Of a DNA stretch of 64,000 nucleotides, positions 1-64,000 are shown one piece after another. Below the pieces are notes generated by a model that saw only the letters and a program-made list of their open reading frames with translations, was not told the DNA's origin and searched no databases. Position numbers and translations under genes: made by a program. The stretch spans positions 367,178 through 431,177 of the forward strand of contig CAVTRY010000012.1 of assembly GCA_963737265.1 (NCBI GenBank), given 5' to 3'. This DNA comes from an uncultured delta proteobacterium (GTDB lineage: Bacteria > Myxococcota_A > Polyangia > Fen-1088). The stretch's first letter is position 1; each line of letters starts with the position of its first letter.

Positions 1-324
1 GCTGAACTCGGGTATTGGTTCCTGCGCCCGGCGTGGGGCAAAGGCTACGCGACCGAATCAGCCGCGGCCCTGCTCAACCTCGGCTTCCGCCGCCTCGGCC
101 TTCATCGAGTGTGGGGCAAGTGTCACACGCGAAATCCCGTTTCGGCCCGGGTCATGGAGAAGCTGGGCATGACCTACGAAGGAACCTTGCGCGAGCACGT
201 GTGGCTGTGCGACCACTTCCGCAGCTCGCGCATCTACGGCATGTTGCAAGACGAGTACGAGGCAGCAAAGAGTGGGCTGGGCGGTTCGCCGGCGAATCCC
301 TCGTCCCGCGGGGGATTTGGCTAG
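1..324 (+). CDS. GNAT N-acetyltransferase, RimJ/RimL family (5' end outside the window)
   Basis: Frame 1 from base 1 reads AELGYWFLRPAWGKGYATESA...NPVSARVMEKLGMTYEG, the typical RimJ/RimL motifs. Confidence 0.85.
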   Translation, partial: AELGYWFLRPAWGKGYATESAAALLNLGFRRLGLHRVWGKCHTRNPVSARVMEKLGMTYEGTLREHVWLCDHFRSSRIYGMLQDEYEAAKSGLGGSPANPSSRGGFG

Positions 325-749
325 CCCGTGACCGCGGTCAGGCCGAGGGCGGTGGCCGCGAGGATTTGGTGGGCGTCGAAAGTAAGGAACTTGGTGAAGT
401 TGTGGTGTAATGCAGTCACCAGGTGCATACAGTCCGACGAGCGAAGGAAGATCGTCGAAGGCAGCGTTGCAAAGGTCTCGGCGGCCGCTCTCATAATGAA
501 GCCGTCGACAGGCAGCCAGGTCCAGAAGCCGGCCAGATCGTCGTGCTGGAACTGACGAGCCGCCGCCAAGAAATCCCGTCGGCTCCATGTTCCCTCGCGT
601 AGGCGGCGATGAAACACCGCCATGATTTCCGGCCGCACCAGCTCGGAAACACAAACTTGGTCCGCCCGCTCGATCAACCGGCGGATAGCACGCGATTCTC
701 TCTCGGGGACGTAGAACTTGGCTACCGCCGAGGTGTCACAGGCGATCAA
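321..749 (-). CDS. VapC-like PIN-domain toxin
   Basis: TTG start overlapping the antitoxin stop; IACDTSAVAK...LRSSDCMHLVTAL...FLTFDAHQ PIN motifs. Confidence 0.85.
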   Translation of the reverse strand: MIACDTSAVAKFYVPERESRAIRRLIERADQVCVSELVRPEIMAVFHRRLREGTWSRRDFLAAARQFQHDDLAGFWTWLPVDGFIMRAAAETFATLPSTIFLRSSDCMHLVTALHHNFTKFLTFDAHQILAATALGLTAVTG

Positions 750-994
750 CGGTCGCCCCGAACCGCGTCTAGATCGCCGAGGATCTTGCCCGATGACTTG
801 CGCGCAAGCAGGGCCTTGTATTCGCTCAGCAAAATGCGCCGTCGAGGTTTCGTCACGAGTAGGGCGGGCCGGGCCAGCACGGCAACAGGTTTGCCCCGGT
901 CGGTGACCTCGATGGGAGACTTGGACCTGGCGGCCAGTCGCACATGCTCGCCTGTCGTCTGATGGAGCTGCTTGATGCTGATGCTGGCCGCCAT
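746..994 (-). CDS. Phd/YefM-family antitoxin
   Basis: 82 aa, ISIKQLHQTTGEHVR...PIEVTDRGKPVAVL; directly upstream of the PIN toxin. Confidence 0.85.
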   Translation of the reverse strand: MAASISIKQLHQTTGEHVRLAARSKSPIEVTDRGKPVAVLARPALLVTKPRRRILLSEYKALLARKSSGKILGDLDAVRGDR

Positions 995-1011
995 GGTGTA
1001 ACAGTGACACC
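995..1011. promoter_or_regulatory. Putative TA operator palindrome
   Basis: GGTGTAAC-A-GTGACACC (1 mismatch) abutting the antitoxin start codon. Confidence 0.5.
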
Positions 1012-1324
1012 CGCACGCGGCGCAGTCAAGGCACCGGCGGCGACGTGGCCTACGGTATCGTCCGATCCCATGCCTTCCAATTCAAGCTATCCGGGAGCCT
1101 GTCCATCGCGCGAAGTTCGCAGCCATTGACCTGGGCATGGGACGTGGGTGCGCGAACCAAGATTCTGTTGGCCGACGTCGTAGCCCTGGAAATGGAACTC
1201 GAACTCAACCGTCGCATCGATCCGGGCACATCGCAGACCGACACTTCCATCCGTGGCGCGGCCGTCTTGGAGTTGAACGTCCGAGCCACCCACCACTTGA
1301 ATATCTTCGCCGATATCAATCCGC

Positions 1325-1495
1325 ACACCCTCACCGATCTGGATTCGCGACGGCAATGGTTTGCCGGCTACACACAGACCTACCTTGAAAGGGATCTGCG
1401 CGATCTGTCGGTGGTTGCCTCGCTGGTGGACTTTCGCCGGCTGATGCGGGCTGCGTGCCTGCGTCTGGGCAACCTGGCCAACCAAACCGAGCAAC
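1325..1495 (+). pseudogene. Internal fragment of an AAA+/DUF4143 ATP-binding protein
   Basis: RRQWFAGYTQTYLERDLRDLSVVASLVDFRRLMRAACLRLGNLANQTE; no start or Walker A region. Confidence 0.65.
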
Positions 1496-1521
1496 ATCCG
1501 CCATCGCTACCGTCGTAGCAG

Positions 1522-1938
1522 TCACGCCAGAACCGTGAGACCAAGCGCGCGAAAGTCTCGGTCGAAGGCCAGGCAGGCCACGTCTCCCAGCCGTTGCCTC
1601 ACGATGACGAACGAGACCGCATCGCAGTAGGAGAGGCGTCGCCTGGGGGCCAGACGTCGAAAGACCTCCAGCGCGGCAGCATGGTCGGTCGAATCTGGAA
1701 CTACCATTTCGACAGTCGGCACGATATCCCGGGCAAACAGCAGAGCCGAACGCGCCCCATCGCGATAGCGAAGAAGGGTGAGGGTTTCGCTCATCACCTC
1801 GCGCGTGGTGTGGAACCGACTGGCCGCAACGGCCGCCTCTTCGAGCAAATCACCCGCGCGTTCATGATTCACGTCCTTGGCTACCATGGCCGCGAACCAA
1901 AACGATGTATCGACGAACAAATCCGTCGGGAGTGGCAT
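1522..1938 (-). CDS. VapC-like PIN-domain toxin
   Basis: LFVDTSFWFA...SETLTLL...LSYCDAVSF...AFDRDF. Confidence 0.9.
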   Translation of the reverse strand: MPLPTDLFVDTSFWFAAMVAKDVNHERAGDLLEEAAVAASRFHTTREVMSETLTLLRYRDGARSALLFARDIVPTVEMVVPDSTDHAAALEVFRRLAPRRRLSYCDAVSFVIVRQRLGDVACLAFDRDFRALGLTVLA

Positions 1939-2192
1939 TAGTCGTGGCGTCTCGTCAGGTAGTCGGTTTTGTGCACCGACACGTCTGCGCGCTGCCCACG
2001 GCGGCGCGGTAGCGCTTGTCGCAGGGAGAGAAGTGCCCTTGCTGTTCCGGCCTCCTCAACCAGAGGCCCAATCAATCGCGCAACGGTGACGCCACGATTC
2101 GTAATTTCCACGGTTGTTCCGGCTCTCTGAATCTCCTTCAAAAGAGATGGCAGGGCTTTCCTGACTTCGCTGATGGCCATTTGTCGCGACAT
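1938..2192 (-). CDS. Phd/YefM-family antitoxin
   Basis: MSRQMAISEVRKALPSLL...VEITNRGVTVARL; coupled to the PIN gene. Confidence 0.85.
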   Translation of the reverse strand: MSRQMAISEVRKALPSLLKEIQRAGTTVEITNRGVTVARLIGPLVEEAGTARALLSLRQALPRRRGQRADVSVHKTDYLTRRHD

Positions 2193-2208
2193 GTACAAAT
2201 TGTACATG
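2190..2208. promoter_or_regulatory. Putative TA operator palindrome
   Basis: Perfect CATGTACAA-A-TTGTACATG overlapping the antitoxin ATG. Confidence 0.6.
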
Positions 2209-2300
2209 ACCGAGTTTTCAAAAACCAGAGACATCGTTCGCTTCCCGAATCAACTGGGCAAGCGAAGCTGTGATCGGTACCTGGTTCGATGGAGCACGTC

Positions 2301-2348
2301 TTCGCCTCGCCCCGCGTGTTCGCCTCGCCCCGCTTGCGCGGGGCAAGG
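2301..2348. repeat. REP-like hairpin with a duplicated left arm
   Basis: TTCGCCTCGCCCCGC twice, then the hairpin CCTCGCCCCGC-TTGC-GCGGGGCAAGG; resembles hairpin 2 of the repeat at 29.6-39 kb. Confidence 0.5.
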
Positions 2349-2358
2349 TGTTTTCAGG

Positions 2359-2661
2359 TCAGCCCGCCGCCGCGACTGGCTTCGGAAGGCGTCGGAGGTG
2401 GGCCCGCGCTTGATGGAGGTCGACCGCCTGCTGAGCGTTGAGCCAGAAGTCGGGCGACGTCTGGAAGCTGGCGCCGAGCCTGAGCGCCATCTCGGCGGTC
2501 ACGGACGTGCGTCCGTTGACGATCCGGTTGACGACCTTCACGTCACAGCCGAGGTGAAGGGCGAGCTCCTTCTGGCTCATGCCCAAGGGCTTGAGGAACT
2601 CCTCGTGCAGGATCTCACCAGGGGTCGTCGGTTTGCGCGTCATTTCTCGGTGTGCATCCAT
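2359..2661 (-). CDS. higA: HigA-family antitoxin (XRE HTH)
   Basis: PTTPGEILHEEFLKPLGMSQKELA...TAEMALRL...FWLNAQ; AAGGAG SD before the ATG at 2661. Confidence 0.9.
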   Translation of the reverse strand: MDAHREMTRKPTTPGEILHEEFLKPLGMSQKELALHLGCDVKVVNRIVNGRTSVTAEMALRLGASFQTSPDFWLNAQQAVDLHQARAHLRRLPKPVAAAG

Positions 2662-2674
2662 CTGAATGTCTCCT

Positions 2675-2968
2675 TCACCCGTGGTAGTCGACGATGTCGA
2701 CATCCTCCGGGCCACTTCTCGTCCAGCGAAAGATCACTCGCCGCTGGTCATTGACCCGGATGCTGAAGGAACCCTTCAGGTCGCCCTTGAGAGCCTCCAG
2801 CCGGTTCGCGGGCGGTGATCTCAGGTCATCCACCGTTTGTGCGTAGTGCAAGATATCCAGCTTGCGGGTCACGGTCTTGGCGACGCCAATCCAGCCGGCT
2901 CGTCGGTCCGTCGTGCCGTCGAGGAAGAAATCCGCAAGCGCGGGCCGGCGAAAGCTGCGGATTGCCAT
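2675..2968 (-). CDS. higB: HigB toxin (plasmid maintenance killer, RelE-like)
   Basis: MAIRSFR...[35 protein letters not shown]...DIVDYH; toxin-first order. Confidence 0.9.
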
Positions 2969-2979
2969 CGACGTGTCCA

Positions 2980-3000
2980 ATATACCTGATCACGGTATAT
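2980..3000. promoter_or_regulatory. Putative higBA operator
   Basis: ATATACC-TGATCAC-GGTATAT inverted repeat just upstream of higB. Confidence 0.55.
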
Positions 3001-3012
3001 CTGCAAGAGGTA

Positions 3013-3437
3013 TCCAATACCTGATGCTGCACAATATCGATACGCTGGGAGCCAACCTGGATGCACGCTGGCTGGGGCGCCACATCACCAGCGGAGTCAC
3101 GCTCAGCTTCGAGGTCACGGCACGCCGCTTCGAAGACCGCGGCGGGGGCCTGGCGCGCGTGGCTGACCGCTTGCGGATTGTCGAGGGGCTCGCACTACCG
3201 CGCGAGGAGGACGAATCCAAGTTGACCTACTACAACGCGCTTACGACCTGGATCTCCGTGGACCCACTCCTGGCCTTGTTTGGGCTTTCTCGCCGCACTC
3301 TGAACGATCCGCAGAGCGTGCTTGAGGCGGTGCGCACGCTCGCCGCTCGGTTGCCGACATACATCACCATCAAGGAAGTCAAGCGGCGCTGGGGGCACGC
3401 GCAGGAGGATATCTTCCCCGTCACCCAGTTCGAGAAG
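3013..3437 (+). pseudogene. Internal fragment of a UDPGP-family (UTP--glucose-1-phosphate uridylyltransferase-like) gene
   Basis: [12 protein letters not shown]...DRGGGLARV...LVEGL-type...[19 protein letters not shown]; both ends missing. Confidence 0.6.
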
Positions 3438-3845
3438 ACTGCGTGCCACGGCCAACCCGCCCGTCGGGCCCCGGCAAGGGTCATAGGCATTAACCGGATG
3501 GGCAGCGAAGGATCGAGAGAGGGCGCGGCGAAGCCGCGGGGGTTGGAGGAGGGTGTGGTGGTCCCGAAGTGCCCCGGGCGGAGATGTCGCCTCGCGCAGC
3601 CGAGTCACCGCCATTCCCCTGCCCGAACTGCGCCTTCGTTTGCGGTCGCCGGGCCGCAATTGGGCTAGACTATGAGGGGAAGCCTTGCCGATCCTGCTCG
3701 ATCGCATCCGGGAAGAAGGGCAGGCGCTATGGGGCCACGCCTACAGCGGCCGCGCGGCAATTCAGCCAGACAGTGCAATACCTATGGCTGCGGCCGGATC
3801 AAACGCCTACTTGTTGGGCGGCGGCCATGGGGTTAGAATTGCCCC

Positions 3846-4085
3846 ATGGCTCAAGCAAGCCCATCTGATCTTCTGCAGCGGGCGCTGCAACTGCCGGCTG
3901 ACGACCGGCTTGCGCTCGCGACGGAGATCCTTGAGAGCGTGGAAGGCCCCGAGGATCCCAAATGGGCAACCGCGTGGGCGGCGGAACTTGACCGCAGGGT
4001 AGGAGAGCTGGACGCTGGCACTGCAAAGACGATCCCCTGGGAACAGGTTAGGTCTGAGACCCTCGGACGCTTGCGTTCGAAATGA
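3846..4085 (+). CDS. Putative addiction-module antitoxin (TIGR02574-like)
   Basis: ALQLPADDRLALATEILESV...AWAAELDRR...IPWEQVR. Confidence 0.85.
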   Translation: MAQASPSDLLQRALQLPADDRLALATEILESVEGPEDPKWATAWAAELDRRVGELDAGTAKTIPWEQVRSETLGRLRSK

Positions 4086-4292
4086 AGCCAACGATTTTCG
4101 CGCCTTCCGCTCGCACGGAGTTCGAGGCGGCGGCGGAATGGTACAGTCTGGGATGGAGATCGTCGTTTCAGGAGGGCCGTCGCTCAGCGATTCCCGTACG
4201 TCGTTTTCTTTCGCGAGCTGCCGGACTGCATTGAGGTAACCGCAGTTGCGCACGCGGCGCGGGATCCGGAATACTGGCTCAAGCGCAGATAG
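4082..4292 (+). pseudogene. ParE/RelE toxin with internal deletion and frameshift
   Basis: ATGA overlap with the antitoxin; MKPTIFAPSARTEFEAAAEWY joined out of frame to RRAVAQRFPYVVFFRE...VTAVAHAARDPEYWLKRR*. Confidence 0.8.
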
Positions 4293-4398
4293 TCCGCCCA
4301 ACTAGTCCTACGCCTTGACTAGCACCCGACGATAGGTTTTGTCCCATCCCGCCTCGTGCTACGGTGTGGCCCCTGGATGATCCGATGAGCGAACACGG

Positions 4399-4959
4399 AT
4401 GACCGTCAACCTGTCGAACTACGACAACCGGGGCTACCATCCCGGACGCGGACTTTTCGTTCGCTTGCTCTGGTACATCTGCAACGCGACCTTGTTCACC
4501 ACCTGGCTGCTGCCGCTGTCGGGAGCCAAACGAAAACTGCTCCGTCTCTTTGGCGCGCGCATCGGCGCGGGCGTCGTCATCAAGCCGAGGGTGAATATCA
4601 AGTACCCCTGGCATCTGAGCATCGGGAAGCACTGCTGGATCGGCGAAGGCTGTTGGATCGACAACCTCGTCGACGTGACCATTGGCGACAACGTCTGCAT
4701 CTCGCAGGGGGCGTATCTGCTCACCGGCAACCACGACTACAAGGATCCCAGGTTCGGCTTCATGGGCGTGCCCATCACGCTCGCGGACGGCAGCTGGGTA
4801 GGTGCCTTCGCCATCGTGTGCCCGGGCGCCCACCTTGCCCAAAACTCTATCGTCACCGTGGGCAGCGTCCTGCGCGGCGAAACCGCGCCCGACGGCATCT
4901 ATTCTGGCAATCCGGCCACCAGGGTTCGCGAACGCGAAATAGCAGGTCCGCCAGGCTAG
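4399..4959 (+). CDS. wcaF: WcaF-like polysaccharide O-acetyltransferase (hexapeptide repeat)
   Basis: LLRLFGARIG...IKYPWHLSIG...CISQGAYLLTGNHDY...GNPA. Confidence 0.9.
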   Translation: MTVNLSNYDNRGYHPGRGLFVRLLWYICNATLFTTWLLPLSGAKRKLLRLFGARIGAGVVIKPRVNIKYPWHLSIGKHCWIGEGCWIDNLVDVTIGDNVCISQGAYLLTGNHDYKDPRFGFMGVPITLADGSWVGAFAIVCPGAHLAQNSIVTVGSVLRGETAPDGIYSGNPATRVREREIAGPPG

Positions 4960-4961
4960 CC

Positions 4962-6128
4962 ATGCGGATTCTCCAGGTCGTCGACTCGCTCGACCCGATC
5001 TACGGCGGTCCGCCCGCGGTTGTTCTTCGTCTCTCGGCCGCTCTCGCACGCGAAGGCGCGCAGGTGACCCTCTACAGTCAAGAACGCTCGGGGCGTGAAA
5101 CCGATATCGCATCAACCCTGCGAGGCATTCCCGGCATCGAATCGGTTCGCCGAGTTTCCGAAGTCTGCGACCGCCGCGGCGCTAGACTGACAGGACGTCC
5201 CGCGCGGGATTTTCTGCGCAGGTCGGGCAGCGAATTCGACGTCGTGCATGTCCACGGGCTTTGGCGCCCGGGTCTGGCGGCCATTCTGCGCGAATCGTTC
5301 ATGCGGTCGTGCCCCTACGTCATCACCCCGCACGGAATGCTGGCGCGCTGGAGCTTGGCCCAGAAACCCCTGCGCAAGAAGATCGCCCTGGCCGCTACCT
5401 GGCGAAAGCTGATTCGACGAGCGTCGTTCGTGCAGGCCCTGACCCAGGCCGAGGCGCGGGACTTTGCCGCCCTTGGCATCGAGTGCCCGGTGGACATCGT
5501 CCCAAACGGCTTCTTCCTGGAAGAGATGGGCGAACTGCCGGCGCCAGGATCGTTTCACTCGACCCATCCCGAGCTTGGCGGCCAACCCTTCATCCTCTTC
5601 TTGGGCCGGCTTCACTACGTCAAGCGCGTGGACTGGCTCGTTCGCGCCTTCGCCAAGCTGGCCGCGAACGACGCGGACGTGCGCCTGGTTCTGGCGGGAC
5701 CCGACTGCGGAACGCGTCCCGATATCGAACGCGAAGCGAAGTTCCTTGGGCTTGACGGCCGGATTCACCTTGTTGGTCCGCTGTACGGCCAGCAGAAATA
5801 TGCCGCGTTCGTGGACGCCCGCTGCTTCTGCCAGCCCAGCGTGTACGAAACCTTCAGCATGTCGATCCTGGAAGCCATGGCCTGCGGCCTGCCGCCCGTC
5901 ATCACCCGCGGCTGCAACTTCGACGAAGTGGAAACCTCTGGCTCCGGACTCGTTGTCGAGAGCGAGGCCGAGCTGGCGGATGCCCTTGGCAAGCTGTGCA
6001 GCGACGCCGACGCACGCGCCACCGCCGCCAAGAAAGCGCGCGACCTGGTCGTCGCCAAATACACCTGGCCCGTCGTCGCCCGGCAAATGCTCGCCCGATA
6101 CCAAGCGCGCCTGACGAGCAAGCGGTAG
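4962..6128 (+). CDS. Glycosyltransferase family 4
   Basis: MRILQVVDSLDPIYGGP...HVHGLW...TPHGML...FLGRLHYVK...ETFSMSILEAMACG. Confidence 0.9.
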   Translation: MRILQVVDSLDPIYGGPPAVVLRLSAALAREGAQVTLYSQERSGRETDIASTLRGIPGIESVRRVSEVCDRRGARLTGRPARDFLRRSGSEFDVVHVHGLWRPGLAAILRESFMRSCPYVITPHGMLARWSLAQKPLRKKIALAATWRKLIRRASFVQALTQAEARDFAALGIECPVDIVPNGFFLEEMGELPAPGSFHSTHPELGGQPFILFLGRLHYVKRVDWLVRAFAKLAANDADVRLVLAGPDCGTRPDIEREAKFLGLDGRIHLVGPLYGQQKYAAFVDARCFCQPSVYETFSMSILEAMACGLPPVITRGCNFDEVETSGSGLVVESEAELADALGKLCSDADARATAAKKARDLVVAKYTWPVVARQMLARYQARLTSKR

Positions 6129-6304
6129 GCGACGCCGCGGAGCTTGTCCCCGCCCTGGGCTCACGGACTGACGGAGACGCGCTCCCTTTTGCAGCGTCTT
6201 CTCGGTTTTCGACACATCTTCCGTCACGCCTACGCCATCGACCTGGACGGCGCCCGCGCGCAATAGCCCGCGCAACAAACCGCGCGCAACAAACCGCGCG
6301 CAAC

Positions 6305-6770
6305 ATGCGGCCGCACATGGCGGACCTGCCAGCCCATGCGGCGAGTCCTTCGCCAGATGGGGCGATCCCTGTGAGCCCGTGCCATGGCTCCGACCGTGGG
6401 TGTAGCGGCCATGTCGGCAGACACGGCGGCCACTTCGGCAGACACGGCGGTCGTGTCGGCGGGTGGGGCGGATCTGCACGCGCATACTGCGGACCCGCAG
6501 GCACACGCGGCGAACCTGCACGCGTATACGGCGGATCTGCCAGCGCATGTGGTGAGTCCGTCGCCAGATGTGGCGATCTCGCGAGCCTGCGCCATGGCCA
6601 CGTCCGCGGATGTGGCGGCCATATCGGCAGACACGGTGGACCTGCAGGCGCACACGGCGGCCATGTCGGCAGATGGGGCGGACCTGCACGCGCATACGGC
6701 GGATCCGCAGGCGCACACGGTGGTCATGTCGGCGCATACGGCGGGCAAGTCGACAGATACGGCGGGCCGC
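6305..6770. repeat. Degenerate 21-bp tandem repeat array (about 22 units)
   Basis: Units such as ATGTCGGCAGACACGGCGGCC, CTGCACGCGCATACGGCGGAT, CCGCAGGCGCACACGGTGGTC; higher-order duplication at a ~210-bp offset; preceded by CGCGCAACAAAC repeats at ~6255-6304. Confidence 0.8.
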
Positions 6771-6777
6771 ACCCCCG

Positions 6778-6999
6778 CGCAGCCGCGACGTCGAGTACGC
6801 CCATTCAGGTTACCGATCATGGCAAACCTGTTGCCGTGCTGACAAAGCCCGCCCTGCTTCTGCGCAAGCGACGGCGGCGCACACTGCTGCCCGAGTACAA
6901 GGCCCTGCTGTCCCGTGCGTCGACAGGAGACATTCTCGACGACCTGGCAGCGGTCCGGGGCGATCGATGATCGCCTGCGACACGTCCGCGGTGGCCTAG
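6778..6999 (+). pseudogene. Remnant paralog of the 321-994 Phd-VapC module
   Basis: TPIQVTDHGKPVAVL...LLPEYKALL...LAAVRGDR* then MIACDTSAVA*; antitoxin lacks its N-terminus, toxin stops after 10 codons. Confidence 0.85.
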
Positions 7000-7099
7000 G
7001 CAATCCGGCTGGGGATAGTTGGAAAGAACCGTCGCACATCGCCATCATAACTGTGCCTCGCCGATTGGGTTGGGCCAGTGTAGGATTTGAGTTAGCTCA

Positions 7100-7399
7100 A
7101 TGAGCCCGCACCTGCACTTCAAGGGCGAGGTGATCGCTGCCTTTTGCCGCCGGAACCACATCCGAAAGCTCGCATTTTTCGGTTCGGTGCTGCGTGCCGA
7201 TTTTCGTGACGACAGCGACATCGACGTGCTGGTGGAGTTCGAACCGGGCCAGGTCCCGGGCTTCGCCTTCTTCGGTCTGGAGGACGAGCTTGGTCTCCTC
7301 CTGGGACACAAGGTCGACTTGCATACGCCCGCCTCTCTCAGCGACCACTTCCGCGATCGGGTCCTTCGCGAAGCCGAGCCCGCCTATGTCGCTGCATGA
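7100..7399 (+). CDS. MNT minimal nucleotidyltransferase antitoxin
   Basis: FFGSVLRADFRDDSDIDVLVEF (GSX10DXD). Confidence 0.9.
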   Translation: MSPHLHFKGEVIAAFCRRNHIRKLAFFGSVLRADFRDDSDIDVLVEFEPGQVPGFAFFGLEDELGLLLGHKVDLHTPASLSDHFRDRVLREAEPAYVAA

Positions 7400-7727
7400 T
7401 CCCCTCATCGCGCTCGCTCAGATGCGCGACCATGCGCAGGAGGCAATGGCCCTTCTGGCGGGCAAGAGCCGGACGAATCTGGAAGCCGACCGTGTTCTGT
7501 GCCTCGCCATCGTTCGGCTAATTGAAATCCTCGGCGAGGCGGCAAGAAGAGTTCCCAGCGAGATGCAACAAGTGTACCCGAGCATTCCCTGGTCCCACAT
7601 CATTGGGATGCGCAATCGTTTGATTCATGGGTACGACCGTGTCGATCTAGACATTGTGTGGTCCGTGGTCGTTGCAGACCTTCCGCCCCTGGTGGCGCGG
7701 CTCGCGGAAATCACGGCCCGGCGCTGA
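7386..7727 (+). CDS. HEPN (DUF86, HepT-like) toxin
   Basis: EILGEAA...IPWSHIIGMRNRLIHGYD (RX4HXY); overlaps MNT. Confidence 0.9.
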   Translation: MSLHDPLIALAQMRDHAQEAMALLAGKSRTNLEADRVLCLAIVRLIEILGEAARRVPSEMQQVYPSIPWSHIIGMRNRLIHGYDRVDLDIVWSVVVADLPPLVARLAEITARR

Positions 7728-7872
7728 TCGACGGCCTTCACGTCGGCGCCATGGACGTGCATCCGACGAGGCGGCCGACGTTTTGGCGGTCGCGACCCAA
7801 AGAAAACGCCGGGCTCCGGGCGGCATGAAGCCAGCGCGAGGAACCCGGCGTCGCGAATGCCAGGGCACAGGC

Positions 7873-8479
7873 CTACGGGGTCGGAGGCGTTGGCTCCGGC
7901 GGCGTCGGCGCGGGCGCCGGGTTCCCGGCAGCGCGCTGACGGTACAGGATGGACAAGTTGAACCTGCCCGAGGCCTGCGGGTCGTGAGAATAGAGCTCGT
8001 GGCCAGCATCGTTGATGATCTGCAGCCCGATGTAGAGCTGGGCCTTCTTGATGTAGAAGTCGGCAAGCGCCACGGGCAGAGCCGGCGCGCGGCTCAGCTC
8101 CTGCGCACTATCGGCCGCCTCCAAGGCGTCGCACACCTTGCGTCCCTCGTCGATCAGCGGCTGGGTCGGCGCCCCCACCGCATCCATCGCCGCGGCGTGC
8201 TCGGTGAGCAAGCTCAGAAGCTGCCTCCCCTGCGCGAGCACCTCGGGCACCATACTTCCAGTCAGCGCATGGGTCATGTCGTCGGGCAGCTTCACACCCG
8301 CGCGAATCGCGGCGCTGGAGCGTGCCGCGCCCTTGCGACCCCACGATTTCACCGCGCGCGTCGCCGTGTGCTGCGTTCCCGTCGCCAGCTTGGCATCTGC
8401 CGAGGCGATGGTCTTGCTGTTCCCAGCCGCGGCAACGGCGTCACGGCAGCGACGTCACCTGGTCCCAATCTGACGCCAT
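7873..8479 (-). pseudogene. Hypothetical protein with internal deletion near the N-terminus
   Basis: AGGAGG SD + ATG at 8479 stops after 12 codons; a second frame is open from ~8454 to 7873 with a Pro-rich tail. Confidence 0.5.
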
Positions 8480-8678
8480 GTACTCCTCCTTTTTCTCACG
8501 AGTTAAGTACTTCACCACGCCCAATACTGCGGCGGAACGTATTTAATGACGCCGTCGGAAGTTGTCAGGCACGACGAAAAGAGGCTCCGCTTGTTAGCGT
8601 GATTCTTGTCACAGCGAGAAACGGGCTTGTCCGGGCAACGTCTCCTTCTTCACGCGGGACGATTGGCAGCTCGAACGG

Positions 8679-9395
8679 TCAGGTCGAGTGAGCCTTTAGG
8701 GGGCCACGTCGCAGGTTCCATACGCCCAGGTGTTTGCCCGGGTCGAAGGCACCCTCATCAATCGATCCGTCGGGGGGACGAAATCCGAAAGGCTCCAGCG
8801 TGAAGTTCAAAGGACGGAATCGGAAACTCGAAACCTGGTCGGAATTTTGCCGGACGCTGGGATGGTGCGTGACCACCAGCAAATGCCCTGCCGCGCGTTC
8901 CAGGTGTGGCAGAGCCAGCGCGATATCAGTAAAGGAAAGGTGGTTCAGGCACTCGCGACATAGTACCAAATCGCACTGGGGTAGTTCGTCCTGACAGATG
9001 TCGAGGCGGCGGAACGATCGTTGCTGGCTTCCGAAAATCCGCTGGTTCTGCGCTATCAAATCCTCGACGATGTCGCACCCGACGTATCGCCCGTCGAATG
9101 TGATCTGCCGCATCCAGTTGAAGTCGCCACACGGTGCATCCAGCAAGGAGGCAATACCGTGATCCCGAATCAACGACTCGAGCCCAGCCCGCGTGCCCGT
9201 CGTCGCCTGAAGCGTGCTTCCAAAGCCAGAGGCGCTCTCTGGGTTGCCCCACATGCGCTCGCGGTAGATGGCTGCGAACCGCGCCGACTGGGTCGGATTC
9301 TGGAACAAGAACCAGCGCTCCTTGACGGTGAACCATGCCTTCCTTGCCAAGGGTAGGAGAAACCTGTGGAAAGCGGCGGATGTTGGTCGGTTCAT
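8679..9395 (-). CDS. Class I SAM-dependent methyltransferase
   Basis: WGNPESASGFGS...LLDAPCGDFNWM...YVGCDIV...DLVLCRECLNHL. Confidence 0.85.
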   Translation of the reverse strand: MNRPTSAAFHRFLLPLARKAWFTVKERWFLFQNPTQSARFAAIYRERMWGNPESASGFGSTLQATTGTRAGLESLIRDHGIASLLDAPCGDFNWMRQITFDGRYVGCDIVEDLIAQNQRIFGSQQRSFRRLDICQDELPQCDLVLCRECLNHLSFTDIALALPHLERAAGHLLVVTHHPSVRQNSDQVSSFRFRPLNFTLEPFGFRPPDGSIDEGAFDPGKHLGVWNLRRGPLKAHST

Positions 9396-9482
9396 CTGAA
9401 CTCGGTGTTTGGACGGCGAGAATAGGTCACTGCTACTTCCTGCGCACGGGAAAACTGGCGGGAATGATAGGGCCGCGCCCTG

Positions 9483-10065
9483 TCAGCCTTTCTTCCGAAA
9501 TGCCATGATCATACCGTTCCAGATGAACGGAATTGGGCGACCAGCCCCGATGAACTGCACATTTGATGTGGCCGCCGTCCCAGAGTGCGGTAAGCGAACG
9601 ATCAATTCTGTTGGTTACGGCGAGCAAGATGTTCTTCACGTAGCCCCAGTACGGCGTCGTGACAATCACGAGTCCCCCTGGGACCAACGCTTCCTTGGAA
9701 CGCTGAACGAAGGTTCTCGGGCTGTACAGGTGTTCGATCACTTCCACCGAAACGACGGCGTCGAAGGACTGGACGCTGGGGAATGCTGCTCGGTAGTCGT
9801 CGTAGACCGACCAATTTGCAAAATGGCAGGACGGGTAGCGCTCCTTCGCCCGCAGGATTCCGCCGTCGGAAAGATCGAGTCCGTACATCTCGAAGCCGGC
9901 TTCAAGGAGGCTTTGAGTGAAATTCCCATCGCCGCAGCCCGCATCGAGCACTCGGTGGATCCTCGGTTCTTGCCGAAGGAGGTTGACGATGTTCCGTAGA
10001 TACATCGCCTGATGAGGCGGATCGGGCGATGCGTAGTCGGAATAGGTGTAGTTCGCTTCGGTCAT
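9483..10065 (-). pseudogene. Class I SAM methyltransferase with 3' internal deletion/frameshift
   Basis: VLDAGCGDG...EVIEHLYSP...WDGGHIK, then the natural tail VQFIGAGRPIPFIWNGMIMAFRKKG* in another frame after ~9560. Confidence 0.75.
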
Positions 10066-10389
10066 CCGGGTATTCCTTCGCGGCGTTTGCGTCGCCATTT
10101 CGTTCTAACCCGCTCGCGCGTCGATTGACTACCTTGCCGGCGGCGCCCGCGACGAGGGTATTCGTAAGCTCGTCGCGTCGTGGTTCATCGACTTTTCCCC
10201 CACCCGGCAAGCCCGGCCTAAAGGAACGGCCAGGTCCGAAACGGCTTGATACAAGTTGACGTTCACCCTAGAAGAAGCCAGCTAACCCATCTATGGGACG
10301 GGGAATCATGGAAACAAAGTGCGGCGGCAGAGCATTCAGAGGCACGGCTGGAGTCTGTCTACCCGAGTCCGGCCCCAGGAGCCAATGAG

Positions 10390-11313
10390 ATGAGGTTTCT
10401 AGGCAGCTTGCGCGAGTTCGAATCTAGCTTGAAGCTGGTGGTCCGCGGTTATGCCACCCATCCCATGTCCCGCTGGGCACCCTTGCGCGTCGCGCTTAAC
10501 ATGATTAGCTGGCAATTCCGAGCGCGTATCGACCCAGGCGACCACGAGGTGAAATGGATCGACGGGACCCGCCTGCTCGTTCGCCGCGGGATGACAGGGG
10601 CCACCGGCAACGTCTACTACGGTCTGGCCGAATTTCATGACATGGCGTTTATGCTGCACCTGCTCCGGCCCGAGGATCTGTTCGTTGATGTAGGGGCAAA
10701 TATTGGGGCCTATTCGGTCCTGGCCGCGGGAATATGCGGATCGCATGTCGTAGCAATAGAGCCCATTCACGCCACCTGGGTGAGGTTGAACGTGAATCTA
10801 GACTTGAATGATCTCCGCTCGCGGGTGGAGGTCATTGAGGCCTGCATCGGCGATTGTATCGGCTCGGTTCGCATGACCAGAGACCTCGACACGATGAATC
10901 GCATCGTTTCGGACGGCGAGATCGACCCGCCTTACCATGTTGAGGTACCCATGCGGACTCTCGACCAGATTCTTGAGGGGAGGTCGCCCCTACTCATCAA
11001 GATCGACACCGAAGGATTCGAAGGGAATGTTCTGCTCGGCGCCAGACACACCCTGCTATCGCCGTCCCTGCTTGCAGTGAGCGTCGAAGGTGACGCATCG
11101 AAGAGCTATCCAAGCCTGGATGGCCTTACGATTGCCGGTTGGATGAGCAATTTCAATTTCGTTCCCGTCTCATATGACGGCGCCACACGTACCGTCTCGA
11201 CAGATCCGTTGGCCTTCCCCATGCGGAACTTGTTGTTCGCCCGGAATCTTGAGGAATGCAAACGTCGACTGGCGTCGGCGCGATCGGTCCGGGTCCTGGG
11301 TACGCCGGTGTGA
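10390..11313 (+). CDS. FkbM-family methyltransferase
   Basis: FVDVGANIGAYS...AIEP...LIKIDTEGFEGNVLLGA; AGGAG SD. Confidence 0.9.
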   Translation: MRFLGSLREFESSLKLVVRGYATHPMSRWAPLRVALNMISWQFRARIDPGDHEVKWIDGTRLLVRRGMTGATGNVYYGLAEFHDMAFMLHLLRPEDLFVDVGANIGAYSVLAAGICGSHVVAIEPIHATWVRLNVNLDLNDLRSRVEVIEACIGDCIGSVRMTRDLDTMNRIVSDGEIDPPYHVEVPMRTLDQILEGRSPLLIKIDTEGFEGNVLLGARHTLLSPSLLAVSVEGDASKSYPSLDGLTIAGWMSNFNFVPVSYDGATRTVSTDPLAFPMRNLLFARNLEECKRRLASARSVRVLGTPV

Positions 11314-11353
11314 GCCCAACAATTTGAAGGTTGTCTTGCCTAGCACAGGCCAG

Positions 11354-12493
11354 ATGCATCAGAAGAACGCACGCCAATGGCTCCTTCTCGGTGGCGCACT
11401 GTCAGGGTACACCTTTGAGCTTTTTGAGACCGTTGCCGAGTTGGGCGGCGTGGACGTCCGCTTTCTCTATTGCCCACTCGACAGCCTCCCATCGTTCCAG
11501 CACGAACAGACGGGCGGTCTTTCGGCTGGTCGACTTTGGTGGGATAGGGCGGGATGGTCCGAGATACGAAGATTCGTCCGTGAGCCAGCGCCAGATGCTG
11601 TCTTCGTGTACGGCAATCTCCCCCGCATCAAGATGGCCTACGCTCTTTCCCAGATCCCCGGAGGCGTGCCCGTGTACTACGCAGCAGACACCAATATCGC
11701 TTCCCTTGCTGCGTCCCGCTGGAAGACTCGGATCAGACGGCTGGCTTGTCTGCAAGTGGCGCGAAGAGCTGTTGCGGCGCTGAGCCTTGGAAAGAGCAAT
11801 CGATCCGCTCTGCAGTTGCTCGGGTTCAGGCGCGTTATCGACCTGCCATCTTATGCCGTCGACTTCGAGGCCCTGGACCGCGCGTCCGCGGAAACGATTG
11901 CACGCGATATTCCGGATGATCGACGAAAACTCACGCTCCTGATCATCGCTCGGCTTGTGCCTGCGAAGAACCTACCGGCACTAGCCGCCGCCCTGGCGGC
12001 AGATCCAGGGTTGGCGAGCAATGTTCGGCTCATCATCGCCGGAGAGGGCCCAGATCGGATTGCCTTGGAAACAATCAAGGCCCGTTACCCGAACCTGGAT
12101 CTTGAGATCCTCGGGGCTGTACCACATTCGCAGGTCGGCCGGCTCTTCGCTGCCGCTGATGTTTTTCTCCTGCCGTCGCGGGTTGAACCCTGGGGCATCG
12201 TGGTGGTCGAAGCTCTTGGCATGGGAGTACCGGTCATAGCGACTCCGGAGGTTGGGGCTGCGGTCAGCCTCGCAGACGAGACGCATGCAGTCCTTCTTTC
12301 AAAATCCGCCGATCCTGATGACCTGCTGGCGATGATCCGTGTCTTCAAAGAGCGTCGGGCGTCGATCTCACAACTTGCTCGATTGGCGGCTTCAGGAATT
12401 CGGTCGCACTACGGAAGACGCGCGGTCGCCGGTGCACACCTGCAACTCGTCTACGGGCCGTTCGAAAGATTCGGCAAGTCCACGCTCGGTTGA
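11354..12493 (+). CDS. Glycosyltransferase family 4
   Basis: IARLVPAKN...DVFLLPSRVEPWGIVVVEALGMGVPVI; start uncertain. Confidence 0.8.
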   Translation: MHQKNARQWLLLGGALSGYTFELFETVAELGGVDVRFLYCPLDSLPSFQHEQTGGLSAGRLWWDRAGWSEIRRFVREPAPDAVFVYGNLPRIKMAYALSQIPGGVPVYYAADTNIASLAASRWKTRIRRLACLQVARRAVAALSLGKSNRSALQLLGFRRVIDLPSYAVDFEALDRASAETIARDIPDDRRKLTLLIIARLVPAKNLPALAAALAADPGLASNVRLIIAGEGPDRIALETIKARYPNLDLEILGAVPHSQVGRLFAAADVFLLPSRVEPWGIVVVEALGMGVPVIATPEVGAAVSLADETHAVLLSKSADPDDLLAMIRVFKERRASISQLARLAASGIRSHYGRRAVAGAHLQLVYGPFERFGKSTLG

Positions 12494-12503
12494 ATGGCGC
12501 CAC

Positions 12504-13739
12504 ATGCGCGTGCTTTTTCTCGCTACGTACTTTCCACGACCGAGCATTCCCCTCGCGGGAACATGGGCACTCGAACAGGCCAAGGCGTTGGCGGATGTCG
12601 TCGACCTCGAAGTGGCGTGCTGCACGCCATGGGTACCAGCGGCGTTCGGGATGTTCAGGCGGGCTCGTCCTTGGATCCATGTGCCATCGGTGCACCGCTG
12701 GGATCGCGTTACGGCGCGATATTACAAGACACTCTACTATCCAGTTCCGCCGTTCAACGCGTGGTCCTTCCCGGATCCTTCCCGCCAGATGTCGCTGGCG
12801 TGGCTGTCGGTGCGCGAGCGTCTGCTCGGGGCAATTGAGCGGTTTCACCCTGACGTCCTCTTCTGTCACCACACGGCCGTCAACGGCTATTTCGCGAGCC
12901 GCTTGCGCCCCCTCACTGGTCTGCCCTATGTGGTCACGGATCATGACTTCGATGAGATATCTCGGTGCATGGTCTTCCCCGGACGCCGGGCCTTCTTCGA
13001 GGCGATTCTTCGCGGGGCTTATCGCCACCTCAGTGTCTCGCGGCGCATGGAGGCGGACGTACGGCGCCTATTTCCCTTTGTTGCGGCCGAAACCCTGTTC
13101 AATGGAATCAACCTGCCGACGCAGGAAAGACCTCCGGTTCCGAGGCCGCCAGAAATACGCGACCGGCTTGTCGTGTTCAGCTCAGGCATGTTCACCGAGC
13201 GCAAGGGACTTGTCCTTCTCATCGAGGCCTTTGCTCGCGTGGCATCCAAACACCCAACGGCGGTTCTTCGCATTGCTGGCGACGGTCGCCTGCGCCAGAC
13301 GATTGAGGCGACCATCTCGCGGTGCCGGCTGCAAGATCGCGTGACTCTGCTCGGACTTGTGCCCCACGAAGACATGTTCCGCGAATTCGGCTGGTGCGAC
13401 CTGTTCGCCCTAGTGAGCTGGGATGAGCCCTTTGGCGTCGTCTATGTGGAGGCGATGAGCTCAGGGAAATCCATCATCGCATGTACCGATTGTGGAATCG
13501 CCGACATCGTCCAAGATGGCGTCCACGGCCTGCTCGTTCCGCCCAAGGATGCGGAAGGCGCCGCCTCGGCACTCGACCGTTTGTTGACTTCCGAGTCGGA
13601 CCGGCAACGCATGGGCAGCCAGGCCAAGACCTTGGCCCACGACCGCCTGACCTGGGCAGCCAACACCAGTCGCTTAGTCGCAACTTTCGAAGCTAGCCGC
13701 GCTCAAGGCTCGGCGACGGCCTTGCCCAGGTCCCGGTAG
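12504..13739 (+). CDS. Glycosyltransferase family 4
   Basis: MRVLFLATYFP...ERKG...DEPFGVVYVEAMSSGK. Confidence 0.9.
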   Translation: MRVLFLATYFPRPSIPLAGTWALEQAKALADVVDLEVACCTPWVPAAFGMFRRARPWIHVPSVHRWDRVTARYYKTLYYPVPPFNAWSFPDPSRQMSLAWLSVRERLLGAIERFHPDVLFCHHTAVNGYFASRLRPLTGLPYVVTDHDFDEISRCMVFPGRRAFFEAILRGAYRHLSVSRRMEADVRRLFPFVAAETLFNGINLPTQERPPVPRPPEIRDRLVVFSSGMFTERKGLVLLIEAFARVASKHPTAVLRIAGDGRLRQTIEATISRCRLQDRVTLLGLVPHEDMFREFGWCDLFALVSWDEPFGVVYVEAMSSGKSIIACTDCGIADIVQDGVHGLLVPPKDAEGAASALDRLLTSESDRQRMGSQAKTLAHDRLTWAANTSRLVATFEASRAQGSATALPRSR

Positions 13740-14785
13740 ACATCGTCCCGAACCTGTCGCGCCCGGTCGATGGCTTCGTGGCCATCCCGTTGTAGCCGCG
13801 CGTGGCCCGCGGCTGCGACACGCGCGCGCGCAGATTCGTTGTCGAGGTAATGGCGGATCTTTGTAAGCATCTCAGTGGGGCTGCGGAAGTACTCGGCTTC
13901 GACGCCCTCGGTGAACATTTCCGCCAGATCCGGAGTGTACTGCGCGAGCATGAACGTTCCAGCAGCCGGGATCTCGAAGCAGCGACGGGTGTAGGTATCG
14001 CGATTGAGTCCAGAAAAGAACGCCAACGCGATCTTCGTACCGTTGACGGCGAGATTGTAGTCTTCCTTGCCCAGGATTCCAACCCGGCCGAATCGTTGCT
14101 CGATTCGGGGAAAGAGTGGCGAGCGGTCCCAGAGCGGCCCCCAGAGGCGAAAGTCTACCTCCGGCACATCGAGCAGGACCGAGATGTAGTCGTCGCGGCC
14201 GTCCGACTCCCAGTGGCCGCAAAATGAAACGTCGCTACAAGATTCCGCGGAAAGAGGTCGCTGGATGGGATGGTTCAACTCGCGGACAAAGAACGAACGA
14301 AGCTGACCGACACACTTGCAACCCGCGCGCGCGAAGTCCTCGACGTTGCTTCGCCGGTAGGCATAGAGTCGGTCATAAATGGGAATGGACCACCGAAAGT
14401 GCTGCCAGACGTACCAGGGGTACGCCGATGAAAACGGATTGTCGTTGTGCCAGCCCACCAGATGAACCCCCCGCTGCCTGATTGCGGCCAGTGTGGAAGG
14501 CCAAGCCAGACCACCGCGGAACAGGAACAGGACATCGGGCCTCAATTCCTCCACTCTGCGCAGCAGCTCTAGGTTCAAACGCAGTACGCTGGGCCCCAGG
14601 AGCAGCCGAAATTGAGCGCGCACCCATCGTCTTCTGTAGGCAGCCCAAGGGCCCCCTGAAACAGGCAGCTGGCAGAAATGGGACTCTTTGAAGGCAAATA
14701 CTTCTTCGCCCAGCTGAGCCAGACGGTTGTAGATGGGCTCGGCGTAGATATGCGTGCTCCAGTCCTCTGCGAGCAGCCACTTCAT
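13703..14785 (-). CDS. CgeB-like glycosyltransferase (Glyco_trans_1_2)
   Basis: HNDNPF...NRDTYTRRCFEIPAAGTFML...FTEGVEAEYF. Confidence 0.8.
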   Translation of the reverse strand: MKWLLAEDWSTHIYAEPIYNRLAQLGEEVFAFKESHFCQLPVSGGPWAAYRRRWVRAQFRLLLGPSVLRLNLELLRRVEELRPDVLFLFRGGLAWPSTLAAIRQRGVHLVGWHNDNPFSSAYPWYVWQHFRWSIPIYDRLYAYRRSNVEDFARAGCKCVGQLRSFFVRELNHPIQRPLSAESCSDVSFCGHWESDGRDDYISVLLDVPEVDFRLWGPLWDRSPLFPRIEQRFGRVGILGKEDYNLAVNGTKIALAFFSGLNRDTYTRRCFEIPAAGTFMLAQYTPDLAEMFTEGVEAEYFRSPTEMLTKIRHYLDNESARARVAAAGHARLQRDGHEAIDRARQVRDDVYRDLGKAVAEP

Positions 14786-14843
14786 TGGGTTCGACCCCTC
14801 TTCATGACCACGGAGAACAGAGTTCTATGATCCAAGGCGTCAC

Positions 14844-15713
14844 TCAAGAACTTCCACAGGTCACCACGGCATCTCCCACCTCGGAACCTCTGTTTATCGA
14901 CTCTAGCAGGCACATGTGTCCCCGTTCTTTCCGGAAGAAAGTTACGTCGTGTGTGCCGTCATCGCGCGATCGACCTATCTGCAGAATTCCACCCTCGACG
15001 ATCGAGTCGAGTATTGCCGTCAGGGCCTTCAATATCTGCTCATCAGAAAACCAGAGATTCCTGTTGAGTACATTCATGCAACGTACGTACGTGAACCGGT
15101 CGACTATTCTGCTTTGAAAGACATCGTAGTCAATGCTCCTTAGCCGACCCTGTCGCAGATACTCAACCGTTCTCGGATCGAATAGGCAAATCTCCTTCAG
15201 CTGCTTGTCGAACGGCGGCATCCTCTCCAGAAGGCCATAGAGTATCTTTGCCACGGGGTAGCTCCTGCTCAATTCCTTGTCGGCGACCAGTGAAAAGAGA
15301 TACCCATAGAGGAGCCTCCGATCAGCATCGAAGATTCGGACAACCTGCCTGCCGGTGTAGTAGTAGCGGGTATATTTGTCGGAGATGTAGTACTCGACAT
15401 TCAGCTTCGAAAAGACGGCATCATAGAAGTCGCACGAGGTGACGCCACTTGAGACGCCAATGTCGTGTACGATATTAGGCCCGTGAGCGCTAACGTACCG
15501 TGCGGCAACGCCATCGAGGTCCGCAAATCGCCCGGCTGCCGTTGTCTTACCGTGCCGCTCTTCGGTGGTCATGTTCGAAATGATTGCGTTTCGGAGTGCG
15601 GAGTCGTTTACGCAGCCGATATCCGAAATGTTGAAAACCAAAAGCTTCGACAGCCATCTGTTGGAGTAGGCAAGTCGAATCAGTTTTTGATTTCTGGTTG
15701 CAATCTTGAGCAT
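14844..15713 (-). CDS. Hypothetical protein, SAM methyltransferase-like (CheR-like C-terminus)
   Basis: HDIGVSSGVTS...YVRCMNVLN...EGGILQIG; start follows the GT11 stop. Confidence 0.55.
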   Translation of the reverse strand: MLKIATRNQKLIRLAYSNRWLSKLLVFNISDIGCVNDSALRNAIISNMTTEERHGKTTAAGRFADLDGVAARYVSAHGPNIVHDIGVSSGVTSCDFYDAVFSKLNVEYYISDKYTRYYYTGRQVVRIFDADRRLLYGYLFSLVADKELSRSYPVAKILYGLLERMPPFDKQLKEICLFDPRTVEYLRQGRLRSIDYDVFQSRIVDRFTYVRCMNVLNRNLWFSDEQILKALTAILDSIVEGGILQIGRSRDDGTHDVTFFRKERGHMCLLESINRGSEVGDAVVTCGSS

Positions 15714-15733
15714 TGGAAACGCCTTCTGTTCTG

Positions 15734-16627
15734 CTAGATTCTGATCCACTGGGGCGGGATCAAGTCGGATGAGTCGATTGCTGGGTCGCGGAACCAGTTT
15801 GTCGGGCATACAACTATCTTGTCTTCCGAGGAAGCCAACCACGCCGCCCACCAGGCAAACGTACTGTTGGGAATCAGGAAGTGCTTGCAGCGTGACATCA
15901 ACGCAAGTTCCTCGCCGAACTTGTATCCCTTGTATTCCTGGCCCAAGATCGTTGTCGGGTAGTCGAACCGTAGGTTTTCCTTGCACCACTCTACGTCGTC
16001 GGATGTGATGAAGATGTGTGGACGCTTCAGCTTTGGGGCTATCTGCTCAACGCCGCGCTCATAGTACTCTCTGCCCACGAAACCGTGCGTGTCAATCGCG
16101 GACTGAACGGTCACATAGTCCGTCCTCCGAACGTTCACGGAGAGACTGTCGGTGGCGTCCATGTGGGCCGCTAGCCGTTCTCCTGCAGGCGAAAGGGGGC
16201 GCTTGACCTGGAACTCCGTGCGTAGAATGGCCTCGGCGCCCGCAAAATACTTTGGGCTTTGCCAGTAGCCGTCGAGATAGACGTTGCCTTTCGCATCCAG
16301 TACTTCGGGAAGAAACGCGACGGGCCCAAGGATGCGTCGCCGGAATCCCACCGAATCTTGCAGCCAAGCCAAGGCCGAAGAACCTCGCATATACAGAAGT
16401 GGAACAGGCAGGTGGCGTGCGAGGTAGGACAGCAGGGTGAGGCGAGGTTGGATGCGGAAGATGTCGAGATTGTATTCCCTAAATACAGCGTTGTTTCGCG
16501 GGAACCGATCCAGAAGGCTGGTGAGGTCGAGGGCCAGCTCGCCTCCAGTGCGTCGCTGTAGCTCTCGTCCGGCGGCGTACTGGAACATTTGATTGCCGAG
16601 CCCACCCTGGAGTTTGACAACTATCAT
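15734..16627 (-). CDS. Alpha-1,2-fucosyltransferase (GT11)
   Basis: MIVVKLQGGLGNQMFQYA...GYWQS...VRRTDY...SDDVEW...NSTFAWWAAWL. Confidence 0.92.
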   Translation of the reverse strand: MIVVKLQGGLGNQMFQYAAGRELQRRTGGELALDLTSLLDRFPRNNAVFREYNLDIFRIQPRLTLLSYLARHLPVPLLYMRGSSALAWLQDSVGFRRRILGPVAFLPEVLDAKGNVYLDGYWQSPKYFAGAEAILRTEFQVKRPLSPAGERLAAHMDATDSLSVNVRRTDYVTVQSAIDTHGFVGREYYERGVEQIAPKLKRPHIFITSDDVEWCKENLRFDYPTTILGQEYKGYKFGEELALMSRCKHFLIPNSTFAWWAAWLASSEDKIVVCPTNWFRDPAIDSSDLIPPQWIRI

Positions 16628-16670
16628 CTGTCGGTCCTTAGAGTCGCGTTCCCCGCTGACCGCCAGGGGG

Positions 16671-18653
16671 CTAGGGTGAGAGGCTGTTGAGAGTGGCTTG
16701 AAGCAACTCCCCTTCCACAGCGAGCCCCCTGCCCGCGAGGTTGACAGAGCCGCCAGGATCTCGCTCGATATTGCGGAGCATCCGGAAGTCATCGCGGAAT
16801 TCGTATATAAGCTGCCAAGGATATCGAGTTGCCCCTAGCTCGTAGACCTGCTGAGGTGCAGTGGCGACCACGTAGCTGTGGTACACGATGCGATTTCGAT
16901 CTTCTGGTTCGTCTGCAATCAGGAGAAGGTCCTTGCCATAGCGTGAAGACCTCCCAAGTCCAGCTTGAGCGAGTATAGTCGCATGGATATCGTGAGTTCC
17001 AACGACGGTATAGACATCTCGCGGTGGGGTTCCAGGAATTCGTACAATCAGGGGGATGGATAGAACCGGGGCGCGGGCGATGGCATGGTAAAAGACCCCA
17101 CCTTCTCCAAGCCCCTCGCCATGATCGGCGGCGAGGATGAGCACCGTGTTTTGCCAGCGAGGTCCGCTAGCCACGGCCGCCAAAAACTTCCCGATCGCTT
17201 CATCCACTCGGCGAACCGACTCGTCGTAGTGAACGATGTTTACTCCATGACGGGTTGCGTGCCCATGCACCTCCATACAATGGGTCCAGACAAATAGCGG
17301 TCGGCCACCTTCGGAGTTCTGCAACTCAACCGTCTTGTCGAATAATGTGGTGGTGTCGAGGTCCTGTGACGTTTTTGTATCCCGGGTCATCACACGGTTA
17401 AATCCCAATGCCAGAGAAGGGTAATACGCAAGAACGTCCTGCTGGATGACTGCAACGGTCGAATAGCCTAGCTCGCCCAACCTGCTTGCCAAGGTTGAGG
17501 TTCCGGGGGCGATTTGGGCAGTGGCCCCCAAGAATGCAGGAAGATGTGGAATCTCGTGCCAAAGGACCCCAGTCATCAGCTGAGACATCGATTCGACCGT
17601 TGCCGGGGCGGCGGCGTAGGCGCGTCGGAAATTCAAGGAGGAAGCGGCTAGGCGGTCCAAATTGGGCGTTAGCGAGACGGCACCTGAGCGCGCACCGATC
17701 CGGTCAGCTCTCAGCGTATCAATCGTGATGAGAAGAATGTTGGGATGCGTGGATGCGACGCTTGGTCTCTGGGTGTCCTGTGGGACTGTAGGATCAGATC
17801 GGGTCACTGGATGGGCGACGCGGTCTGCGATCGCAGACCGGATTTGCAGCACGGCGGGGCTTCGATTGTGGGCGGGGAGAAAACGAAGAACATAGCTGGG
17901 CAACGACCTACTCAGATAGACCAGCTCGAAGGCCGGGTCTTCAAGGCTCCATGGCAGTGACGCGGCTGCGAGGATCGACAGGGGGAGAACTCCGAAGCGA
18001 AGTCGCCAAATGCGCCACCGGGGTCGGAAGTACGCGGTCAACGCGACGACCAGCATCACCTCGGCGGCAATCACGAATCGAATCATCAGGAGGCCCCACA
18101 CCCACCATGTGACGAGAAGCAAGAGAAGAAGAAACGCAACCACGAGGCGAAAGAGCCCACCTGTCCGGCGCACGATGGCGTAAATATAGAAACTGGCGAC
18201 AAGCCAGACACATGCCAGCGCGAACGTGGCGAGCGACAAGTAGATAAGGCGAACCATAGGCGTTGGGATCGGGGCCAGCAACCTGATGACGAAAAGCAGC
18301 GAGGCTGAAAACCCCAGAAGGGCCGTCAGGGCTGAGAGAAAGGGAAGTCGATACTCGTTGGGCGTCTTGAAACGGAGAGGCAGGGGCAAACCGGGCTGGG
18401 CGACCATCACGAGGTGCATCGCCAAAATGCCTAACAGCGAAAAGACCACGGCGAGAAAGGTCGAAAGCGTCAGGGCCACCGCGCATGCGGCGAGCGCGCT
18501 GGGCCATCGTTCGGCACTTCTGATTGCCTGGGCGATTGCGAACTGAAAGTCCGGTAGGATCGCGGCAAACCCACCGAGAACGCCGGCGAAAAATGCCCGA
18601 CGACAGTCGGCTCGGAAAGGATTTGGAAGGCGAATTTGGACCGAGGTGGTCAT
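16671..18653 (-). CDS. Membrane-anchored sulfatase-like hydrolase/transferase (alkaline phosphatase superfamily)
   Basis: Multiple N-terminal TM segments; LLITIDTLRAD, APATVES (Thr at the nucleophile position), ADHGE. Confidence 0.8.
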   Translation of the reverse strand: MTTSVQIRLPNPFRADCRRAFFAGVLGGFAAILPDFQFAIAQAIRSAERWPSALAACAVALTLSTFLAVVFSLLGILAMHLVMVAQPGLPLPLRFKTPNEYRLPFLSALTALLGFSASLLFVIRLLAPIPTPMVRLIYLSLATFALACVWLVASFYIYAIVRRTGGLFRLVVAFLLLLLLVTWWVWGLLMIRFVIAAEVMLVVALTAYFRPRWRIWRLRFGVLPLSILAAASLPWSLEDPAFELVYLSRSLPSYVLRFLPAHNRSPAVLQIRSAIADRVAHPVTRSDPTVPQDTQRPSVASTHPNILLITIDTLRADRIGARSGAVSLTPNLDRLAASSLNFRRAYAAAPATVESMSQLMTGVLWHEIPHLPAFLGATAQIAPGTSTLASRLGELGYSTVAVIQQDVLAYYPSLALGFNRVMTRDTKTSQDLDTTTLFDKTVELQNSEGGRPLFVWTHCMEVHGHATRHGVNIVHYDESVRRVDEAIGKFLAAVASGPRWQNTVLILAADHGEGLGEGGVFYHAIARAPVLSIPLIVRIPGTPPRDVYTVVGTHDIHATILAQAGLGRSSRYGKDLLLIADEPEDRNRIVYHSYVVATAPQQVYELGATRYPWQLIYEFRDDFRMLRNIERDPGGSVNLAGRGLAVEGELLQATLNSLSP

Positions 18654-18873
18654 TGGTGATCCAGGTGTCGGAGTTTATCCAAGTTAGATGAACCGTTCCT
18701 CGGGCCACCACGGAAGACTTCGGGCGAGGATCGATCGGTGCTTGCAATGCGCCGTGAGAATGGCGAGGGAGCCAAAGTTGGACCCGTTGCAGCCCCTGAC
18801 GGGCGCCAGCGTAGATGGGTTGCATTGGGGAGTGGGGGCGATTTCAAGATGCACTAGTGTCGACCATACACCT

Positions 18874-19501
18874 TCACTCTGACAAGAAAAGATGTACGAT
18901 CTGTCGCGAGATCAGCCTTTCGAAGAACCCATACCGCCCCATGGCAGTGGCAACCCCGAAGGTCCAGAATTCTGCTGTCGTCCCCGGGGCCGTCCAGGGT
19001 TCAGAGCGAGCCTCCCGTATCGTCGTCCGGGTGGACCAAGGTCGGCGTTTCGCGCGTACGACGGCCAGACCATGCTCGGCTGTCAACGCCTCGAGATCGA
19101 CAATGGCCAGGTCGTCGAAGCGGCGCAGGTCGCGGTACATGGTGTTGACGTTGAGCACGATGCCGCCTGCGAGGTGCTCGAACGCCGGGTCGACCGACAG
19201 CGTCTCGATACCGAACACGCGGTGTTCACCAGTTGCGGCGGCGTCGATGAGCAAATTCGATCTGCGCCCCCATCGGGTAGATGACCAATGGGCCGGACTT
19301 CAGGTTGAAGAACAATTCGCGCAGAGCCGAAGCTTCGCCTATGTCGCGCACGAATCCGCCGAACTGCACGAGGCCACCATAGCCGGTCAGACCCGGGTCA
19401 GGTCGGCCGAAAAGAATCTTCCGTGGGTGGGGACGGTGGACACGGCAACTGCGCTGGTCCCCATTTCCGCGCTTGCCTCCAAGGGAATCTCGACGCATCT
19501 T
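18874..19501 (-). mobile_element. IS1380-like transposase remnant (frameshifted, truncated)
   Basis: LTGYGGLVQFGGF...IYPMGAQI / LIDAAATGEHRVFGIETLSVDP...YRDLRRFDD in two frames. Confidence 0.6.
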
Positions 19502-19736
19502 CTTGGTGTCTGGCACGGGACGAAGCGTTTGCATCGTAACGAACACAGATGCCCACGCCGGGCCTTGTTTTCAAGTGTATTCCACTCGTCCACGACGCTT
19601 TTCCATCGGAGAGTTGCCCCGGAGTCAGCGAAACCCAGGATCAATTCGGAATCCCTGCCCAAGTCAGGTCGGTATACGCAGATTCGAAATTTGCAGTATA
19701 TATGTGCCTATCGCCCTTTGTGAGGTGCGAATCGGT

Positions 19737-20522
19737 ATGGAAAATGCTGGTCTTGAACAAACGATGTTGCGACTAGGACGGCTTGTCGATCGAGCTTTGC
19801 GGCCCTTCGTGGACGTGAGAAAGGTGCTTACCTCTGCTCGGGAGATCCCTTGGTTTCTTCGATCCTTCTGGGAGTACAGGCGGCTCTCGGAAGGGCGATT
19901 GAGAATCTCTGACCTGTACCCTCAGCTAGGCGATAGGTGGGCGCCAGCAGGAACGGCAAGTGGCGACTACTTTCATCAGGATCTGTGGGCCGCGCGCAAG
20001 GTATTTGAGTCAGGAGTCCTTCAACATGTCGACATTGCATCAAGGGTCGATGGCTTTGTTGCCCATTGCGCTGTATTTGCCAAAGTCGTATACGTCGACG
20101 TGCGACCATTGCCTTGCGATGTTGGAAACGTAGAAATGCGAACTGGGCATCTCGGACGGTTGCCGTTCGACGATGCGTCTGTCTTTTCACTTTCTTGTCT
20201 CCATGTTGTGGAACACGTGGGCCTCGGTCGCTATGGCGATCCCATCGACCCGCAGGGGACTTTGAAGGCAATAGCTGATCTCCGCCGTGTCCTTGCGCCA
20301 CGGGGAAACCTCTATCTGGGGCTTCCTATCGGCCGCGAGCGTGTCTGTTTCAACGCCCACCGCATCACCAGTCCTGATGTTGTCATGACGGCGATGAGCG
20401 GACTTGAACTTGTAGAATTTGCAGCGGTGAATGACAAGGGAGAATTCGTCGAACACTGTCGGCCAGAGGCGTACCAAAACGTCGATTACTCTTGCGGCTT
20501 GTTCCACTTCCGCCAGGCTTGA
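19737..20522 (+). CDS. DUF268-type methyltransferase-like protein
   Basis: YFHQDLWAA...HVDIASRVDGFVAH...SCLHVVEHVGLGRYGDPIDP...FNAHR. Confidence 0.8.
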   Translation: MENAGLEQTMLRLGRLVDRALRPFVDVRKVLTSAREIPWFLRSFWEYRRLSEGRLRISDLYPQLGDRWAPAGTASGDYFHQDLWAARKVFESGVLQHVDIASRVDGFVAHCAVFAKVVYVDVRPLPCDVGNVEMRTGHLGRLPFDDASVFSLSCLHVVEHVGLGRYGDPIDPQGTLKAIADLRRVLAPRGNLYLGLPIGRERVCFNAHRITSPDVVMTAMSGLELVEFAAVNDKGEFVEHCRPEAYQNVDYSCGLFHFRQA

Positions 20523-20790
20523 CTCTGCTGGGCAATTGCATCCGTTCGACGATCCCTATCGTGACGTCGCCCCCGCAAGATGATTGCTTGGTCGCCGGAT
20601 GTAGACCCCGTTACAGGCAGCGGTGATGCTCTCGGCTGGATCTAGGGCATATTGGGGGCATGGAGAGGCGCGAAAGTTTGGCGCTGTCGTCGGCGGGGTC
20701 CGCTACCCACTTCCCCGAGAGAATATTGGATTAGGCGCGCGGCGTGATTCTGGACGGGAGCCGTGCTTCGGGGAGCGCCGCTCGCGCGTC

Positions 20791-21904
20791 TCAAAGGCGC
20801 TGAGCCACATGCGTCATAATCCGTTCAATTCGTGCCGCGAACGTATGCTCCTTGTGCGCCCTGACAAAGCCCGCATGGGCAATCCGCTCTCTCTCCGTAT
20901 CATGCGATAGGAACCACGTTAGCTTCTCATGGAGTTCACTCGTGTCTCCGAAATGAAATGCGATCACTTCGTTTCCGACGTCAAACATTTCGTCCAATTC
21001 GGGATAGTAGTCAGTGACTACCATGGCACCAGCCCCAGCACCCTGGAATAGCCTCCCTTTCGCCTGGTAGAACAGCCCGTCGTCGCATAGCGGGTAATCG
21101 GGGATGCTCCGCTTTAGCCCTTCTTCCCAGAACCCCCGCACACGGCTGATCCCAAGATGGATTCTGCTCTCCCCGATGATTCTGGCCTTCTCACGTTCGT
21201 CCGCAGGGTTCGCCCATGAACAACGCCATATTGGCAGCTTCTGGAGAAACCGCCTTATCCCGAAACGCCGCGTCCTCAGGACACGCTCCAACTGGCTCGG
21301 CAACAGCGGGATACCGAGCGGTCGCTCAATGCAGACCATGGCGCCTTTTCCAAAGCGCTCCAACTCCCGCATGTAGGGCCAGTACATTTGGGTGCTCAAG
21401 CTGTGTCCGAGCTGGCCCACAAACGATACATCGTACCGTTTGTTGAGATGCCCGTTACGAAAGGCACGCTCGTCAAAGGCAGGGGGAAGAAATACTGCGG
21501 TTGGTCCCCAAAACGGTAGCATCCTCTTGTCGATGGTAAACCACATGTCGAATGCACGTGCTGCACTTTGGAGGTCCGCAACACTGACTGCCGTGTTGAA
21601 AACTCCATTCGGATCTTCTTGAAACCAGTTCACCACAGGAACTGCCATTCGCTCGAACCAATACTTTTGCAACGTTCACGATCACTTCAGGCGACTGAAT
21701 GAACCCGATGACTATGTCCGCCCGACTATTCTCAATTGTCGAACGCAACTGCTGCGCGGTGACAACTGTTGCGTCCACCCGGACAATTCGAGCCCCTGCG
21801 GCTTCGGCGGCGTCCGCGATTCCTCCAAATGTATAGGAATGATATCCCTCGCCAAAGTGGGGAATATGGAGGTACACTATTGTTGAGTTTGACAGGGTCT
21901 TCAT
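20791..21904 (-). CDS. CgeB-like glycosyltransferase, split by one frameshift near 21660
   Basis: N-part 21904 MKTLSN..., C-part NWFQEDP...KGRLFQGAGAGAM...HTFAARIER. Confidence 0.7.
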
Positions 21905-22776
21905 GCTTCCCGCTCCCGGGCTGGAGGTCGGGCGAACAGATGACCTTGATCCATGTTCAGTGGAACGTCAGCGAATGACTCGATCCTCTTTAAAGCGGTA
22001 CCGCCAACAGAGAACATCTCGTAGCCGTGCTTGCTCAGTTGATCGTAGACCATTCGGGCAGGAATAGGCCCGTGGAGTTCACATAGAATCTGAGGGCGAC
22101 ATTGACTTAGGACGTGATCCCCACCCGCGATCACCTCTCCCTCTGCACCCTCGACATCAATCTTTAAGAAAGTAGGCGGCTCGTGCCCCTGCGAAACAAA
22201 CTCGTCCAATGTCACGGACTTGCATTCCAGCAATTCTTGGTCCAATCCCATCGCGCCGCCCTCTTGGCGACCAGCCTGGTCGATCAGAATGCTGCGAGTA
22301 AGGCTAAGTTCGCCGGATTTGCTCGCCACAGCCTGATTAACAATCACAATATTCCGAAGATCATTGACGGCCGCGTTCTTTCTAAGAATTTCGCAGACCT
22401 CCGGGATCGGCTCAAATGCATACACCTTTCCAGCGGTGGCGCTTCTGGCCATGATAAGGGCGTGGTACCCGATGTTTGCTCCAATATCGTAGCATACGGA
22501 GTTGGCCACAACGACATCTCGGATGAATTCGCAGGTGGTTGTCTCGTAGGTTCCCTTCCAGAACCAATGCGAGTAGTACACCCTCTTCCCAGCAACAAAC
22601 CACAAGCCCGCCAACGGCCCACTCTCAATGCGTCGGCTAACGTAGCCCAGTCCAAGCACGCGAACTGACAGTGCTTGAGCTGCAACTCTAGCACGCAATA
22701 CCAGACGCGCGGCGGCCTTGAGGTAGGGGTGGGCCTTGAGAAATCTGCGTATTTGTGGTTCGTACAACATGTTCAT
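21901..22776 (-). CDS. FkbM-family methyltransferase
   Basis: YDIGANIGYH...AFEP...FLKIDVEGAEGEV. Confidence 0.9.
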   Translation of the reverse strand: MNMLYEPQIRRFLKAHPYLKAAARLVLRARVAAQALSVRVLGLGYVSRRIESGPLAGLWFVAGKRVYYSHWFWKGTYETTTCEFIRDVVVANSVCYDIGANIGYHALIMARSATAGKVYAFEPIPEVCEILRKNAAVNDLRNIVIVNQAVASKSGELSLTRSILIDQAGRQEGGAMGLDQELLECKSVTLDEFVSQGHEPPTFLKIDVEGAEGEVIAGGDHVLSQCRPQILCELHGPIPARMVYDQLSKHGYEMFSVGGTALKRIESFADVPLNMDQGHLFARPPAREREA

Positions 22777-23771
22777 TATCCTTCGCGAGGAACAATGTGT
22801 TCGTAGAGTCTTCGGAAATGGTCAATCATCTCACTAAGGCCTTGGTCAAGCGTGATCTGAGGAACGAAGCCATGCGTGACGGCCCGCAGTTTCGAGACAT
22901 CGGCGGACTTTCGGGTCGCCCCTTCGGGCTTGGTCCTATCGAATACCAACTTACCATGCGTACCTGTAAGATTCACGACTCGCTCCGCAAGCTCTCGAAT
23001 TGAGGTCTCACGATCATGCCCAAGGTTCACTGGGTCTGCAACGGCATAGTGCTCAGCAATAAGCATCAATCCAAGTGCAAAGTCTCTCCCGTGAACAAAA
23101 CTTCGGGTCTGATCGCCGCTGCCCCAAACGGTGATGGGATCATCGCCGCGAAGTGCCTTGCATATGAGTGCGGGCATGACATGGGCCTTGTCTCCTTCAA
23201 GCGGTTCACGTGGACCATAGGCGTTGAAGGGTCGGGCTATAGCGATATCCATCGCATATTCTTTCGCGTAGTAACGGGCCTGAAGCTCCACCATGCGCTT
23301 CGCCCAACCGTAGCCCGCGTTGATCGTTTCCGGTTCCCCCTCCCAGCCCTCGTCCTCCTTGGTTGGGATTTTTGCGTCATCTGGATATACACACGAGCTA
23401 CTCACAACCAGGAAGCGGCGCACACCTTTGCGGCGAGCTGCTTCCAAGAGACTGAACCCGATCAGTGTCGTTTCGGTTAGCATCTCGCCATGATGAGCCA
23501 TGCTGTACTCGACACCAAAGGCCGGTGCAGCAAGGTTCATTACGACATCCTGCCCAGCGCAGGCCTGCTCACAACCTTCCATGCTTTTCAGATCAACCTT
23601 CATCAAGCGAATCTTCGAAGCGACTCCGTCGAGGTTGCGTTCGCTTCCTCGTGAGAGATTGTCAGCAACGGTTACTTTTGCCTTGGCCGCCACCATCAGT
23701 TCCGTGAGGTAGGAGCCAATGAAACCCGCTCCCCCGGCAATGAGTACCTTCTTGTTTTCCCAAAATTCCAT
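22776..23771 (-). CDS. NAD-dependent nucleotide-sugar epimerase (GDP-mannose 3,5-epimerase/GDP-fucose synthase-like)
   Basis: GGAGFIG, SSSCVYP, YGWAK, WGSGDQTRSF. Confidence 0.88.
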   Translation of the reverse strand: MEFWENKKVLIAGGAGFIGSYLTELMVAAKAKVTVADNLSRGSERNLDGVASKIRLMKVDLKSMEGCEQACAGQDVVMNLAAPAFGVEYSMAHHGEMLTETTLIGFSLLEAARRKGVRRFLVVSSSCVYPDDAKIPTKEDEGWEGEPETINAGYGWAKRMVELQARYYAKEYAMDIAIARPFNAYGPREPLEGDKAHVMPALICKALRGDDPITVWGSGDQTRSFVHGRDFALGLMLIAEHYAVADPVNLGHDRETSIRELAERVVNLTGTHGKLVFDRTKPEGATRKSADVSKLRAVTHGFVPQITLDQGLSEMIDHFRRLYEHIVPREG

Positions 23772-23841
23772 CTCTCACTCTCCGTTTTACTGGGTGGTTG
23801 TCGTTTCGCGCCTGCCGCAGGCTCTTTGGGCCTAAGCGCAC

Positions 23842-25344
23842 TCATCTAGAGCCCAGGGTGCGAGTAATGACGATGCCACGAATGAACCGACTCGATAGGC
23901 CGCATGCTGCGGATGCCAATGCCCAAATGAATCCTAACTGAATAACTATCGCGAACCTTGAACTGGGCATGTGGGTCACCCAGCGGCAGAATAACACCAC
24001 AGACAGTGTGCATGCGACTGGCAGGCCCACATCGTTAAGGTACCATCCCGATAGTTCACCTAGTAACAATTTGCGGTGCATCAGGCGAACTAAAATGAGT
24101 ACGTATCCTAGATTGAGAATCAGCCATACCGATGCCGCACCAACTGCGCCATAGAACTTTGTTAGGACGAGGAGCAATGGTGCAAGGAGCACCATTGCGA
24201 CGAGATTTGTGTAGAATCCCAGTGAAGTCCACCCGTGGGCAATTTGAAGTGTATATGGGATTGTGGTCAGGGCATTGCAGATCGAGCCAATTACCAAGAT
24301 GGACGTCACCATGTGGGCTTCCTGAGCGATCTCCGCGTTGTGTGTCCAGGCGACAAGCACTTCCCTCGAAAACACACTAACGACCAAGCCAACTGGTAGA
24401 ACCAAAAGGGAGACAACCTGGCACGACCTGTGGTACAGCTCCACCAAGGTTGAGGATTCTGGCTGCGCGGCGAGCTGGGAAAGCCTCGGGAAGATTGCCG
24501 TTTGCAGTGGACCCACGACAATGGTGATCCCGCTCGCCAACAAGCCTGCTAGGGTATAGTAGCCCATGGATTTGAGGGGCAGGACTTTGCTCAAAACGAC
24601 CTTGTCGAGCTGTGAAATGATCGTTGCGGTGAAACTTGTCCCTGCCATTCCAAGACTGTAGCGTGCAAGACTGAGTAGAATTGGCTTTTGAAATCGAGGG
24701 CGCCTCGTGGACGACGGAAGGCTCCGCCAGAGCATGCTGCCGTAGACTACGACTTGAAGGATTCCAACGACAACCTGCCAAGCTAAGAATGACTGAATGT
24801 TGGGTGAATACCAAATCAGCACTGCGCATGAACCAAGAACGCGAACGGCAGATATGGTGCTGCGAACAACATTTTGAAATACTTGGCGCTGCAGCCCAAT
24901 GAGGCCCCCTTGATAAAAGGCGGCGGCGAGTTCAAGCGGAAGAGTTGCACCAATCAAGATGAGAGATCTATGGACCGTTTCGACTGAGAGCTTCTGGGAA
25001 ATCACCCAGCGTTGTGCAATCCAGGCCGAGGCGAGGAATGCGACCACACCAACCGTTAGACACAGCGACCAGTAAGCAACCTCAAGGGTCCTGAGGAGGT
25101 TGCGTTGCTCATTCGCGTCCCCGTGAGTTCCGGACAGCCGTGCGAATTCGCGTGTCAGCGTTGAAGACAATCCCAATGTCATGAGGAAAGCGATGGCTTG
25201 CATCGTTGCCGAAATGCCGACCAGCCCGTAGGATTCCGCATCCAGGAACTTGAGATAGATCGGGGTGAAAACGATGCTTGCGAATGCGCTGAATCCGCGG
25301 CCGACAAAATTCGCGATCGTGTTTCGTCTGAGCTGATTCATCAC
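23842..25344 (-). CDS. wzx: Wzx oligosaccharide flippase
   Basis: 500 aa multi-TM; RNTIANF...QLDKVVLSKVL...GYYTLA. Confidence 0.88.
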   Translation of the reverse strand: MMNQLRRNTIANFVGRGFSAFASIVFTPIYLKFLDAESYGLVGISATMQAIAFLMTLGLSSTLTREFARLSGTHGDANEQRNLLRTLEVAYWSLCLTVGVVAFLASAWIAQRWVISQKLSVETVHRSLILIGATLPLELAAAFYQGGLIGLQRQVFQNVVRSTISAVRVLGSCAVLIWYSPNIQSFLAWQVVVGILQVVVYGSMLWRSLPSSTRRPRFQKPILLSLARYSLGMAGTSFTATIISQLDKVVLSKVLPLKSMGYYTLAGLLASGITIVVGPLQTAIFPRLSQLAAQPESSTLVELYHRSCQVVSLLVLPVGLVVSVFSREVLVAWTHNAEIAQEAHMVTSILVIGSICNALTTIPYTLQIAHGWTSLGFYTNLVAMVLLAPLLLVLTKFYGAVGAASVWLILNLGYVLILVRLMHRKLLLGELSGWYLNDVGLPVACTLSVVLFCRWVTHMPSSRFAIVIQLGFIWALASAACGLSSRFIRGIVITRTLGSR

Positions 25345-25665
25345 GTGTAACGCCGCGGCACGAATGGCGACTTCGGAAATTCAGGCCGCCGCACCGAATC
25401 TAGTGCGTGGCTGCTATGGCGATTGGGCTTCTCGTCCAAAAATTCCAACCTTTCGGAGATATAGGTACGACCAACGATACGATTTCTGCTCGGCTTCATA
25501 GCACGCCATTCCCGACCAATATGGAAAGGGGGCTGATGGTGTGAAGATATCATTAGCTTGGGAGGCGTGGAAAGTGCGACAGGGCTCATGATGATAGCGG
25601 TCGAGTTCTCCTGATGTTCCGTGGCAGTGGTGGCCTTTCGCGTATTTCTGCATAGCCGAACCTGG

Positions 25666-26994
25666 CTATGTCCAGGCTGATGTGGTCATTCCAGACGAGG
25701 CAGCTGTTGTCTGGAGTTGTTGGGCGCTCTCCGCGCCCGGACGCACCCGAGAGAACACCCAATAGATTCCAGCAACGAGCAGTCCATTGATCGCGCCACG
25801 TGCCACCTGGGCAAATCCATATCCGTAACCGCCCAGAAAGGACGGGGCGAACTGGCATAGCATCATGAGCCAGAATGGACTGGCCCGATATCGCCAATCG
25901 ACGAGAGCGCAGAAGAAGGAAAGCGCAGCAGCCATGACAACGACGCAGAAGTATCCGCCATTCCAGTAAAACTCCCCCAAGACGTTGATACCACCGCCAT
26001 GGATGAAGTTAGCGGCGAGCTCCCATGCTGCCTCGATGGACCGCCGCCAGCCGAACCAACGGACAAAGAACGAGGGAGTGAAGGTGTACTCGACGACATT
26101 GTAAATGGACCGCCACTCTCGAGAGTTGCCCCCATCATAGAGAGTGATGCACATCAACATGTGTGTAGCCTGCTGGCTGGCGTTGGCAACGGACTCGACC
26201 CCTTCTGAGCTTTCCTCCCGGGAGTTTTCCATTTCAAACGCGTTTTTGATCGACGTCGAGATGGCAGACGCGCCTTCTAGATAAAGTACGGCGCGAGTGG
26301 TGCGAACCACGAATGACAGGGCAAGAACAGCGGCTATTACCGCGCCAATTCGCGCAAGATTTGAGAGCCGCCTGGCCGCGCCGGTGCGCGGAAGGAGAAG
26401 GACTGCGGCCGCTGTTAGGTAGCCAGTAGTGAGGCCTGTACCGCCCCTTATGTAATGAGTGATTCCGATTGCAACAAACAGAACGAAGAATGCGCGGCGG
26501 GCTGTGATCAACCCCAGCAGGCGGCGGCGCACCATTTCGTAGAGAAGAAGAGAGCAGATAAGCGCATGGCCGCCGGCCAACTCCATGTCATAGCGGATTT
26601 GTTGATCGGATGCGTAGGCACCGGAAAAGATGGACTGAGCGCTACCTGTGTAGGCGATCAGATAGAGTGCAATGGCCACTAAGATCGACTTGGGTAGGAC
26701 AGGGGCGTCAGGGCCGATCCGGACGCGTCCTCTCTGAAGGAGCAGTGTGAAGAACACCATGGTGGCCAGCGAGAGGCAAAGAATAACCGCCGCGGTGGAG
26801 AGATTGTCTTCCGAAAACAAGTAGAATGGCTGGAACCGCTGTGAGGCCGGAGGTCCCCACCGTTCGATAGAGGCCAGTGAGCGCGCGACAAGCAGGTTGT
26901 TGGCGGCCAGAATAAGGGTGCAAAGGCGTAGCTGATAGAGAGCGACCACGGCCACAATCCCGCTGGCTACCATCAGAAGGTCAAAGACGTTCAA
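25666..26994 (-). CDS. Putative Wzy polysaccharide polymerase
   Basis: Multi-TM protein with a large loop and GEFYWNGG, between wzc and wzx. Confidence 0.55.
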   Translation of the reverse strand: MNVFDLLMVASGIVAVVALYQLRLCTLILAANNLLVARSLASIERWGPPASQRFQPFYLFSEDNLSTAAVILCLSLATMVFFTLLLQRGRVRIGPDAPVLPKSILVAIALYLIAYTGSAQSIFSGAYASDQQIRYDMELAGGHALICSLLLYEMVRRRLLGLITARRAFFVLFVAIGITHYIRGGTGLTTGYLTAAAVLLLPRTGAARRLSNLARIGAVIAAVLALSFVVRTTRAVLYLEGASAISTSIKNAFEMENSREESSEGVESVANASQQATHMLMCITLYDGGNSREWRSIYNVVEYTFTPSFFVRWFGWRRSIEAAWELAANFIHGGGINVLGEFYWNGGYFCVVVMAAALSFFCALVDWRYRASPFWLMMLCQFAPSFLGGYGYGFAQVARGAINGLLVAGIYWVFSRVRPGAESAQQLQTTAASSGMTTSAWT

Positions 26995-27003
26995 GGGAAT
27001 GGC

Positions 27004-29151
27004 CTAGCTGGTGGCGCGGTAATAGCGACCATATGGTGCGTAGTAGCCATAGCCATAGCCGTAGCCCCCGCCTTTGCGATCCGTCTGGTTGATGACCAAA
27101 CCCAAAATGCGTGCACCCGCGTCGCCAAGCTGGCGCCGCGCAAATTTCGCAGCGTCACGTGTTGTGTGCCCGGCGCGTAGAACCAAGACCACGCCGTCGG
27201 TGACGCTACCAATAATGGCAGGGTCTGTCACGGGAGCAATGGGTGGGGAATCGAGAACCACTCGGTCGTAGCTGGCGCGGCATTCCGCGAGGACCTGCCG
27301 GAAGCGCTCAGTATGCAGCAACTCGGCCGGGTTGGGCGGCATTGGGCCACAGGGGAGAACGTCGAGGTTGGGGATCTCCGACTTGCAGACAGCGCTTTTT
27401 AGTTGGGCGTCGCCCGTCATCACTGTTGACAGTCCCCTATCGCTTTTTAGGCCGAACGACTTGTGAATGCGGGGTTTGCGCATGTCCGCATCGATCAGAA
27501 GGATGCGACCGCCGCCCTGGGCCATGGTGGTGGCTAGGTTGATCGCCACGGTTGTCTTTCCGTCCTGGGGTCCGGGGCTAGTGACGGAGAAAACTTGGAA
27601 GTCCTTCTGGGCGGAGATGAACATCAGATTCGTGCGAATTGATCGGCAGGCCTCCGCCGCGATGGAGGTGGGATCTCTGAATACGGCCAGATCACGTTCG
27701 GGCGCGTCGGCAATGAGGTGCTGCTTGGCCTGCGATAGCATGGGAATCATGCCAAGCAGGGGCGCACCCACAAGCTCTTCCGCGGCCTCAGGGGTCTTGA
27801 CCGTTGTGTCCAGGGACTCGACAACAAATGCCAGAAGAAGGCCGAAAAGGAGCCCGAGCACGAAACCAACCGTAAGGTTAAAAGTGAGGATCGGGCTGAC
27901 CGCCAACCGCGGCGGTGTCGCGCGATCCAAGATGCGCACGTTGTTGGCCCGCAACATGCCGGTAAGGTTGATTTCTTTCTGGCGCTGATTGATCAAGGAG
28001 TAGACCTTGCCGTTGTTCTCGGCGTCGCGAGCCAAGGGACGGTACTCGGTCTCGATCTTCGCCAATTCTAGGGCTTGCTGCTTTTCGTGGCTCATCCACT
28101 TGACTAGGGAATTCTCCGTCTCGACCAAGGCTTCATAGCGCTTGTCGAAGGCGCGCAGGACATCGTCCAGCTCTTTGCCATAGTCGCGCTGAACCGAAGC
28201 CAACTGATGCTGGATGGTATCTATCTTGGGGTGCTTGTCACCGTAGTGGGATTCAAGATCGGCCTTGATCTTGAGCAGGTCCAAATAGTTTTCCCGCAGC
28301 TTCTGAACCACGGGGTTGTCGCGGATTTCGGGCAGGCTCTCGCGTTCGTTGATGTCGTTCTTGGCCGCGAGGATGAGCTTGCGGATGGATTCGATCTCGA
28401 TTCGCCGGGCTTTGACGTCTGTAATTTTGGCGTTGAGGCTCTGCAGGTTCTGGCGGGTCATGCCCATCTTGTCGTCCAGGCCTACGTCCAGCAGGTTGCG
28501 ATCCTTACGGAATCTGTACAGCTCCATCTCCGAGGCCTCGAGCTGCTTTCGCAGGTCCACGGTCTGCTCGCCCAGCCAGGTGCCTGCCGAGCGGGCTCCC
28601 TCAAGCTTGAAGTCGAGGTTGCGTTCAATATAGGTGTCGGCAAAGGCATTGGCGATACGCGTGGCCCGCTCGGGATTCACGTCGCGAACCAGAATGTTGG
28701 CGATGCGCGATTCACGTACGCCGACGACCTTCACTGCCTTGAGCAGACTTTCGATCATGACTTGACGGTCAGGGCGCTTGGCGCTACCGGCCGTTCCGCC
28801 ATAACTGGGATCGCTGTCCAAACCCAGACGGTCGATCACCCGCTGGGCAATCTCCTCGGACCGGATGATCCGATACTGCGTCGTATAGAACTCGTGCGAA
28901 GCCGATCCCATCTCGATCACCTCTTTCACGCCCTCGAGGACCTGGGGCGCGCTCGACTCAATGACCAGCGAGCACGTCGCTTCGTAGATCTTCGGCTGCC
29001 GGATGGTGTACACGAAGGCCACGGCCAGGCTGGCGACCAACACGCCGGAGACCACCCGCCAGCGCTTGCGCAAGACGTTAAGATAGTGCCGCAGCTCGCG
29101 GGCCGTGCCCGGGATCTTCGACGGTGACGCAGGGACGCTTACGCTTTCCAT
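27004..29151 (-). CDS. wzc: Wzc tyrosine autokinase / chain-length regulator
   Basis: Two TM + coiled coil; Walker A GPQDGKT, IDADMRKP, DSPP, C-terminal Tyr cluster GYGYGYGYYAPYGRYY. Confidence 0.95.
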   Translation of the reverse strand: MESVSVPASPSKIPGTARELRHYLNVLRKRWRVVSGVLVASLAVAFVYTIRQPKIYEATCSLVIESSAPQVLEGVKEVIEMGSASHEFYTTQYRIIRSEEIAQRVIDRLGLDSDPSYGGTAGSAKRPDRQVMIESLLKAVKVVGVRESRIANILVRDVNPERATRIANAFADTYIERNLDFKLEGARSAGTWLGEQTVDLRKQLEASEMELYRFRKDRNLLDVGLDDKMGMTRQNLQSLNAKITDVKARRIEIESIRKLILAAKNDINERESLPEIRDNPVVQKLRENYLDLLKIKADLESHYGDKHPKIDTIQHQLASVQRDYGKELDDVLRAFDKRYEALVETENSLVKWMSHEKQQALELAKIETEYRPLARDAENNGKVYSLINQRQKEINLTGMLRANNVRILDRATPPRLAVSPILTFNLTVGFVLGLLFGLLLAFVVESLDTTVKTPEAAEELVGAPLLGMIPMLSQAKQHLIADAPERDLAVFRDPTSIAAEACRSIRTNLMFISAQKDFQVFSVTSPGPQDGKTTVAINLATTMAQGGGRILLIDADMRKPRIHKSFGLKSDRGLSTVMTGDAQLKSAVCKSEIPNLDVLPCGPMPPNPAELLHTERFRQVLAECRASYDRVVLDSPPIAPVTDPAIIGSVTDGVVLVLRAGHTTRDAAKFARRQLGDAGARILGLVINQTDRKGGGYGYGYGYYAPYGRYYRATS

Positions 29152-29232
29152 GAACCGGCCACGCTAGCCCTAAAATGGGCCCTGCGCAATGATGCGGGGT
29201 GGGCGGGGTGGGCTTCGCGTGGGCGGATAGAA

Positions 29233-29568
29233 ATGGTAGCGTCCGGTCTAGTGGACGAATCCATTGGTCGAAGCCGGCACCATCGGTGTCCGCGTTGTGG
29301 CGCAAGTCTGGCGCGCGATGAGCGCGCTGGGCTGGAGGGTTTTTTCGTCAGCTTGTTGTTCTTGCGCGGCTTTTGCTGCCCGGAATGCGGCTGGCGTGGT
29401 CTGCGCTTCTCGAAGAGCCGTTTTCGCCATCGCAAATCGCGTCTCCAGGTTGCTGCGATCGTCGTGTTCTTCATTCTGGCCGCTGCCGTGGCAGTCCACG
29501 TGGTGCTTTCGCGCGTGGGTTCGGGGCACAGCCCGGCGCACGACGAGGGGATACAGGAGGTCGAGTAG
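29233..29568 (+). CDS. Small zinc-ribbon membrane protein
   Basis: CPRC...CPEC plus one C-terminal TM helix. Confidence 0.6.
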   Translation: MVASGLVDESIGRSRHHRCPRCGASLARDERAGLEGFFVSLLFLRGFCCPECGWRGLRFSKSRFRHRKSRLQVAAIVVFFILAAAVAVHVVLSRVGSGHSPAHDEGIQEVE

Positions 29569-29639
29569 GGGATCTCGCCCGCCAAATCTGTGCTTTCCAC
29601 GGACAAGAGCTTGGCGTCCGCAGTGGTAGAGGTACTCGG

Positions 29640-29711
29640 CCCTCACCGGCCGCGCTTCGCGCGTCCGCCTCTCCCGCTGCGCGGGCGAGGCAATGTGGCC
29701 GCTGCGCGGCC
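29640..29711 (+). repeat. Triple-hairpin REP-like repeat, copy 1
   Basis: CCCTCACCGGCCGCGCTTCGCGCGTCCGCCTCTCCCGCTGCGCGGGCGAGGCAATGTGGCCGCTGCGCGGCC. Confidence 0.9.
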
Positions 29712-29880
29712 GGGCGGTTCGTTCCAGTTTCCGTGGTGGGACTGGATCGGGTGAGAGTGGCGAGTGAAACCCTGGCGCACCGTGTGACGGGCGCGGTTGA
29801 CAGACTGTACTCGTATCAGTACAGTCCTTGTGTGTCTAAGGACGAGCCGTCTGTCCTCGCCCGTCCGCCTCCGTGTGCGC

Positions 29881-30165
29881 TCACTTCGTGATGGGGCGTC
29901 GCGCTTGGTGGTAGACACGCATCACCTCCAGGACGCCATCGCGTCGCCTATAGAAAAGCCGATATGGCGGAATGGGCCAGGACCGAACTTTGAGACCAGT
30001 CTTCAGCTGCTGCTCAGGACCCTCGAATTCCTCGCGTGCCAAACGCTCCGCCAAAGTGACGACCTCACCCAGAAGCGTAAATGGCACGCCTGGCCTTCTC
30101 TCCCTCCAGAAGGCGACGGCGCCCTCCACGTCCTTCGCTGCCTGTTTGGCGAATCGGATTCTCAA
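29881..30165 (-). CDS. RelE/ParE-family toxin
   Basis: IRFAKQAAKDVEGA...PPYRLFYR...EVMRVYHQARRP. Confidence 0.8.
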   Translation of the reverse strand: MRIRFAKQAAKDVEGAVAFWRERRPGVPFTLLGEVVTLAERLAREEFEGPEQQLKTGLKVRSWPIPPYRLFYRRRDGVLEVMRVYHQARRPITK

Positions 30166-30377
30166 CGTCGCAAGGTTCCCTCAAGCGCGATGCGGAATTC
30201 CTCGGGCGTGAATCCCTCACCTCGATCCAACGAGCTGGCGGCCTCTTCAAGGCCGGCTTCCTCTTCAGCAGTTAGCGCCAGAACCTCGTCGACGGATTGC
30301 AGGATGTACCGTCCGGACGGCAGTGATCGCATCTCACGGGGAAGCTGTTTGCCATCGAAATTCAGGACGACCGTCAT
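30162..30377 (-). CDS. Putative antitoxin
   Basis: 71 aa acidic protein, LTAEEEAGLEEA...RGEG; GTGA overlap with the toxin. Confidence 0.7.
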   Translation of the reverse strand: MTVVLNFDGKQLPREMRSLPSGRYILQSVDEVLALTAEEEAGLEEAASSLDRGEGFTPEEFRIALEGTLRR

Positions 30378-30477
30378 CCTGGAAGGATACACTCCTCTGC
30401 CCTGGTCCACCAGCAGTCGCCACCGGCCCGGAGGGAAACCACTTCCATCAGAATCACCGGGGCCAGGTACCCACCCC

Positions 30478-30595
30478 CTATTGGCCCATTCGCCGCACGG
30501 GCGAGGGCTCGCCGAAGAGGTTCGTGGTCGCGCCTTCCAGGGCCTGCTTGAGCGAGTCGAGCTCGGCTTCGCTGACGCTGAGGCCGCGGTGGTAG
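30478..30595 (-). pseudogene. Duplicated 3' end of the wecA-like gene with its own stop codon
   Basis: 30503-30595 matches 40834-40926; reads YHRGLSVSEAELDSLKQALEGATTNLFGEPSPVRRMGQ*. Confidence 0.85.
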
Positions 30596-30969
30596 AGGTA
30601 CTCGGCCCTCACCGGCCGCGCTTCGCGCGTCCGCCTCTCCCGCTGCGCGGGCGAGGCAGTGTGGCCGCTGCCGCGGCCGGGCGGTTCGTCCCAGTTTCCG
30701 TGGTCGGACTGGATGGGGGTGAGAGTGGCGAGTGCAACCGTGGCTCACCGTATGCCCGGGTGCGTCCCTGCCAAGCCAACCATGACGATCGACTCGGTGT
30801 CTCGCGCAGCGGAGGCACTGGTGCGTCGGCCCCCCGCTGCGCGGTGGCTGCGCGGGGCGAGTTCGACTTCGCTGACGCTGAGGCCGCAGTGGTAGAGGTA
30901 CTCGGCCCTCACCGGCCGCGCTTCGCGCGTCCGTGCTGGACGTCAACTACATTCACCCGGTGACGTCAA

Positions 30970-31764
30970 TTACATCGCCCCATTGTTGTCGGGGGTAGTT
31001 GTCGTTGGTTGATCGGTAGTTGTCGTAGTTGTCGCTGGGGTGGTGACGCCTCTCTTTCGTGCTTCTTCGCTGCGGTAGCTGGGGCCGGTCATCTCAAGGA
31101 TGACCGCGTGGTGGACCAGTCGGTCGATGGCGGCGGCGGTGGTCATGGGATCCTTGAAAATGCGGATCCAATCGCTGAAGACCAGGTTGCTGGTGATGAG
31201 GACGCTCTTGCGTTCGTACCGCTCGGCCAGGAAGGTGAAAAGGACCTCCATTTCATCGCGGCTCTGCTGGACGTAGCCGATGTCGTCGAGGATCACGGCG
31301 TGATAGATGTTGAGCGCGGCCAGTTCTCGTTCCAGGCGAAGGTCGCGCTTGGCGGCCAGCAGCCTCTGGACAAGCGCGAAGGTCGGCGTGAAGAGGACCC
31401 GGTAGCCGCGCCGGATGAGTTCGTGGCCGATGGCAGCCACAACGTGACTTTTGCCTCGGCCGGGCAGTCCGAAGACGAGCAGGTTCTCCCCACGTTCGAC
31501 AAAGCCACCCTCACACAGGCTCGCCATCTGCTTCATCACCTTGGGTGACAGCCGACCACGTTCCAGGGTGGCCAGGGTTTTCTCCGTGGGAAGGTCCGAA
31601 TCGCGAAGCGCGCGATCGATGCGACGGGTTCGGCGCTCTTCGATTTCCAGTTCGGCCAGGTGCTGGAGGTATTGGCTGAAGGTCCACCCCTCGCGGCTGG
31701 CCTTGATCGCGATCTCCTCGGCGTGCCGGGTGAAGGCAGGCAGCTTGAGCGCGCGCAGAAGCAC
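30970..31764 (-). CDS. istB: IstB ATP-binding helper (natural ATG probably 31819, with an indel)
   Basis: GLPGRGKSH, ILDDIGY, ERYER, ITSN, AAIDRLVHH. Confidence 0.92.
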   Translation of the reverse strand: MLLRALKLPAFTRHAEEIAIKASREGWTFSQYLQHLAELEIEERRTRRIDRALRDSDLPTEKTLATLERGRLSPKVMKQMASLCEGGFVERGENLLVFGLPGRGKSHVVAAIGHELIRRGYRVLFTPTFALVQRLLAAKRDLRLERELAALNIYHAVILDDIGYVQQSRDEMEVLFTFLAERYERKSVLITSNLVFSDWIRIFKDPMTTAAAIDRLVHHAVILEMTGPSYRSEEARKRGVTTPATTTTTTDQPTTTTPDNNGAM

Positions 31765-31815
31765 CAGCAGAGCGTTCGAGCGCGCTCGGCTTGACCGTGT
31801 CTACGGAGACGTTGG

Positions 31816-33315
31816 TCATGATGCCACCTGTTCGAGGAGCAGGTCGTAGGACGCGAGATCGACCAGCGGTGCTTCGAGCGCGGGGACGCTCGGTGGATAG
31901 GTACTGTCCGTCGCCTGTGTGCATCTCTTCTTGGTTGCATCCGCCGTCAAGATGGTCCCATCGGCAAGCAGAGTCGTGAGCGCTTGCTCGACATCGGCTT
32001 CCATCGTGCTGGCGGCCAGGTGAAGAATGCGCAGGTATTCAACGTCGCCTTTGATTCCAGGCTTGGTCGCCTGGATCGCGTCGTATGCCCGCCTGAAAGT
32101 CACGCTTGGAAACAGCTCTTCTCGGTAGACGTAGCGAGAAAACGCGCCCGGCTTGCGCACCAAAGACCAGATGACGTGCCGGTAGTCGATGCGCGCGGTC
32201 TTGCCTCGCAGCCTGTCGCAGGCCAATTCCAAGTTGTCGGCGTAGTACACCTCGATTCGGTGCTCGAACACGCGGACTCTCACCCGTGCGCCGATCAGCC
32301 TCGACGGCACCGAGTAGGCGCACGACTTGACCCGGATGGTGCTCGTCGACGCCACAGGTGCCGTCATTTCTGCGTACTCCGGCAAACGCTCCACCACCAG
32401 CGGCCGCATGGCTTCGATCTCCTCGGCGACGCGCGGGCCTCGCGAAGCGTTGGCTTTGCGGACCACCTTGGCTACGAAGCGTTCGTAGTCGTCTTGGTCC
32501 GCGAAGTCGCGGCTGCCACGCACCAGCAACGCTTGTTCAAGCCGACGCTTGAGCGCGCCGTTGCTGGCCTCCACATCGCCGTTTTGTTCCTTGGCCCCGA
32601 CGGCTGTAGTTCGTGGCTCCATTCCGAGGTGCCGCATGACCGCCTTGTATTCATCGTTGAAAGTGCGATCTTCCGCATCGCGAGCGATCTGATGTGTCGC
32701 CGCCGTCGAGTGGTCGGTTTGGTGGTATCGCGGCACCCGCCCAAGCTGGAACAGCGCCGACTGGATCCCTCGCCGAAGCGCTGCCAGAGACTCCGACAGA
32801 CACGCGGTCGCCCATTGCCAGTTCGAGTACGGCAGCACCGTCACGCACAAAAGGTGCACAAATAGCTGGCCCACGATCGTCACACCAAGCTCCGCCGTCG
32901 ACGTGAAGTCGGTTTGCGCGGCTTCACCGGGCCGATGCGCCTGCGTGAACCAAATCTCACGCGCAGGACCATGCTCGGCCCGCCAGCGACGGATTCGCCG
33001 CTGCATTGTCCGAAGATGGCTCTCGTTGTACCGCCCTGGCTGCTTCGCCTCCAGCAGCTCCAGCACCGTCTGAGCCTCCAGCCCAGGCGTTTCCTCCAGC
33101 AACTTGGCCACGGCTGGCCAGTCCTCGGCGAACGCGTCAGGGCGCGTCCGCCACCACCGCGGCTGCCGTAGCTCCGACGGTAGCTTGCCCGCGGCGATGT
33201 ATCGCCGCCCTGTCTTCCGGTCCATGCCCGCCTTCATGGCGGCCTGGCCTACTTTTCCAATCTTGCTCATCTCTTCCATCAAACGCCTCACTTGGGCGTC
33301 GGTGACCGGCTTCAA
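31816..33315 (-). CDS. istA: IstA DDE transposase
   Basis: PGEAAQTDF, LPYSNW, QTDH, ENGDVE-like, YSVPSRLIG. Confidence 0.92.
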   Translation of the reverse strand: MKPVTDAQVRRLMEEMSKIGKVGQAAMKAGMDRKTGRRYIAAGKLPSELRQPRWWRTRPDAFAEDWPAVAKLLEETPGLEAQTVLELLEAKQPGRYNESHLRTMQRRIRRWRAEHGPAREIWFTQAHRPGEAAQTDFTSTAELGVTIVGQLFVHLLCVTVLPYSNWQWATACLSESLAALRRGIQSALFQLGRVPRYHQTDHSTAATHQIARDAEDRTFNDEYKAVMRHLGMEPRTTAVGAKEQNGDVEASNGALKRRLEQALLVRGSRDFADQDDYERFVAKVVRKANASRGPRVAEEIEAMRPLVVERLPEYAEMTAPVASTSTIRVKSCAYSVPSRLIGARVRVRVFEHRIEVYYADNLELACDRLRGKTARIDYRHVIWSLVRKPGAFSRYVYREELFPSVTFRRAYDAIQATKPGIKGDVEYLRILHLAASTMEADVEQALTTLLADGTILTADATKKRCTQATDSTYPPSVPALEAPLVDLASYDLLLEQVAS

Positions 33316-34052
33316 AGGTGCCTCCTGCCCGCTTGCGGGCTTGGAGGTCTACCTCACGGTCACCGTCGCGCCTCAAAGCGGGGCGACGTAGCTGTCGTCT
33401 TTGGGGAGATGTAATTGTCGCTCAGCACGTCCGCCTCTCCCGCTGCGCGGGCGAGGAAATGTGGCCGCTGCCGCGGCCGGGGGGGCGTCCCGGTTTCCGT
33501 GGTGGGACTGGACGGGGTGAGAGTGGCGAGTGCAACCGTGGCTCACCGTATGCCCGGGTGCGTCCCTGCCAAGCCAACCATGACGATCGACTCGGTGTCT
33601 CGCGCAGCGGAGGCACTGGTGCGTCGGCCTCCCCGCTGCGTGGTGGCTGCGCGAATCGAGCTCGGCTTCGCTGACCCTGAGGCCGCAGTGGTAGAGGTAC
33701 TCGGCCCTCACCGGCCGCGCTTCGCGCGTCCGCCTCTCCCGCTGCGCGGGCGAGGCAATGTGGCCGCTGCGCGGCCGGGCGGTTCGTTCCAAGTTTCCGT
33801 GGTGGGACTGGGTGGGGTGAGAGTGGCGAGTGCAACCGTGGCTCACCGTATGGCCGGGTGCGCCCCTGCCAAGCCAACCATGACGATCGACTCGGTGTCT
33901 CGCGCAGAGAAAATCCGATTACGCGTCAGCAAGGGCGACGTAGCTTCAAACATCCTGCGGCCATTCTTCCGGGGACCTGTGAAGCACGGCCGACATCTCG
34001 GCAGTCTCTCCGAGCGGAAGTGCCGCGGCAGCGCCTTGGTCGGGCCGCGTTC

Positions 34053-34158
34053 TCACGAGAAGTCTGGGATTTCCCGCGACGAGCGAACGACCGTCACAAA
34101 GTCGAGCCGGTCCTCAAGAACTCCATAGACGATTCGGTACGGACGTAGAATGAACACT
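34053..34158 (-). pseudogene. C-terminal fragment of a RelE/ParE toxin
   Basis: FILRPYRIVYGVLEDRLDFVTVVRSSREIPDFS*. Confidence 0.55.
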
Positions 34159-34161
34159 GCG

Positions 34162-34444
34162 CTAGCCTCCGATTCGCAAGACCTGTCCAGGCCCTACCGA
34201 ACTGAGAGCTGCCAGGATATCCGGAACGAGCGGGAGCAGGTCGCAAAGGCAACACACCAACCTTCTGCTGGTAGACCAGGTTGCTGTCGATCGTGATGAA
34301 GACATCAATGCCGCCTGCTGCGACGCGGAGAAGCTCGCCGTTCTTCTTTCCCGCCCATCCGGCCTCGGGTACGGTCTTCACCTCATGGTTGCGAAGGTGC
34401 TTCTTCAATCCACGAGGAAGACACTCGTCAAGCAATACGCGCAT
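34162..34444 (-). pseudogene. DUF5615 PIN-like toxin with internal deletion/frameshift
   Basis: MRVLLDECLP...GWAGKKNGELL...FITIDSNL..QQ; tail DLLPLVPDILAAL...* in another frame. Confidence 0.8.
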
Positions 34445-34652
34445 ATCGAGATACCGCTTCGCCGGCTACATCAAGCACGGCGGCGATCTGTTCCCGGCTA
34501 ACCGTCGGAAAGTCGTCCAGGAAGTCGTCAACACAATCTCCGACCTTCAGGTAGTCCATCAGCGTCTGGACGGGTACGCGGGTTCCGTCGAAGACAGGCG
34601 TTCCCGAAAGGATCTCCAGGTCGACACAAATTGAGGACTGGATCGACTTCAC
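34428..34652 (-). CDS. DUF433 antitoxin
   Basis: DLEILSGTPVFDGTRVPVQTLMDYL...FLDDFPTVSREQ. Confidence 0.88.
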   Translation of the reverse strand: MKSIQSSICVDLEILSGTPVFDGTRVPVQTLMDYLKVGDCVDDFLDDFPTVSREQIAAVLDVAGEAVSRYARIA

Positions 34653-34801
34653 GCTGCAATCATAGCGCGGTTTCTGTGTGCCGGTACTGAGAGTGGGTTT
34701 CCTGTTTCTGCGGCGGAGCGATACCTGGCGGCGCGGGCCGGGTTTCGTGGTTGGCCAGATCGCGCTGGCGGACGGCATTGCGCCACCGGGGCTGTACTCG
34801 G

Positions 34802-34873
34802 CCCTCACCGGCCGCGCTTCGCGCGTCCGCCTCTCCCGCTGCGCGGGCGAGGCAATGTGGCCGCTGCGCGGCC
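34802..34873 (+). repeat. Triple-hairpin REP-like repeat
   Basis: Same sequence as 29640-29711. Confidence 0.9.
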
Positions 34874-34894
34874 ATGTTGTGCAACAAGCAGCTT

Positions 34895-35191
34895 CTACGT
34901 CCGCGCTTCAGCATGCAGCTTGATGCCCAGAGCGCTGATGACCTTGAGAATCGTGTCGATCCCTGGGCTTCTCTCACCCGACAGGGCCTTGTAGACGCTC
35001 TCCCGGGACAAACCTGAATCTTTCGCGACCTGGCTCATCCCTCTTGCTCGAGCGATGTCGCCAATGGCCTTGGCGACCATCGACGCATCACCGTTTGATT
35101 CCTCGAGCACACATTCGAGGTAAGCCGCCATTTCTTTGGGCGTCCCCAGATGCTCCGCCACGTCATAGCGAGTGGTTTTGGTCTTTCTCAT
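34895..35191 (-). CDS. Addiction-module antidote protein (HI1420-like XRE)
   Basis: YDVAEHL...IGDIARARGMSQVAKDSGLSRESVYKALS...P..DTILKV. Confidence 0.9.
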   Translation of the reverse strand: MRKTKTTRYDVAEHLGTPKEMAAYLECVLEESNGDASMVAKAIGDIARARGMSQVAKDSGLSRESVYKALSGERSPGIDTILKVISALGIKLHAEART

Positions 35192-35200
35192 GACTTGCTC

Positions 35201-35440
35201 CTACAGATTCTTGGCCAGCCGGACCGCGGTCTTGATGTCGGCCGCTTGGCCGGATTTGTCACCGCCGATAAGTAAGATGACAATCCATTGTCCTCGTCTT
35301 GTGAAGTACACACGGTATCCAGGACCGTAGTCAATGCGCAGCTCTGATACGCCTTGTCCCACGGACTTGGAATCACCGAGATTGCCCGCTACGACACGTT
35401 CGATGCGAACGAGGACGCGCGCCCGCGCTCGCACGTCGAA
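35201..35440 (-). pseudogene. Addiction-module killer protein (HI1419-like), N-terminus replaced
   Basis: ARARVLVRIER...GNLGDSKSVGQGVSELRIDYGPGYRVYF...GGDKS; upstream 35440-35570 is a DUF4143 C-terminal piece. Confidence 0.8.
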
Positions 35441-35571
35441 AGTCTTGGATGGTGACCCCACAGATGCGATCGGTCTCGAAGGGGGTCTGGCAGATCACAG
35501 TCAGCTTGGCCGTGGGGAAGGCGCGCGCGAACCATGCGAGCTTGATGGGTGAAACTGGACCACGCTTCACC

Positions 35572-35939
35572 GAAACGGGGGCCCCAGCCGGGGGCTCGGT
35601 GAGGTAGCAACTTCTGGCGGAGTGCCGCCGAAAACGCAGATCTGGAACAGCGAGGAACGGAGAAACAGAGACAGGATGACTTTACTGGGCAAATTATCGC
35701 CGCCTGCATCGAAGTCCACCGTCACCTCGGTCCCGGGCGGCAGAGCGGTTGCTTCCTGTCCACTTGGCACAGGTCATTACCTATCTCAAGCTCCTACGAC
35801 TGCCGGTGGGCCTGCTCGTCAATTTCCACGTCCCCGTACTTCGCGAGGGTCTCCGCCGCCTCGTCAACCCAACCCGTGATCCCTCTGGTCCTCCGTTCCT
35901 CCCTGTTTTTCCCTCCGATCCCACGAGGTGAAGCCCCAG
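35572..35939 (+). mobile_element. Degenerate inverted copy (C) of the GxxExxY element
   Basis: Reverse-complement match to 38262-38840; ATG changed to CTG, large deletion at ~35737, outer TIR parts lost. Confidence 0.88.
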
Positions 35940-35940
35940 T

Positions 35941-36072
35941 GCTAAGCCAACCATGACGATCGACTCGGTGTCTCGCGCGGCGCAGGCACTTGGTGCTCGC
36001 CTTGAGATGAAGGTTGTGCCGAACCCAACGCCAGTCCGCCCGCCATCGAAGCCCAGGCGCAAAGCAGCGTAA
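35941..36072 (+). pseudogene. C-terminal half of an XRE-HTH protein
   Basis: AKPTMTIDSVSRAAQALGARLEMKVV...*; its 5' part recurs in the 300-bp repeat. Confidence 0.55.
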
Positions 36073-36167
36073 GACCTCGGCGTCCTACTTGGAATCGCGG
36101 GTGATGAGGATCTCCTCGCCCTCAGCCAGCGCCTTCTCGGCCTTGGGCCATGTTTCGCACCGGACCC

Positions 36168-37322
36168 TCACCCGACGAAAGCATCTGACCACAGCCGTTC
36201 TAGGAATTCCTGCCAGGGCAAAATGAGAATCGCGCCGACCTTTCTCGGTGTTGCCTCCTGGCAGACCAAGACCAGGTGCTTCATCATTTTTTCTTCGGCC
36301 AGCGCCTCAAGGCCCCGTAGGTCTCGTGGGGAAACGCTGCGTGTGGCCTTCACCTCTATGGCCGTGTGCTCACCAAGAATGAAGTCGACTTCGAACTGGG
36401 AGGTGCTGCGCCAGTAGTGCAGGTCCCAGCCAGGACGGCGCGTATCGATGTACGTTCTTAGTTCGTGAAATAGGAAGTGCTCAAGGGCGTCCCCGAGATC
36501 GGTCGACCTCTGCACGAGCGGAGGCAACCTGCGCAGGGTACGTGCGACACCAACATCGAACAGGTAAAACTTCGCGGTTTCGACGGCCTTGCGTTTCTTG
36601 CTTCGATTCCAGGCCGGCAGCTCATGCCCGATGAGCGTGTCTTTCAGAATCTCGAAATACTCGATGACGGTGGTACGCGGGACCTGGGCGTCGCTGGCAA
36701 CCGCGGTCTTGTTGAACATCTGACCGCTGCACGCGGCGGCCACCTCCAGAAAGCGGGCGAAGGCTGGAATGTTTCGCGTCAGCGCCTCGGCGGTGATCTC
36801 CTCTTTGAGGTAGGTGCCCACGTAGGATCGCAGGTCTTCGCTGGCATCGTCGGAAAAGTACACCGACGGCAAAAGCCCGCGGTTCAGCGCCGTCATCAGA
36901 TCGAAGCGTGGTCCCAGTTCCTTCCATGAGAAGGGATGGAGATAGCGGGATCGCGCCCGTCCGCCAAGAAGATTGACACCAGACTGGCGCAGCTTCCTGG
37001 CCGAGGATCCGGTGAGAAGAAAGCGAATTTTCCGGGTCTCGATGAGAAGTTGGATTTCGTCGAGCAGGATGGGCAGCTTCTGGATCTCGTCGACCACAAC
37101 CAGCTTGTTGCGAAAATTCTTGGCCTCGATCTCTTGCCGCATGCGCGTTGGGTCGGCGCTGAGGTCCATCCAAAGGCGATGGTCGAGCAGCTCATAGATC
37201 GGCGTGCCCTCGGGCACGGTCTCTCGGATCAGCATCGACTTTCCGGTCTGGCGAGGACCGAAGAGAAAACACGACTTGTGGGCCGTTGCCTCCATGAGAT
37301 CGAGCTGTCTCGGTATGAACAT
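36168..37322 (-). CDS. AAA+ ATP-binding protein (AAA_14 + DUF4143)
   Basis: GPRQTGKS, VVDEIQK, LTGSSARKL, TYLKEEI, KFYLFDVG, EVDF...IEVK. Confidence 0.92.
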   Translation of the reverse strand: MFIPRQLDLMEATAHKSCFLFGPRQTGKSMLIRETVPEGTPIYELLDHRLWMDLSADPTRMRQEIEAKNFRNKLVVVDEIQKLPILLDEIQLLIETRKIRFLLTGSSARKLRQSGVNLLGGRARSRYLHPFSWKELGPRFDLMTALNRGLLPSVYFSDDASEDLRSYVGTYLKEEITAEALTRNIPAFARFLEVAAACSGQMFNKTAVASDAQVPRTTVIEYFEILKDTLIGHELPAWNRSKKRKAVETAKFYLFDVGVARTLRRLPPLVQRSTDLGDALEHFLFHELRTYIDTRRPGWDLHYWRSTSQFEVDFILGEHTAIEVKATRSVSPRDLRGLEALAEEKMMKHLVLVCQEATPRKVGAILILPWQEFLERLWSDAFVG

Positions 37323-37462
37323 GTGCGCTCCCGTCGGCAGATCCGACGTTTATCATGATAATCGTCGGGTCGCCCGTCAAGGCGGCAAGGAAATTGGCAC
37401 ACCTGGCAGGGTCATCGTTCTGCGGCCCTGGATGGCTCGCCGAAGTGCTGGCGTCCACCCTC

Positions 37463-37535
37463 CCCTCACCGGCCGCGCCTCGCGCGTCCGCCTCTCCCGC
37501 TGCGCGGGCGAGGCAATGTGGCCGCTGCCGCGGCC
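37463..37535 (+). repeat. Triple-hairpin REP-like repeat
   Basis: Near-identical to 29640-29711. Confidence 0.9.
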
Positions 37536-37566
37536 GGGGCTGGGGATTTTGATGGCGATTGCAAGC

Positions 37567-37983
37567 TCAAGCTTCGGTCAGCCAGGCGAGCGCGGCTGGG
37601 CAGTCGACGATTCGAACTGGCGATTCGACGAATCCTTTGGGATCGCGGGTCACGATGGCGTCGCAACCGCAGAATTCGGCCGCGCATGCGCAGACGGCGT
37701 CCTCGAAGTCGGGCCAGCCAAGGGACAAGGCTCGCCGCAGAACCTTCTCGTCAACCGACGCCACCGCAAAGGTGCGCAAGATTCCGTCGGTCGCGCGTCG
37801 GGCGAAAGCGGCGCCCTGGGCGCGGGAAACCAAATAGAAGATGGTCGTGACTCCATGAGCTGGGATGTAGCCCCGGCCCTTGCCCCGCTCGAGGGCGGCC
37901 CACAGGCGCGCCGCGCTGGCCGCTTCGGCTCGGTCCAGAACAACGTCGAGCACGATGTTCAGGTTGAGCAGCAGTCGCTTCAC
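37567..37983 (-). CDS. PIN-domain toxin (PIN_3-like)
   Basis: LLLNLNIVLDVVLDR...DFEDAV...IVTRDPKGF; first PIN Asp appears replaced by Asn. Confidence 0.85.
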   Translation of the reverse strand: MKRLLLNLNIVLDVVLDRAEAASAARLWAALERGKGRGYIPAHGVTTIFYLVSRAQGAAFARRATDGILRTFAVASVDEKVLRRALSLGWPDFEDAVCACAAEFCGCDAIVTRDPKGFVESPVRIVDCPAALAWLTEA

Positions 37984-38210
37984 CGATATTTCCTTCGCAG
38001 GTGACGCCCGTATTCGTCGCGGGAGACACCCTTGGCCGCTCCGCGCAACATGCGCAGGACCGGGGGATCGTCCTCCCCAGAAGTGACTGGCGCGCCGACC
38101 AGGCCGAGATAGCGCTCGACCATCTGCGAAACCGAGGTGTCATGGTGAGCAGCGTAGCGTTTGGCCTGCGCGGCGACCTTCGCGTCCACGTTGAGGGTCA
38201 GCTTGGGCAT
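37980..38210 (-). CDS. DUF6364-like antitoxin
   Basis: MPKLTLNVD...AKRYAA...SVSQMVERYL...HLRRKYR. Confidence 0.85.
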   Translation of the reverse strand: MPKLTLNVDAKVAAQAKRYAAHHDTSVSQMVERYLGLVGAPVTSGEDDPPVLRMLRGAAKGVSRDEYGRHLRRKYR

Positions 38211-38257
38211 GTACGTATACTAGTTCAAGATTTGTACGTATGCCAGAGCACCTGGGG

Positions 38258-38758
38258 CTAGGGGTGCTTCCCTGAAATGGGGGCTGGGGCTTCACCTCGC
38301 CCCGCGCAGGTGGGATCGGAGGGAAAAACAGGGAGGAACGGAGGACCAGAGGGATCACGGGTTGGGTTGACGAGGCGGCGGAGACCCTCGCGAAGTACGG
38401 GGACGTGGAAATTGACGAGCAGGCCCACCGGCAGTCGTAGGAGCTTGAGATAGGTAATGACCTGTGCCAAGTGGACAGGAAGCAACTGCTCTACCGCCTT
38501 GACTTCGACGACCAAACGGCCTTCCACCATGAGGTCGAGGCGATAGCCGCAGTCAAGGTCAAGTCCTTTGTACTGCAGAGAAATCGCGACCTGACGTTGC
38601 GTGCGAAATCCACGCAGGCCTAGCTCGCGCGCCAGGCAGTGCTCGTAGGCCGACTCAAGCAGCCCGGGACCGAGGTGACGGTGGACTTCGATGCAGGCGG
38701 CGATAATTTGCCCAGTAAAGTCATGCTGTCTCTGTTTCTCCGTTCCTCCCTGTTCCAT
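38258..38758 (-). CDS. GxxExxY protein (PD-(D/E)XK nuclease-like)
   Basis: VHRHLGPGLLESAYE...YRLDLMVE...VVEVKAV...AQVITYLK...GLLVNF. Confidence 0.92.
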   Translation of the reverse strand: MEQGGTEKQRQHDFTGQIIAACIEVHRHLGPGLLESAYEHCLARELGLRGFRTQRQVAISLQYKGLDLDCGYRLDLMVEGRLVVEVKAVEQLLPVHLAQVITYLKLLRLPVGLLVNFHVPVLREGLRRLVNPTRDPSGPPFLPVFPSDPTCAGRGEAPAPISGKHP

Positions 38759-38840
38759 ATCTGCGTTTTCGGCGGCACTCCGCCAGAAGTTGCTACCTCA
38801 CCGAGCCCCCGGCTGGGGCCCCCGTTTCAGGGAGGCACCC
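38262..38840 (-). mobile_element. 579-bp TIR-bounded transposase-less element (copy A) carrying a GxxExxY gene
   Basis: TIRs GGGTGCTTCCCTGAAATGGGG / CCCCGTTTCAGGGAGGCACCC (19/21); 9-bp duplication TGGGGCTAG at 38253-38261 and 38841-38849. Confidence 0.88.
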
Positions 38841-38940
38841 TGGGGCTAGGGACCACCTCCGGGCATGGGCGTTAAGCGGTCAACCGCGTGTCCGGATGGC
38901 CATTCGTGATTTTGAGGACACAAATCTTCGAATCGGGTCG

Positions 38941-39010
38941 CTCACCGGCCGCGCTTCGCGCGTCCGCCTCTCCCACTTCGTGGGCGAGGCAATATGGCCG
39001 CTGCGCGGCC
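38941..39010 (+). repeat. Triple-hairpin repeat variant with a compensatory stem change
   Basis: CCCAC-TTC-GTGGG replaces CCCGC-TGC-GCGGG. Confidence 0.85.
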
Positions 39011-39139
39011 GGGGGGAATGGCTGGTAATTGGGTGGCTGCGCAAGGCTATGGACCGGACTGGGGGGTGCGCCGATTATCCGGCCCCGCTGACTCGCCATG
39101 TCTTGCTCCCACCCCCAGCCACCAGCTATCATTACCATT

Positions 39140-39397
39140 ATGCCATCAACAATTACCATTGATGCCGCGGGCCGGTTGGTGGTGCCCCTGCCGGTGCGCC
39201 GCCGTTTGCGTCTGGTCGCCGGCAGCCGATTGCGCATCACCGAGGGGCCCCAGAGCATTCTTCTTGAACCCGAGCACGAGGAGGCGCGGATTGAGGAGAA
39301 GGGCGGGATCTTGGTAGTCGGCGGCCGACTTCACGGCACGGTGCCAGACCATCGCGACGTTCGCCACGACAGACTCGAGAGGCTGGCGGGCTCGTGA
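39140..39397 (+). CDS. AbrB/MazE-type (VapB) antitoxin
   Basis: TITIDAAGRLVVPLPVRRRLRL..GS. Confidence 0.88.
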   Translation: MPSTITIDAAGRLVVPLPVRRRLRLVAGSRLRITEGPQSILLEPEHEEARIEEKGGILVVGGRLHGTVPDHRDVRHDRLERLAGS

Positions 39398-39852
39398 AGG
39401 TTTGCTTCGACACGTCCGTTCTCGTTCCCGCGCTTGTGTCACCCCATCCGTTCCACGCCCGAGCCTTACGCTGGGTGCAGGCGGCTGCCAGCGACGAAAT
39501 CCAGGGGGTCATGGCCTGGCACGCAGTGGCCGAGACGTGGTCGGTACTTACGCGCCTTCCAGTTTCTCCTCCCGTCGGTGCGCGCGCGGCCGAGCAGATG
39601 GTCGAGCGGTTGACCGAGCATATCCGGCCCCTGGCTATGACCGCGGTTCTGTACCGACAGGCCATGCGTCGCTGCGCCGAGCGCGGCGAGCGCTCCGGTG
39701 CCATCTTCGATGCACTTCATCTGGTCGCGGCCGAGGCGTCGCAGTCGGAAGCTCTCGTCACGCTGAACCCCGCGGATTTCGAGCGGCTAGCGGCCCAGCA
39801 CGGTCCGCGCATCATCGTGCCTCCTGATCCGCCTCGGATCACGGCTGGGTGA
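39394..39852 (+). CDS. VapC PIN-domain toxin
   Basis: CFDTSVLV...AETWSVLTRLP...IFDALH...TLNPADF. Confidence 0.9.
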   Translation: MKVCFDTSVLVPALVSPHPFHARALRWVQAAASDEIQGVMAWHAVAETWSVLTRLPVSPPVGARAAEQMVERLTEHIRPLAMTAVLYRQAMRRCAERGERSGAIFDALHLVAAEASQSEALVTLNPADFERLAAQHGPRIIVPPDPPRITAG

Positions 39853-40013
39853 ATCCGTTCGGCTCCGTAGAAGGGGCCGGATCTTCGGCGGACCGAGAAG
39901 AAGGGGCCCGGATTTCTTTGTCGTGCGTCGGTCAATGCCCATGGGAATCGCCCCCCTCAAGCGGCGCGGCGGTGTGGGCCGATGAGAATGTCGGCAGAGA
40001 TGCCCAACTCCCC

Positions 40014-40326
40014 TTAGCCAAGGCGCTCGCCAAGCTCTTTCAATCCCGCACCGAGGGGGACGACGTCGATATCTCGGAAACGGTATCGCTGGTGGCCGCC
40101 GTAAAGCAACAAGCCGCGCGCCTGCGGGTAGTCGGCACAGAACAATCGCCAAGGCTTCCAGTCGGTCAGCGTGCCCAGCCAGCTCGACAAAGGTGGATTC
40201 CTTGAGCAGGTCGACGCGAAGGGCGGAGGGCAGCGCCGACCCGATCCAAGTGGACTTTCCAGTACCACGCGGGCCAAATAGAAACAGGCTCGCGGAGCCC
40301 GGGAGGCTCATCGTTCTGGCAATCAC
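40014..40326 (-). pseudogene. DUF4143 ATPase remnant (N- and C-termini joined, middle deleted)
   Basis: FLFGPRGTGKSTW...DLL fused out of frame to FCADYPQARGLLLYGG...*. Confidence 0.75.
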
Positions 40327-40582
40327 GTTGCCATTCTTACCATAAAAAAGGCATCAGCGATGCCGGAACATGGGCAGGGTTCCAAGACTCCTCAGCGCGA
40401 TCGGCGCTGAACACGGGCTGGCGATTGACTGCGCGCCGGAGCGTGTGCTGGTAGCGCACGAACGCACTTCGCGCAAGCCGCCGGCTGGGGTCGAGGTTGT
40501 CGATGCCTGGCGCTACCTGCTGGCAGCTCGGCCTCCGCGCGGCGGTCCTCACGGCTGAAAGTGAGGCTTGCCCCCTGTCGAC

Positions 40583-40730
40583 TGTGCCAGACCATCGCGA
40601 CGTTCGCCACGACAGACTCGAGAGGCTGGCGCGCTATTGAAAGTTTGCTTCGACACGTCCGTTCTCGTTCCCGCGCTTGTGTCACCCATCCGTTCCACGC
40701 CCGAGCCCTGCGCTGGGTGCAGGCGGCCGT
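40583..40730 (+). pseudogene. Near-identical duplicate of the 39341-39487 vapB/vapC junction
   Basis: Direct sequence match GTGCCAGACCATCGCGACGTTCGCC...CTGGGTGCAGGCGGC. Confidence 0.85.
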
Positions 40731-40787
40731 CAGCGGGTCAAGGTGGCTGCGCGGGGCGCGGCGATCCGGGCGCTGGCGCGGCCATGA

Positions 40788-42231
40788 CTACCCCGCCAGA
40801 TCGGTGCTTTCCGCGGACAGGACCTTGGCGCCGGAGGGCTCGCCGAAGAGGTTCGTGCTGGCGTCTTCCAGGGCTTGTTTGAGCGAATCGAGCTCGGCTT
40901 CGCTGACGCTGAGGCCGCAGTGGTAGGCGACATTGACCAGGGCCGTGCCGGCAGAGATTTCGATGCCGCCGTGGAAGCGCTCGGTTTCGCGCCATTCCCC
41001 GTGCGTGCGCTGGATGGTGACGGGATCGCCGTCTTCCTGGCAGTCGATGGACAGGCGAACGGAGGTCATCGACAGCGCTTCGGCCACGGCCTTCAGTTCG
41101 CGCCATAGGGTCCGTTCGTCGGCGCTGGCGGCCAGCCTTGCCAACCGCTTGCTGGCGTCGAAAGCGGCTTGCGCGGCGGCGGTGCGCTTGAAGTGGCCAT
41201 AGCCGAGCTTGCGGATGGCGAAGAAGCCGGCGGTGCCCATGACGAGCAAGATCAGCGCGGACTGGAGGCCGCTGGCCACGGTGAGCAGCAGGGCCATGAT
41301 GCCGAGCAGGATGCAGGTGCCGTAGAGCAGCAGGACGGCCTGTTTTTGGCTGAGGCCGAGATCGAGCAGCTTGTGGTGGATGTGGGCGCGGTCGGCGCTG
41401 AACATGGGTTGGTGGTTGATGGCGCGCCGGATCATGGCGAGCAAGGTGTCGGCGATGGGCAGGCCCAGCGCGACGATGGGGATCAGGATGGCGACGGCGG
41501 TGGACGACTTCTGGTTGGTCTGGATCGCGCCGACAGCAAGGACGTAGCCGAGGAACATGGAGCCGGTGTCGCCCATGAAGATGGAGGCGGGATTGAAGTT
41601 GTAGATAAGGAAACCGACGGTCGCGCCGCCGAGCGCGGCCATGAACAGCATCATGACGGGGTCGGCGCGGGTGGCGGCGAGCACGAAGGTGGTGACCAGG
41701 CCGAACAGACCGACGCCGGCGGCCAGACCATCGAGGCCGTCGATGAGGTTCATGGCGTTGATGACGCCCACGATCCACAGCATGGTGAAGATGAGGCTGA
41801 GCGGGCCCAGGCTGAAGACGCCGATGAAGGGCAGGGCGAGGACGTCGATGCGAAAGCCGACCCGTAAAGCGCGCCGGCGATGGCGAACTGGGCCAGGAAT
41901 TTTACCTTCGCGCCCGAGCCGCTGAATGTCGTCGTACAGGCCGAGCGCGCAGATGGCGATGCCTCCGATAAGGAAGGCGAGGGCGCGGAGCGAGTTGGCG
42001 TAGAAGATTCCGCCCACGCTGCTGGCTTCGAGAAGCAAGGGCCAAAAGCGGGGTGTAAGAACCCGCGGCAATGGCGATGCCGCCCAGGCGCGGGATGGGG
42101 CGGCCATGGATCTTGCGGGCCGCGACGTGGTCGTCGAAGAGATGGTGTTTGAGGGCGAAGCGCCGCACGAAAGGCGTCAGCAGTCCTGACACCAGGCAAG
42201 CTAGGACGAAGGCAACACCGGCTGTTCGCAT
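40788..42231 (-). CDS. wecA: WecA/MraY-family polyprenyl-phosphate sugar-1-phosphate transferase (several probable sequencing frameshifts at 41870-42065)
   Basis: ARKIH..PIPRLGG, GLYDD, NAMNLIDGLDGLA, YNFNPASIFMGDTG, DRAHIHH. Confidence 0.88.
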
Positions 42232-42444
42232 GATGACTGTATGTTTTCTCTAAAGAACGAATGGCACGACCGTCAAACGGTCTTCCCGACGAGTATGGGC
42301 AGGTAAGATACTGTTTACTTCAATAACTTTCTCGTTGTCTTGGATTTTGGCCAGCACGGGCCGGACTTCGTGATCGGCCAGATCGCGCTAGCGGCCGGCA
42401 TTATACGCGCCAGCGGGGGGCTGTGCGAGGCCCTCACCGGCCTC

Positions 42445-42959
42445 GGGTGCTTCCCTGAAATGGGGGCTGGGGCTTCACCTCGCCCCGCGCAGGTGGGATC
42501 GGAGGGAAAAACAGGGAGGAACGGAGGACCAGAGGAATCACGGGTTGGGTTGACGAGGCGGCGGAGACCCTCGCGAAGTACGGGGACGTGGAAATTGACG
42601 AGCAGGCCCACCGGCAGTCGTAGGAGCTTGAGATAGGTAATGACCTGTGCCAAGTGGACAGGAAGCAACTGCTCTACCGCCTTGACTTCGACGACCAAAC
42701 GGCCTTCCACCATGAGGTCGAGGCGATAGCCGCAGTCGAGGTCAATGCCTTTGTACTGCAGAGAAATCGCGACCTGACGTTGCGTGCGAAATCCACGCAG
42801 GCCTAGCTCGCGCGCCAGGCAGTGCTCGGAGGCCGACTCAAGCAGCCCGGGACCGAGGTGACGGTGGACTTCGATGCAGGCGGCGATAATTTGCCCAGTA
42901 AAGTCATCCTGTCTCTGTTTCTCCGTTCCTCGCTGTTCCATATCTGCGTTTTCGGCGGC
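42445..42959 (-). mobile_element. Copy B of the GxxExxY element (ORF ATG at 42941), cut off at the 42959 junction
   Basis: Collinear with copy A at offset 4183 from the first TIR base; motif reads GLLESAS (Y to S); inserted after CCCTCACCGGCCTC of a hairpin-repeat copy. Confidence 0.9.
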
Positions 42960-43496
42960 CCCTTCGTGGGAGCGGACGTCGCATTTCATCCGAGCCCCGT
43001 CGTCGCGCTGGGGCTCGACGCCGCCTGGTACGCGCCCTTCAACCGCTCGGCGGCCATGCCTCCGTCGTATCCACTCAACGAGACGAGAGACTCGGTCGAT
43101 CTGGACGTGACCGTCGCCCCCTGGCCGGCGTACCGGCCTGGCGCGCTCGAGCCCTATCTCCTCGCCGGTCTCGGGGCGCTGCAGTCCCGTCCCATCGCCG
43201 TCGTAGACCCGGCGAACAGGTCGTTCTCGTACAACACGCTCGCGGATCTCACCTTTGGAGTCGGCGTCCGCGTCTTCGCGGGAGAGCGGGTCGCGATGAC
43301 TCTCGAGCTCCGCAATCTCCTCTACTTCGAGAAGACCGAGAACCACCAGGTCGCGAACGGACCAATCGCGGGGCCGGGCGCGTCCGGCTTCGCCGACAGC
43401 CCGCGCAACCCGGCCACCTGGTACAATCCCCGCACTCACCTCACGAACGCCATCCAGCTCCGCCTCGGCGTGAGCTTCTTCGTTCTCGGAGGTTGA
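42960..43496 (+). CDS. Outer-membrane beta-barrel protein, 5' truncated at the junction
   Basis: Amphipathic strands, LEPYLLAGLG, C-terminal QLRLGVSFF. Confidence 0.7.
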   Translation, partial: PFVGADVAFHPSPVVALGLDAAWYAPFNRSAAMPPSYPLNETRDSVDLDVTVAPWPAYRPGALEPYLLAGLGALQSRPIAVVDPANRSFSYNTLADLTFGVGVRVFAGERVAMTLELRNLLYFEKTENHQVANGPIAGPGASGFADSPRNPATWYNPRTHLTNAIQLRLGVSFFVLGG

Positions 43497-43536
43497 CGGC
43501 TCCACTCAGCGAGAGAGGTTCTGACGGTCTAGGCCT

Positions 43537-44718
43537 CTACGCGATCACTCGCACTCCTCGCACGACGCGAGCCGCCTTGACGCGCGCTTCTTCGAGGCTC
43601 ACGCCGCGCGCCAGCGCCACCCCGAGGCGACGCGGCCCCCGGAGCTCCGGCTTGCCGAAGAGGCGCAGGTTCGTGTCGGGCTCGGCGAGCGCGTCGTCGT
43701 CGATCTCGTAGCGGGGGCCGTCGCTCTGCCCGTCGCCGAGGACGACGTACGACGCGCTCGGCCCGTGCTGGCGGATCGGGCCGATGGGAAGCCCCAGGAT
43801 CGCCCGCACGTGGAGCGCGAACTGCGAGAGGTCCTGCGAGATCATCGTGACCATCCCCGTATCGTGCGGGCGCGGCGAGACCTCGCTGAAGAGCACCTCG
43901 TCGCCTTTCACGAAGAGCTCGACCCCGAAGATGCCCCGTCCCCCGAGGTCGCCGGTGATGGCGCGGGCGATGCGCTCGGCCTCGCGAAAGGCCGCGTCGG
44001 ACATCGGCTGCGGCTGCCAGCTCTCGTGGTAGTCGCCGCGCACCTGCCGGTGGCCGATCGGCTCGCACAGCGACGTGCCCGCCGCGTGCCTCACGGTGAG
44101 CATGGTGATCTCGTAGTCGAAGTCGACGAACCCTTCGACGATGACCTTGCCCCCGCCCGTGCGCCCATGCTCCTGCGCGTAGGTGTACGCGAGCTCACCC
44201 TCCTCGCGATCGCGCACCACGCTCTGGCCCTTCCCCGAGGAGCTCATGATGGGCTTGACCACGCAGGGAAGCCCCACCTTCGCGAGCGCCGCGCGATATT
44301 CGTCGCGGTCCGACGCGAACGCGTAGGGCGACGTCCGCAAACCGAGCTTCTCCGCCGCGAGCCGCCGGATGCCCTCGCGGTCCATCGTGAGCCGCGCCGC
44401 CCGCGCCGTCGGGATGACCGTGACCCCTTCGGCTTCGAGATCGACCAGGGTCGGGGTGGCGATCGCCTCGAGCTCGGGCACGACGAAGTCGGGGCGTTCG
44501 GCCAGGATCACGCGCCGGAGCTCCCCCGCGTCGGTCATCGGGATGACGTGCGACCGGTGCGCGACCTGCATCGCCGGTGCCCCCGCGTACCGGTCGACCG
44601 CGATCACGGTGACGCCGAAGCGCGTGGCCTCGATCGCGACCTCTTTCCCCAGCTCTCCGGACCCGAGGAGCAGGAGCTTCGTCTCGACAGACGTGCCCGG
44701 CGTGCCGATACGAACCAT
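43537..44718 (-). CDS. purT: Formate-dependent phosphoribosylglycinamide formyltransferase
   Basis: [46 protein letters not shown]. Confidence 0.96.
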
Positions 44719-44768
44719 GGGGACGCACCGTAGCGCCGGGCCGGCGGTTGTCGCTACTTCGCGAAGGT

Positions 44769-46091
44769 TCAGCGCTTGCTCTCGTTGGCCGCGAGGACCC
44801 GAAGCACGTTCTCGCCGAGGATCTTGCGGATGTCTCCGGCGCTGAAGCCGCGCCGCGAGAGCTCCTCGGTGATGAAGGGAAGCTTCGATACGTCGTCGAG
44901 CCCCGCCGGAGCGAGCGGGATGCCGTCGAAGTCGCTCCCGAGGCACACGTGATCGACACCCGCGACCTGCGCGATGTGTTCGATGTGGTCCACCGCGCGC
45001 GACGCGGGTACGCGCGGGAGCTGCGCCGCCAGGGCGCGGTACTTCGGGAGGAAGCCGAGCATCACCGCCTTCGGATCTCCCGGATGCTCCTTGACGAGGC
45101 CGCCGATCACTCCGCCGACGGACTTCTGCAAGGCTTGCCACTGCTCGTGCCAGGCGGCGTCGAGGAACTCTTGACCGAAGTTGACGCAGACGGCGCCGCC
45201 GTTGTCGCGCACGGCGCGCAGCATGTCGTCGGTCATGTTCCTCGGGTGGTCGCAGAGCGCGCGCGACGACGAGTGCGACGCGAGGACGGGTTTCGTCGAC
45301 GCCTTCACCGCGTCGAAGAACGTCGCGTCGGAGACGTGCGAGATGTCGACCATCATCCCCAGCTCGTTCATCGTCTTGACCACGCGCACCCCGAACGGCG
45401 TCAGACCGCGTGTCTTGCCGGCGTCGCCCGAGCTTCCGCCGAGGCGGTTCGAGTTCGACCACGTGAGCGTCATGTAGCGCGCCCCTCAATCGTAGAACTC
45501 GTGGAGACGCGCGATGAGCTTGTCGTCGGGCGCGTCCCCCAGGCCGTGCGCGCCCTCGACCCCGATGAGAAACGCGATCTTGCCGTCGGCCGCGGCGCTT
45601 CGAACCTCCGCCGCCGAACGAGCCAGGACCGCGACGCCCGCGCTACGAGAGACCAGCCGGTCGATCGCGTCGAACTGCGCGAGCGAGTACGTGTACGCCT
45701 TGTCCCCGGGGTAGAGCTCGGGAGGCACCCACACGGAGAGGAACTCGGCGTCCAGGCCGCCCGCCTGCATGCGGGGGATGTCCGTCTGCGCGTCGGGAAA
45801 CGGGCGCGTGATGTCGGCGTCCTCGAGTACCAGCCGCTGCGTGACGTCGTTGTGGGTGTCGATCACGATGGCCGAGCGATGCAGCTCGTCGGCGGCGAGC
45901 AGAGCCGCGGATGCCGAATCGGCCGGCGCGGGGCCGGCGCTCGCCGCAGCGGAGGCAGGTGCCGCCGGCGCGGGAGTCAGGGCCGTCGATGCCGCGGGCG
46001 CGCCGGTGAGGGGCGCCGGACCCTTCGCGGGGCCGCACGCCGTCGCGAGGATGACCGCGGAGATCCAGGCACGCCTCGTCGCCTTCACCAT
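44769..46091 (-). CDS. Membrane dipeptidase (M19), lipoprotein; one frameshift near 45485
   Basis: IDTHND, GVEGAH, MTLTW, VDISH, ASHS, GSDFDG. Confidence 0.88.
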
Positions 46092-46131
46092 GCCCCGGGG
46101 AGTACTTCGCCCCGTGCGCGATTGCAAAGCG

Positions 46132-47113
46132 TCACCAGCGGGGATGCACCTGCGCGCGCAGGAGCCGGTCGTAGACCTCGTGGGCGTGTGCCATCGCCGC
46201 CGGCGCGAGGGGAGGGAGCGACGACGCGGTCGCGTTGGCGCGAGCCTGATCGGGCGTCTTGGCGCCCGGGATGGCGCACGTCACCGCCGGGAACATCAGG
46301 ATCCAGCGGAGCGCGACCTGCGCCATGGGGGTCGCGCCCGCCAGCCCGCGCAGCTCCTCCACCGCGCGCATTCCCTCCTCGAGGGGCACGCCGGAGAACG
46401 TCTCGCCCACGTCGAACGACGCGCCGTCGCGGTTGAAGTTCCGGTGATCGTCGTCCGCGAACCGGGTCTCCGCCGTGAACTTGCCCGAGAGCAGCCCCGA
46501 GGCGAGAGGTACGCGCGCGATGATCCCGACCTGCGCCGCCGCCGCCTCGCGGAAGAAGGTCTCCGCCGGTCGCGGCCGGAACATGTTGAAGATGATCTGC
46601 ACGCTCTGGACGTTCGCGTGGGCGAGCGACGCTCGCGCCTCCTCGACCGTCTCGACGGACACGCCGTAAAAGCGGATCTTCCCTTCGTCGACGAGGGCGT
46701 CGAGCGCGCCGAAGACCTCCGGGCGCCCATACACCTCCGGCGGAGGGCAGTGGAGCTGGAGGAGATCGATCGCCTCGACCTGGAGGTTTCGCAGGCTACG
46801 CTCGACGAAGCCCCTGAGGTTGGGCAGGTCGTAGCCGTCCGCCGTGTGAGGGCTGAGCCTGCGGCCGGCCTTGGTCGCGATGTGGATCGTCTCCCGGCGC
46901 TCCCTTCGCAAGCGGCCCACGAGGCGCTCGCTCCGACCATCGCCATAGACGTCGGCCGTGTCGACGAAGTTCATGCCGGCGTCGACGGCGGCGTGGAGGG
47001 CGCGCATCGACTCGTCGTCGCGGACGTCGCCCCAGGTCCCGCCGATGGCCCACGCGCCGAACGAGAATCTCCGAGATCGACAGGCCCGTCCGTCCGAGCA
47101 CGCGGTAGTTCAT
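46132..47113 (-). CDS. Aldo/keto reductase; frameshift near 47062
   Basis: MNYRVLGRTG, DTADVYGDG, IDLLQLH, IPGAK. Confidence 0.88.
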
Positions 47114-47207
47114 GCCGCTCTCGTGGCACGACGGGCCCGCGACGGCTCGTCCTTTTGCGACCCGCCCAGGTCGGCCGACCGCCGCCGCGCCTGTTCGGCG
47201 CGCAGGC

Positions 47208-47885
47208 CTAGGGCTGCGCCGCGCAGATTGCCCCTGGGCCGCCGCAGGTGATGATCGCCGGAGGGCACGTGCCGCTGTCGGTGGTGACGCAGACGAACGA
47301 TGTGATGGGGACGACGTCCGTGTTCGAGAGGGGCTGCGCAACGACCCCCCCGGATCGGCAGCAGAGCTGACCCGCGCTGCAGCAGCTGCTGCCGCAGCAC
47401 GTCTCGGTCGCCTGGCACGCCGAGGCGGACGCGCGCAGGCACACGTTCTTGCCGCCGTCGTCGCCGGAATCGGGCGCGCCGCCGTTCCCACCCGAGTCGA
47501 TGCCGCTGTCCTGGGCGCCGCCGGAGCTCGAGCTCGAGGTCGCGTCGGTGCCGCCGCCGCCAGCCCCCGTGTCTCCTGCGACGGTGCTGTCGCTGCCGCC
47601 GCCTCCCGCCGCGTCGCTCGGGCCGCCGCCGGACCCGCCACCGGAGGCGCCGCTCGACCCGCGACTGGAGCCGCTGCTGCTGCTCGTGCTGCTGCTGGTG
47701 CCATCGTCTCCCGTGGCGCCGCTGCTGCTGCTGCCCGTGCCGCTGCTCCCCCCGCCCACGACGGTCGGAGGCCCGCCGGTGTTATTCGACTCCCCGAGCG
47801 TGGACGCGGTTCCGCTGCAGTTTGCCGTCGCAACGACGGCAAGCCCAAGGAGGCTCATCCGAGCCCAGTTCAACGCAAAGCGCAT
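47208..47885 (-). CDS. Secreted Cys-rich lipoprotein with Gly/Ser linker
   Basis: Signal/lipobox (ATANC), GS low-complexity tract, CC motifs. Confidence 0.65.
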   Translation of the reverse strand: MRFALNWARMSLLGLAVVATANCSGTASTLGESNNTGGPPTVVGGGSSGTGSSSSGATGDDGTSSSTSSSSGSSRGSSGASGGGSGGGPSDAAGGGGSDSTVAGDTGAGGGGTDATSSSSSGGAQDSGIDSGGNGGAPDSGDDGGKNVCLRASASACQATETCCGSSCCSAGQLCCRSGGVVAQPLSNTDVVPITSFVCVTTDSGTCPPAIITCGGPGAICAAQP

Positions 47886-47887
47886 GA

Positions 47888-50117
<2,230 letters not shown>

Positions 50118-50169
50118 GGGAGCGCGCGCCTCCCCGGCGACTCCCTCGCGTGGTACGCGTCCGGTCTCG

Positions 50170-51673
50170 ATGACGGAGGACCTCTACGACGAGCGACCGT
50201 ACACGGAGCACGCGTACGCGGAGACCCACCCGGCGCGCGTCGCCGCCGTCGCGCGTCTCGGCGGATGGCGCGCACCGCCGGTGGCGTCGGCGCGCATCCT
50301 CGAGCTCGGGTGCGCCCGCGGAGGGAACCTGTTGCCGATGGCAGCGGGGCTCCCCGAGGCGACGCTCGTCGGAGTCGACGGCTCGGTGCGGCAGATCGAC
50401 GACGCGCGCCGCATCGCGGTCGAAGCGGGGCTCGCGAACGTCACTTTCGTGCGAGCGCGCTTCGACGAGATGCAGATCGACGACGGCTCGTTCGACTACG
50501 TGATCTGCCACGGTGTGCTCTCGTGGATCCCGGAGCGCGAGCGCGCCGCGCTTCTGGCGCGCATCGCGCGCGCGCTGCGGGGCGACGGCGTCGCGTGTGT
50601 CAGCTTCAACGTGCTGCCGGGCTGGTACGACCGCCTGGCGGCGCGCGACTGGCTTCGCTTCGCGGCCTCGTCGCTCGGGCGTCCGGCGGAGGACGCCGTC
50701 GGTTCGCTCGCCTGGCTCGCCGCTCAGATCTCTCCCGAGCAGGCCGACGCGCGCCGCCGGCTCGGCGCCGTGGCCCGCCGCCTCGAGGAGACCGGCCCTG
50801 CCTACGCCGCGCACGAGTACCTGGCGCCCGAGCACCATGCACTCCTCGTGAGCGCCTTCCTCGCCGAGGCCTCCGCGGCCGGTCTCGGCTATCTCGGGGA
50901 CGCCGTCCCGGCCACGACCGCGCTCGACTTGCTCCCCGACGAGGCGCGCGAGCGAGCGCGGACTCTCGACCCCGTCGCGGCCCAGCAGCTCGTCGACTTC
51001 GTTCGCTGCACCGCGTTTCGACGCGCGCTGCTCGTGCGCGCCGATGCCGCCCGGAACGCGAAGTGGAGCGCATCGGGCCTGGATCCCGGGGCGCTTCGCA
51101 GGCTCCGCGTCGCCACCCGTCTCCGTCCGGGAGGGCCGCGCGACCCCGGTCGAGGCCAGGAGGCGTTCGAGGATGGGGAGCTCGTCGTCCAGGTCGCCGA
51201 CGCGTCGGCGCGGCGGGCGCTCCACGAGCTCGCAAGCGCGGCGCCGCGGTCGCTGGCATTCGACGACCTCGCCCATCGCAGCCTGGGGCCGGACGCGCCC
51301 GGGAGCGCGCTCCGGGCGCTCGGCTCGGAGCTCTTCGACTTGTGGCTCGCCACGGGCGCGCTCGAATCTGTACGACCACGACCTCGCGGTGCGCTCGGAG
51401 GCGGGAGAGCGTCCCGTCGCCTGCCCCGTCGCCCGGTGGCACGCGCGCCACGGGGGCGTCGTCACCAACCGTCTCCATCACGAGGTGCTCGTTCCCGACG
51501 CCGTCGTCCGGTGGGTGCTGGGACGTCTCGACGGGACGCGGACGCAGCGCGATATCGCCCGCGAAGCGCGGGCCCTCGACGCAAACGCCGCCGTGACGGA
51601 CGCCGACCTGGAGCTTCTCGTGAGCGCGTGCCTCGACCGCCTTCTGGCGTGCGGTCTCCTCGTCGACGGGTGA
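50170..51673 (+). CDS. Class I SAM methyltransferase with regulatory domain; frameshift near 51370
   Basis: ETHP, ILELGCARGGNL, FDYVICHGVLSW, SFNVLPGW, HEYL; tail VTNRLH...LDGTR. Confidence 0.8.
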
Positions 51674-51786
51674 GGCGACAAGGGGGGCGTCCGCGAGGTG
51701 CCTGCGCGCCGTCGCGCGCGATCCGCACCTCCGGCCGACTCCGCTCTGATCTCGCCGCAAACGCCGCCAACAGGCGTCCGCGCAGA

Positions 51787-52443
51787 TCAACGCGTGCGCG
51801 GCTTGCTGAACGCGCGCAGGATCTTGCTCCGCCCGTCGACGCACCAGATGCGGCCCTCCGCGTCGCCCGCGAGATCGCACACCTCGACGTCTGCGGGCAG
51901 CAGGAAGCGCGCGACGACCTGCCCCGAGGCAGGGTCGATGCGACAGAGCTCGTCCGCCGTGGAGGACCAGAGCTCGCGACCGACCCATGCGAGACCCCGG
52001 AGCGGCGCGCCGGTCTCGACGCTCGCGACCGACGTCGCATCCAGCGTCTCCACGCGCGAGAGCGCGCCGCCGGCCGAGTGAAGCACCAGGACGTCGTCGC
52101 CGACGCACTCGAGCCCCGTGATGTCGCCCAGCCGGGGCACGATCGTTCGCAGTACGAAGCCCGTTCGCTGATCGAGCTGCTGGAGGCGACCCTCGCTGTG
52201 CTGCCAGAGACATCGATCGGAGTGGGCGAGCCCACCCCGATCGGGGAACGTCTCGAGCTGGTCGACGACCCGACCGCTGTCGGGGATGAGCCGGGCGAGC
52301 CGTTCGCCCGCGGCCAGCACCAGCCGTCGCCCGTCGAAGGTGGCTCCGTGGATGACGTCGTCGACCTCCTCGACGACGTCCTGGCGTATGAGATTCGCGG
52401 TCTCCTCGCGGGTCGCTTCGCGGACTGCTTCGGTCGAGTTCAT
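51787..52443 (-). CDS. Beta-propeller protein (glutamine cyclotransferase-like)
   Basis: HGATFDG, repeated GL..G and RIDP.SG.V blades. Confidence 0.55.
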   Translation of the reverse strand: MNSTEAVREATREETANLIRQDVVEEVDDVIHGATFDGRRLVLAAGERLARLIPDSGRVVDQLETFPDRGGLAHSDRCLWQHSEGRLQQLDQRTGFVLRTIVPRLGDITGLECVGDDVLVLHSAGGALSRVETLDATSVASVETGAPLRGLAWVGRELWSSTADELCRIDPASGQVVARFLLPADVEVCDLAGDAEGRIWCVDGRSKILRAFSKPRTR

Positions 52444-52561
52444 GGCTCGCTCACTGTGCCGATTCAACAGACGCAAGCATTGGGCATGCCCGCGGCGACT
52501 CATCAACACGCAAATGGTGCTAGCGTTCTCGGACATCGGCCGATCGGGAGGAGCGAGTGAC

Positions 52562-53245
52562 ATGGGGCCTCATCGCATATCCACATTCCTGGGGGTCGCC
52601 GCTGTGCTGGCCGGGGTATCCGCCTGCGGCGGCAAGCTCCTGACCGCCTCCGACGCGGGCGCCGAGAGCGAGGCTGACGGCGCGAGCAGCTCGCTTCCGC
52701 CCTCGGGCAGCGGGTCGGCGAGCGGTGGCGGCGGTGGGGTGGTCAGCGGCAGCTCCAGCAGCGGGGGCCCCGTCGTAAGCAGCAGTGGAGCCGTCGGCGG
52801 TTCGAGTGGCGGAGCCAGCTCGAGCAGCAGCGGCGTTTCCGGGGTCGCCTGCACGACCACGACGGAGTGTCCCCGGAACGAGGTGTGCTGCGGCACCATC
52901 ATGATGACGACGAGCTGCCAGCCCGGGCCGTGCCCGGCGACGGCGATCGGCCCGCTCCAGCTCTGTACGTCCGACACGGATTGCGTCACTCGAGGAGACA
53001 CATGCGGCCCGCTCGCCCAGGCCCCGACGCTGCCGATCAAGATCTGCAGCGCGCCCGCCTCGCCCGCAGACGCGGGGGTGAGCTGCTCGTCGTTCTGCAC
53101 CGGCTGCTGCGACTCGAACGGCGTTTGCAACATGGGCGGCAGCGACACGGCGTGCGGCGCGAGGGGATCTCCATGCGTGGACTGCACCGCCGCTTCCTCG
53201 ACGTGCCAGCAGAGAGCGTGCGCGGGGCAGCCGGACGCAGGGTGA
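52562..53245 (+). CDS. Cys-rich lipoprotein
   Basis: Lipobox VSACGG, GS tract, CTGCCD motif. Confidence 0.65.
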   Translation: MGPHRISTFLGVAAVLAGVSACGGKLLTASDAGAESEADGASSSLPPSGSGSASGGGGGVVSGSSSSGGPVVSSSGAVGGSSGGASSSSSGVSGVACTTTTECPRNEVCCGTIMMTTSCQPGPCPATAIGPLQLCTSDTDCVTRGDTCGPLAQAPTLPIKICSAPASPADAGVSCSSFCTGCCDSNGVCNMGGSDTACGARGSPCVDCTAASSTCQQRACAGQPDAG

Positions 53246-53259
53246 TCCGCGAGCGCGTC

Positions 53260-53700
53260 ATGAGATCATGGAAGGTGCTTGTGGTCATCGCGATCGGCTT
53301 CCTTGGCTGCGCCGGCGCGCCCGGTCCTGCGGCGGCACCCCCTCCGGCGGCGGAGAGCGTGCCGAGCACGACGCCGGCCGCGTCGTCCGCCCCGACGGCC
53401 CCGGCGGCGCCAAGCGCGCCGGCCACTCCGGGCGACGTCCTCGAGAGCAACCGTTCGGCGTTCGACGCCTGCTACGCGCAGGCCCGAGCCCTGAACCCCA
53501 CGCTGGGGCGCACCCGGGTGGAGATGACGTTCACCCTCGGCGCCGACGGAAAGCCGGTGACGGTGGACCTGCAATACCGGAATCGAATGGAAGACCGGGC
53601 GAAGGAGTGCATGCGCGACGCGGCGCTCTCCCTCCAGTTCCCTCCCTCGATGCACGGCAGCCAGACTGCGACGCTCGTCTTCACGCCGCCCGGGCCGTGA
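53260..53700 (+). CDS. Lipoprotein with AgmX/PglI (TonB-C-like) C-terminal domain
   Basis: FLGC lipobox; FDACY..A...NP, ECM...LQFP. Confidence 0.65.
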   Translation: MRSWKVLVVIAIGFLGCAGAPGPAAAPPPAAESVPSTTPAASSAPTAPAAPSAPATPGDVLESNRSAFDACYAQARALNPTLGRTRVEMTFTLGADGKPVTVDLQYRNRMEDRAKECMRDAALSLQFPPSMHGSQTATLVFTPPGP

Positions 53701-53719
53701 CTTTCCCGGCGCGACCGCC

Positions 53720-53899
53720 CGGTCGCGTCTCCTTCGACTCCGCGAACGGCCCGTCGATCACGCTTCGCTTGCCGCCTTCGAAGCGGATGCGCGCGCCCTT
53801 CTTCGTGCTCGCGAGGCCGCCGGTCGCCTGGAGTACGCCCGCCTTCGTCATCTCGTCGATGAGGGCGCCCGTCATCTTGTGCATCACCATGAATCGCAT
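53720..53899 (-). pseudogene. YciI-family remnant
   Basis: MRFMVMHK...TKAGVL..TGGL...VIDGPFAESKE with an internal deletion and lost C-terminus. Confidence 0.7.
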
Positions 53900-54093
53900 C
53901 GCGTTTCTCCTCGGTTCGAGCTCGGCCTCGTGCCTCGCTTCTCGGAGCGGCGACGAACTAGCGCGAGCCCGATCGACAAGCTCGCCAACTTTTTCTCTCG
54001 CGGCCCGGACGTTTCCTGGACCGGGTTGGATTGGGTAGTGTTTTCGACTCGCGTCCACAATTTCGGCAGGCGGTCGGCTGTTAGCGTCCGTCG

Positions 54094-54900
54094 ATGCGGT
54101 TTGCGGTGGCAGCAAGCTTCGTCACGCTGGCCGGCGCGAGTGGAGCGTGCGCCGCCCTCAGCGGTCTGACTGACTATCGAGAATGCGCAGGAGACTGCGT
54201 GGACGCGGCCTCACCAATCGACGGAGCTCGCGTCGAGGTTCCGATCGACGGCGGGAGCCGGGAGGAGGACCTCGCGGAGCCCGACAGAGAGGCATCCGGG
54301 GGCGACGACGCCGGGGGCCCGGTGGAGGACGTCGGCGACGCCGTGCCCTCCGTCGACTCGGGGGTGGACGCGCCTCCGCCTCTCGAGGCGGGCACCGGGG
54401 GAGTCGACGCGGGGAACGAAGCGGGTCCGCCTCCGGCGTCCGGTCCGACCTGCGGGCCCAGGGGGACGACCATGAAGTGCGACGCGAGCCAGGTCTGCTG
54501 CGCGAACCCCGCCGCGCAGACGAACGCGTGCGCGGCAACCTGCGCGATGAACGCCACGCTGTCCTGCATGACCGCGTCCGACTGCCCATCGTCGGCGCCC
54601 ATCTGCTGCGCGCACGCGGCCTTCACCCCCGACAGCAAGAACGACCCGCCTCCGGTGTGCCTCGCAACGGCCTTCTCCGCCTCGTGTGCCGCGACGTGCA
54701 ACGACTCTCCTCCGGCCAGCGGCTGCACCTTCAGCGGCACGGTGCGCCTCTGCGGTCACGACGCGGACTGCAAGTCCGACACCGCGAATCCGCTCGGCGC
54801 GGGGTCGGCCAATCAGTGCTGGAACTACAATGGCGCTCCCGAGTCCTGGTGCACGAGTTCGACGGTGGGGAACGTGGGCGGGGGCGTCCATCAGCCCTGA
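54094..54900 (+). CDS. Cys-rich secreted lipoprotein
   Basis: Signal peptide, DAG repeats, CC motifs. Confidence 0.65.
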   Translation: MRFAVAASFVTLAGASGACAALSGLTDYRECAGDCVDAASPIDGARVEVPIDGGSREEDLAEPDREASGGDDAGGPVEDVGDAVPSVDSGVDAPPPLEAGTGGVDAGNEAGPPPASGPTCGPRGTTMKCDASQVCCANPAAQTNACAATCAMNATLSCMTASDCPSSAPICCAHAAFTPDSKNDPPPVCLATAFSASCAATCNDSPPASGCTFSGTVRLCGHDADCKSDTANPLGAGSANQCWNYNGAPESWCTSSTVGNVGGGVHQP

Positions 54901-54955
54901 GCGCCGTGGACGCCCGCGGCAACGGGCCTCACGGCGTGCAGCGCCTGGGTCGTCC

Positions 54956-55677
54956 TCACGGCGCGTCGATCGCGCAGAATCGCCGTGCGCGATCCACGTA
55001 AGGGGACCGTGGGTACGCGTGGGCGAACTTCGCGAGGTCGGCTCTTGCCGCGGGCAGGCGGCCCAGCGCGCAAAGGCACTGCACGCGCGCCGCCATCCGC
55101 TCCTCCGCGAGAGCACCATCCGGAAAGCGCCGCTCGTGCTCGGCGAGCGTCCTCAGCGCCTCCTCGGCGTGGCCCGAGTTGAGCTGCTGCTCGGCTCTCG
55201 ACAGGATGCGGACTTCCTCCTGCAGAGGATCCGATGGCGCGCTCGAGGATCGCGCTGTCGGTCGCGGCGCGCTCGACGCGCCTTCCACGCGGGGCTCCGG
55301 CGCTGGGTCGGCCGTCGGCAGTGCGGGCGGGATGGTGGCCGCGGGCGCCGGATCGGCGGGAGGCGACGAGACCGTGACGGGAACCGCTCCTTGCGACGGC
55401 GTCCGCGTCCAGGGGCGCGCAGCCACGATGACCGCGCCGCCGATGGCGAGCGCGCCCAGTCCGCCAAGGACCCAAGCCCGCAGCGGGAACGCAGCCGGCG
55501 TGAGGCTCCTGCCGACATCCGCGTGGGGGGGGGGGGGTCATCGAGAAACGCGCCGTCACCGAGGGCGCGCGTCAGCGACCGCAGCACGCGTTCGCGATCC
55601 GACGATTCCGGGCGAAACGCCGTCCGGCCAGCGCGGATCAGAGCGGCAGGGTCTGGGCTCTTGTCGCGCATTCTCAT
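54956..55677 (-). CDS. Putative anti-sigma/TPR membrane protein, frameshifted at a G13 tract (55525-55537)
   Basis: ATGA overlap with the sigma gene; TM segment and LQEEV..L...FPDGALAEER...YPRSPY tail in the shifted frame. Confidence 0.65.
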
Positions 55678-56330
55678 CGTCTCTCTTTCTGGTGGCTCTG
55701 CTGGGCAGCGTGCCGGGCGAAGGCGGCGTCGAACTCTTGCCGCGCGGCTCGAAGCCTCGAATACGCTGTGTTCAGGGGGATCCCGAATGCCTCCGCGATC
55801 TCGGGCGCCGTCATCTCCTCGAGCTCCGCCAGGACGAAGACCTCGCGCTTGACGGGATCCAGCTCCCCGAGAAGACGCCAGAGAAGGCGGAGCTCGTCGC
55901 TGAGCAGCGCGAGATCCAGGGGCGAAGGCTGCATGGGGCTCGCCTTGTCGTCGAACGGCTCGGCCGACTCGCGAGCGCTGCGCGCGTGCCTCGCGCGATG
56001 GTAGGTGCTCACCGTGCGACGCACCACGCCGTAGAGCCAGCTCCGCAGGGACGCGGGTCGCTCGAGCGTCTTCAGACGCGCATGCACCACGACGAACACT
56101 TCCTGGACGACGTCGTCCACGGCATCGGGGGGCACGCCCAGGCGCCGCGTGCAGGTCCAGACGAAGTCGAAGTAGCGGTCGTAGACGGCGCGAAAGGACG
56201 GCAGGGCCGTCTCCGCCTCCTGGTGTGCAGGGCGCGCTTCCGCCTGCGAATCCTCCATCGCGGACGCCGCCGTCATCGAAGAAGGCAGTGGGGTCACGGG
56301 CCCGGATCCGTCAAAAGAATCCACTCGCAA
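55674..56330 (-). CDS. ECF sigma-70 factor
   Basis: DDVVQEVF, LRSWLYG, REVFVLAELE, IPLNTAYSRLRAAR. Confidence 0.92.
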   Translation of the reverse strand: MRVDSFDGSGPVTPLPSSMTAASAMEDSQAEARPAHQEAETALPSFRAVYDRYFDFVWTCTRRLGVPPDAVDDVVQEVFVVVHARLKTLERPASLRSWLYGVVRRTVSTYHRARHARSARESAEPFDDKASPMQPSPLDLALLSDELRLLWRLLGELDPVKREVFVLAELEEMTAPEIAEAFGIPLNTAYSRLRAARQEFDAAFARHAAQQSHQKERR

Positions 56331-57497
56331 CCGACTTCTGCGCCGCCCGCGACGAGGGGAACCTGGTAAAGGGGCCCGACGCCATCAATCGCGAACTTCG
56401 GGCGCGACGTGGTGAGCGTCATGTCCGGAGCCAGGAACAGCGTTGCCCACCTGCGCATCGACCACCCCGCGCGGGCCGCGACCCCGACGGTGAGCCAGCT
56501 CACGTGGCCCGAATCCGCCCACGACGTCCGGGCCGGAGCCGCCCGCGCTCACGTCTTCGAGAGCCACAGCCAGACAAGGACCCACCTCGAACAATCCCCC
56601 GGACCAAGCGTAGCAGCCCGACAGCTCTCCGGTTCGCCGATGGTACGTGGCCTCGTAGCGAGCCGCGCTGGTGCCGCTCTGCGACAGCCACAGGAAACCG
56701 GCCATCCGCGCGCGAAATCGGTTCACGCGAAGGCCGACACCGATCCCAAATCCATACGCCCACGACGGAAGGACGCCCGCGTCGACCGCGAGCAAGGGAG
56801 CCTCCAGCAAAAGGGACGCGCCGCGCGTCGTGGAGGGCGCCGGGGTGGTCGACGAAGGGGGCTCGAGCGCCTCGGGGTTCGCGACGACGTCGGAGGGAGC
56901 TGTGGCGGGGGGGGCCGCTGCGGGTGGCGACGCCGCGGATGGTGATGTCGAAGACGGCGACGCTGCGGACGGCGACGCTGCCGGCGGCGACGCTGCGGAT
57001 GGCGATGCGGCAGGTGCCGTTGCGGGCGGTGAGCCGCCGGGCGTGGTCCCCTCGGCGTTCGCCGTGGAAGGCGCGGGCCACGCGGCGGTCGGCGGCGTCG
57101 TGGGCGCGGGCGATCCAGGGGATGGCCGTGGTGTCGCTCCGTCGGTCCGGACCTCTCCGCGCGCGAGAAGCGCCAGCGTGACCGCCGCGGCACCTGCGAG
57201 GCTCTCGCAGGAGGCCGACTCGAAGACGCGGGTCACGGCGGATGGCTCGTCTCCCTGGCGCACGGTCAAGGTCAATCGATAGCGTCCGTCCACCGTCACC
57301 ACCGTGGCCTCGGCGACGAGCCGCTCCTGCCGGGTCGCCTGCTGCGCGTGGGGGCCGAGCAGCCGGCGCACGCGAGCCTGCACGTCGTCGGGACCGGGAC
57401 ACCGGGCCGGCGCGACCCAGCGCACGTCCACCCCCGCCAGCGGCTGGGTGTCGCCGGTCGCGCTCCAGGCCACGACCGCGCTCCCCGCCGCGGCCAT
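56294..57497 (-). CDS. Secreted/outer-membrane hypothetical protein upstream of the ECF sigma; frameshift near 56510
   Basis: WVAPARCP...SCESLAGAAAV, Pro/Ala linker, C-terminal beta strands. Confidence 0.55.
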
Positions 57498-57662
57498 GCT
57501 GAACCTGCACAAGATCGGACCTGCGCGCCGCTCCCGCGAAGTAGTCGCCACTCCCGCGGTACGCTACCGAAGCCGTCCGGAGACGACCACTCGACGCGAG
57601 ATCGAGCGTACGATTTGCGCCGGCACCCCACGACATCCAATACCGGTGACGGATCCGGGTGC

Positions 57663-58604
57663 GTGACGCCACTGCGCAAGGTGATCCCGTCCATCCCGCG
57701 AGGAAGCTCGAGAGCGTCGCCGCGCCTCGCTGCGGCAGCGGCCCTGTCGACGCTTGCCTGTGCGTGCGACCCGACCGTCGTCATCGGCGCGCGCGCCCTG
57801 TCCGACTCCGGCGGCGCCGACAGCACTGTGCCCGGGGCCGGGGACGACGGCGCGACGGTCGATGGCGCGTTGCCCGACGCGGGCGCGTCGGACGCCCCCG
57901 TCTGCGCCACCCCCGGCGCCGCCGCCGGCGCCGTGCCCGATGCGGACGTGCCGGTGAGCGCGCCGTGGACGACGGGCTTCGAGGACGGATTCTGCGACTA
58001 CGCCTTTCCGATGGGGTTCTGCTTCGCGACCGGCGGAGGCGCGTACACGGTGGTGAACTCGCCCGTGCACTCCGGGCAGCACGCGGCGGCTTTCTCCGTG
58101 CAGGGCACCCTCGACGCGGGCGGATCGCAGGCTCGCTGCGTGCAGCAGGGCGTCTTCCCCGGCGCCGCCTACTACGGGGCCTGGTACTACGTGCCCGCGT
58201 CGGCACGGAACGACCTCGTCTGGAATCTCTTTCACTACCAGGGTGGCGTGCCTGGTCAGCCGCCGCACGGCCTGTGGGACGTGTCGCTCGTCAATGCGGG
58301 GGACGGCGGCTCGCTGCACGTCACTTTCTTCGATTTCCTGAACGGCAGCACGCCCAACTCGAACGCCGTCCCGACGATCCCGCTCGGGCAGTGGTTTCAC
58401 CTCGAGGTCTATTTCAAGCGAGCGGGCGACGCGACGGGCGAGCTCTCGCTTTGGCAGGACGGCGTGCCGGCCGTGCACCTCACCGGCCTCGCGACCGACG
58501 ACACGGACTGGGGGCAGTGGTACGTGGGCAACTACGCCAGCGACCTCGTGCCGCCGGCGTCGACGATCTACGTCGATGACGTGACGATCGGCTTCACGCC
58601 ATAG
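57663..58604 (+). CDS. Lipoprotein with polysaccharide lyase-like jelly-roll domain
   Basis: Lipobox ACAC, TGFE, VHSG, YYGAWYY, GQWFHLEV, IYVDDV. Confidence 0.6.
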   Translation: MTPLRKVIPSIPRGSSRASPRLAAAAALSTLACACDPTVVIGARALSDSGGADSTVPGAGDDGATVDGALPDAGASDAPVCATPGAAAGAVPDADVPVSAPWTTGFEDGFCDYAFPMGFCFATGGGAYTVVNSPVHSGQHAAAFSVQGTLDAGGSQARCVQQGVFPGAAYYGAWYYVPASARNDLVWNLFHYQGGVPGQPPHGLWDVSLVNAGDGGSLHVTFFDFLNGSTPNSNAVPTIPLGQWFHLEVYFKRAGDATGELSLWQDGVPAVHLTGLATDDTDWGQWYVGNYASDLVPPASTIYVDDVTIGFTP

Positions 58605-58622
58605 GAGGCGTGAAACGCACGG

Positions 58623-59861
58623 TCAGTGCGTCTTGAGGAAGTCCACCAGCCAGGTCATCGCGGGACGCATCGTGCCGCTGCTCGTCATGAGCCCCGTGTT
58701 CGTCTCCCACGTCGCACCTTCGATGTAGCCCCAGAGCGTGATGCCTTTCACGTTCGCGTCGTTCCAGAACATCGTGAACTGGCTCTGCATCACCTGGGAC
58801 TGCATGGTGTCGTCGGCGATGTTGATGTCGTACTCGGTGATGTAGACCGGCAGGCCGGTCTGGGAGGCCAGGCTGTCGAGCAGGCCCTGGACGGTGCTCG
58901 TGGAGAGCTTGTACGCGTCGTGTCCCTGCGCGCCGACGGCGTCGATGGGCGCGCCGGCTGCCTTGATCGCCTTCACGATCGAAACGAAGTGATCGTGGTC
59001 GCTCTGGTATTCGATGGTGTTGTAGTCGTTCAGGATCAGGATCGCGTTCGGGCAGGCGGCGCGCGCCCACTTGAAGGCATTCACGATCCAGTCGTATCCG
59101 CTGCTGCCCGCGCCGCCGATCAGGTTCGAGTAGGGAGGCGTGGTGTGCGGCGGAGGCTCGTTGACCACGTCGATCAACTTGACGTTGGGATAGCGTGCGC
59201 AGAGGGTCGACATCCAGGTTTGCACCGCGGCCGTCGCAGCGCTCGACGACAGCCCCGCCATCCAGCTTGGCTGCTGGCTCCCCCAGACGAAGTTGTGCTC
59301 CTTGAAGAGGATGCCGTGGCTCTGGGTGTACTGGTACTCGGTGTCGAGCGGCGCCCAGTTGAAGGTGCCCTGCGTGGCCTCGACGGAGCCCCACTTGCCC
59401 TCGTTCTCCGGCGTGAACTGGTTCCAGTACGTGGTGAAGTCCGAGCGGATGGCGCCGTTGGTCGAGATGTTGCCGACGAACTTCTTCCCCGTGGTCCCGC
59501 CGCTGCTCACGCCGGAGTCCGCTCCCGAATCGGAGCTCGAGGTCAATCCGGATCCGGAGTCCGAGCTCGTGCCCGAGCTGGAGCCGGAGCTCGAGGAGGA
59601 CGAAGGGCCGGAGCCCGAGCTCGAGCCCGATCCGGAGCTGGAGGACGAGCCCCCGGCGGCGTCGGACGATCCGGAGCTCGACGCCGAAGGGGTGGACGCG
59701 TCGCTCTCGACGCTCGAATCCGCGCCGGTTCCGGCGGCTCCCTCGTCGCTCGATGGGTTCGAGCTCGATGACCCGCAAGCGACCAGGACGGACAGGAGGG
59801 CCATCGACACGAGGCGGCGGGGATGGGCGGCGCGGTTCATCAACAGTGCAGTGGCGGCCAC
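58623..59861 (-). CDS. GH10 endo-1,4-beta-xylanase lipoprotein
   Basis: TPENEGKW, DVVNEP, NDYN, GAQGH, ITEYD. Confidence 0.92.
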   Translation of the reverse strand: MAATALLMNRAAHPRRLVSMALLSVLVACGSSSSNPSSDEGAAGTGADSSVESDASTPSASSSGSSDAAGGSSSSSGSGSSSGSGPSSSSSSGSSSGTSSDSGSGLTSSSDSGADSGVSSGGTTGKKFVGNISTNGAIRSDFTTYWNQFTPENEGKWGSVEATQGTFNWAPLDTEYQYTQSHGILFKEHNFVWGSQQPSWMAGLSSSAATAAVQTWMSTLCARYPNVKLIDVVNEPPPHTTPPYSNLIGGAGSSGYDWIVNAFKWARAACPNAILILNDYNTIEYQSDHDHFVSIVKAIKAAGAPIDAVGAQGHDAYKLSTSTVQGLLDSLASQTGLPVYITEYDINIADDTMQSQVMQSQFTMFWNDANVKGITLWGYIEGATWETNTGLMTSSGTMRPAMTWLVDFLKTH

Positions 59862-59925
59862 CGGCGGGACCCGTCACGAAAACCTCGCCTGACGGATTTT
59901 CGACGGCGCAGCCACTGCGCTGATT

Positions 59926-61290
59926 GTGCCCACCTCGCGTCCCCCCACTCTCCTTGCGACCGCGCTCGCGTGGCGCTTCATCGCGCCCATGGGCATCGCC
60001 GTCGGGATGCTCGCCGCCGGCCCGGCGCACGCGGCGTCACTCTCGGGACCGATCACCGGATGGGCGAGCGGCGTACCCGGCACCATCTCCATGTACGAGT
60101 ACGTGCCGGCAAAGCTGGCCGCGAAGCCCCCGATCCTGGTGGTCTCTCATTACTGCGGCGGGACTGCAGCGGGGGTGTTCGGCGAGGCGCAAGGGGGCGG
60201 GATCGTGGCGGCGGCCGACCAGTATGGCTTTCTCATGGTCTTTCCGCAGACGTCCAACAACTGCTGGGACGTCGGCACGACGAAGTCCCTCACGCACGAC
60301 GGCGGAGGCGACACGCAGGCGATCGCCGAGATGGTGAAGTACGAGGTCGCCAAGCGCGGCGCCGACGCGAACCGCGTCTACGCGACGGGAACCTCTTCGG
60401 GCGCGATGATGACGGAGGCTCTTCTCGCGGTCTATCCCGACGTGTTCAGGGCAGGCGCCGAGTTCTCCGGGGTGCCCGCGGGATGCTGGGCCGCCAGCGA
60501 CTCCAACGGCCAGTGGAGCGGCCCGTGCGCCACGGGCCAGGTCACGCACACGCCGTCGCAATGGGGCGACATGGTTCGGCCATGGATCCTGGCGTATTCG
60601 GGCGTCCGTCCGCGCATCCAGCTCTGGCACGGCGACGCGGACCAGACCATCAACTACAATAACCAGCTCGAGGCCATCAAGGAATGGACCGACGTGCTGG
60701 GGCTGGATCCAACCCCGATGTCGACGGAATCGGTGACGCTCGACAATCACCAATGGACCCGCCAGAACTGGCAGGACGCGTGCGGCCTCACGGTTCTCGA
60801 CGCGTGGGCGGAGCAGAACGGCCCCCACGGGACGGACGCGAACCTGAACGCGGCGTACGTCATTCCCTTCCTCGACCTCGACAAGACGGGCCCCGATCCA
60901 CAGGCAGCGGCGTGCGGCGACGCCGGACCCGCCGACGCGGGCGATCGCGCCATCGACGCGAGCGCCGGCACCGGCAGCTTTTCGGGCAACAGCGGCCCGG
61001 ATGGCTCCGACGACAGCGCACCTGCGAGCGCGGCTTCGAGCGGGACCGCGAGCGGCGGGTCGGGCGGGTCGGGCGGCAGTGGCGGAGCGAGTGGACTGGG
61101 TACCGGATCCGGCGCGCGGGAGGGAGGCGATGGCACTGCGGGAGAGGCCGGCTCTCCGGCGAATACGGGATGCGGATGCTCGATCGAGGCGAGGGGCGGG
61201 CGGCACACGCTCGCCGCGGCAAGTCTCCTGGGTCTCCTTCTCTTCTGCCGCCGCCGACGGCGCACACGTCGAGCGGCCCCACGATTGTGA
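59926..61290 (+). CDS. CE1-like acetylxylan esterase (LpqC/PHB depolymerase family) with MYXO-CTERM
   Basis: HYCGG, CWDV, GTSSG nucleophile, WHGDAD; GCGCS...TM...RRRR tail. Confidence 0.85.
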   Translation: MPTSRPPTLLATALAWRFIAPMGIAVGMLAAGPAHAASLSGPITGWASGVPGTISMYEYVPAKLAAKPPILVVSHYCGGTAAGVFGEAQGGGIVAAADQYGFLMVFPQTSNNCWDVGTTKSLTHDGGGDTQAIAEMVKYEVAKRGADANRVYATGTSSGAMMTEALLAVYPDVFRAGAEFSGVPAGCWAASDSNGQWSGPCATGQVTHTPSQWGDMVRPWILAYSGVRPRIQLWHGDADQTINYNNQLEAIKEWTDVLGLDPTPMSTESVTLDNHQWTRQNWQDACGLTVLDAWAEQNGPHGTDANLNAAYVIPFLDLDKTGPDPQAAACGDAGPADAGDRAIDASAGTGSFSGNSGPDGSDDSAPASAASSGTASGGSGGSGGSGGASGLGTGSGAREGGDGTAGEAGSPANTGCGCSIEARGGRHTLAAASLLGLLLFCRRRRRTRRAAPRL

Positions 61291-61291
61291 A

Positions 61292-62565
61292 ATGACAGCG
61301 AAGACAGGCGCGATGCGTACCCACGGTAGTTGGCTGGCTCTTGGCGCGATGTTCGTCGGTGCGTGCGGTTCCACCGATTCCCCCCCGGGCTCTGCGTCGA
61401 ACCCGACGGCGTCGGCACCTCCTTCCAGCTCCGGAGCGGGCTCCGGCTCCGGATTCGAGCTCCGGGAACGGCTCGGGCACCAGCGGGGGTTCGAGCTCTC
61501 CGAGCGGGTCGGGGTCGAGCCCCGGCGACGCCTCGGGATCGAGCACCGGGAGCGGTTCGGGAGCGAGCTCCGGGGGCGGCGAAGCCACCGACGCAGCGGG
61601 CGAGTCGGACGGCGGGGACGCGAGCGACTCGGGGCGGACCTGCCCTCTGCCCACGACCTTCAAGTGGACATCGACCGGGCCTCTCGCGTCACCGATGTCG
61701 CCGGCCGGCCATGACTTCGTATCGCTGAAGGACTTCACCTGCGTTCACTGGAACGACCTGTTCATCGCCTACGCCACAGTCTTCGACCAGACGGCGAACG
61801 GGTGGAACATGGTGAACTTCAATTTCAGTGACTGGTCGCAGGCCGCTTCCGCCAGCCAGTTCTACATGCAGAATTCGCCCACCCACGGAGGGGTGGCTCC
61901 GCAGCTCTTCTACTTCAATCCGAAGAAGGAATGGGTGCTCGTCTACCAGTGGGGCGCGACCTTCTCGACGTCGAGCGACCCCTCCAGGCCGCAGATGTGG
62001 AGCGCAGGCGCATCGCTGCTCAACGGCGGACCCTCGGCCGGGATCGACTATTCGGTCATCTGCGACAGCCAGAACTGCTACTTATTTTTCGCAGGCGACA
62101 ACGGCAACGTCTATCAGTCCTCGATGCCAGTCAGCCAGTTCCCCGGCACGTTCAGCGGCTACAAGGTCCTCTTGACCGACAGCAGCAGCAACAACCTGTT
62201 CGAATCGCCGAGGATCTACTCGATCGTCGGTTCGAACCCGACCGAATACCTCTTGATCGTCGAAGCCATCGGGAGTGGCGGGAGGTACTTTCGCTCTTTC
62301 ACCTCGACGAACCTCGCGAGTGGATGGAAGCCCCTGGCAGCGAGCGAGCAGGGTCCCTTCGCCGGCAAGGCGAACGTCACGTTCCAGGCTGACGCGTGGA
62401 CGAACGACATCAGCCACGGCGACATGGTCCGCTACGACCCCGGCGAGACGATGCCCGTCGACGCCTGCAACATGCAGTTTCTCTATCAGGGATTCGACAA
62501 GACCATGCACCCGTCCAGCTACACTCACTCCGTACCGACCCGCGCTCCTCACGATGACGCAGTAA
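61292..62565 (+). CDS. GH62 alpha-L-arabinofuranosidase lipoprotein (frameshifts near 61450 and 62525)
   Basis: WTSTGPL, SLKDF, VAPQLFYF, YLFFAGDNG, LFE, WTNDISHG. Confidence 0.9.
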
Positions 62566-62729
62566 GGGGGATCGACGTGGCACGAGGCCGCAGGCCACCG
62601 GTCGGGGCGCTCCCGGCCGTCGTGGCAGATTCGTGGCAGCAATGACGGCGCTCGAGCCCAGGCGTGGCTCGCCGGCTGAGCGCGCGGCCACGGCGGAGGC
62701 ACGGGCCTGAGCCGGCCCCTGCCTCGCTA

Positions 62730-62990
62730 GACTGGAGATACCTGACCTACCTCCGCGTCTCTCACGCCAGGGAGCTGCTCAGGCGCGGCGCGCGCGTCGC
62801 CGAGGCCGCGCAGGCCGTCGGCTTCTACGACGAGAGCCAGCTCCACCGGCACTTCCGGCGCATCGTCGGCGTCCCGCCGGGCGTCTACGCCAGGAGCTTC
62901 GTCTCGTCCGAACGAACGGGCCAACATCGCCCAAGACGAGCAGCCGCCGCCGACGCATCCTCTCCGCATGAACGAACCCGCTCGCAGTGA
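62730..62990 (+). pseudogene. C-terminal fragment of an AraC-family regulator
   Basis: LRVSHARELL...AAQAVGFYDESQLHRHFRRIVGVPPGVY; N-terminal part absent. Confidence 0.75.
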
Positions 62991-63882
62991 AGGCTACGGA
63001 CACGCTCCCGCCACCATCCGCCTCGGCGACCTCGAGGTGCAGCGCATCGGCTACGGCGCCATGCGCCTGCCCGGCAAGGACGTCTGGGGCGATCCCGACG
63101 ATCCGGCGCGCGCGCGGAACGTCCTGCGCCGCGCGGTGGAGCTGGGCATCAACTTCATCGACACCGCCTGGTTCTACGGCCCGCTCGTCGCCAACCGTCT
63201 GATCGCCGAGGCCCTCCACCCCTATCCGCGCGATCTGGTGATCGCCACGAAGCTCGGTGGCAAGCGCCTGCCGGACAAGAGCTGGGCGCCCGCGCTCCGC
63301 CCCGAGGAGCTGCGAAAGGGCGCCGAGGAGGACCTGCGTACTCTCCGTCTCGAGCGCCTCGACGTCGTGCACCTGCGCCACATGCCCGCCGCCGGCGTCC
63401 CCTTCATGGAGTCGCTCGACGCGCTCCTCGCGATGCAGGCCGAGGGCAAGATCCGCCACCTGGCCCTGAGCAACGTCAGCGTCCGCGAGGTCGAGAAGGC
63501 GCTCGCGCGCACCCCCATCGTCGCCGTGCAGAACATGTTCAACGTCTCGCGCGGCGGCGGCGCGATCGCCAGGCAGACCCACTCCGAGGTCGACGATCCC
63601 GAAGGTGTGCTCGACTTCTGCACCCGGAAGAACATCGCCTACCTGCCCTTCTTCCCGCTCGCCGTGGGCAACGTCGCACAGGACAAGCCCGTGCTCGCCG
63701 CGATCGCCCACGAGCACCGCGCCTCGCCCGCCCAGATCGCGCTCGCCTGGCTCCTGGCGCGCTCGCCCGTGATGCTGCCGATCCCGGGCACGAGCTCGGT
63801 CGAGCACCTCGAGGAGAACTGGGACGCTCGCCGCATCGCCCTCACGTCCGACGAAGTCGCCGCGATCGCCAGACAGGGATAG
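62968..63882 (+). CDS. Aldo/keto reductase
   Basis: RIGYGAMRL, FIDTAWFYG, IATK, QIALAWLL, PIPGT. Confidence 0.9.
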   Translation: MNEPARSEGYGHAPATIRLGDLEVQRIGYGAMRLPGKDVWGDPDDPARARNVLRRAVELGINFIDTAWFYGPLVANRLIAEALHPYPRDLVIATKLGGKRLPDKSWAPALRPEELRKGAEEDLRTLRLERLDVVHLRHMPAAGVPFMESLDALLAMQAEGKIRHLALSNVSVREVEKALARTPIVAVQNMFNVSRGGGAIARQTHSEVDDPEGVLDFCTRKNIAYLPFFPLAVGNVAQDKPVLAAIAHEHRASPAQIALAWLLARSPVMLPIPGTSSVEHLEENWDARRIALTSDEVAAIARQG

Positions 63883-64000
63883 CCGCACCCGACGAGGCGG
63901 AGGTTCGAGCGTCGCGACAGGCTTCGGTAGACCGCGGGCCGTCCTGATCTCTAGCGCATCAGGGGAGCGCGCCCGGCAGCAATACCTGTTCGTTCACACC

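Follow-up and report, generated by a model that had tools for sequence, protein, structure and literature searches.

Here, we describe a 579-bp unit (38262 to 38840 of the window, that is, of the whole 64,000-nt stretch of DNA analyzed, C12:367178-431177 of the source genome G000, a 6.55-Mb draft) that is very probably a non-autonomous transposon, a gene-carrying MITE or mobile insertion cassette built from the ends of an ISKra4-family insertion sequence (IS) and moved in trans. The element has the terminal form 5'-GGGTGC...GCACCC-3'. An ISKra4-type transposase made elsewhere would bind its 23-nt inverted ends, excise or copy the element, and insert it with a 9-bp staggered cut, with a preference for sites 16 bp upstream of the -35 box of a promoter. 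Repeated insertion could have multiplied the element until it occupied about 39 loci of the source genome, with a complete GxxExxY cassette (element positions 49 to 539) taking the place of the parent transposase and second ORF and riding as a passenger. Mobilization in trans is suggested by the common ends, the duplications, and the target choice, and the GxxExxY gene appears to be dispensable for movement.

Anatomy and copies of the 579-bp element

The features of the element and its surroundings are given in Table 1. An initial annotation of the same DNA had described terminal inverted repeats and an exact 9-bp direct repeat around a transposase-less unit whose sole cargo is a GxxExxY gene. 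Both kinds of repeat were found, and family profile searches of the 579 bp returned PF13366/TIGR04256 as the sole family match and no transposase. The inner cassette consists of about 45 nt of upstream region, the gene, and two inverted word arrays; the arm on the 3' side is made up of degenerate phased words that code for ...PSGPPFLPVF.... The GxxExxY ORF has no stop codon inside the element but reads out via the left end and stops in the flanking duplication. Close to this copy (copy A) lies a sigma-70-like sequence that, judging from its match to the consensus, is probably the promoter of a 76-aa neighboring gene, and its -35 box starts 16 bp from the left end of copy A. As had been proposed, copy B begins at the same terminal base and differs by few substitutions. 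The decayed inverted copy also proved to be as described: copy C retains two blocks, both of its ends are absent, and an internal stretch has been deleted.

Table 1. Features of the mini-transposon and its surroundings, in window coordinates
Feature	Position	Strand	Size or extent	Remarks
Left target-site duplication	38253..38261		9 bp, TGGGGCTAG	Read from sequence
Left terminal inverted repeat	38262..38284	+	23 nt, GGGTGCTTCCCTGAAATGGGGGC	91% complementary to 38818-38840
IS-derived left end	38262..38309	+	Element positions 1-48	96% over 49 nt to an end of the metagenomic IS L163
Inner GxxExxY cassette	38310..38800	-	Element positions 49-539	Part common to G005 and G009, where the outer ends are lacking
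GxxExxY ORF	38258..38758	-	166 aa	PF13366, TIGR04256
PD-(D/E)XK domain	38375..38722		Residues 13-128	
Inner inverted repeat, arm at gene 3' end	38327..38351		25 nt	92% complementary to 38730-38754
Inner inverted repeat, arm across codons 2-10	38730..38754		25 nt	Pairs with 38327-38351
IS-derived right end	38801..38840	+	Element positions 540-579	Contains the right terminal inverted repeat
Right terminal inverted repeat	38818..38840		23 nt	91% complementary to 38262-38284
Right target-site duplication	38841..38849		9 bp, TGGGGCTAG	Read from sequence
Copy B	42445..42959	+	Element positions 1-515	Without right end; 98.6% identical
Copy C	35572..35924	-	Element positions 49-237 and 401-567 only	Inverted
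Putative sigma-70-like promoter of the 76-aa gene	38217..38245	-	17-nt spacer	-35 TGGCAT at 38240-38245; -10 TAGTAT at 38217-38222
Neighboring 76-aa gene	37980..38210	-	76 aa	Downstream of the putative TGGCAT/TAGTAT promoter

Next, the element served as a blastn query against the whole source genome. In this search, 31 full-length copies with 93.8 to 100% identity were present on 11 contigs, all of them terminating at positions 1 and 579, and 8 further loci were partial or interrupted. The three copies counted in the initial annotation hold within the window but not genome-wide, where 39 loci exist. That annotation had also suggested looking for more copies with duplications of their own, and an exact 9-bp duplication was observed at 29/31 full-length copies; of the other two, one has a 10-bp duplication and one a duplication with 2 mismatches. 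The duplicated sequences are of 30 distinct kinds, and the only one common to two copies is that of a tandem pair (C17:62354-63520), in which one 9-mer is present three times. Two copies of the element are split by a 1.4-kb IS4-family IS. The 21-nt end has 73 matches in G000 (allowing up to 4 mismatches), every one of them within the 579-bp family, and a reversed-pattern control gave 0 matches in the same genome. Contigs from the soil metagenome run X1 had a depth of approximately 59 to 97 over 38270 to 38839 versus 0 to 14 (mostly 2 to 3.5) in the flanks, and these contigs break at 38261 and 38840 and then run into the flanks of other copies. The 579-bp unit is real, discrete, and recently mobile. 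That assembly errors or plain segmental duplication produced the copies, as might be feared of a draft in 25 contigs with 7.6% estimated contamination, has practically no probability left and was ruled out because the 31 copies have 31 differing flanks, are spread over 11 contigs, and show 30 different duplicated sequences (one of them common to the tandem pair), two copies carry the IS4-family insertion, and the X1 contigs pass from the element ends into the flanks of other copies.

We then looked for the element and for unoccupied sites in relatives. A DNA search of 41 relatives revealed no full-length copy outside the source genome. The end pattern (up to 2 mismatches) was present in 7/89 genomes of the order, with 73 matches in G000, 4 in G009, 2 in G018, and 1 each in G011, G060, G065, and G104, while the reversed pattern gave 0 matches in G000 and 1 each in four others of these 89 genomes. 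The solo ends in G018 were considered as an IS, and this was rejected, as the neighboring genes are not transposases; they are remnants. The initial annotation had proposed empty sites with a single 9-bp target as a further check, which succeeded in part: the intergenic site orthologous to the copy at C12:160720-161298 is unoccupied in 5/5 congeners examined (G002, G010, G001, G008, and G004), but the lone 9-bp target is unreadable there because the intergenic DNA is too diverged. No clean empty allele of copy A was found among the relatives, of which G002 and G008 keep the left flank but not the right, and none was found for the copy at C12:150784, whose flanks lie on separate contigs in relatives. 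Among the contigs of the sequencing runs, one from X15 skips 38223 to 39098 with 65 other letters in between, and one weak joint in X3 skips 38256 to 38982; both were rejected as a clean empty allele, since they represent arrangements of relatives. Contigs of the RNA libraries X15 and X16 cover parts of the element at 90 to 99% likeness with possible DNA carry-over, and they were set aside as evidence of expression, since such contigs cannot demonstrate transcription of copy A.

ISKra4-family ends and insertion-site preference

To relate the element ends to an autonomous partner, metagenome contigs were scanned with the element end pattern, which resulted in 12 distinct loci (15 rows). Four of these (L160, L163, L166, and L168) are complete or nearly complete ISs of 1999 to 2148 bp with such ends on both sides, and these ends fit the element's own end pattern exactly. 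Their transposases are 73 to 75% identical to that of an IS in the source genome (C20, see below), they carry a homologue of its second ORF with 66 to 74% identity, and the L160 transposase scores 241.7 bits on NF033572 (ISKra4), for which the cut-off is 205. None of the 12 loci contains a GxxExxY gene. One end of L163 matches element positions 1 to 48 at 96%; the similarity breaks off where a subterminal hairpin (CCTCGCCCCGC-GCA-GCGGGGAGAGG) has its apex, and this hairpin is complete in L163, L161, and L167. Of the metagenomic ISs, two (L160 and L166) can be read into both flanks, and neither showed a matching 9-bp duplication; their contigs may be chimeras joined at a repeat.

In the source genome, a relaxed end search identified a single-copy IS of 2120 bp (C20:66979-69098), the sole other end pair with a duplication in G000, which is an exact 9-bp one (GGAAAGCGG). 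Its ends, GGGTGCCTAACCGAAACGGGGGAC and GGGTGCCTACCTAAACCGGGGGTC, have 17 to 20 of 24 bases in common with those of the element, and it encodes a 466-aa transposase (256.9 bits on NF033572, cut-off 205) and a 141-aa ORF without family. The congener G009 harbors an IS end that shares 21 to 22 of 24 bases with the element and is followed by a transposase start resembling that of C20; the same genome has a deletion-derived MITE of approximately 345 bp in which part of the second ORF survives (55.8% identity over 43 residues, E 1e-12). A second ISKra4-like IS of the source genome, 1782 bp long and present in about 10 copies, scores 177.9 bits on NF033572, below the cut-off of 205, and its ends have 11/24 bases in common with the element. 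No autonomous IS with ends identical to those of the element was found in the G000 assembly. From these comparisons of ends, positions 1 to 48 and 540 to 579 of the element are therefore ISKra4-IS ends, and positions 49 to 539 appear to have taken the place of the transposase and the second ORF that the parent IS carried.

The initial annotation had left open a unit mobilized in trans, and this alternative gained support from the further copies with duplications, the unoccupied orthologous site in congeners, the related ISKra4 ISs, and the lack of an internal transposase. The autonomous IS with the element's ends that it had recommended searching for was encountered as the four metagenomic ISs, with the C20 IS as a relative (17 to 20 of 24 bases). 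The mobilizing transposase is presumably that of the C20 IS or of a closer relative that is now lost or unassembled; cross-mobilization by the C20 IS is an assumption, because 4 to 7 of 24 end positions differ and this IS is present in a single copy.

According to Guerillot et al. (2014, PMC3942029), prokaryotic Mutator-like elements have inverted repeats of 18 to 39 bp ending in C and duplications of 8 to 9 bp, the ISKra4 family and IS256 fall into one Mutator superfamily, and part of the ISKra4 group inserts 13 to 17 bp from sigma-A promoters. The element has 23-nt repeats with a terminal C and a 9-bp duplication, and its cognate ISs carry NF033572 transposases. The suggestion of an IS256, IS4, or IS903 group in the initial annotation missed the exact group, since the partner is ISKra4, of one superfamily with IS256.

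Next, we read the flanks of the 31 copies outward from each junction, using TTGACA as the -35 reference. Eight left and 5 right flanks have the trinucleotide TTG at outward position 17, and it is almost never seen at any other. A match to TTGACA of at least 4/6 at this position is found in 11 left and 4 right flanks versus 2.8% of random genomic hexamers. In other words, in 15/31 copies the distance between an element end and a -35-like box is exactly 16 bp, which lies within the 13 to 17 bp described for part of the ISKra4 group. The C20 IS has TCGACA at outward position 17, and the 1782-bp IS likewise inserts 16 bp from -35-like boxes. Because both have the same bias, targeting cannot separate the two transposases; the targeting signature points to the family, and end identity alone would point to the C20 type. 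In the left-end cases, the GxxExxY gene is oriented toward the adjacent host promoter. Since the insertions lie just upstream of promoters, the element family may alter the expression of many host genes.

The GxxExxY gene and its cassette

The GxxExxY ORF matches PF13366 (E 2.4e-40, 138 bits versus a cut-off of 22) and TIGR04256 (139.9 bits versus a cut-off of 35, covering model positions 2 to 115 of 116). The consensus protein of the copies keeps the GxxExxY motif as well as RLDL and EVK, which we take to be the D...E-x-K residues of the PD-(D/E)XK fold. As assembled, 13/31 ORFs are intact over 132 codons and 18/31 are broken. Among the copies, 36 variant sites comprise 22 non-synonymous and 14 synonymous substitutions (pN/pS of approximately 0.53), and the substitution density is alike in coding (0.091) and non-coding (0.099 and 0.085) parts. 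The breaks are mostly 1-nt indels, one of which, found in 8 copies, is independent of the substitution haplotypes; some indels may therefore be assembly errors, which weakens the argument for relaxed selection. For the same reason, a spread of gene-dead subfamilies was dropped as an explanation, as this 1-nt deletion ignores the substitution haplotypes. Among 80 GxxExxY loci elsewhere, none has an ISKra4 transposase within 1.2 kb. Overall, GxxExxY is most likely a passenger, because its ORFs are often broken, the coding and non-coding densities are alike, the autonomous ISs lack it, no ISKra4 transposase lies near the 80 other loci, and the other cassette of the source genome is single copy at an inherited site, as described next.

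The sole other GxxExxY gene of the source genome (C22:198389-198724) is a single-copy gene that is 59% identical to that of the element, lies between a comM-like gene and recA, and carries arrays of CACAGAG across its first codons and its 3' tail. Besides G000, this site is occupied in G005 and in 5 genomes belonging to a second genus; remnants are present in G011 (the 3' part of the gene) and G007 (the 3' array only), and no recognizable cassette DNA was found at the site in G001, G006, and G012 (in G001, at most 1 array word). From this distribution, the free cassette between the comM-like gene and recA gives the impression of an inherited unit in decay and not of a recently mobile one.

The cassette of the element is also found outside the mini-transposon. 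Positions 66 to 539 recur in G005 at 91%, and positions of approximately 57 to 536 recur at two loci of G009 at 80 to 84%, in each case without ISKra4 ends. In G003 and G004, a middle-deleted cassette (positions 44 to 125 joined to 400 to 513) lies inside an unrelated MITE with the ends GGGAACCCTGAGAGGGCACCCCTTTCAAGGTG, of which 11 copies were aligned. A head-to-tail junction, 539-GG-48, was observed in G005 and in one X3 contig, and a Spirochaetota MAG contains three cassette copies within a larger repeated element. To survey the arrays, 78/80 loci of relatives with 45 to 88% identity from many phyla were evaluated, two loci near contig ends being dropped, with a best bracketing inverted repeat score of at least 14 as the threshold and windows shifted by 650 bp as the control. 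Inverted repeats bracket the GxxExxY gene in 46/78 relatives versus 1/149 of the shifted windows. Their arms consist of 7-nt words in phase (for example, CGCAGAG, CACAGAG, and CACGAAG); these words are degenerate in the 579-bp element, which has the same layout in its 25-nt inner inverted repeat over codons 2 to 10 and the 3' tail.

These observations allow another reading of the cargo, which we regard as possible and yet hold with considerable doubt, namely, that the inner 492-bp cassette is a selfish, self-recognizing element that invaded an ISKra4-derived MITE at its hairpin and hitch-hikes on it. The phased inverted words that bracket the gene in so many relatives and so few controls, together with the matching layout of the C22 gene, speak for a unit of its own. 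So do the three settings in which the cassette occurs, with ISKra4 ends in the source genome, gene-deleted in a second MITE in G003 and G004, and without ends in G005 and G009, as well as the Spirochaetota copies inside a larger repeated element. The junction between IS and cassette falls at the apex of the hairpin that the autonomous relatives have in full, and the head-to-tail junction fits such a unit as well. However, the junctions in G005 and X3 may both come from a single type of organism and may represent what is left of a tandem. In the lineage of the source genome, the free copy between the comM-like gene and recA has the look of an old cassette in decay, and for the free G009 copies, at which synteny is lost on one side, a search for unoccupied sites with exact cassette boundaries yielded none. 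In addition, PMC3424549 gives the function of PF13366 as "Unknown". A selfish cassette is compatible with trans-mobilization of the outer element and concerns the origin and role of the cargo. Its fullest form is more tentative still: a nested parasite, in which a cassette of an undescribed, phylum-spanning selfish class, with a PD-(D/E)XK protein acting on its own words, sits inside an ISKra4 MITE and owes its roughly 39 copies to a foreign Mutator-like transposase. If this were true, some large GxxExxY paralogue families elsewhere may ride unrelated transposons.

A role of GxxExxY in the transposition machinery of the element, either as an accessory nuclease beside the DDE transposase or as the transposase itself, is considerably less probable and would be surprising. 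In Tn7, the TnsA nuclease works together with TnsB, and GxxExxY is the sole gene of the element, has a nuclease fold, and keeps the D...E-x-K residues and the GxxExxY motif in its consensus protein. Nevertheless, the autonomous ISs with such ends lack the gene (0/12 metagenomic loci), it is not accompanied by an ISKra4 transposase elsewhere (0/80 loci), and an ISKra4 transposase alone explains the 9-bp duplication, the ends, and the -35 targeting. The 18/31 broken copies also argue against such a role, although intact copies could serve broken ones in trans. We know of no precedent for a PD-(D/E)XK protein of approximately 130 aa that makes 9-bp staggered integrations. A passenger on ends served by an ISKra4 transposase remains the preferred reading of the gene.

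Significance and comparison with known systems

The element is a recently amplified, gene-carrying MITE of ISKra4 type, and the nature of the nested cassette is the more novel question. It represents a bacterial Mutator-like (ISKra4) element that serves as a transposase-less gene vehicle at MITE-like copy number, and it offers a concrete route by which GxxExxY, a large orphan family, may become multi-copy, as the cargo of another's transposon. The copy number of GxxExxY genes should therefore be read with caution and not as evidence of their own mobility. The 13 intact and 18 broken genes in near-identical elements provide a natural test set. Literature searches on the GxxExxY family and on ISKra4 returned no description of this unit in the parts of the literature they covered, the supplementary lists of passenger genes of PMC3942029 lying outside their scope.

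The cassette and the outer element resemble different known systems. In REPIN/RAYT systems, REP doublets are associated with an HUH tyrosine transposase. Like these, the inner cassette has a single small nuclease-type gene between inverted short repeats, and gene-less remnants exist (G007). However, its fold is PD-(D/E)XK and not HUH, its arms are phased word arrays, and its protein belongs to PF13366 with no other family match; the likeness is in layout only.

Mobile insertion cassettes (MICs), such as MIC231 of Bacillus cereus and the qnrS2 and qnrD MICs, are closer to the outer element. They too have IS ends, an IS-typical duplication, no transposase, one passenger gene, and presumed mobilization in trans. 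In contrast, the ends of the element are derived from ISKra4, and its cargo is a GxxExxY cassette and not a resistance or metabolic gene. MICs are usually few-copy, whereas the element occupies 39 loci in one genome, as MITEs do.

With the ISKra4-group ISs and MITEs of p-MULT 4 (PMC3942029), the element shares 23-nt repeats ending in C, a 9-bp duplication, and a spacing of 16 bp to the -35 box. It differs from the ISs of this group in lacking a transposase and, unlike non-coding MITEs, it carries an intact-looking gene. Beyond bacteria, plant Pack-MULEs are non-autonomous Mutator-like elements that hold captured pieces of host genes. The element has in common with them the transposase superfamily, the 9-bp duplication, non-autonomy, foreign coding DNA, and high copy number; it differs in being bacterial and in carrying a single whole gene, flanked by repeats of its own, instead of host gene fragments. 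It is a close bacterial parallel to the plant Pack-MULEs.

Surroundings of the element and associated repeats

Genes of mobile and addiction type form an island at 31816 to 37983 of the window, their identities judged by eye only (see table). A 70-nt GC-rich repeat (CTCACCGGCCGCGC...GGCGAGGCAATGTGGCC) was found in three copies in the window with 93 to 100% identity, and it is also spread genus-wide. The start of copy B of the 579-bp element falls within the partial copy of this repeat. We also observed the inner repeat arm of the element on its own, at a conserved short locus, where it would encode the end of a 26-aa ORF (...PFLPVLPLTDRHWG); this end is similar to the tail, PFLPVFP, of the ORF in the element.

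Features in the window, the source genome (G000) and related genomes
Feature	Location	Remark
499-aa ORF	window, within 31816-37983	looks like IS21-type transposase, by eye
Several small paired ORFs	window, within 31816-37983	resemble toxin-antitoxin modules, by eye
PIN-like ORF, 138 aa	window 37567-37983	among the toxin-antitoxin-like ORFs, by eye
ATPase-like ORF, 384 aa	window, within 31816-37983	by eye
GC-rich repeat, 70 nt	window 34804-34873, 37465-37534, 38941-39010	partial copy 42417-42445
Solo inner repeat arm	L012 (G011), L013 (G010), L066 (G004)	conserved short locus
Element copies interrupted by IS4-family IS	G000 C23:162554-164571, C20:14118-16133 (L003)	
ISKra4-like IS, 1782 bp	G000 C23:408819-410600 (L173)	about 9 further copies
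Canonical GxxExxY cassette between comM-like gene and recA	G000 C22:198320-198800 (L172 about 1020-1500)	relatives L174-L182
Second MITE family, about 370 bp	G003 and G004, L047-L061	ends GGGAACCCTGAGAGGGCACCCCTTTCAAGGTG

Insertion sequences of the IS4 and ISKra4 families

Two copies of the 579-bp element are interrupted by a 1.4-kb IS4-family insertion sequence with ends CATAGGCATTAACCC.... The two insertion sites occupy mirror-image positions adjoining the two element ends, with an 11-bp overlap in blast coordinates at each, suggesting that the end regions of the element are a preferred target of this insertion sequence.

The copies of the 1782-bp ISKra4-like insertion sequence are mutually 99.7 to 100% identical, with ends GGGTGGGTTGCACGGG and 9-bp duplications, and −35-like boxes lie 16 bp from its insertions too. 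Its 587-aa transposase scored 177.9 bits on the ISKra4 transposase profile NF033572, below the cut-off of 205. In the ISKra4-family insertion sequence at C20:66979-69098 of the source genome (L001 2001-4120), a conserved second ORF of 132 to 141 aa lies 3' of the transposase, and homologues were present in metagenome loci L160, L161, L163, L166 and L168. Genome and metagenome copies of this ORF share 66 to 74% identity, and it had no match in Pfam and NCBIfam.

GxxExxY cassettes outside the 579-bp element

Across the family, the site between the comM-like gene and recA holds the cassette, remnants of it or nothing, depending on the genome. Between the source genome and its relative G005, the cassette gene is more diverged at this site than the flanking genes. 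The cargo of the second MITE family is a GxxExxY cassette from which the middle of the gene is deleted; many copies adjoin a CTCCCGCGATG motif, and no clear target duplication was seen at the copies in L047-L061. In one Spirochaetota MAG, near-identical cassettes (L098, L116 and L130) lie within a larger repeated element. Its flanking ORF pieces, in which zinc-finger CxxC motifs occur, resemble fragments of a transposase, and these loci would be a further instance of a GxxExxY cassette carried within a multi-copy element.
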